Shown: in pieces, positions 1 through 34,352 of the stretch
Layout of the letters: each line of letters begins with the position of its first letter
Position numbering within the stretch: position 1 is the stretch's first letter
Source: Bdellovibrionota bacterium FG-2
GTDB lineage: Bacteria > Bdellovibrionota > UBA1018
Length of the DNA: 34,352 bases
Direction: 5' to 3'
NCBI GenBank assembly: GCA_051382305.1
Contig: JBBCAV010000370.1
Span: 1-34,352, forward strand
Notes under the pieces: generated by a model
What the model was told of the DNA's origin: nothing
What the model saw: the letters and a program-made list of their open reading frames with translations, nothing else
Databases searched by the model: none
Position numbers and translations under genes: made by a program

Positions 1-1
1 T

Positions 2-211
2 CGATTGGTTTACGTGATACCGCTATTGTGCGGTCAACACACTGCGGATGAAATCGATATTGCGCTCAGCAATGTTTCCCACCAGGAGATGATCACGAAA
101 ATCGCAAATGAGATCCCACCGACCCTGCGCCAATTGCGCCGCCGCCTGCTCAACCCTACTTGGAAAAGGGTACCAAAAACCGGGAATCCAAAGCGCACCA
201 CGGCGGGCTGA
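2..211 (+). CDS. C-terminal part of a hypothetical protein (frame open to the window edge)
   Basis: Frame is open from base 2 to TGA at 209-211; no recognisable motif. Confidence 0.35.
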   Translation, partial: RLVYVIPLLCGQHTADEIDIALSNVSHQEMITKIANEIPPTLRQLRRRLLNPTWKRVPKTGNPKRTTAG

Positions 212-273
212 ATTTCTACGCCCTAGCTAGTATCTGATGTGCAAAGAGCTTTGCGTGATAAATGGTATTCATT

Positions 274-459
274 TTAGTCTTTGATTTTCAGAGCAAAGTA
301 TCTACTTTTTTGTGCCTTTTCAAGGATGGACACATGGAGGAGCAGGGGAGACGCGCAGTGCTTCTCGGCCTTATTAGGGCCCTGATTTGAGGGGCCTTCG
401 GGCAAACGGATCGTGAGGGCAACCGTGCGGTTGTCATTCGTCTCTTTGATGTCTTTCAT
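274..459 (-). pseudogene. Arc-like ribbon-helix-helix DNA-binding protein, probably degenerate
   Basis: ALTIRLPEG...KAEKHCAS.....VSILEKA aligns without gaps to the Arc pattern xFxLRLPEEL...RAEENGRSMNxEIVxxLExx; prolines fall in predicted helices; AGGA upstream of ATG. Confidence 0.5.
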
Positions 460-737
460 CGTGTCCTGAGTGTTGCTCTGAAATGTGAATTCCGCAATCT
501 GTTTTGGCTGCCAGGTGCGCCGCAGATGAAGAAAGCTGCTGCAGTATTCTATGACTCATCGAGCACATCAATCCAACAAAATTGCAGCTTCCTGGCTCCG
601 GGCGTACTCGCAGCAGGTTAAGGATTGATAGTTTACATTGGCGTTTTTGGCAGAGAAAGAGGTGGGGCCGTGCTGGTTTTGGGTAAGTGATGCTGTTTCG
701 GACTGGAGCAGACGCTTTGTGCAAACTCGGATTTGGA

Positions 738-777
738 CATAAACCGGGGAGGCCAACGCAACATCGCCCTCCCCGGT
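738..777 (-). terminator. Probable intrinsic terminator of the XRE gene
   Basis: Perfect 10-bp stem ACCGGGGAGG (743-752) / CCTCCCCGGT (768-777), followed by a T-rich TTATGT on the minus strand, ~20 nt after the stop at 796. Confidence 0.6.
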
Positions 778-795
778 GTCAGCATTCCCTTGCTC

Positions 796-1206
796 CTACC
801 TCCCACGCTTCCGATCCCCCGTCGGCACTTTGCTCGGACTCCCTGCATGCCTTGCCGCCCCCTGTGGCACAAAATTCACCAGTACCGCGTGCACTGCTTG
901 GAGGCGTGAATCGTCGAGTTGCCGGATGATGCTTAAGCACTCGTCCCTGACCCGGATAGGTGGATCCGTTCGGTCCAGGAGTTCAAAGTAGTCGTCGTAG
1001 GTGTAGCCGTAGGCCGCAATAAGTGTCTCAATCCGCTTGCGGGAGAGGTCCATTCTGCCGTGCTCGATGTGTGCAATGGCGGAGCCGGTGATGTTAACTT
1101 TCGCCGCTGCTTGATTGAGCGATAGGCCCTTTTCAATGCGCATGTGGCGTAGGATGATTGCTTCTTTCGAGATTCGCTTTTCGTTGCTTCTTTTCGTATT
1201 ACTCAT
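796..1206 (-). CDS. XRE/Cro-C1-family helix-turn-helix transcriptional regulator
   Basis: LRHMRIEKGLSLNQAAAKVNITGSAIAHIEHG is an HTH_3 pattern; start moved to ATG 1206 (MSNTKR), which has GGAGG upstream. Confidence 0.85.
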   Translation of the reverse strand: MSNTKRSNEKRISKEAIILRHMRIEKGLSLNQAAAKVNITGSAIAHIEHGRMDLSRKRIETLIAAYGYTYDDYFELLDRTDPPIRVRDECLSIIRQLDDSRLQAVHAVLVNFVPQGAARHAGSPSKVPTGDRKRGR

Positions 1207-1416
1207 AGGTTTTGTCCTCCTTGGTGCGGACGCAGGAGCCCGCACTGTGTTTTGCTTCTCTTTTGGAAAAAGCCGCTGGCTTTCCCGTCAGATGAGAGGG
1301 GTCGGAGTTCGGAGTGACTAAGTAGGTAGACGGCAGTGCTCACCCAAACGGGAAAGTGCTGTCATTTCCACAAACTCAGTTTGTAGATTTTGAGACCACG
1401 GAACTTAAATCGGAGA

Positions 1417-1547
1417 TTTTGGCCTCAGACCAAAATCAGACCAAAACGGGTAAGGCGCTGTAAGAAGCGGTAAGTCTCTGTAAGGGGTTCTTACAGTCAA
1501 AATCGCTAACTGATTGTTCTTTCTTCGTTTTGTTATCAAAGAGTTAG
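1417..1547. repeat. att-arm-like array: arm-type repeats, phased RDF/Xis-like repeats, IHF site
   Basis: TCAGACCAAAA x2 (1425-1446) plus inverted partial TTTTGGCCT (1417-1425); GTAAG at 1450, 1460, 1470, 1480 and inverted CTTAC at 1490; TATCAAAGAGTTA (1534-1546) matches WATCAANNNNTTR. Confidence 0.65.
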
Positions 1548-1578
1548 ACGTCGAAGGTGTGGGGAGGTGCCCTAAAAA

Positions 1579-1679
1579 TGGGGTGACCATAGGGATCTGC
1601 TCCCGTGCAACCTCACGCTACCTTCGCATTGACGATTTCAGCACCGCATAAATACACATCCCCTCGTGTTTACGGTCAC
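1579..1679 (-). ncRNA. Non-canonical tRNA-like RNA (candidate), 101 nt, ends in CCA
   Basis: 9-bp terminal stem GTGACCGTA/TATGGTCAC plus C-CCA; D-like arm ACAC-GAGGGGAT-GTGT; T-like arm GGG-AGCAGAT-CCC; long variable-like arm TGCGA/TTGCA. Confidence 0.5.
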
Positions 1680-1713
1680 TTGCTTTGGATTTTAGGGAAG
1701 TTTTTCTTGAGAG

Positions 1714-1749
1714 GGTCGGAGTCCGGTTTTTCTTCACCGAACCCCGACC
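1714..1749 (-). other. 14-bp hairpin immediately 3' of tRNA-fMet (processing or termination element)
   Basis: GGTCGGGGTTCGGT / ACCGGACTCCGACC pairs fully on the minus strand with two G-U pairs; no clear U-tract. Confidence 0.5.
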
Positions 1750-1756
1750 TAAATTT

Positions 1757-1833
<77 letters not shown>

Positions 1834-1854
1834 ACATTATATCGAGTCCGTACC

Positions 1855-3153
1855 TTAGTCTCGCGTGCGCTTTTTCGTCAACCCAAAAGATGGCTTGCGC
1901 GCGGATTTCCGGTCGTCTGAGCCAAAGCGAGGTTTCTCACCTTCGCTGCGGCTCTTAAATCCTGTACTGGGTTTAGCGTCATAGCGGCCGTACTCTGACT
2001 TTCCAAAGCCGCTTTCACTTCGCTCGCTCCTGGGCTTTGATTTCCCAAAAGGTTTGGGTCCGAGCGGTCGCGCAGGTGCTCCTGCGGGGGCACCAAATGA
2101 CTTGCGCGGACCGCGCTCGCTGCGCTCAGCGCGTCCCTCACTACGGAACCCACCGCGCTCAATCCGAGGTCCACGCGGCGCTCTTCCAAAACCGCCTTCA
2201 CTGTCTTGGCCTTCTTCGTGCTCTTCGCGTGGGCCTCTGGCGCCGCCTCGAGCGGTCACTGAATTCGTGTCACCCTTGAGACGAATCACAACCGAGGAGC
2301 CGGTGCGCGGACCGTAACCCTTGCGTCCTCCGCGTTGAGATCTTCGGGGTCCATTGAACATTTTGACTTCGATCTTCTCTTTGTCTTTCTCAAGTTCCTT
2401 GTCCTCATCCAAACGCTTCAAACCCAGCTCGGGATGAGTGATGAGCACTTCGACTTGCGAAGACGTGAGTTGGCGCAAGCCCCCCGCAGCCAGCATGCCA
2501 TCTCTTGAATAGAGGGTAATTTGCCCAATCGCTTTGCGGGTAATTCGCTCCACTAAGAAACCTTTGTCTTCAAAAAAAGTCTTAATATCAATCAGGCCGG
2601 GATCGGTGAAGACGACTTCAATACGCGCTTTTGCCTGAAGCTCTCCAATGAGGCGGACGCGAAAAGGCTCGACGTGCTTGCGACCGGATTGAGTTCCTGC
2701 GCGAAGTCTTTCCAAGTCATCCGAGGTGGGATGGCCTTTGACTTTGACTTCATAAACACGTGCGACCTTTGGGGCGCGCTGTAGGCGCTCGGCAAAATCC
2801 CCATCGTTGGTTAAAAGAATCAAACCATCGGAATTAAAATCTAAGCGGCCGACAGGGAACACACGCTCGTTCACATGTTTAAGAAAATCCTTAATCGTGG
2901 TGCGTCCGTCAGGATCGGCGAGCGAGGAGATCACGCCTTTGGGTTTGTGAAATGCGTAGTAGACGCGGTTTTCAATTTTAAGAAGGAGCTTGCCCTTCAC
3001 CTTGATAGCATCGGTTGCCATGTCGGCTTTGTCGCCCAGTTTGGCAACTTTGCCGTTGATCGTGACGAGTCCTTCGGTAATGAGTTCTTCAGCTTTGCGG
3101 CGAGAGGAAATTCCCGCCCGGGCTAGGATTTTTTGTACGCGTTCAGATGCCAT
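1855..3153 (-). CDS. rluB: 23S rRNA pseudouridine synthase (RluB/RsuA family) with S4 domain and long basic C-terminal tail
   Basis: ERVQKILARAGISSRRKAEELI S4 domain; PVGRLDFNSDGLILLTNDG catalytic motif; follows scpB; start reassigned to MASERV at 3153. Confidence 0.9.
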   Translation of the reverse strand: MASERVQKILARAGISSRRKAEELITEGLVTINGKVAKLGDKADMATDAIKVKGKLLLKIENRVYYAFHKPKGVISSLADPDGRTTIKDFLKHVNERVFPVGRLDFNSDGLILLTNDGDFAERLQRAPKVARVYEVKVKGHPTSDDLERLRAGTQSGRKHVEPFRVRLIGELQAKARIEVVFTDPGLIDIKTFFEDKGFLVERITRKAIGQITLYSRDGMLAAGGLRQLTSSQVEVLITHPELGLKRLDEDKELEKDKEKIEVKMFNGPRRSQRGGRKGYGPRTGSSVVIRLKGDTNSVTARGGARGPREEHEEGQDSEGGFGRAPRGPRIERGGFRSEGRAERSERGPRKSFGAPAGAPARPLGPKPFGKSKPRSERSESGFGKSEYGRYDAKPSTGFKSRSEGEKPRFGSDDRKSARKPSFGLTKKRTRD

Positions 3154-4387
3154 TTTGCATTGCGACTTGCGCCGCCTCTTCGCCCGCCAGGTGGATGATT
3201 CCAAGGGCCTCGTCTTTTGCGAGCTGCTCCAGGCGCTTTTCTTCGGCTCGTTGCTCATCGAGTGAACGAGTCGAAGTGGGAATGGCGTTGACCTTCTCAC
3301 GAATTTCTTTAAGGATTCTTTCATCCTCACGAGGATCATAGGAGATCGCGTCGGTGTCGGTCTTCATTTTGCCTACCATTTCGCGCATCTTCTTAACTGC
3401 GGGGTCTTCGGTTTCGGGGTTACGTGACTCAGAAGAGGGAATCATTTGCTCCAACTCATGCAGCGGCGGAAGCGCCGTGAGGTCTGCAAGTCCAAAGACG
3501 TCCGTGAAGGTTTCCGTCGTGACATAAAGGATAGGGCGCCCCGGAAGATCCGAGCGGCCAGAGATAGCAATGAGTTTGCGATCCAAAAGCACACGCATGA
3601 AGTAGGACGAATCCACTCCTCTGACTTTATCGATCTCTTCTTTTAGGACGGGCTGGCGATAGGCAATGATAGCCAAGGACTCCATCGCGCCGCGGGAGAG
3701 GCGAGCCGTTTGAATTTTCGAAAGTTTTTGTGCGATGGCCGAACGTCCGGGCTTGGTGCGAAACTGATAGCCGCCAGAAACGTTGACGATTTCGATTCCG
3801 TGGGCAAGCTCTTCATATTTTTTGCACAATCCCTCAATGGCCTCCGTGCAAGTGTCTTCAGCGAAATCCACACCGGTTGAAGAACTCAGCGCTTCGCGAA
3901 TCTTCACCATCGACACCGGACGATCCGACATGAACAGCAACGCTTCGACATAGGACTGGACTTCGGCGATGTCGGAGGTGGTCAAAATGATCGCAGGAGG
4001 CTGAACTTCGGCGTCCATTGCGGCTTGGATTTCAATTTCTTCTTGTAAGGATTTAGCCAGTAATTGGTCTTCTGCGATCTCTTGGGCGAGGCGGGTGGCC
4101 ACTTCTTCAGGCGTTTCGCCGGTGAGGCTGCCGGGTTCTCCGTTTGCTTCTTCTTGGGTTTCTCCTTGGGTGTTTTCTAGGATCTGATTCTTGGTGGAGA
4201 GCGCCACGGCGTCGGCCACGCGCTCAAGAACACTTTCGTCGTCCAGTGCAAGTTCCTCAGTGCTGGCCTGAGCAGCGAGAATTCCGGCGATATCCAGATG
4301 AAACGGATCTGCCACAAACGCGAATTCTTGCTCGGGCTCCTGCATCACGCCATGGGTTTCCAGGTTTTCGGTTCTATTGTCTGTCAT
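3143..4387 (-). CDS. scpB: SMC-Scp complex subunit ScpB with acidic N-terminal extension
   Basis: VEALLF, GGYQFRT, LSRGAMESLAIIAYRQP, IDKVRGV, GRPILYVTT...FGL..L..LP motifs. Confidence 0.95.
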   Translation of the reverse strand: MTDNRTENLETHGVMQEPEQEFAFVADPFHLDIAGILAAQASTEELALDDESVLERVADAVALSTKNQILENTQGETQEEANGEPGSLTGETPEEVATRLAQEIAEDQLLAKSLQEEIEIQAAMDAEVQPPAIILTTSDIAEVQSYVEALLFMSDRPVSMVKIREALSSSTGVDFAEDTCTEAIEGLCKKYEELAHGIEIVNVSGGYQFRTKPGRSAIAQKLSKIQTARLSRGAMESLAIIAYRQPVLKEEIDKVRGVDSSYFMRVLLDRKLIAISGRSDLPGRPILYVTTETFTDVFGLADLTALPPLHELEQMIPSSESRNPETEDPAVKKMREMVGKMKTDTDAISYDPREDERILKEIREKVNAIPTSTRSLDEQRAEEKRLEQLAKDEALGIIHLAGEEAAQVAMQNGI

Positions 4388-5187
4388 TGGGTTTGCTCCA
4401 TCATTGATTGCGAGGACGGCGCCGGGTTGTCAAAACCACTGGCCATGTGGAAGTCCAAGTCCTTAATGAGCTCTAGCAGCTCGACATAAATCGGCTGGTA
4501 AGTGCCTTCTTGATAAAGTTTCATCTTTTTAAGACGAGCCAGTTCAAGGGAAGCCAAAAAGGTCACAACGGTCTCGTCCCGATGCCCTGTGGCCGCGACT
4601 AAACGCCTGAGTTCCGTCAGTTCACCGACTTTTAAATGGTCACGCATTTCGCGGATCTTATCCGTCAGCGAGATGGTCTCTTTTTTCAAAATCGTCACGC
4701 GTTTGCGCGAGCGGATCAGAATCTCTTGGTAGCTTAAAGCAAGATCCGAGATCGACATGTCTCGCCACACGCGCTCAATAGTGGGCTTGGGATTGGGGCG
4801 GGTGAAGACATCGATTCCTAGGAGTTGCCTTTGGGCAAGGTCATCGCCCATAGCTAAGAATCGCTGATGCTCGAGCAACTGGCGAATCAGCTCTTCAGGC
4901 GAAAGCGGCGCATCGCCATCGGCACCGTCGGCGAGGTTCGCGTCATCCTGTGGCAACAGCGCTTTACTCTTCCAATGAAGAAGCGTGGCCGCCATGACCA
5001 AGAACTCACTTGCGATGTCGAAGTTGAGCTCTTGAATGAGACGCACATAGGCCAAGTATTGGTCCGTGATCTCAGCGATGGATATGTTTGACACATCCAT
5101 CTCGCGGCTCTGAATCAAATAGAGCAGCAGATCAAGCGGGCCTTCGAAATGATCCAGTCGAACAGTAATTGGAACGCGATATGCCAT
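4384..5187 (-). CDS. scpA: Segregation and condensation protein A (kleisin)
   Basis: FEGPLDLLLYLI, ASEFLVMAATLL..KS..LLP, VVTFLASLEL; 4-nt overlap with scpB. Confidence 0.96.
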   Translation of the reverse strand: MAYRVPITVRLDHFEGPLDLLLYLIQSREMDVSNISIAEITDQYLAYVRLIQELNFDIASEFLVMAATLLHWKSKALLPQDDANLADGADGDAPLSPEELIRQLLEHQRFLAMGDDLAQRQLLGIDVFTRPNPKPTIERVWRDMSISDLALSYQEILIRSRKRVTILKKETISLTDKIREMRDHLKVGELTELRRLVAATGHRDETVVTFLASLELARLKKMKLYQEGTYQPIYVELLELIKDLDFHMASGFDNPAPSSQSMMEQTQ

Positions 5188-5227
5188 AAGAAGGCACGAC
5201 TATAGACGACTAAAGTGAGAAGGCAAG

Positions 5228-6259
5228 TTAAAGCTGGTCAAGCCCAATAAAACCGACGCGCTCGTAAACGCGTTCCAGGGTCACATGGGCCCGAGCGCGG
5301 GCCTTTTCGGCACCTTCCTTCAAGACGCTATTGAGGTAACCTAAGTCCTTGAGAAGTAAGTCGGTTTTGCCGCGCAAGGGGGCCAATGTTTCGGTGATGA
5401 CCGCGGCGGTATCAAGCTTGAGATGGCCATATTGTTTGCCGGCATATGAGTTGACTAATTCACTCATGCTTTTGCCCGTGATCGCGGACTGGATGGTGAG
5501 AAGGTTGCTCACGCCGGGTTTGGATTCCTCATCAAAAGTGATCTCGGAGCCTGAGTCGGTCACAGCTCGCTTGAGTTTTTTGAGAATCACATCATCGGAA
5601 TCCGTGAGAAAGATCGACGCATTCGGATCGGGGTCGGACTTTGACATCTTTTGAGTTGGATTTTGGAGACTGGCAATGCGTGCGGCCACGGGTGCGATGT
5701 AAGGTTCGGGCACTCGAAACGTATCCTTGCCATAGAGGTTGTTCATGCGGATCGCCAAATCGCGTGTCAATTCTAGGTGTTGCTTCTGATCCTCGCCCAC
5801 AGGGACAAGATGGGTTTGGTAGAGGAGGATGTCAGACGCCATGAGGACGGGATAGTTGAAGAGGCCCGCGGGAATGTTCCGACTTTCTCCTCCGCCCTTT
5901 GCGGCGCTCTTATCTTTAAACTGAGTCATTCGCCCCAGTTCGCCCATGTACGTAAAGCAATTCAGCACCCACGCAAGCTCGGCGTGTTCGGGCACATGGG
6001 ATTGCACGAAAAGGGTCACGTCCTTTGGATCAAGGCCTGCCGCAATGTAAGTCGCAATGGCGCGGTAGGTTTGGTCGCGCATTTCCTTGGGATCTTGGCG
6101 CACGGTGATCGTGTGCAGGTCGACCGCGAAAAACAGGCATTCGTAATCGTGCTGCAACTTTACCCAGTTTTTGATCGCGCCCAAGTAGTTGCCAATCGTA
6201 AGATGGTTGGAGGGTTGGACGGCGGAGAGCATGACTTTGCGTGCGGATTGGGGTTGCAT
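5228..6259 (-). CDS. trpS: Tryptophan--tRNA ligase
   Basis: QPSNHLTIGNYLGA (HIGH-like), YPVLMASDILLY, VPVGEDQKQHLE, KMSKS. Confidence 0.98.
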   Translation of the reverse strand: MQPQSARKVMLSAVQPSNHLTIGNYLGAIKNWVKLQHDYECLFFAVDLHTITVRQDPKEMRDQTYRAIATYIAAGLDPKDVTLFVQSHVPEHAELAWVLNCFTYMGELGRMTQFKDKSAAKGGGESRNIPAGLFNYPVLMASDILLYQTHLVPVGEDQKQHLELTRDLAIRMNNLYGKDTFRVPEPYIAPVAARIASLQNPTQKMSKSDPDPNASIFLTDSDDVILKKLKRAVTDSGSEITFDEESKPGVSNLLTIQSAITGKSMSELVNSYAGKQYGHLKLDTAAVITETLAPLRGKTDLLLKDLGYLNSVLKEGAEKARARAHVTLERVYERVGFIGLDQL

Positions 6260-6939
6260 TACAGGACCTCGGGAAGCTGAAAGATCTTAGCCGCAATAAA
6301 AAGCGTGATGTTTGCGAGAAACTTAATCGGATAACCTAAAACGTTGAGGGCGCCCGTGAACAAGAGGGCCATGAGAATGAAAAAACTGTACTGGGCCAAT
6401 TGCTCGTACTTGCGGGAGAGTTCGTAGGGGAGAAAAGACTCGATGATTTTACTGCCATCTAAAGGCGGCAGCGGGATGAGATTGAAAATTCCCAAAGCGT
6501 AATTCAGCGAAACCCCCACATACGTCATCGCAATCAGTGGTTCGTAAAGATAAAACTCAGGCGCGACCCAAGCGCGAATTCCACAAAACGCTAAGGCAAA
6601 AACGAAGGCGAGAAAAAAGTTCATCAAGACACCCGCAATAGAGACCCAAAATAATCCAGGGCGGTATTTCCTGAAGCGATTGGGATTGATCGGAACAGGT
6701 TTTGCCCAGCCGAAAAGCAGGTTCATTCCGGAGAGCATGTTGATCATCGGGAAAAGGATCGTGCCGATGGGGTCCATGTGAGGCAGGGGATTGAGGGTGA
6801 GACGTCCGGCGTCTTTTGCGGTATTATCGCCCCATTTGTGCGCCATAAGACCGTGGGCAAATTCGTGAAACACAACCGCCACGATGAAAGGGACAAGTTG
6901 CACGGACATCATTTGAATGCGACCGGAAAAGTCATCCAT
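6259..6939 (-). CDS. Site-2 protease family (M50) membrane zinc metalloprotease
   Basis: HEFAH zinc motif, GRLTLNP, GWAKPVP, FNLIPLPPLDG. Confidence 0.93.
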   Translation of the reverse strand: MDDFSGRIQMMSVQLVPFIVAVVFHEFAHGLMAHKWGDNTAKDAGRLTLNPLPHMDPIGTILFPMINMLSGMNLLFGWAKPVPINPNRFRKYRPGLFWVSIAGVLMNFFLAFVFALAFCGIRAWVAPEFYLYEPLIAMTYVGVSLNYALGIFNLIPLPPLDGSKIIESFLPYELSRKYEQLAQYSFFILMALLFTGALNVLGYPIKFLANITLFIAAKIFQLPEVL

Positions 6940-6960
6940 ACTTAGGGTGTTATCACAGGT

Positions 6961-7974
6961 TTATTCCCCCCGGGGGTGGAATTTTCGATGGGCCGTCTTA
7001 AGATGCTCTGGGCTAATGTGGGTATAAATCTGGGTCGTCGTAAGATCCGCGTGGCCTAAAAGCAGTTGAAGCGAGCGAAGGCTCATCCCGGATTGCAGCA
7101 AGTGGGTGGCGAACGAGTGCCGAAGTTTGTGGGGGGAGATATCGACGCTCAGGCCAGCTTGGAGTGCGACCCCGTTTAGGGTTTTCCAAAATCCTTGGCG
7201 GGTAAGGGGTTGGCCTTGGTGGTTGGGGAAAAGGTGGTCGGTTTGCGGGGGGAGGGTGGGCCGGTGGCTGTCCAGGTATTCACGGAGGATGTCCCCCGCC
7301 TGTGTGGCGAACGGCGCGATTCGCTCCTTGGAGCCTTTGCCTTTCACGCGGGCGTATTCGTTTTGAAGATCAATGTTGTGAGTGGTGAGGCCAATGAGCT
7401 CGGACACCCTGAGGCCGGTTGCATAAAGGAGGTAGATCATTGCGCGATCGCGCGCTTTTAGGGCGTCTGGGTTTGTTGCGTGTGAGTAAGGGAGGCCCGT
7501 GTCGGTAGCTTCGAGAAGTTTTGTGACTTGATCGATGGTGAGCACCTTGGGTAGGCGTTGTGGGAGTTGTGGGCTCTCTAAGTTCTCGGCGGGGTTGTGT
7601 TTGAGGTTAAGCTCTAGGCAGCAAAATTTGAAGAATTGCCTAAGCGCGCTCGTCGTGCGAGAAATCGAGGTCGCCTTTTGTTTGGCGTGGGCGAGTTTCG
7701 TTAGAAAGGTGACGAGGTGTTCGCGCTCGATCGTTTCGAGGGTTTTGTCTGGGGGAAGGGTGTTTGCGAAGGCCGTGAGATCGCGTTGATAAGCTTCGAT
7801 TGTTTTGTCGGCGGCTCCTCGGTCGATGCGGCGGGATTCGAGGAAAGCGGAAATGGGAGCTGCAAGGGTGGTGAGTGGGGGTCGGGGTTTGGGAGGGCGT
7901 CGGGGAGCGGCACTATCCAGTTTCCGGAATTGATGGGAATTAGGTCTAATCGTTGGCTTGGCCAGGGCAGGCAC
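6961..7974 (-). CDS. xerD: Chromosomal tyrosine recombinase XerD
   Basis: LLYATGLRVSEL, KGKGSKER, LTRQGFW, SPHKLRHSFATHLL, LLGHADLTTTQIYTH, C-terminal FHPR; housekeeping synteny; exact start uncertain. Confidence 0.9.
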   Translation of the reverse strand: MPALAKPTIRPNSHQFRKLDSAAPRRPPKPRPPLTTLAAPISAFLESRRIDRGAADKTIEAYQRDLTAFANTLPPDKTLETIEREHLVTFLTKLAHAKQKATSISRTTSALRQFFKFCCLELNLKHNPAENLESPQLPQRLPKVLTIDQVTKLLEATDTGLPYSHATNPDALKARDRAMIYLLYATGLRVSELIGLTTHNIDLQNEYARVKGKGSKERIAPFATQAGDILREYLDSHRPTLPPQTDHLFPNHQGQPLTRQGFWKTLNGVALQAGLSVDISPHKLRHSFATHLLQSGMSLRSLQLLLGHADLTTTQIYTHISPEHLKTAHRKFHPRGE

Positions 7975-8100
7975 CTCTTCTGTGTTTGAGAGTAGCGCGA
8001 AGCGAGAGAGGGGTAAAGATAGGAATTTGAAGGGGGACTTGGGCCGGGGGACTTTTGGCTGCTTAAAGGGCGGAAGTGTCTCCCAGCTACCGCCAAGACG

Positions 8101-8409
8101 GCCGAAAGAAATACTATAGCGGATGGCTCCACGGCGGAGCTCATGGCTGACCTCAATCCAGAGGGGAGTGATATTGATTATGGTGATTATAATCCGACTC
8201 TAGTCCGAGCTGGAAACGATGTGTTCTTTAATGCCTATGATGATTCGAGACTCGCTAAGCTTTATAAGTTCGACGGGGTGTCCACGACTCAAGTCAGTAA
8301 CCTGAACAATGGACGTTCCGATTATGTGTGGGATCTCGTAGCTCTTGGGAGTACCGTTCTTTTCATGACAGGCAACGCGACGGGTGATTCTTCGCTTTAC
8401 GGGTATTGA
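8101..8409 (+). pseudogene. C-terminal remnant of an ELWxxDGT-type beta-propeller repeat protein
   Basis: DGSTAELMADLNP...VFFNAYD....KLYKFDG...QVSNLN...VLFM repeat units; similarity extends upstream of Met 8143; no signal peptide. Confidence 0.55.
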
Positions 8410-8532
8410 AAATCGCCCGCTCGGATCGTCAACTCCCTGACACCTCTCTCAGTCTTTCCCGCTAGTTTTCCGGCGACGTCCGAGGTAAATTTGTAGAGTC
8501 ACTTAAGTATTTATGATGAGGAGATCGCGGCC

Positions 8533-9114
8533 ATGAAAAAAATAACGACAATCCCACTGCTCTTGATGGCCTTTTGTTTCGTAAACTCCTCGAGCCACGC
8601 CGCTGAACTCACTGTCTTGGGGGGGATTAGCCGTTCCACGCCGGAGTTCGTTCCCGCATCCTTAACGTTCAAAGGTCGAAACTCCTATGGGGGGGGCGCA
8701 CTTTTGGGAATTCGGTTCAAACGGTTTTTTGGACTTGAAGTGGGGGGGCTCTACGTCAATCGCAAATACGGGGATTCTGCGGGTGACATCTGCTTTAACA
8801 CTCTTCAGTTACCTGCCTTGCTTCGTTTTCGGCTCCTGCCGATGCTCTCGTTTGGAGTGGGCGGTTATTATACGATGGGAATCGGAAACGTGACTTTCGG
8901 AACAGCCACGAGCACCTTCGCGGACGCCGCTCTTAAGAAGTCGGACTATGGTGTAGTCGGGGACGCGCGACTGAGGCTTCCCTTGGTTCCGACCTTGGGG
9001 TTCATTGTTGATTTTCGCTACCTGTATGGCCTAGGCGACTACAGCACCCTCAGTGCGAAGAATCTTTATTTGACTGATGTCCAGCTTTTTGCAGGACTTC
9101 AGTTCGGGCTGTAA
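8533..9114 (+). CDS. Outer-membrane beta-barrel protein (PorT/OmpA-like)
   Basis: Signal peptide ending SHA-A; alternating strands (GLEVGGLYVNR, LQLPALLRF, DFRYLYGL); C-terminal QLFAGLQFGL; GAGGAG RBS. Confidence 0.85.
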   Translation: MKKITTIPLLLMAFCFVNSSSHAAELTVLGGISRSTPEFVPASLTFKGRNSYGGGALLGIRFKRFFGLEVGGLYVNRKYGDSAGDICFNTLQLPALLRFRLLPMLSFGVGGYYTMGIGNVTFGTATSTFADAALKKSDYGVVGDARLRLPLVPTLGFIVDFRYLYGLGDYSTLSAKNLYLTDVQLFAGLQFGL

Positions 9115-9213
9115 GCCCTCCCCGAGGGAAGGTGAGTGTTCCAATAGAATTGGAACACTATCTTTTGCAAGGCTGTTGTCATATTGCGGCAGTCTTTGTA
9201 CGTTCAAAGTCCA

Positions 9214-9745
9214 ATGAAAGACTACGGCGTCGATATTGCCCAAATTGCGATTCAAAAATTTTTGTTGGAAAAGATGGAGTCCAGCCAAAAACCCCACTTT
9301 CTCCTTGCGAGCATTTGCGCGCAAACTAGGAATTCATGCGCCCGCCCTGCGCGAGATTCTCAATGGCCGTCGAAAAGTTTCAAAAAAGTTGCTCACGAAA
9401 ATTGCAGAGAGTCTTCCCGGGGAGTCAGTCAAAATTAAGGAGCTCTCGCAACTCCTCTCTCCTAAAAAAGCCCGCACTGGCCACCCGGATCGCTCACGCG
9501 CTCGGTATATTCAAATCGATCCTGATCGTTTTCACACCATTGCCGATTGGTACCATTTTGGAATTCTGTCCCTGGCGGAAACCCCCACCTTCAAAGCCGA
9601 TCCTAAGTGGATTGCCGCCGTTTTGCATATCAATGAAAAAGCAGCGAAGGTTGCTCTCGATCGTCTCTTGCGATTAGGGCTTCTATGTAGTAGCTCTTTC
9701 GGTTTCCGTTGTGAGACAAATTCTAGAATGGTCCCGGCATTCTAA
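9214..9745 (+). pseudogene. TIGR02147/DUF4423-type HTH protein, frameshifted and truncated
   Basis: MKDYGVDIAQIAIQKFLLEKMESS from ATG 9214 is in a different frame from KNPTFSLRAFARKLG...ILNGRR...IADWYHFGILSL...WIA..L....A..ALDRLLRLGLL; similarity ends near 9690. Confidence 0.7.
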
Positions 9746-9791
9746 CGAAGACGTATATATATGGGGACGAAGACTTTAGGGGCCGGGGGTG

Positions 9792-9845
9792 TGTCATCAA
9801 TTGTCATATGTAAGAATTGACATTTAATGACATTCGTTGTATCCT
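9792..9845 (+). promoter_or_regulatory. Sigma70 promoter overlapped by a four-box operator
   Basis: TTGACA (9817-9822), 17-nt spacer, TATCCT (9840-9845); TGTCA at 9792 and 9802, TGACA at 9818 and 9828, symmetric about 9812. Confidence 0.7.
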
Positions 9846-9855
9846 CGTTCATGAG

Positions 9856-10119
9856 ATGAAAGCGGTTTTTCGTGGCCACCACTACGTCGTCATATTTACG
9901 AACCACGCGCAGGCGCAGATGGTTTTGCGTGGTTTAGATGAGGCAATCATTCTTGAAGTAATTGAAAACGGTGAAATCAAGGAAAAGGATTCGAAGAATA
10001 AGTTCTGGGTGTTTAAAACGATTGGTGGCAGAAGAGATAATATGGTCGCAGTCTCCGTTGCAATTGAGGCCCCTCGTCTCATTGTCATCACGGCGATGGT
10101 ACATTGGAGGCCTAAATGA
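9856..10119 (+). CDS. DUF4258-like small protein (putative RelE/BrnT-fold toxin)
   Basis: IFTNHAQAQMVLRGL....I..VI..G...LIVITAM pattern; start moved to ATG 9856 because the annotated TTG is the -35 box. Confidence 0.7.
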   Translation: MKAVFRGHHYVVIFTNHAQAQMVLRGLDEAIILEVIENGEIKEKDSKNKFWVFKTIGGRRDNMVAVSVAIEAPRLIVITAMVHWRPK

Positions 10120-10430
10120 AGATTTCTTATGACAAAAAAGCAAACGCTTTGGCACTTATTATGAGAGATGGAAGAATTTCTAAGGACGTAGAAATCGCAG
10201 AAAACGTATTTGCAGGGTTTGATCGCCTCGGCAATCTCATCGAAATCCAGTTTCTTGAAGTTTCTGCGAACGAGCATCCCTGGCTCACGCTTGATGCTGC
10301 AGCCAAGTACCTTGAAGTCTCGGAACGTACCCTTTTGCGCTGGATCAAGAGTGGCAAGCTAAAACCTTCAAAAGTGGGCCGCGAGTACCGCATTAAACCA
10401 GAGGATCTAAAGAAGATCGCTTCGGCGTGA
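10116..10430 (+). CDS. DUF2283-like domain fused to an excisionase-type HTH (HTH_17); putative antitoxin/regulator
   Basis: MKISYDKKANALAL...FDRLGNLIEIQFL followed by WLTLDAAAKYLEVSERTLLRWIKSGKL...KVGREYRI; 4-nt overlap with the upstream gene. Confidence 0.8.
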   Translation: MKISYDKKANALALIMRDGRISKDVEIAENVFAGFDRLGNLIEIQFLEVSANEHPWLTLDAAAKYLEVSERTLLRWIKSGKLKPSKVGREYRIKPEDLKKIASA

Positions 10431-10466
10431 GGGGGCTTTTGGCGCCAAACCAAACAGTGCTCTTCA

Positions 10467-10821
10467 TGATCTACTCCCCAACCGCGCCCCAAACCGCACA
10501 CAGCGTTCTTGAATTGCGGGTTCGTCATAGCGACTCGTCACCAAAATACTTTGCGGAGCCATGCCCAGTCTCTCTTGACCCCACCAGCTCATAGTCACAC
10601 AGATACAGCGGGCTATCGCCGGCTTCGCCCACGCCTAGGCTCGCCCGAAACCATTTCGAAATTTCCTGCGCGGAATAGAAATGCAGCACGACCCTTGTTT
10701 CGCCAGTCGGCCTCTGCAACCCCAATCGCCCCTCCCAAATCTTATGAATGCCGGGGTCATCATCCAATACGACAATCGTCTGCACGCCTTCCACCACACC
10801 TTTTTTTAAATCTATCCCCAA
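10467..10821 (-). pseudogene. Remnant of a receiver-like C-terminal domain of a sensor kinase
   Basis: IVVLDDDPGIHKIW...LYLCDYELVGSRETG, continuing in another frame as SILVTSRYDEPAIQERCVRFGARL; no upstream kinase body. Confidence 0.6.
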
Positions 10822-10849
10822 CGGGTACCAACGGCGCCTTTAAGGTCTG

Positions 10850-11285
10850 AATCATAGCGAGATGCGTCCGCCAGAACATGAGTCGGTTTTTTGTTTAAGT
10901 TTGTTTTAGTTTTTCTAGCGCGATCCGATGTAGATAGTAATTGGTGTTACTATTCTTCATTGAGATCACCTCCTTTCTTTTTGCGAAGAAGGGAGGTACT
11001 TTCTCTGCCCTGTTTGGTTTGGCGGAAGCGACCAGAGCAAAATCGATACCAGGAATCATCGCCATGCCTACGCCGATCCCTGGCCCACAATCGGATCAAA
11101 GGGCCGAAACTCGGATTGCTGAGGAAAGAAAAGCCTACGTCCGCGCAGAATCCCGTTATCTCAGTGTCGGATAAGTCAAATCATTCGTGATCTGCCAGGG
11201 CCCGGTGAGTGAAAAGTCCCAACTTGCGTCGTAATTGGCTAGCTCGGCCTGAATTTTTTGCCCGGAACCTGTGGTGACGAGTGAA
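10850..11285 (-). ncRNA. Candidate structured RNA with a c-di-GMP-I (GEMM-I)-like core
   Basis: TATAAT at 11291-11296; GGGCAAA...GACGCAA...TCACCG in the correct order, enclosed by pairing segments; followed by a series of hairpins, several with G-U pairs favouring the minus strand. Confidence 0.45.
10895..10960 (-). CDS. Small ORF, 21 aa (MKNSNTNYYLHRIALEKLKQT)
   Basis: ATG preceded by AGAAAGGAGGTGATC (10964-10978), a 15-nt complement of the 16S rRNA 3' tail. Confidence 0.45.
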   Translation of the reverse strand: MKNSNTNYYLHRIALEKLKQT

Positions 11286-11332
11286 CCCGTATTATACGAA
11301 AGAGGGACGACACTGCTTGTTTTCGCATAGGA

Positions 11333-12982
11333 TTAGAGGATATTGCCATCACCGTAGTACGCAAGATACCCTAAACTACCGGTCCCGTTTGCGGTGCCTA
11401 AAGCATAGACGCGTTGGATGGTTGCACCCGGAATCAATGAGAACCCCGCGCCATAAGCCGACGATGCAGAAACTGCTAGCGTAGGGCCTGGAATGGGTAA
11501 AGCGATGTAGCTCGTTAAGGTGGTGCATCCCGTTGAGCCATTGCCAGCATAGTCGACGACCCTTGCGTAGATGGTGGTCGTCGCATTGATGGGGACGGTG
11601 GCGGTTATTCCCGTAGTTTTAAATACGGTATTTGTTCCGTTGCCGAGGACAGAAGTTGAGCAGCCCCCGTCGCTGTAGAGATTCACGGTGCTTGCATCAG
11701 CCGAGGTAGAGGTTCCGAGGACCCGCGGTGTGGTTGAGGTGTTCGATGAAGTGGGCGTTGTACTCATAAAGCCCGGAGCATTAGGTGGTGTAGTGTCCAC
11801 CATAAGGGCCGTGCTCACGCAACTAGAGGTCGTATGGTTTCCCGCATTGTCAACGCTGTCTACTTTGAAAGAGTAGGAAGTGCCGTTAATTCCAGTGAAG
11901 TTCTTGAGTTGAGGATTGGCAGTGATGGCAACCGAGGAGGCCGTAGGGCTGCCTGTGCAGTCGATGGTGGCGTAAACAAGAACGGATTGGGAGGCGAGAT
12001 CTGAAGCGGTGGATTTACTCCACTGCGCGGAGAGGGAAGTTGACGCGATGGCGTTGGTGTTTGCGCCGCATATTCCGCTAGGGCAGGAGTTGCCAGAGGC
12101 ACTCCAGGTCAGAGCCGAAGCAGCGGATGGGGCAGTATTGTCGAGTACGGCAGACGCGTGAACGACGTCGGATTCGTTCCCCGCTGCATCTCTTGCTTGC
12201 ACGTGAATGTAGTAAGTTCCTGTGCCCGATGATTGGCTGGTAGAGGTTGTGGAATCAAAGCTACTTGAGGGACTTGTCGATGCGAAGGTGTCTATTGTGT
12301 AGCGGTAGTCGCAGGGTGATGTCGAACAATTCGTAGAACCACTCCAAGACCAACTCTTTGTCATTTTTACACTCGGATCGTCGCTCAATCCGCTCACGCT
12401 CGGCCTTGATCCTGTCGCGCCTGCTGTATGGGTTTTTGTGTCGCTCACAGCGTTTCCAGCTACATCATGCGCTCCGCTGGCTGCGATGGTGATGTCTCTA
12501 CCGTTAAACATGTTACCTGAACTCCAGGTGAGAGCGTAGGTGTTGTCGCTTACCAGGGAAACGCTCGTAGGGTTTGCGGCTAAGGTTCCTTTGCCGGTTC
12601 CAGAGAGGACGTAGTTTGCAGGTGTCGTCACTCCCTCCCCCATGGCTTCACTGAATGTCACGTTTATTGCTAATCCACTTTGACCGGCGACGGAGTTGAG
12701 AAGAGGCGCCGTCGTGTCGGGCGCAACCGCAACGGGAAGAATAATTTCGATGAATAGAGTGATCGTTACCGAACCTGCAGAGTTGGTTGCGGTGATCGTA
12801 TAGGCAGTAGGGGGTTGCGCAGACAGAGGTGTTCCAGAAATAATTCCAAGAGACGGATCGAGGGTCAATCCTGGTGGAAGATCCGGCGTGACTGCAAAGA
12901 AGTTTGGATTACCCTGGGTTTGTGGAACTAGGGCGGGGATTGCGGTGCCCGCTGAATAGGCCGAGCTTACGGTTCCGCTATA
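11333..12982 (-). pseudogene. Fragment of a large Ser/Thr/Gly-rich Ig-like repeat surface protein
   Basis: LPPGLTLDPSLGIISGTP...YTITATNSAG (putative Ig), repeated DTTAP/DNTAP/DTTPP and DxAGN motifs; frame open to 12982 then TGA, no signal peptide or credible start. Confidence 0.7.
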
Positions 12983-13173
12983 TCATTAGTTGATCACTTT
13001 GGTTCACTATTTTGGCTGAGTTTGCCGCCCGTCGGTAACCGACTTTAGATCTTCCGGGGTGACGTTGATTATTGCTTTTAATATTATGCCTTTGTGGGTG
13101 GTGTTCCTGATTGGAGAGCGGGGGCCGCGCTGATATGTGCGGTGACGCATTGCGTGACGTGACTCCCCATCCC

Positions 13174-16100
13174 TCAGCGATCCAATAACTTATACACACA
13201 CGGAACGACAAACAACGTGAGCACCGTTGACACCATTACCCCACCAATCACCGCAAGGGCCATCGGGATTCGGCTTTCTGCGCCTGGGCCAATGGCGAGT
13301 GCTGGCGGAATCGCTCCTGCAATCGTCGCCAGTGAGGTCATGAGAATCGGGCGCAATCGAATGGGGCAAGCTTGGATGAGCGCTTCGCGCGTGGCTAAGC
13401 CCTGCTCCTTCATGTGATTGGTAAACTCGACGAGGAGAATCGAATTCTTTTTCACGATCCCCATCAATAGAATCAATCCGATCATGCTGTAAATGTTCAG
13501 GGTCTGACCGCTGAGATACAGCGCAATGAATGCGCCCGACACGCTAAAGGGAAGCGCAATCAGAATTGTCACGGGGTGAATAAAACTATTAAACTGCGAG
13601 GCCAGGACCATGTACGAAACTAAAATTCCCAAGAATAAAGCAAAAAACAGTCCCTGAAACGATTCTTGAAAAGTCTTGGCGCTGCCGCTGACGACCGCGG
13701 CGTAGCCTGAGGGGAGAATGTCTTTCGTGATTTTTTGAACGGCCGTAATCGTTTCGGCTTGGGAGCTTGTGAGCGCGACGTTGGCCCTCACGCTGATCGC
13801 TCGTTGCCGGTCTTCTCTGGAAATCGCTTGCAATGCCGGCTTTTGGACCAAATTCACCACGTTCCTTAGTGGAATCAATTCGCCTTGGCTGTTTCGCACC
13901 GTGAGACCCTTGATGGCTTCGAGCGAGCCGCGAGATTCAGGAGGCAGACTCACTCGCACGTCATAGCGACGGCCGCCTTGCGAATATTTTCCGGCAATCG
14001 CGCCCGCCATCATGACACTGACGGTCTGTGAAATCTCAGAAACATCCACGCCATATTGCCGAGCCTTGAGGCGATCGGGGATGACCTGAATCTCTGGCAT
14101 GCCCTCTTGATAATTCGTATCGATATCGGTCATGAGCCCGGTTTTTTCCATCGCTTCGGTCGTCTTTTTTGAGAGCGCGATTAACTGGCCAAAATCAGAG
14201 CCTTTGATGGTGAATTGGACGGGAAAACTCCGGTTGCCCCCCAGGCCTGAGAGGGAGGGGTCTTGAATCGTGATGCGCGCTCCTTTGACCTTTTTCAAAT
14301 CCTTGCGGTATTCTCCTGCGAGTTTCTGCGCACTGAGTTTTCTCTCACCTGCGGGTTTTAAGGTGAGAAAAATTCCACCGGCATTGATTTGGTTGTGGTC
14401 CCCCACGGAACTTAGATAGCCTTCGACCTCAGGCCGTTTGGAAAAATAGTTCTCGATCTCAATCATTCGCTCGTTGGTAAAGGCAAGCGATGATCCTACC
14501 GGTGTTTGAATGCGAATCATGAGTCGGCTTTGGTCCTGCGCGGGTACGAATTCTTGCTTTAAAAGTTTGCCAATGAAGAGCGTTCCCAAAAAGAACAAAC
14601 ACGCCACCATGATTGTGATCCAGGGGTGATTCAGTGTGGTGGGTATCGCTTTGCTGTAAAGTTTCGCGGCCCCGTTAAAGGAGCTTTCCACCAGAATTCC
14701 TAGCCAAGAAGTTCGTTTGGAAACAACTAGGAAACGCGAACAGCGCATCGGCGTAAGTGTCAGGGCTTCGAGAAGCGAGATAGCGACGGCCACCGAAAGC
14801 GTGATTCCGAATTGCAGAAAATATTTGCCAATCACGCCTTCCATTAAAGTGACGGGTAGAAAAATGGCGATGATCGCAGCGGTGGCGGCCATGGCGGCCA
14901 TCGTGATTTCTTTGGCGCCATCAAGGGAGGCTTGGACGCGATCTTTGCCCAGAGATTTGTGGCGTACGATGTTTTCCAGAACCATGATCGCATCATCCAC
15001 GACAATGCCGATGGCCAGTGAGAGTCCCAACAGCGTGAACGTATTGAGGGTAAAACCCAGCGCTTTAAGAGCGATAAAACTCCCTACAACCGAGGTCGGG
15101 ATCGCGAGAATCACGTTAATCGTCGCTGACCAGGAACCTAAAAAGATCCAGCACACAAGGGCCGTCAGGAGTGCCGACAAAATGAGCGTAAAATTAAGTT
15201 CACTCACGGACTCCTTGATGAACTGGGTCATGTCGAAGCGCACATTGATTTCGACCCCTTTGGGTAATTGAGCCGCCACTTCTTGCATTCGGGCTTTAAC
15301 CAGTTTGGCGACTTCTACGGAATTGGATCCTGGCTGTTTCTTGATGCCTAGGCCCACCGCGAGTTTTCCCTGCGCTCGACTGAGACTTCTAACGTCGGCG
15401 GTCCCATTTTCAACCTTTGCGACTTCATTGAGCGCAATCGGCCGGTAATTGCGAGAGCCGCCGCGACGGTTGATCGCAATGTTTCCAAAATCCTTTACCG
15501 TAGGCGCCTCTCCCAGAGTGCGGATATTCATCTCTTTGGCTTGGGTTTCTACTCTGCCTCCGGGTTTCTCGGAGTGCTCTCGTTGGATCGCACTAATCAC
15601 GTCCGATGAGGTCATTTGAAAACGATTGAGTTTTTCTTGATCAAGCCAGACGCGTAGATTGGGATCAATAAAACCTTGCAGCCGCACTTCGCCCACGCCT
15701 TCAATAGTCGAGAAGCGATCTTGCACTTGATCACGAACAAGTGTCATGAGTTCTTGCCTGGAAAGTTGCTCTGCGGTGACGGTGAGCCACAAAATGGGTT
15801 GATCTTCGGGATTGGATTTTCGCACTGAAGGTGCATCGATATCCACGGGGAGCTTATTTGTGACGCGACTTAGGGCACTTTGGATTTCTTGAACTGCGAC
15901 ATTGATGTCTTTATCTAAACCAAACTCGACCGAAACGCTGGCCTCTCCCACGCGGGCGGTTGAAGTCATTGATTTAATGCCGGAGACTGAAGTGAGGGCG
16001 CCTTCAATGACATCGACCACACCAAGCTCCATGACTTCGGGCGAGGCGCCATTAAGGGCTACACTCACACTCACGACGGGAAAGTCCACATCCGGCAATT

Positions 16101-16206
16101 GACTCACGCCCATGCGATTAAAGGCGATGCCGCCAAAAATCAGGAGAGCGGCCATGATCATCCACGCGAAGACGTGATTCTTGATCGAGATTTCAGGTAA
16201 ACTCAT
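13174..16206 (-). CDS. RND efflux permease (AcrB/AcrD/AcrF family)
   Basis: 1010 aa; LPDVDFP, GIVVDDAIMVLEN, GIVKKNSILLVEF, RLRPILMT; proton-relay residues intact. Confidence 0.96.
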   Translation of the reverse strand: MSLPEISIKNHVFAWMIMAALLIFGGIAFNRMGVSQLPDVDFPVVSVSVALNGASPEVMELGVVDVIEGALTSVSGIKSMTSTARVGEASVSVEFGLDKDINVAVQEIQSALSRVTNKLPVDIDAPSVRKSNPEDQPILWLTVTAEQLSRQELMTLVRDQVQDRFSTIEGVGEVRLQGFIDPNLRVWLDQEKLNRFQMTSSDVISAIQREHSEKPGGRVETQAKEMNIRTLGEAPTVKDFGNIAINRRGGSRNYRPIALNEVAKVENGTADVRSLSRAQGKLAVGLGIKKQPGSNSVEVAKLVKARMQEVAAQLPKGVEINVRFDMTQFIKESVSELNFTLILSALLTALVCWIFLGSWSATINVILAIPTSVVGSFIALKALGFTLNTFTLLGLSLAIGIVVDDAIMVLENIVRHKSLGKDRVQASLDGAKEITMAAMAATAAIIAIFLPVTLMEGVIGKYFLQFGITLSVAVAISLLEALTLTPMRCSRFLVVSKRTSWLGILVESSFNGAAKLYSKAIPTTLNHPWITIMVACLFFLGTLFIGKLLKQEFVPAQDQSRLMIRIQTPVGSSLAFTNERMIEIENYFSKRPEVEGYLSSVGDHNQINAGGIFLTLKPAGERKLSAQKLAGEYRKDLKKVKGARITIQDPSLSGLGGNRSFPVQFTIKGSDFGQLIALSKKTTEAMEKTGLMTDIDTNYQEGMPEIQVIPDRLKARQYGVDVSEISQTVSVMMAGAIAGKYSQGGRRYDVRVSLPPESRGSLEAIKGLTVRNSQGELIPLRNVVNLVQKPALQAISREDRQRAISVRANVALTSSQAETITAVQKITKDILPSGYAAVVSGSAKTFQESFQGLFFALFLGILVSYMVLASQFNSFIHPVTILIALPFSVSGAFIALYLSGQTLNIYSMIGLILLMGIVKKNSILLVEFTNHMKEQGLATREALIQACPIRLRPILMTSLATIAGAIPPALAIGPGAESRIPMALAVIGGVMVSTVLTLFVVPCVYKLLDR

Positions 16207-17003
16207 GGGGTTCCTTTAAAATCCTTTACCGCTCTCCAAACCGAGTGGGCGAGAAGTTCTGCGCCCAAAAGAAAAACGGACACTTCCGTGGCTTGGTTTG
16301 TCGCGCGCGGGTGAAGGGTGGAGGGGAAAACGCCACTGCCGCCGATGTTCTCAACCCAGTGTCTTCTTACCGCCAAAGAATTGCTGATCACAACCGGACC
16401 TTGTGTTCGACCCTTCTCAAATTTTGTTTTCCTACGATGAAACTCCTGCGAATGAAACTCAAAGGAGCTGAATACGGCAACTTTATCTGAAGTGCTCACG
16501 CGCTCCAGGGCCTGATAGCCGAGTCGCAGCGAATAGGAAAACTTCTTTTTTCCGGGTTCGCGAATCGATAGGAGAAAATCAAACTCCCCCTTGAAGAAGC
16601 GCTCTTCAAGTTTGTCGAGGTCATGGATGTCCAGTTCGATTCGATGAACGCCAAGGGATTTCATCAGAAACTCCGCGAGGCGGGCCGCATGCGGGATCAG
16701 ACCCTCTAATGCACCGATTCGAAAATGCTGGGGGGTGTTCTCGCGCTCCAGATTTTGAATTTCCGATTGCAGCAGGTGAGAAGAGCGCGCGTAGATTTCG
16801 GCAAGGCGCAGCGCCGTAGAGGTCCAGCCTGATTTGCGTTTGGACGCGCGATCTAAGAGTGGGACCCCAAGCTCTTTTTCTAGCTTGGCAATAATGCGTG
16901 ACAATTGGGGTTGGGAGAGGCCCACTTGGGTGGCGGCTCCCGAAAGATTTTGAAAAGCCACCGCGCGCGAGAGTACGTTGAGTTCCCAATGAAGAAGTTC
17001 CAC
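16203..17003 (-). CDS. LysR-family transcriptional regulator
   Basis: NLSGAATQVGLSQPQLSRIIAKLEKELGVPLLDR HTH; GTG start; ATGA overlap with the RND gene. Confidence 0.9.
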   Translation of the reverse strand: MELLHWELNVLSRAVAFQNLSGAATQVGLSQPQLSRIIAKLEKELGVPLLDRASKRKSGWTSTALRLAEIYARSSHLLQSEIQNLERENTPQHFRIGALEGLIPHAARLAEFLMKSLGVHRIELDIHDLDKLEERFFKGEFDFLLSIREPGKKKFSYSLRLGYQALERVSTSDKVAVFSSFEFHSQEFHRRKTKFEKGRTQGPVVISNSLAVRRHWVENIGGSGVFPSTLHPRATNQATEVSVFLLGAELLAHSVWRAVKDFKGTP

Positions 17004-17006
17004 GAC

Positions 17007-17846
17007 TTAGATTCTCCCTAAATAGAGTAAGCCTAGGAGACCTGCGCCAAAAAAGATGCGATACAAAACAAAAACGGAATTAGAATATTTTTTCAAAAAA
17101 GTGATCAACGTACTGACTGCGAGATATCCCGTGACGAAGGCGGTGAGAGTTCCAATAGCGAGCTCCAGAATTTGCGCGGGGGCTACCCATTTTAGGGCTT
17201 GATGAAGTTCCAACATGCCGCTTGCAAAAACCGCCGGGATGCTCAAGAGAAACGATAATCTGGCAGCCTCACTGCGTTTGATTCCTAAAAGCAGCCCTGC
17301 GGTCATCGTGGTCCCAGAGCGGGAGGCGCCTGGAATCAAGGCGAAGGCTTGTGCTACGCCGATTAAGAAAGAGTCCAGAAGGGTTGTTTCTGCCATAGTC
17401 TTACGGTGTTTTGCCCATTTTTCGGCTAAACCTAAGATCAGACCGAAGAGCACGAGATTCACGGCGATGACGAAAACACTTTTCGTCAGTCCCCCTTCGA
17501 TGACATGCTTCAGTGATAGCCCGATGACGACGACCGGGATTGTTCCTAAAATAATCATCCAACCTAATCTGGAATCAAAGCTTTGTTGGGTTACAGGCTT
17601 CCGAGCGAAATTTTCTTGGCAAAACGCCAGTGTGATGTTCGAGATTTCTTTTCGAAAATAAACGAGGACGGCAAGCAGAGTGCCGAGCTGAATTACGGCC
17701 ATGAAAGCCGTCCACTGCTCAGGATGCTCAAGGTCTATGACATGAATGAATTTGCCTGCAAGCGTCAGGTGCGCGGTGCTGCTAATGGGGAGAAATTCGG
17801 TAAGCCCCTGAATGAAGCCCAAAATAATTGAATTGAAGATTGTCAT
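17007..17846 (-). CDS. uppP: Undecaprenyl-diphosphate phosphatase
   Basis: GFIQGLTEFLPISSTAHL, IQLGT, ALIPGASRSGTT, SFLLSIP. Confidence 0.97.
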   Translation of the reverse strand: MTIFNSIILGFIQGLTEFLPISSTAHLTLAGKFIHVIDLEHPEQWTAFMAVIQLGTLLAVLVYFRKEISNITLAFCQENFARKPVTQQSFDSRLGWMIILGTIPVVVIGLSLKHVIEGGLTKSVFVIAVNLVLFGLILGLAEKWAKHRKTMAETTLLDSFLIGVAQAFALIPGASRSGTTMTAGLLLGIKRSEAARLSFLLSIPAVFASGMLELHQALKWVAPAQILELAIGTLTAFVTGYLAVSTLITFLKKYSNSVFVLYRIFFGAGLLGLLYLGRI

Positions 17847-17875
17847 TATATCTGCAAATTTACCTGAAGAAACCG

Positions 17876-19366
17876 CTAGAGTCGAGTGGATCCTATGCGG
17901 TGTACTTTGACCATGTTCGTCGTGCCGCGGCGAAGGGCAGGAATGCCCGTCGTTACTCCAGAAGTTAGCCCAGAAGTGACAACGATGAGGTCGTCTTTTT
18001 CAGCCCAGCCGCCAGTTTTAAGAACGTTTTCGACCATGGCGAGAATATCGTCGGTCCCGACGAGCTTCGGGATGAGGATTCCACGCACACCCCAGGCAAA
18101 AGCCAGCCGTCTTAAGGTCACCTCATTGTCCATGATGGCAACGATCGGCGTGTCGGGTCGGTGTTTGGCCAAGGTGCGAGCCGCAGTCCCGGAATGAGTC
18201 AAGCAAGCGATGGCGACAGCTCCTGTTTGGCGGGCGATCAGGGCCGCGCTGCTTTCGATCGCATCTACGATGGATCCCGGCAAGGGATGTGAGTCGCGAT
18301 GTTTGGAGTAGGTGTCTTTCGCGCGCTCGGCTTCCATAATAATGCGAGCCATCGTTTCGACAGTTACCTTTGGATATTTTCCAGAAGCACTTTCTGCCGA
18401 AAGCATCACGGCGTCCGTGCCATCAAAAACGGCATTCGCAACGTCGCTGGCTTCAGCACGCGTTGGGGTGGGCGCGAGAATCATGGATTCGAGCATTTGG
18501 GTCGCCGTGATGATGGGCACGCCGAGCTCGTTACACGCGTGAATCAACTGCTTTTGCACGATGGGCACGCGTTGGGCCCCGATCTCTACGGCCATATCCC
18601 CGCGAGCGACCATGAGTCCATCCGCGGCTTCAATGATGAGATCAGGATTGTCGATAGCTTCTTCTCGTTCAATTTTTGCGACGATAATCGGAGGATCATT
18701 GGATACGGCTCGCAAGCGCTGTTTGATATCTTCGATATCGCCGACGGTCCTCACGAACGAAAGCGCCATCGCATCGACTCCATGATCGAGGCCAAATTTG
18801 AGATCCAGCAAGTCTTTTTCCGTGAGGCAGGGCATTGAGAGGGGAGTGCCTGGGAGGTTCATGCCCTTGTGGTCTGTGAGTTTGCCACCGACTTCGACTT
18901 CAACGACCATTTCGGGAGGTCTGACCTCCTTGACGATCGTTGAGATTTTTCCATCATCAAACAAGATGCGCGCCCCGACCTGCACGTCCGTTGAAATCGA
19001 GAGGGCAATCTCGGCGGAGATGGGTACAAGTTTTTTTCCACTTCCAGAAATTTTGGGCTCTGACCCTTCGGGGTAAAGGAGGAGAACATCTCCCTCCGTT
19101 AGCTCAATTCCATCTTTACCCAATTTTCCAGCACGAAGCTTGGGGCCTTGGAGATCTTGCATGATGGCGATGTGTTTGCCCGCTTGTTTAGCCGCTTCCC
19201 GAATGATTTTGATCACGCCTGCATGGTGCTCGTGTGTTCCGTGGCTGAAGTTAAGCCGCGCCACATCCAAGCCCGCCTCGATAAGACCCGAAATTTGCGC
19301 CATCGTTGAAGACGCAGGGCCGAGCGTACAAACGATTTTAACTCTTCTTTTGGATAAGGAGTTCAT
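17876..19366 (-). CDS. pyk: Pyruvate kinase
   Basis: KIVCTLGPAS, ARLNFSHG, DLQGPKLR, AKIE, MVARGD, ATQMLESM, PTRAEASDVANAV.DGTDAVMLS; start probably ATG 19366. Confidence 0.98.
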   Translation of the reverse strand: MNSLSKRRVKIVCTLGPASSTMAQISGLIEAGLDVARLNFSHGTHEHHAGVIKIIREAAKQAGKHIAIMQDLQGPKLRAGKLGKDGIELTEGDVLLLYPEGSEPKISGSGKKLVPISAEIALSISTDVQVGARILFDDGKISTIVKEVRPPEMVVEVEVGGKLTDHKGMNLPGTPLSMPCLTEKDLLDLKFGLDHGVDAMALSFVRTVGDIEDIKQRLRAVSNDPPIIVAKIEREEAIDNPDLIIEAADGLMVARGDMAVEIGAQRVPIVQKQLIHACNELGVPIITATQMLESMILAPTPTRAEASDVANAVFDGTDAVMLSAESASGKYPKVTVETMARIIMEAERAKDTYSKHRDSHPLPGSIVDAIESSAALIARQTGAVAIACLTHSGTAARTLAKHRPDTPIVAIMDNEVTLRRLAFAWGVRGILIPKLVGTDDILAMVENVLKTGGWAEKDDLIVVTSGLTSGVTTGIPALRRGTTNMVKVHRIGSTRL

Positions 19367-21386
19367 TGGCGCGCCTGACTTTATCAAGTTCGTTTTCGTA
19401 GTTTTGCACGAGCGTTCTTTCGCGCTCTTTGCTCTGCTGCTGGAGCTGGGCGATCCGCTGTTCGTGGTTTCGTTCGGATTCTTCTAAGGATTGTTTCATC
19501 TTGCGTCCACTTTCACTGCTGATTTTTTGCAACTCATTTTTGTGATCGTCGTGACGGAGGTCGAACTCCATCTTTTGATCCGCCAAGCGCTTTTCATAAT
19601 TCCGAGCCATCTCATTGTGTTTGGAAATAGCCTCTCTACGCAAGAGTTTTGAACTAAAATCTGCTTCTTGACGCACATCGGCCAGGCGGGAGGTTGCGTC
19701 ATGTCTCAAGGTCTGAATGATGTCATCGTATTCTTTGCGTTGCCGCTCCAGATGGTGCGCATAGTTGCGCTTGAGCGCTTCTGTCTCTTTTTCGTGATCG
19801 ACCTGGAGGTTTCGGGTGTGAACCCCTTTTTCGGTCTCCATGTCTCGCATATGATCAAGGAACTGCGCTTTATCCAATTCTCGATCAACGGCCGACTGTC
19901 GTTGAATCTTCGTTTCCCGCAACCCTTGGTCGTGGCTGAGCTCGCTCATCCGTCCGGAGTATTGGTGTTTTAGATTCTCAAACTGCTTGTCGGTCCCTTC
20001 GTCTTTGAGCTCGGCGGTTTGGCTATACTTCGTTTCGAGTTTTTGCCGAATCTGCTCCTCATAGGCTGTGGGGATGTCTGCAATGTCGGTCGAATTGAGT
20101 TTTTGCTCAAGAGACCTTTCGAGCGTCTTAATGGTTTCTTGGTCCATTTGTCGCTGCCGCGCTAGGGTTTCAGAGGCCGTATGGCTTTGCTGCTGCAGCG
20201 TGTTTTGATTTTGTTTTTCAACGCCCTCTCGTTGGGCCGCGACACCTATCTCAGCAGCGGCGGAGAGCTTCTTGTATTTCCCTTCGAGTTGAAGGCGGTT
20301 CTCATCAAAACGCTTGGAGACGGCTTGATTGTTTTCGTGATCCTCAGTCTTTTGTTTGGACATGATTTTTGCGGACTCTCGGTCCTTGGTTCTGAGGTTC
20401 TCGTCGTTAAGCTGGGTATAGTAGGTGTCGCTCTCCTGGGCTTTCTGCCGAATTTTCGCCATCTGCGTGTCGTAGCTTTGACCGATGAGTTGTTCACGGG
20501 CGCCATTTTCCTGTTCAAACTCCTTGATCGCATCGGCGGTTCCCTGGGCGCGACTTTTGACATAGTGTTTTTCTGCATCGAGGAGGCCCTTGACCTCGCT
20601 TCTCATTGTTTGAGTTTGATCGGCGTGGCTTTCGGTAAGTTTGCGGGTTTGCTTTTCAATGTCCTGTGCTGAAAGGTCCTGGGCGCGGGCGATCTTTCGG
20701 TCCGCTTCGCGGTCATTCTTGTTTTCACGGTGCGCGAAGTCTCGGTCCTTTTCCTTGAGTGCGAGGACGGCGCGATCGCGTTCAAAGCCTATTTGTTTTT
20801 GTGAGTCAGCGCGGATTTCCTCTCGTTCTTGCTGGGACTGATTCTGATTTTGGCGAGCCGTGAATCTATTTTCTTCGGCGAGCTGGTGATAAGCATCTTG
20901 CGTGGCCTGCCGAGTGGTGTTGACGGCACGGGTGAGTTCGTCGTTATTGTCTCGCTGGAGATTTTCAGCCCGTTTGGAGTAGTTTTCTTTCGCGTCGTCC
21001 AGCTTTTGGCTGGTCTGTTGTTCGAGGGATTCATTGGCGCGCGCTAGATCCTGGACTCGGCGCTGCAGCGTATCCGCACTCTCGCCGTTGTAGCGGCTCA
21101 TTCTATTGTAGGTTTGGGAGCGAAGGTCGTCCAATTCGTTGCGATTGCTCTCTTGAACGGATTTGAGTCGCCCATCGGCGACGCCCCGAAGTTGTGCAAT
21201 ACTTTTTTCGTATTTGTCTTCTTGTTCTTTGAGTTGGGCTTTGTATTTTGCTTCCAGATCCTTAATGCGTGCGTTTCGTTTCGCTTCGGTCTTTTCGTTA
21301 TCCGTGCGAATTTCATCCTGAAGTTCATTCAAGCTTTTGAGGGCAGAACCATTTGTATCATCAGATGTTCGCGACACACTAGGCAT
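19338..21386 (-). CDS. Long coiled-coil protein of unknown function
   Basis: ~680 aa rich in E/K/Q/R with almost no Pro; GGAGG precedes ATG 21386. Confidence 0.8.
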   Translation of the reverse strand: MPSVSRTSDDTNGSALKSLNELQDEIRTDNEKTEAKRNARIKDLEAKYKAQLKEQEDKYEKSIAQLRGVADGRLKSVQESNRNELDDLRSQTYNRMSRYNGESADTLQRRVQDLARANESLEQQTSQKLDDAKENYSKRAENLQRDNNDELTRAVNTTRQATQDAYHQLAEENRFTARQNQNQSQQEREEIRADSQKQIGFERDRAVLALKEKDRDFAHRENKNDREADRKIARAQDLSAQDIEKQTRKLTESHADQTQTMRSEVKGLLDAEKHYVKSRAQGTADAIKEFEQENGAREQLIGQSYDTQMAKIRQKAQESDTYYTQLNDENLRTKDRESAKIMSKQKTEDHENNQAVSKRFDENRLQLEGKYKKLSAAAEIGVAAQREGVEKQNQNTLQQQSHTASETLARQRQMDQETIKTLERSLEQKLNSTDIADIPTAYEEQIRQKLETKYSQTAELKDEGTDKQFENLKHQYSGRMSELSHDQGLRETKIQRQSAVDRELDKAQFLDHMRDMETEKGVHTRNLQVDHEKETEALKRNYAHHLERQRKEYDDIIQTLRHDATSRLADVRQEADFSSKLLRREAISKHNEMARNYEKRLADQKMEFDLRHDDHKNELQKISSESGRKMKQSLEESERNHEQRIAQLQQQSKERERTLVQNYENELDKVRRANELLIQKKS

Positions 21387-21551
21387 TGAAAAGCCTCCAA
21401 TGAGGTATATCAGCAAGCCGTGTGCCAAGGAGGCCTCGCGCGCGCCTAAATAAAGCTCAACTTTGCCTCCGTTTTTGCCGAAAGTTTTGCAAAGGCGGTG
21501 GGAGGCTCAAATCCTGAAAGGAAAAAATTGCCTATTGTGGGCAGAGTTTGC

Positions 21552-22169
21552 CTACGGTTCGTCTTCGTTCTCGCTCTCGTTTTCGTCTTCGTCATCTTCA
21601 GAAGTGGCTTTAGATTTCCAGGGAGAAGACGGCGCAAATCCTGAGCTTTCAATATCGTGCTTCGTTTTTTGCTCTTCCATTCGCGCAAGCTTCGTCTTCA
21701 TCGTAAGAATTCTTCCGATCCGGTAGAGCAGCGTCGCTTCTTCAACAGAATCCGTTTGTACGGGTTTCCATCCCTCAAGCACATCTCTTTGGATCATTTG
21801 CTCTTTTTGAATGGTGATTTTGACGGACGATTTTCCATTATAGAAACCCTTGGAGGCCGTCACTTTGTATCGGACTTGCGCTTTGAGATAGGCGTCCGCG
21901 CTTCCAAAGGAATCAATGAGATTTTTCTCAGCAGTATTGTCGGTCCATTTCGTCTGAATGTGGCCACTATCACGATTGGTGACGTCCATGGCGTTTTGCT
22001 TGAGACTTTCAAGTATCGCCTGCCAGGCGAGGTTGAAATCCGTGAGGTAGATCTTGGAAAATGAGCGGGCCGAGTCCGCCCCGATGGTTTCTTGGTAAGC
22101 GGTTACGCAGCCGGACCCTCCGATTGCTCCGATTGCAATGAAGAGAAACGCCCAAAAAAGGGGTCTCAT
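21552..22169 (-). CDS. Predicted lipoprotein (possibly BamC-like fold)
   Basis: Hydrophobic leader with GSG-C lipobox; AWQAILESL...TNRDSGHIQTKW; acidic tail. Confidence 0.7.
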   Translation of the reverse strand: MRPLFWAFLFIAIGAIGGSGCVTAYQETIGADSARSFSKIYLTDFNLAWQAILESLKQNAMDVTNRDSGHIQTKWTDNTAEKNLIDSFGSADAYLKAQVRYKVTASKGFYNGKSSVKITIQKEQMIQRDVLEGWKPVQTDSVEEATLLYRIGRILTMKTKLARMEEQKTKHDIESSGFAPSSPWKSKATSEDDEDENESENEDEP

Positions 22170-22172
22170 AAA

Positions 22173-23618
22173 TTACCGCGCCGTTTTCGCGCCGGCTCGG
22201 GCGAATCGCTCGAGCCCCGTCATAAGAGTGGTGCCATCGATTGAGGTTTCGATAAAGGTTGATCCGAAATCTAAATCAATCAAAGCGTATTTGGCAATGG
22301 CGGCGCTCGAAGTGAGCGTGGAGGTTTGAAGAGCGTATGCGCCAGCAGCGGGGAGCGCATAGACTTTCCATACGGCCGAAGTTTTGTCCTCAAAAACTGC
22401 GACCCTTATGCCTTTTTGGGGTGCTTGAAGGGAGAGGGTTGCGGGAAGTCCTTTGCTGTCGTTGAGCGAGTCAACGCTCATAAACGCACCCGTTTTGACA
22501 CTTGGAGGCAGCGCGGTGGTCGCAGACGAGGCGATGACCCCAGAAATCTGATTGCCGTGGTTTCCATAAGCCAGGGAAAGAGTGACGCGAGCTTTTCCAT
22601 AATCTGCCGCAGGTTGCGCGAGACTCACAGTCCTAATGGGATTTGCGTTCTCGGTGTTGAGCGCGACTTTTACATCCGTAGGAATCAAGATGGAGCGATC
22701 ACCCAGGAGGTCATTGGCCGAAAGAACGAGAATGTTTCCGTCAAAATCAGGCCGAGCAGGCGTGGCCTGGTATTTTTTGGAGAGTAAGACAGTTGCGTTT
22801 AGGTCTTTTTTGAAAGGTCCGGAGGGGGTGATGATATCCGTGGTTCCCGCACTTCTTCGAAATTTCAGTTTATTAAGAAGATCCAAACTCATTTTGCCTC
22901 CCCCCGAGGTCGCCAGGTCAATGAGATCAGCGACGGGAACTTCGCCCTGGATTCCGGTTAGGCGTAGAGGTTGGCCCACAGCGACGGGCAGCTTATAAGT
23001 TGGCTTGTTTAGAACAATGGTATCGAAAATGACGGAAAATGCCTGCCGGGGGATGACGAGGTTTGAAGGGACCTTCTGGGGACCCATCACGTCAATGGTG
23101 TCAGAAAGCGGCGAAATAATAGAGTCAGGATTGAATCCCAAAAGATCGGAAGCGCTCAGGGTCGGAAACACGAGCCCCGCCACAACAACGTCTGAAGTGT
23201 CTGGCATTTTAAATCCGGCCAATCCACCGGTGGCCAATACTGGCGCCGTATTAGCGGTAAGAGGTTTTAGAAAAATGGTCACGATGTGATTTTGGGTCCC
23301 AATGACGGAGACGTTGACGTAGTTGGGTTTTGAGACCGAAATCATTTTGGGGTTGAGTGCTTGGGCAGCGCTTTCAAACGTAAACACGGCGGTGCCTTCG
23401 GCATTGGTGAGGTCCGTTTTGAGTTTGGTTTCTCGGATTTCAGAAACGGCGATTTTGGCTTGAGATAGAGGCTGTTTGGTGAATTCATCGACGACGGATA
23501 CTCGGATCGCGTTCGCGGGGGTCGAGCCGTCATCCTTTATGCTAAAGCCCAAGGTATCTGCGTTGGCAGCGGCTCCGCCCACAAACAGGGCTGTGAAAAT
23601 AATCCTCTTGATGGTCAT
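22173..23618 (-). CDS. Secreted hypothetical protein with N-terminal carboxypeptidase-regulatory-like domain
   Basis: Signal peptide ending ANA-D; VSVVDEFTKQPLSQAKI...TNAEGTAVF...ISVSKPNY; GGAGG RBS. Confidence 0.75.
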   Translation of the reverse strand: MTIKRIIFTALFVGGAAANADTLGFSIKDDGSTPANAIRVSVVDEFTKQPLSQAKIAVSEIRETKLKTDLTNAEGTAVFTFESAAQALNPKMISVSKPNYVNVSVIGTQNHIVTIFLKPLTANTAPVLATGGLAGFKMPDTSDVVVAGLVFPTLSASDLLGFNPDSIISPLSDTIDVMGPQKVPSNLVIPRQAFSVIFDTIVLNKPTYKLPVAVGQPLRLTGIQGEVPVADLIDLATSGGGKMSLDLLNKLKFRRSAGTTDIITPSGPFKKDLNATVLLSKKYQATPARPDFDGNILVLSANDLLGDRSILIPTDVKVALNTENANPIRTVSLAQPAADYGKARVTLSLAYGNHGNQISGVIASSATTALPPSVKTGAFMSVDSLNDSKGLPATLSLQAPQKGIRVAVFEDKTSAVWKVYALPAAGAYALQTSTLTSSAAIAKYALIDLDFGSTFIETSIDGTTLMTGLERFARAGAKTAR

Positions 23619-23690
23619 AATGGTTCCCTCCAGCGACAGGTTTATAGAAAATCATTGCTCTTTGTCAATGGAACATGCACTACTAAAATC

Positions 23691-24689
23691 ATGCGTGTCA
23701 TGAGTGGGGCAGAGGTCGCAAAAGAAGTGCGGCGTGTACTGGAACTTGAGGCTCATTCTATTTTGGAATGTCGGTCAAGAATTGAAGGTCAATCCGCGCG
23801 AGAAATTGAGTCGGCGCTAGGTTGCCTGAAGAACGCGTTAGAGAATGGCGGCAAAATCGTCGTTACGGGTCTTGGGAAGTCCGGAAAGGTCGCGCAAAAA
23901 GTTGCGGCAACGCTAAGCAGTACGGGAAGTCTCGCGGTTTTCTTGCATCCCACCGAGGGCCTCCATGGTGATCTAGGAGTGGTTTCATCAAAAGACGCCG
24001 TGCTCGCCATTAGCTATACCGGAAACACCGAAGAGTTGATTCGTCTTTTGCCCTCCTTGCGAAACATAGGGGCTAAGATTGTAGGTCTGTGCGGCAATTC
24101 TCAGTCTCGGCTGCGTGATTTTTGTGATCATTTTATTGAAGCGTCTGTCTCACAAGAGGCTTGCCCTCACAATCTTGCGCCCACAAGCAGTTCGACCTTG
24201 GCGTTGGCCATGGGCGACGCGCTTGCGGTGACGTTGATGCAACTGCGGGGCTTTGATGCGGACGCTTTTGCTAAAATTCATCCGGCGGGATCGCTGGGGT
24301 ATCGCTTGAATCTGAGGGTCGAAGAAATCATGCATTCGGGTGATCAGTTAGGACTTGTAGGACCTCATGCGTTGATGGAAGAAGTGATTGGCGAATCGAC
24401 CCGAAAAAAACTCGGGGGGGTGCTTGTCGTCGAGGGCACTAAACTCCTAGGGATTATTACGGATGGAGATATTCGGCGCGCATTGCAGCATCGCGAGAAG
24501 TTTTTTTCGTTCGAAGCGCAGCAAGTGATGACTTCCCACCCCATTACCGTTGTTTCGAGCGCGTTGGCAAAAGTGGCTTTGGATTTAATGGAAAATCGAT
24601 CTTCTCAGATTAGTGTGATTCCGGTCGTGGGTGAGGATGGATCTTGGAAGGGCTTGGTCCGTCTTCACGATTTAGTGCGCACTTTCTGA
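23691..24689 (+). CDS. kdsD: Arabinose-5-phosphate isomerase (KpsF/GutQ family; SIS plus two CBS domains)
   Basis: VVTGLGKSG, FLHPTEGLHGDLG, EACPHNLAPTSS, HPAGSLG, GIITDGDIRR; start at 23691 or 23700. Confidence 0.93.
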   Translation: MRVMSGAEVAKEVRRVLELEAHSILECRSRIEGQSAREIESALGCLKNALENGGKIVVTGLGKSGKVAQKVAATLSSTGSLAVFLHPTEGLHGDLGVVSSKDAVLAISYTGNTEELIRLLPSLRNIGAKIVGLCGNSQSRLRDFCDHFIEASVSQEACPHNLAPTSSSTLALAMGDALAVTLMQLRGFDADAFAKIHPAGSLGYRLNLRVEEIMHSGDQLGLVGPHALMEEVIGESTRKKLGGVLVVEGTKLLGIITDGDIRRALQHREKFFSFEAQQVMTSHPITVVSSALAKVALDLMENRSSQISVIPVVGEDGSWKGLVRLHDLVRTF

Positions 24690-24762
24690 TTGCAACCCCA
24701 GGGGACTCGCCTTACGATGAGTTCACCGCAAACGTAGTGAAAACCAAGGAGAAAAGGTTCAA

Positions 24763-25860
24763 ATGAAAAAGACTTCTGAAACTAGAACACGTCGAAGCAG
24801 ATATTTTTCTGCAACATTGCTCACCGCCGGATTGTCGGTGGCATTGTTTATTGTTGTGGCCGCATGCACGGATCATCAGGCGAAGGCAAAGCCTAATTTT
24901 ATTCACAAAGATCCGCCCAAAGCGGGCATTGTTGCAAAAATTGCCGGTGAAGAGATCACCGAAGAAGCGCTTATTGGAGATGATAAGCTCGATTTTTTTG
25001 ATCTCAAGAAACGTGAGTATGAGCTCAAGATGGAGCGTCTCAATAAACTTGTGATTGAAAAACTCGTGGGCGCGGATGCCAAAAAAGCATCGCTCTCTCT
25101 TGACGATTACATCAACAAGAAAATCATTGGCAGCGATATTAAGATTTCAGATAAAGATTTTAAGAAATTCGTAGCTGAGAAGAAAATCCCTGAAAGTCAG
25201 CTTAATCCTCAGATTCGTGAGCGAATTAATTCTTATCTGCAGACGCTGAAAAAACAGGAACTTGTTCAGGCTTATGTCGCAAAGATGACCAAGGGGAACC
25301 CTGTCGAGGTTTATTTCTCCAAGCCTAAGATGCAGGTCAAAGTGGATGCCGGCAATGCGCCTTTCTTTGGGAAAGCGGATGCTGCTGTTACTGTGGTCGT
25401 ATTTTCTGATTTCCAATGCCCTTTTTGCTCGCGCGGTGCTGATACCGTCAGTGACTTAAAGAAGCGCTATGGAAACAAGATAAAGATTGCGTTCCGTCAT
25501 TTCCCGCTCCCGATGCATAAAGAAGCCCGTCCCGCGGCTGAGGCTTCGATGTGCGTGAATGAGCAAAGCAGCGACAAGTTCTGGAAGTTTCATGATATCG
25601 TGTTCAAGAACCAAGCGAAGCTTGATGCTCCAAGCCTTGAAAAATACGCTAAAGACTCGGGCGCAGACGTAAAAAAATATGCTGAATGTATGACGGCCAA
25701 GAAGTATGCGGACGTTGTTCAGAAGGATATGGAGTACGGCGAGAAAATCGGCGTAAAATCGACTCCGACTTTCTTTGTAAATGGTCAGTTGATCGCCGGT
25801 GCAGTTCCGATTGAGAACTTCGCTGAGATCATCGACGAAGAATTAAATCCAGGCAAGTAA
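24763..25860 (+). CDS. DsbA-family thioredoxin-domain lipoprotein
   Basis: VAA-C lipobox; FSDFQCPFC active site; FRHFPL; GVKSTPTFFVNG. Confidence 0.92.
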   Translation: MKKTSETRTRRSRYFSATLLTAGLSVALFIVVAACTDHQAKAKPNFIHKDPPKAGIVAKIAGEEITEEALIGDDKLDFFDLKKREYELKMERLNKLVIEKLVGADAKKASLSLDDYINKKIIGSDIKISDKDFKKFVAEKKIPESQLNPQIRERINSYLQTLKKQELVQAYVAKMTKGNPVEVYFSKPKMQVKVDAGNAPFFGKADAAVTVVVFSDFQCPFCSRGADTVSDLKKRYGNKIKIAFRHFPLPMHKEARPAAEASMCVNEQSSDKFWKFHDIVFKNQAKLDAPSLEKYAKDSGADVKKYAECMTAKKYADVVQKDMEYGEKIGVKSTPTFFVNGQLIAGAVPIENFAEIIDEELNPGK

Positions 25861-25890
25861 TCGCCTCGATTCGTTAAAAGAAATCGTTTC

Positions 25891-26616
25891 TTAGAGCCTG
25901 GCTTTCTTTTTTAAAGAAGCCAGGCTTTTTTGTATCTGAGCGCGAAACTCAGAGTCTGGCACTTTTGTCATCGCTTTTGCCAAAGCTTCAGAAGTTCGAG
26001 CCACGAGCACTGGGTCTTGTTTGTCGATGCTTTCGATGGCCCTCAAGGCTCGCGAGGGAACCCAGAGCGCTTTGCCTTGGTGGTAGTTTTGAGGATCCTC
26101 GATCGCTTGCACGAGGCTGAGGGGCGCGTTTTGGGGGTCTAATCGAACGAGCGTGCTGACTGCTTCAAGTCTTACGACGAGTGCGGGGTCTTTTAGGAGG
26201 GGTACGACAGATTCAGTGGCATGTGGATCCCTGAGGATGGATAGGGCTCTTAGGCCAGCATTTCTAATCATCCAGCTCTTGTCTTTTAATACTGGAACCA
26301 AGAGTGACGTGGCTCGGGCGCCTCCGAGTTTGGCGATTCCCATGATTGAAACGTAGCGATTCGCATCTGACTCTTTGGGGTTGCCCGCAATGCCCACGAG
26401 AGTTTGGACAGCCTGGGTGCCGTACTTATTTCCCCATGTTACTAAGACCGGGTCAAAATCTGATTTTGCGGATTTCGAACGTTGAGTCAAATCCGCCCTG
26501 ATTTGCTTCGAAATCCATTCAGGATTCACTGCCGGAGTGGGAGCGGTCCATCCGCTGATCGGCGCATTTACAAATAGAAACAAGCACAGTGGCGCTGCAA
26601 GAACTCGTCTATCCAT
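25891..26616 (-). CDS. Secreted HEAT-repeat protein
   Basis: Signal peptide MDRRVLAAPLCLFLFV; LKDKSWMIRNAGLRAL and LKDPALVVRLEAVSTL repeats; start overlaps the upstream stop. Confidence 0.8.
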   Translation of the reverse strand: MDRRVLAAPLCLFLFVNAPISGWTAPTPAVNPEWISKQIRADLTQRSKSAKSDFDPVLVTWGNKYGTQAVQTLVGIAGNPKESDANRYVSIMGIAKLGGARATSLLVPVLKDKSWMIRNAGLRALSILRDPHATESVVPLLKDPALVVRLEAVSTLVRLDPQNAPLSLVQAIEDPQNYHQGKALWVPSRALRAIESIDKQDPVLVARTSEALAKAMTKVPDSEFRAQIQKSLASLKKKARL

Positions 26617-27724
26617 TGAGCATCTTTTCAAACTCTGCCACAAGATCGGCCTCACCCGTAGGAGCCGGGGCTGCCGCGGTAATGCTCTGCGGTTCGGGTG
26701 TTGGGGCGGCGGCTGGGGCCGCCGTATCAATAGCAGAGGCCCCCGCGGGAGCTGCTGCCGGAGCCGCAGGAGCGGCAGCTTTGGAATTAAGGAGTTCGTC
26801 GGTTTTGGCGGTATCGAGGCTTTTTTCAACCTCATCGACAAGGCTCTCAAATGAAGCGTCTGGTGCATCAAAGGGCGCAGCTGCTGGAGCTTCAGGTTCT
26901 ACCATCGGCTCAGGTGCAGGCGAGGCGATGGAGGCTTCAAGTTCAGCCAAGGGGTCCGGTTCCGCGGCTTTTGGTGCTGGGGTCTGAGCAGGCGCCGGAG
27001 CAGGCGTAGGGGCTGCGACTGTCGTCGCGACAGCCGCAGCGGCCGGTTTGCCCCCACCTTGAGCGAGAGCTGCTTTAAGCGAGGCGTTTTCTTGTTGCAA
27101 TCGTTTGAGGTTCGCTAAGTCATCTTCAATGACACTGTACTCTGCAAGTCGCGCCTCAAGGCTATTCACTTTATCTTTAAGTTTTGAGGCATCCGCAGAG
27201 TTGCCGGAGCTCACGGCGCCCCCCGCAGAGGCTGCCGCCACGCGTGCCGCATCCAGCTCTTGTTCAAGCGTCGTTTTCTCAGCAATCATGTTCTCCATGG
27301 CGCTGGATTGTTCGCTCATTTTATTTTCTAAGTCTGCCAGCTTTTGCAGTAACGCGGGATCCGAGGCGCCACCGGCGCCCGCCGACATTCCTGCTCCTTG
27401 GGTCGCGCCTGAGTGCTGCATTCCCATTCCCGCAAAAGAGGGCATTGACATGCCCGTCATCATTTTTTCCATTTCTTCCGGGGGAATTTCACCGTTGTTG
27501 AGAAGACCAAAGAGTTGAGCGCGGAGAAATTCCGCCTGTTTGATGAGGTTGTTGAGATAGAATTTTACCATTCCCGCGGGGAGGGTTTTTCCTGCAACAC
27601 CGTCTTTTCGTTTATGGAGAATCCAATAGCCAAAATAAAACGCGCAAATAAAAAACAAAAAGGATGCTTCAAAGAGGAGTGCCTCTGGTGTAAACTTCGA
27701 GAACAAATAGACCCATGACGTCAT
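26609..27724 (-). CDS. Membrane-anchored coiled-coil protein with Ala/Pro-rich linker
   Basis: N-terminal TM helix, coiled coil (LEARLAEYSVIEDDLANLKRLQQEN), low-complexity region, acidic C-terminal helix; GGAGG before ATG 27724. Confidence 0.8.
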   Translation of the reverse strand: MTSWVYLFSKFTPEALLFEASFLFFICAFYFGYWILHKRKDGVAGKTLPAGMVKFYLNNLIKQAEFLRAQLFGLLNNGEIPPEEMEKMMTGMSMPSFAGMGMQHSGATQGAGMSAGAGGASDPALLQKLADLENKMSEQSSAMENMIAEKTTLEQELDAARVAAASAGGAVSSGNSADASKLKDKVNSLEARLAEYSVIEDDLANLKRLQQENASLKAALAQGGGKPAAAAVATTVAAPTPAPAPAQTPAPKAAEPDPLAELEASIASPAPEPMVEPEAPAAAPFDAPDASFESLVDEVEKSLDTAKTDELLNSKAAAPAAPAAAPAGASAIDTAAPAAAPTPEPQSITAAAPAPTGEADLVAEFEKMLNG

Positions 27725-27751
27725 AAGAAAGGTCCCTCCTGGCCCTACCTT

Positions 27752-27780
27752 ATTGTAAGAAACCCTAGCGTTTCTGTCAA
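27752..27780 (-). promoter_or_regulatory. Sigma70 promoter for the 27724 gene
   Basis: TTGACA (27775-27780, overlapping the suhB stop), 17-nt spacer, TACAAT (27752-27757). Confidence 0.7.
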
Positions 27781-28586
27781 ATCTCACTCATCTCCTTGAT
27801 CAAAGCTTTGTGGATTTTTCCGTTGGAGGCGGTAATCTGCCCCCCATTGATCCTAAAAGCCCTACCGTTAAAGTCCGTCACTTTTCCGCCGGCCTCTTCT
27901 ACGAGCAAAAATCCCGCTGCCACATCCCAAGGGGAGAGTTTTCGCTCCCAAAAACCGTCAAAAACTCCACGCGCGGTGTAGGCGAGGTCCATGGCCGCGC
28001 TTCCGGGGCGACGGATGCCGCGGGTTTGAAGGCTCAGGCTTCGAAAAACGGATAATTGATTAGAAATAGTCTCAGTCTCTTGATTCGTAGAAAATCCCGT
28101 CGTTAACAACGAAGCCGATAGGGTGCGCGTTTTTGAGACTTGAATTTTTTTCCCGTTCAGGGTGGCGCCCGCATTTTTCCGTGCAAAATAGGTGTCTTTT
28201 AGTATCGGATTATAGACCACGCCCATCAGAATCTCGCCCTCTAACTCCAGTGCCAGCGAGACACAAAACATCGGAAATCGATGGACAAAATTGGTCGTGC
28301 CATCCAGAGGATCTAAAATCCATCGACCCGGAACGTTCGGATTTGTGATGTCCTCTGGGTGAGACTCTTCAGTTAAAAAACCAAAGCTCGGGTAGGCCTT
28401 CTTGAGAATCGTCATCGCGGCCTTCTCTGCTCCCATGTCCGCATCAGTGACCAGTCCTGCGCGTGGCTTTTCTCGAATTTCGAGCGGACGGGTGAAGTAT
28501 TTTTCGAGAACCTTGCCTGCGGCATGCGCGGCATTGAGGGTGGTGGCCTTGAGGTGAGACAAGCTTTTGGGTGCAAGTTTCATCAT
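27777..28586 (-). CDS. suhB: Inositol monophosphatase family protein
   Basis: LVTDAD, WILDPLDGTTNFVH, RRPGSAAMDLAY.ARG.FDGFWE, WDVAAG. Confidence 0.93.
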   Translation of the reverse strand: MMKLAPKSLSHLKATTLNAAHAAGKVLEKYFTRPLEIREKPRAGLVTDADMGAEKAAMTILKKAYPSFGFLTEESHPEDITNPNVPGRWILDPLDGTTNFVHRFPMFCVSLALELEGEILMGVVYNPILKDTYFARKNAGATLNGKKIQVSKTRTLSASLLTTGFSTNQETETISNQLSVFRSLSLQTRGIRRPGSAAMDLAYTARGVFDGFWERKLSPWDVAAGFLLVEEAGGKVTDFNGRAFRINGGQITASNGKIHKALIKEMSEI

Positions 28587-29518
28587 AATGGTTTGTTCGC
28601 TGATTTAATGAGGGCAGCCTGCAGAGCTCTTCGAAGCCTAAGTGAAATCAATCCGGGCTTTCCTGAACCCACTCTTTGTTGTTCAACCTTGGTGACGGGA
28701 AAAACATCCTTGGTGGTTGAGGTCGCAAAGACTTCGTCGGCTTCAAAAAGGCGTTCTTTTGGAAACCGAACTTCTCTCACAGGGATTTTCAATTCATGGG
28801 CCACTTCGAGGACCGCCCTTCGCGTGGTTCCATCTAAGATGCCAATCTCTAGCGGCGGCGTGACCAAGATGCCGCGTTTCACGTAGAAAATATTAAACGT
28901 CGTGCCTTCGGTGATGTGACCGTCGCTGTTGCAAAGAAGAGCGTCGTCGTATTTTTCTGGATACTTTTCCGAAGTCGCCTCGAGGTAGGCCAAAAGACTG
29001 TTGAGATAATTCCCGGATTTCATGGCTGGGTCCAGGGCATTGGGGTGATTGCGGATACGTTTGGAGATCTGTAGACTGAGGCCCTTATTGATTTGGGCTT
29101 CGCTGGGGAGCTCAATTTTTTGAATGATGATAATGACTTGAGTGGGGGTGAGGACACATTCTTCGCCAAAGCCGATACGGCCGACTCCGCGAGTGAGCAC
29201 GAGGCGGCAATAGGCGTCGCAGCGCTTCTCGCAGGAGCTTTGAAATTCAGCGTAAGTGCGGACGACTTGCGTTTTGAGGGTCGCAAGATCCTGGGAAACC
29301 TTCATTCGACACAGTGCTGCGGATTTGTAGAGTCGCCCTAAATGTTCATCGAGTTGGAGAAATACGCCCCCATGAGAGCGAAAAACCTCATAGAGGCTAT
29401 CTCCATAAAGAAAACTGCGATCAAAGACGGAGACCACCGCTTTAGGGGCCTCAATCTCGCGTTGCAGCGAGGAAAAAACATGGATTGTTCCATTAACGTT
29501 TACGACGACGTTTTCCAT
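28583..29518 (-). CDS. Class IV PLP aminotransferase (IlvE/Dat/PabC-like)
   Basis: DRSFLYGDSLYE, HLGRL..SA, KSGNYL, EGTTFNIF, ILDGTTR, ADEVFATST. Confidence 0.92.
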   Translation of the reverse strand: MENVVVNVNGTIHVFSSLQREIEAPKAVVSVFDRSFLYGDSLYEVFRSHGGVFLQLDEHLGRLYKSAALCRMKVSQDLATLKTQVVRTYAEFQSSCEKRCDAYCRLVLTRGVGRIGFGEECVLTPTQVIIIIQKIELPSEAQINKGLSLQISKRIRNHPNALDPAMKSGNYLNSLLAYLEATSEKYPEKYDDALLCNSDGHITEGTTFNIFYVKRGILVTPPLEIGILDGTTRRAVLEVAHELKIPVREVRFPKERLFEADEVFATSTTKDVFPVTKVEQQRVGSGKPGLISLRLRRALQAALIKSANKPL

Positions 29519-29572
29519 AGATACAACTATGATATCGTGGGAGCATTTGTGTTGTCCAGTTAAAGGAGCTTC

Positions 29573-30850
29573 ATGCTTGAAGAGATTGAAACGTTACTGC
29601 CGGGCTTAGATGATGTCGCCAAAGGAATCGACTTTCCGGCGTTTTGTGTTTGCTTTGATACCGATGCTGCCGCTGAAGAAATCGAACGGCTTTTGACGAC
29701 CTTAGGCGCACGCCCGGCCGGTCGAGTGATGGTCCATCTTCGAGCCGTCAATCCTGCAACCTATATCGGCGAAGGAAAGATTGCGGAAATTCGCGCGCAG
29801 GCCGAAGAGCTCAAGGCTCGCTGTATTGTGGTCGATGCTGAACTCTCTCCAAATCAACTGAGGAATCTTGAGAAAAGCCTCGGCAAGCCCGTGTTGGATC
29901 GCCCAGGCGTGATTATCGAAATCTTTTCGCGCCATGCGCGAACCCGCGAATCCAAGACGCAGGTGGCCCTTGCTCGGATGCAATATCTTTTGCCGCGATT
30001 GGCCCATTTTTGGGACCATTTTGAGCGGCAGCGGGGGGGCTCGCCCGGCAGCCGAGGAATGGGTGAAAAGCAAATTGAAGTGGATCGGCGCTTAGTACAA
30101 AGGCAGATTTCGGTTTTGAAAGGACGTCTGGTCGAAATTGCAAAAGAGCGCAAAGTTCAGCGCGCAGGACGAAAAAATGTTCTTAAGGTGGCGCTCGTCG
30201 GTTACACCAATGCGGGAAAATCTACGCTGCTCAATGCCTTGACGCATTCGAAAGTGCTGGCCGAAAATAAGCTCTTTGCGACCCTGGATTCGAGCGTGCG
30301 GGCTTTGGACCCGGATGCGCATCCTCCTATTGTCGCCATTGATACGGTGGGTTTCATCAGTCGTTTGCCCCATTCCTTGATTGCTTCTTTTCGCTCAACG
30401 CTCGAAGAGCTTGAGCGAGCCGATTTGCTCGTGCATGTCGTGGATGCCTCTTCGTCGCAAGCGAGCGAGGAGCTGCAGGTCGCGGAAAAGGTTTTAGATG
30501 ATCTGGGCGTGGGGGAGAAGCCGCGTTTCACGGTGCTGAATAAAGTTGATTTAATTGGGGGGGCGCTCGCGCGCAACCGGGCTCGCGTCGTGGCGCCGGG
30601 GGCCCATTTTGTTTCCGCTCTAAAGGGAGACGATGTGGAGCGGCTCAGGCAAGCTATTCTCAAGCATTTTCATGCACAGCTTGAGCAGTGGGATGTGATG
30701 ATTCCTTATGCGGAAAGCAAATTGGAGTCTCAGATTCATGCTCACGGCGTGGTTGAGACCATACGACCGATGGAAAAGGGGCTCTTTTTCCGCATTCGGA
30801 TTGAGCCGACATGGGCGCGCAAACTGGGACTTGGGAAATTTAGATTATGA
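29573..30850 (+). CDS. hflX: GTPase HflX
   Basis: ELSPNQLRNLE, IFSRHART.E.K.QV.LA, GYTNAGKSTL, LFATLD, DTVGFI, NKVD. Confidence 0.97.
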   Translation: MLEEIETLLPGLDDVAKGIDFPAFCVCFDTDAAAEEIERLLTTLGARPAGRVMVHLRAVNPATYIGEGKIAEIRAQAEELKARCIVVDAELSPNQLRNLEKSLGKPVLDRPGVIIEIFSRHARTRESKTQVALARMQYLLPRLAHFWDHFERQRGGSPGSRGMGEKQIEVDRRLVQRQISVLKGRLVEIAKERKVQRAGRKNVLKVALVGYTNAGKSTLLNALTHSKVLAENKLFATLDSSVRALDPDAHPPIVAIDTVGFISRLPHSLIASFRSTLEELERADLLVHVVDASSSQASEELQVAEKVLDDLGVGEKPRFTVLNKVDLIGGALARNRARVVAPGAHFVSALKGDDVERLRQAILKHFHAQLEQWDVMIPYAESKLESQIHAHGVVETIRPMEKGLFFRIRIEPTWARKLGLGKFRL

Positions 30851-32640
30851 GAGTAGTTTTTATTTTTTTTGCATTCCTAAACACCGCCTTAAGCGGGGAG
30901 CGTGTTCGAAACGAAATTTCTTTTCGTTCGGATTACCAGGTTGCAACGGCTCCATTGATTTTGGAACGGGTGTGGGCTTTGGCGCCCACTGAGTGGAACC
31001 CTCAAGAGAAACTTTGGATTCTCTCACGAAACTCTGAGCTGGTGGGTCTAAAAGCGATTGCTCTGCCAGGGGGTTTACCAGAGGGTTTAAAAGAAGATCG
31101 CTTTGGCGTGAGCGCTGATTTTATTAAATCCGAGGCGAGATCGTATTTTTCACCGGCGCTCTTGAGTGGCTTGCAAGAAGGAGGCGCTAAGGGGTTCTCT
31201 TGCAATGCGAAGCCTACTACTTTTGAAGATTATCGTTTTGGAACTTCACAAGGGGCTCGTATAGCTGCGGGCTGGGCCGCGCAGGCTTGGGATGAAGCGC
31301 AGAATCTCGAAAAAGATCTCCTGGCGATGAAGTTTTCAAAGATCAGGGAGAAGAAAAAGGACGCCGCAATTTCCCGCGGTTTGGTCGAGTGGGAGAATGT
31401 CCGTTATCGACTCGAAAAACAGTGGCGCGATCAGATATTCCCCCGAATTAAGGCCAGAGAGTGGAAGTACTATTTGGAGGAGGCTCGCAAAGCGGGTGTT
31501 TGTCCACGCCCGAAAGGGGGAAGTGTGGTTGCCTCCGCCGAAAAGGGCCCGATAACGAAGTCAGCTCAGCCTAATTCTGATCATGATACTTTGCTGCTTG
31601 CGCGGGCCCCGGCGCGTAAATGGAATGGTCTTTTTTCAGTCAGGCTCTCGCTTGAGGTTGGGGGGCGCAAGCTTAATGGAAAATTTCTGATCGATTCGAA
31701 AGCGGATGTGAGTTTGGTGTCGCCCCTTTTTCTGTCCGCGCAGGGGATTCCTCCACTTTTTGTGCAGACCCCAGGACTTCCCCCAGAGCCCTATAAGTGG
31801 AGTGGTGCGCACGAAGGACGTTTGGGCAAGCACGCGCGTTTTGATGCGGTTGATTTGGGTGGTTTTGCCTTGCCCTTGCGGGAGTTTTTGATTGCGGAGA
31901 CAGAGATTTTCTCACCCCCTGAGAATGTGGCTACGTGCTGTGATGGAGTTTTAGGCAAGGACTTTTTGTCTCAAGCTGTTGTCGAATTCTATCCGGGACC
32001 GCCTGCAGAAGTGCGGCTCTGGTCCAGGCAGGGTTTTGTACCTTCTCTTAAGCAGCATGAAACAAGTTTTTTTCTTGAGACTCGGCTTGTTGCGGGGGGG
32101 GCACCTCAAGTGGAGTGTCAGGGGCTCTTAATGAGTTTGAATACTGGGAAGCAAGAGGATTGGCAGTCGGGTTCGAAGGTCGGGTCGAAATTCTCGGTGG
32201 CTTGCGGGGATTGGCAATGGCAATTGCCGGTGAAGACTTCGCGACTAGAGCTAGGAATGGGCGTTCTGGGGCTGGCTCCCGTGATTTTTGATTTACCGCA
32301 TGATAGAATTTGGCTTTCCGAGAAGCTAAAAACTCCGGGTTTTATGGAAGGGCATCGGAACCAAAGTGGCTTGACCCTGAAGTATGATTATCGGGATTCC
32401 GAGCGGGTTTTGCTCGTTGTTGCAATCGCTAATAATTTGCCAGCCCAGCGTTTATTGAAAGAGGGGTTGCGCCCCGGGATGGTGATTACAGAAGTGGATG
32501 GAAAACCCTCGGATGAGTTTGATCAGTGGGATATCGTGCGAAAACTTTCGGGTGCATCAGGCGAGCAGCTTACTTTGACGTGGGAGAAGAAGGCCCCCGG
32601 TAAAGGCGACAAGAAGCTCGTGCCGTTTAAGGTGAAGTGA
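30847..32640 (+). CDS. Secreted protein with retropepsin-like aspartyl protease domain(s) and C-terminal PDZ domain
   Basis: FLIDSKA...DGVLGKDFL, second copy LNTG...LGMGVL...FDLPHDRIWL; PDZ-like PAQ....GLRPGMVITEVDG. Confidence 0.75.
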   Translation: MRVVFIFFAFLNTALSGERVRNEISFRSDYQVATAPLILERVWALAPTEWNPQEKLWILSRNSELVGLKAIALPGGLPEGLKEDRFGVSADFIKSEARSYFSPALLSGLQEGGAKGFSCNAKPTTFEDYRFGTSQGARIAAGWAAQAWDEAQNLEKDLLAMKFSKIREKKKDAAISRGLVEWENVRYRLEKQWRDQIFPRIKAREWKYYLEEARKAGVCPRPKGGSVVASAEKGPITKSAQPNSDHDTLLLARAPARKWNGLFSVRLSLEVGGRKLNGKFLIDSKADVSLVSPLFLSAQGIPPLFVQTPGLPPEPYKWSGAHEGRLGKHARFDAVDLGGFALPLREFLIAETEIFSPPENVATCCDGVLGKDFLSQAVVEFYPGPPAEVRLWSRQGFVPSLKQHETSFFLETRLVAGGAPQVECQGLLMSLNTGKQEDWQSGSKVGSKFSVACGDWQWQLPVKTSRLELGMGVLGLAPVIFDLPHDRIWLSEKLKTPGFMEGHRNQSGLTLKYDYRDSERVLLVVAIANNLPAQRLLKEGLRPGMVITEVDGKPSDEFDQWDIVRKLSGASGEQLTLTWEKKAPGKGDKKLVPFKVK

Positions 32641-32660
32641 GTGCTCGGGGGCTTGCTTAT

Positions 32661-32746
32661 TCTCCGTATTTATTGCGGATTTTAGGCCTAGCATGTGCGG
32701 AGTTTAGAGGTTATAATCTGCGTATGTTATGCGGAGATTATAACCT
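32661..32746 (+). promoter_or_regulatory. Palindromic operator/promoter region of the fic gene
   Basis: AGGTTATAATCT (32708-32719) / AGATTATAACCT (32735-32746), a perfect inverted repeat abutting the ATG; TGCGGA at 32674, 32696 and 32730. Confidence 0.65.
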
Positions 32747-33859
32747 ATGAGATATATCTACGAGCGCAAAAATTGGCCGGAGTTCCATTGGCATGAATCC
32801 CATTTGGCCGAGCGGGTTGCGAACTTGCGTCATCAGCAGGGACGTCTGGTTGGGCGGATGGAAGGATTGGGCCTTAAGTTTAGAACAGAAGCTGCTCTGC
32901 AAAATTTGACCGAAGACGTGCTGAAATCGAGCGAAATTGAGGGTGAACGTCTTGATCGAGATCAGGTGCGCTCTTCGCTTGCGCGACGCCTTGGGGTGGA
33001 TGTGGGCGGGCTAATTGCTTCCGATCGAAACGTTGAAGGCGTCGTCGAGATGATGTTAGATGCGACTCAACAGTTCAAATCCTCCCTCACGAATCAGCGC
33101 TTGTTTCGCTGGCACAAGGCTCTTTTCCCGGCCGCACATAGCGGGATGACTAGAATTCGCGTGGGGCGATGGCGTGATGACAGAGCGGGGCCAATGCAGG
33201 TTGTATCCGGAGCCATTGGACGCAACCGCATTCATTATCAAGCACCGGAGGCGGGGAGGCTTCCCGACGAGGTTCGAGCGTTTCTTTCGTGGTTCAATGG
33301 CCAAAAATCGATCGATCCGGTATTAAAAGCAGGCGTCGCGCACTTGTGGTTCGTTACGCTCCATCCGTTTGATGATGGAAACGGCCGAATAGCCCGCGCG
33401 ATTGCGGATATGTCGCTTGCTCGATCGGAGAATAGTCCGCAGCGTTTTTATAGTATGTCGGCTCAGATTTGCTCGGAGCGGACATACTATTATGATGTTC
33501 TTGAAGCGACTCAAAAGGGGAGTTTAGATATTACGGATTGGCTTGAGTGGTTTCTCAGTTGTCTGGGGCGCGCTTTCCAGGGGTCCGAGGCGATCATGGC
33601 GTCCGTGCTAAAGAAGGCTCAGTTTTGGGAGCGGTGGAGTGGGGAGATGTTCAATGATCGACAACGAAAAATCATCAATCGCCTTCTCGATGGTTTCGAT
33701 TCAAAATTGACTTCTTCAAAATGGGCGGCGTTAGGAAACTGTTCGCAGGACAGTGCTTCTCGCGACATTGATGATCTTGTGAAGCGAAATATCCTGATCA
33801 AGAATTCGGGTGGCGGGCGCAGCACGAGCTATTCGTTAATACCAATGGCAGCCGGATAA
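32747..33859 (+). CDS. Fic family protein with N-terminal DUF4172-like domain
   Basis: HPFDDGNGRIAR catalytic motif; SSEIEG inhibitory motif; YIYERKNWPEFHW N-terminus; C-terminal winged HTH ending GGRSTSY. Confidence 0.93.
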   Translation: MRYIYERKNWPEFHWHESHLAERVANLRHQQGRLVGRMEGLGLKFRTEAALQNLTEDVLKSSEIEGERLDRDQVRSSLARRLGVDVGGLIASDRNVEGVVEMMLDATQQFKSSLTNQRLFRWHKALFPAAHSGMTRIRVGRWRDDRAGPMQVVSGAIGRNRIHYQAPEAGRLPDEVRAFLSWFNGQKSIDPVLKAGVAHLWFVTLHPFDDGNGRIARAIADMSLARSENSPQRFYSMSAQICSERTYYYDVLEATQKGSLDITDWLEWFLSCLGRAFQGSEAIMASVLKKAQFWERWSGEMFNDRQRKIINRLLDGFDSKLTSSKWAALGNCSQDSASRDIDDLVKRNILIKNSGGGRSTSYSLIPMAAG

Positions 33860-34352
33860 GCCCGTTCACCTCGCCGCCGTCGGATTTTTTCTCTGAGCTG
33901 CAAACGCTCTTAGTTTTGCCGACTTCTTGAGATTCCAGGATTTTATAGGTTGCATCGAAACTCTTGGATAACTTCTGCCTGGGCGGATTGGGTACATGAG
34001 TGCCCGAACCTCAGCGAGAAGTTGTTTCATGAACTTTTTGGGCTTTACGTTTTCTATTTTATGATCAATTACCGTGAAGAGATTTCGCCTCACGCTTTCA
34101 GATGCATTTTTGAAGTTTGGCAGTTCAACTTCGACGTTCACCTTGTCCTCGACAACTACAGCCGTTATTGCCAGAGCGGTGATCGAGAGGATCAAGAGAT
34201 TTGCGAAGATCTCCTGCATGACGCCGTTATATGAACGAGCATGGAATTTTTCGAGACACAGCAGGTTCTTGACGCGGCCATAAGTCGTCTCAACCGACCA
34301 GCGCTTTCTATACAAGGCGATGATTTCACGCCTGGGATAGCGCTCATTTTCG
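33843..34352 (-). mobile_element. Right end of an IS4-family insertion sequence (partial)
   Basis: Transposase C-terminus plus candidate terminal IR CAATGGCAGCCGGATAAG (33843-33860), resembling the IS4 end TAATGCCGATCAGTTAAG as recalled. Confidence 0.7.
33866..34351 (-). CDS. IS4-family DDE transposase, C-terminal part (frame open to the window edge)
   Basis: EIIALYRKRWSVETTYGRVK (Y-R-E-K motif), QEIFA.L, RPGRSYPR. Confidence 0.88.
   Translation of the reverse strand, partial: ENERYPRREIIALYRKRWSVETTYGRVKNLLCLEKFHARSYNGVMQEIFANLLILSITALAITAVVVEDKVNVEVELPNFKNASESVRRNLFTVIDHKIENVKPKKFMKQLLAEVRALMYPIRPGRSYPRVSMQPIKSWNLKKSAKLRAFAAQRKNPTAAR

Follow-up and report, generated by a model that had tools for sequence, protein, structure and literature searches.

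The window, as we use the term here, is the whole of a 34,352-nucleotide stretch of Bdellovibrionota bacterium FG-2 (GenBank assembly GCA_051382305.1, contig JBBCAV010000370.1), whose genome is represented by a bin of 433 contigs that is 85% complete with 4.4% contamination. Near one end of the window a tRNA-fMet gene lies downstream of a series of chromosomal genes, encoding an RluB-like pseudouridine synthase, ScpB, ScpA and TrpRS. It is followed by a hairpin, a 101-nt stretch, a segment that we call arm X, a gene for an XRE-type helix-turn-helix (HTH) regulator and, at the end of the contig, a multi-copy repeat (Table 1). The original prediction held the 101-nt stretch, hereafter the candidate, to be a non-canonical tRNA-like gene that had become the target of integration, and placed it 77 nt beyond tRNA-fMet, a distance that is confirmed by the positions at which ARAGORN and Rfam both find that tRNA.

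Table 1. Features of the tRNA-fMet locus, the candidate and the adjoining element, with the integrase gene of contig C340. Positions are those of the window unless a contig is named.
Feature	Position	Strand	Evidence and remarks
Multi-copy IS-like repeat at contig end	5..229	.	10 other contigs end in copies of 94-100% identity (blastn)
XRE-type HTH gene, first gene of the element	796..1206	-	Pfam HTH_3 1e-08, HTH_31 1.3e-08
Left arm X of the integrative element	1207..1578	-	1486-1578 matches C78 downstream of tRNA-His, 1 mismatch
Att core GTCACCCCA	1579..1587	-	tRNA-His positions 68-72, C73 and CCA; shared block begins two bases earlier, at 1589
101-nt candidate	1579-1679	-	Direct reading; starts 77 nt past tRNA-fMet
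Host-side arm of the junction (GTGACCGTA ... GATCCCTATG)	1588..1679	-	5' 92 nt of the candidate; orphan
14-bp hairpin directly 3' of tRNA-fMet	1714..1749	-	-27.1 kcal/mol, z = -5.16, 0/200 shuffles as good
tRNA-fMet (CAT), genuine initiator tRNA, host side	1757..1833	-	ARAGORN; Rfam RF00005, 64.1 bits
RluB-like pseudouridine synthase gene	1855-3339		Upstream of tRNA-fMet, as in related genomes
Tyrosine integrase, 464 aa	C340 3722-5116		Pfam Phage_integrase 7.3e-13; stop codon 118 nt before GTCACCCCA

On the host side, the order of the RluB-like gene and tRNA-fMet recurs in four genomes of the family, and in these same four neither a tRNA-His gene nor anything resembling the candidate follows the tRNA. 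The hairpin behind tRNA-fMet has no U tract, and four relatives carry a hairpin with a U tract at the equivalent place; a promoter and terminator scan of positions 1200-2000 found neither and did not call the hairpin a terminator. An old junction may have cost the native terminator its tail. A 3' fragment of tRNA-fMet acting as an att repeat was sought and none was found. In the sister genome G001 the contig carrying the RluB-like gene ends inside that gene and no tRNA-fMet locus was matched, hence no empty site was read there. In a further genome, G002, the sequence about 66 nt beyond tRNA-fMet (~3868-3887) repeats the final ~20 nt of that gene in inverted orientation, possibly reflecting a further integration scar or a long hairpin.

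A cloverleaf can be drawn in the candidate

Read on the minus strand, the candidate contains each of the stems listed for it in the original prediction, and every pair was borne out. The acceptor-like stem joins GTGACCGTA (1679-1671) to TATGGTCAC (1591-1583) in 9 bp, with one G-U pair, and is followed by a C and then by a CCA that ends at 1579. Within it lie a D-like stem (ACAC/GTGT, 4 bp) closing the 8-nt, GG-containing loop GAGGGGAT; six unpaired bases; an anticodon-like arm of 5 bp, two of them G-U (GCGGT/ATCGT), with the 6-nt loop GCTGAA; a variable-like arm of 5 bp (TGCGA/TTGCA) with a 13-nt loop and one unpaired C after it; and a 3-bp T-like arm (GGG/CCC) with the loop AGCAGAT. The nine acceptor-like pairs directly abut the GGG/CCC stem, giving the 12-bp branch of a 9/3 geometry. 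The T-like loop lacks equivalents of T54-T55 and A58, GTG occurs at no possible anticodon position, and the base at -1 is A, so that the G-1:C73 pair, which HisRS requires, is absent.

No detector recognized this structure as a tRNA. ARAGORN did not call the candidate at its default settings, and with introns allowed and thresholds relaxed to 90, 80, 70 and 60% it found nothing on the candidate's strand. Rfam gave no match to it at gathering scores and none at E<=10 in a 501-nt slice, an outcome that the original prediction, which expected a weak canonical match or none, had anticipated. We built a covariance model from eight tRNA-His genes of the same bacterial order; with filters off, it scored tRNA-fMet in the window at 42.7 bits and random matches at 7-9 bits, and the candidate was absent from the results. 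When applied to a 181-nt slice its best score was 5.2 bits (1579-1645), which is below the random matches of the window and drew only on the T-like arm and the 3' end. The 5' 90 nt align to tRNA-His no better than do shuffled sequences (global p = 0.69, local p = 0.98). At minimum free energy the 101 nt fold into a rod and not a cloverleaf (-34.7 kcal/mol, z = -1.93), and this z score does not discriminate, since the real tRNA-His and tRNA-fMet give -2.37 and -1.66. The candidate thus falls outside RF00005 and the canonical cloverleaf; it has the C73 and CCA of a tRNA-His as part of a shared att core, described below, and does not otherwise qualify as one; and its D, anticodon and variable arms are not those of an allo-tRNA.

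The original prediction had suggested collecting homologues of the candidate from related genomes, but neither 60 relatives nor 400 genomes of the phylum yielded one. The DNA search of the 60 relatives returned only two short matches, one of them a real tRNA-His, and that of the 400 genomes only matches of 24-36 nt at chance level (E 5e-4 to 9e-3). The rest of the bin holds no second copy of the 5' 90 nt, and exact-pattern scans of metagenome and genome contig collections, from which records of the window's own genome were possibly excluded, gave 0 matches. The 5' part of the candidate is therefore an orphan sequence, with no homologue in about 460 related genomes. Among RNA data, run X23 matches only tRNA-fMet, and this from other organisms. 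The claim of a tRNA-like gene, or of an allo-tRNA, has the ARAGORN and Rfam results, the tRNA-His model, the loop features and the lack of homologues all against it.

The 3' end of the candidate belongs to a tRNA-His attachment core

A second match to the candidate within the same genome explains its 3' end. Window positions 1560-1589 occur also on contig C78, which carries an intact, canonical tRNA-His (GTG anticodon, G-1, C73, CCA), the only tRNA-His among the 39 tRNAs that ARAGORN finds in the bin. By blastn, positions 1-104 of C78 equal 1486-1589 of the window with one mismatch in 104; the shared block consists of the last 11 nt of tRNA-His and 93 nt of its downstream flank, and runs up to the end of C78. 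Beyond 1589, that is at tRNA-His position 65/66, identity falls sharply, to about 50% from 99%. So abrupt a step indicates a recombination breakpoint and not uniform decay. The original prediction had taken the discriminator C as a feature of tRNA-His, and this is literally what it is, the C73/CCA end of the candidate being the tRNA-His att core. Its link to integration was also well founded, in that the 3' end of the candidate is this core and is followed by the left end of an element specific to tRNA-His.

Arm X contains tandem TTTTGGTCTGA repeats at 1425-1446 and two repeats of a GTCTAC..ACTGAGT type. In alignment, these motifs, which are putative arm-type protein-binding sites, are kept after tRNA-His in the genomes G030, G004 and G001. 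Homologues of the HTH gene occupy the same place after tRNA-His in the same three genomes. In the window this gene likely starts at the ATG at 1206, behind GGAGG, and the list of open reading frames begins it at a GTG at 1245. The element is truncated 570 nt past the HTH gene by the terminal repeat, which includes the tail of an open reading frame (2-211) with a weak HRDC match and is likely to be an insertion-sequence end. No direct repeat was found within the window. In a lake-water metagenome run (X2), positions 1291-1583 are present at 97% identity and the chromosomal flank of the window is not, as expected for a mobile element.

In the sister genome G001, tRNA-His together with 60 nt of upstream sequence shares 97% identity with C78, and a homologue of the HTH gene (65% DNA identity) lies some 400 nt downstream, so that tRNA-His there occupies the place that the candidate has in the window. 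All four of the other left junctions that were read (C78, G001, G030 and G004) have a canonical tRNA-His, followed by the repeat arm and an XRE-type HTH gene. Upstream of tRNA-His, C78 carries a gene of the RhuM family at a distance of about 450 nt (623-1327 on the plus strand, Pfam 4.3e-68); at its place G001 has a different open reading frame, and further upstream the two sequences are again similar.

The integrase and a tRNA-His element family

The opposite end of such an element was found on contig C340, where a tyrosine integrase gene and the 118 nt behind it are followed by GTCACCCCA, the last nine bases of tRNA-His, and then by the flank that follows tRNA-His in G001. The core and the next 82 nt are 99% identical to the sister genome (blastn of the G001 contig against the bin). 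Judged by its sequence, the C340 junction is a classical attR, composed of a displaced tRNA fragment and its former flank, and it places the new element in tandem, in front of an older left end of the G001 type. The bin therefore contains both a regenerated tRNA-His (C78) and a displaced identical fragment (C340), as well as an integrase gene beside an att site, whose connection to the arm in the window would run through C78. For the copy in the window itself, no second junction of integrase arm and core exists in the assembly, and no tRNA is detectable on the host side.

Of 116 genomes of the order, 64 contain relatives of the integrase at E<=1e-20. Among the nine closest loci (48-100% identity), GTCACCCCA stands just 3' of the integrase gene in eight, five of which have C(C/G)TAAA immediately in front of it; with the window's own genome left out, the count is seven of eight. 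Counts of the core alone are uninformative, as the 9-mer occurs 29 times in the bin against 34 for a control pattern; one of these, on contig C141, falls within a response-regulator gene. A single contig carries both tRNA-His and the attR core in G030, at a separation of 9.8 kb, and likewise in G004, at about 52 kb. For four related integrases a search up to 20 kb upstream gave no tRNA-His, the elements being longer or the contigs ending. These features define a family of elements targeting tRNA-His in this order, with the 9-bp core GTCACCCCA, the integrase on the right, and an XRE regulator and a repeat arm on the left.

Several further observations concern the contents of C340 and C102. As cargo beside the integrase, C340 carries two genes (209-2332 and 2378-3133), whose products are a 707-aa protein containing an ATPase domain of the histidine-kinase type and a 251-aa protein that matches PIN weakly; part of the former recurs at 90% identity on contig C102 (9527-11716). 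The same contig C102 encodes, at 8193-9158 on the minus strand, a 321-aa product that has an HNH endonuclease motif and weakly matches the histidyl-tRNA synthetase family, at E = 5.6e-4, below the cut-off. A second, different multi-copy repeat (C340 5321-5418), present in at least 15 contigs and mostly at or near their ends, is inserted 79 nt past the attR core, inside the arm of the older G001-type element.

Origin of the junction

The 101-nt stretch is probably an attL-type recombination junction and not a tRNA gene. What carries this reading was observed directly, namely the 104-nt block shared with C78, the attR and its integrase, and the conservation of both the core and the left arm. In the scheme that we propose, the integrase would recombine an attP, reading ...CGTAAA, then GTCACCCCA, then TTTTTAGGG..., with the nine bases that end the tRNA-His gene. 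One such element sits in tRNA-His of this genome, with its attL on C78 (tRNA-His followed by arm X) and its attR on C340. The window contains the same left end (core, arm X and HTH gene) fused not to tRNA-His but to the 92-nt orphan sequence past tRNA-fMet. Since the left end is the same, the 3' strand of the acceptor-like stem, the discriminator C and the CCA of the candidate are the tRNA-His att core. The host side would be a secondary attachment site, owing its use to the likeness between its last bases (TCCC-TATG) and the 3' strand of the tRNA-His T stem, which is what the integrase meets beside the core. The copy in the window presumably arose through the action of the integrase at this site, and the two junctions would represent either two copies in one genome or two subpopulations. 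The stretch itself would then have no RNA function.

Several points sit uneasily with this reading. The matching attR of the window copy was not found, the assembly having only one integrase arm of this type, and no empty site was read in G001. The resemblance of the 5' 9-mer to the 5' end of tRNA-His and the depths in run X1, both given below, also count against it. The closing stem and the T-arm likeness are more than a random secondary site needs; within the host-side arm, the first nine bases can pair with the 3' end, and GGG/CCC forms a hairpin like that of a T arm. Selection of a secondary site explains the similarity that adjoins the core but not the distant 5' complement, and no use by an integrase of such a distant 5' strand is known. 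The excess over chance could be measured. A closing stem of 9 bp with at most one G-U pair and a loop of 60-130 nt occurs at 81 of 40000 random positions of the genome, and at 41 of 40000 when the 3' strand is fixed, for a P of about 0.001-0.002. In the 23 nt left of the shared block, 13 bases match the variable region and T arm of tRNA-His (P = 0.0014 against 2.4 million genomic 23-mers). It is because these matches are unlikely to arise by chance that we retain a decayed tRNA-His, a form of the decayed pseudogene that the original prediction named as its main alternative, as an unlikely origin, and a functional RNA as a very improbable one.

A decayed tRNA-His would be the relic of a second, redundant gene of this kind that followed tRNA-fMet and served as attB, its body having decayed and gained about 25 nt and its 3' end having stayed intact through the rewriting of the core at each integration. 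The closing stem and the T-arm identity are what such a relic might leave, and the 5' 9-mer of the candidate agrees with the 5' end of tRNA-His at seven of nine positions in its own genome, both differences keeping the pairing, and at eight of nine in G030; the sharp change of identity at 65/66 likewise fits a rewritten core. The remainder of the sequence does not bear this origin out. The 5' 90 nt show no better alignment to tRNA-His than shuffles, the tRNA-His model scores below random matches, and ARAGORN is silent on the strand even at its most permissive setting. None of the four family genomes that were read has a tRNA-His after tRNA-fMet. Moreover, a decaying pseudogene is not expected to keep a perfect acceptor stem, still less to lengthen it.

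The join could also be an artefact, either of assembly, in which tRNA-fMet and arm X were fused as a chimera at a repeat, or of the population, in which a rare rearranged subpopulation was sampled. The fragmentation, incompleteness and contamination of the bin would allow it, as would the facts that arm X is common to two paths and that a single attR was assembled. Sequencing run X1, which contains 97% of the sampled words and which, as it may be the source sample of the window, is not independent support, allowed the two paths to be traced. Its contig graph forks exactly at 1589. The branch of the candidate is an unbranched 255-nt contig (1560-1814) leading from arm X via the candidate and the spacer into tRNA-fMet at a depth of 10.8, and that of tRNA-His is a 914-nt contig entering from the T arm at a depth of 6.4. 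Both junctions therefore exist in the reads. The arm X contig, common to both, has a depth of 8.4, so that the depths are not additive (10.8 + 6.4), which favours an artefact. Against it, the unbranched contig reaches a depth no lower than that of the adjacent RluB contig (7.1), no alternative continuation leaves the 5' part of the candidate in this run, and the two copies of arm X, in the window and on C78, differ by a SNP, so that two real haplotypes exist. The arm X contig of run X1 also departs from the window sequence at 1150 (T>C). We consider an artefact quite improbable.

A functional tRNA-like RNA, with a 9 + 3 bp minihelix and a C73-CCA end, would be co-transcribed with tRNA-fMet, as the original prediction suggested, and cut out by RNase P and RNase Z. 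Its stems do exist, with an end-to-end pairing that is unlikely by chance; no U-tract terminator separates it from tRNA-fMet; its fold z score lies within the range of the two real tRNAs; and 9/3 tRNAs and 8/4 tRNA-His species have been described (PMC5389517). All of this is outweighed by the silence of ARAGORN, Rfam and the covariance model, by a 6-nt anticodon-like loop without a GUG anticodon, by the T loop and the A at -1 noted above, by a minimum free energy fold other than the cloverleaf, and by the want of any homologue in the 60 and 400 related genomes or the two collections. The 3' end, furthermore, is accounted for by the att core. No RNA contig matches the candidate, which is weak evidence because the RNA runs do not contain this organism. 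It is hardly credible that the stretch is a selected decoy tRNA, expressed as a 9/3 minihelix whose His-type C73-CCA mimics a tRNA end for RNase P or CCA enzymes and which, as a landing site for elements specific to tRNA-His, diverts mobile DNA from that essential gene. Were a tRNA-like reading true, the locus would represent a rare tRNA-like RNA serving as an alternative attachment site.

If the stretch is an attL-type junction, as we prefer, its significance is of another kind. The junction of a tRNA-specific element with a site that is not a tRNA can pass for an exotic tRNA, as the att core already supplies a CCA end, a discriminator base and one half of an acceptor stem. Such mimicry calls for caution in searches for non-canonical tRNAs in metagenome bins.

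Comparison with known systems

Allo-tRNAs have an 8/4 or 9/3 acceptor/T geometry, a tRNA-Sec-like D arm with a long stem and a tetraloop, a long anticodon stem with a 7-nt loop, and a long variable arm (PMC5389517). The candidate is like them in that it can be drawn with an acceptor branch of 9 + 3 bp and a long extra arm. It is unlike them in having no long D stem or tetraloop, no long anticodon stem, a 6-nt anticodon loop, no T-loop consensus and no relatives in the genomes searched, and in owing its 3' strand to the tRNA-His att core.

The tRNA pseudogenes and displaced fragments found at the ends of islands offer another parallel, as the candidate ends in an exact 3' fragment of tRNA-His and bears a faint likeness to that tRNA at its 5' end and T arm. 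Such fragments, however, normally lie at attR, after the integrase, whereas the present one lies at an attL-type junction, after host DNA. A classification of integration sublocations is reportedly due to Williams. Secondary (pseudo) att sites of site-specific integrases are known, for example in phage lambda. Here too a non-cognate host site shares bases with the primary site beside the crossover (TCCC..T.G before GTCACCCCA), but the candidate has in addition, at a distance, nine bases complementary to the core region, a feature that recognition by an integrase would not require, and the partner junction was not found.

The system as a whole resembles the islands that tyrosine integrases insert into tRNA genes. 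The Islander approach maps islands from a regenerated target and a displaced 3' fragment (PMC4383910). The left end in the window differs from such islands by joining sequence that no tool calls a tRNA, and the block of identity within the tRNA is only 9-11 nt. The likenesses are an integrase at one end; a short direct repeat equal to the 3' end of the tRNA; tRNA-His regenerated at attL (C78) with the fragment and old flank at attR (C340); a tandem with an older, related element; and conserved arm repeats. The system is an ordinary family of tyrosine-integrase islands that targets the 3' end of a tRNA gene.
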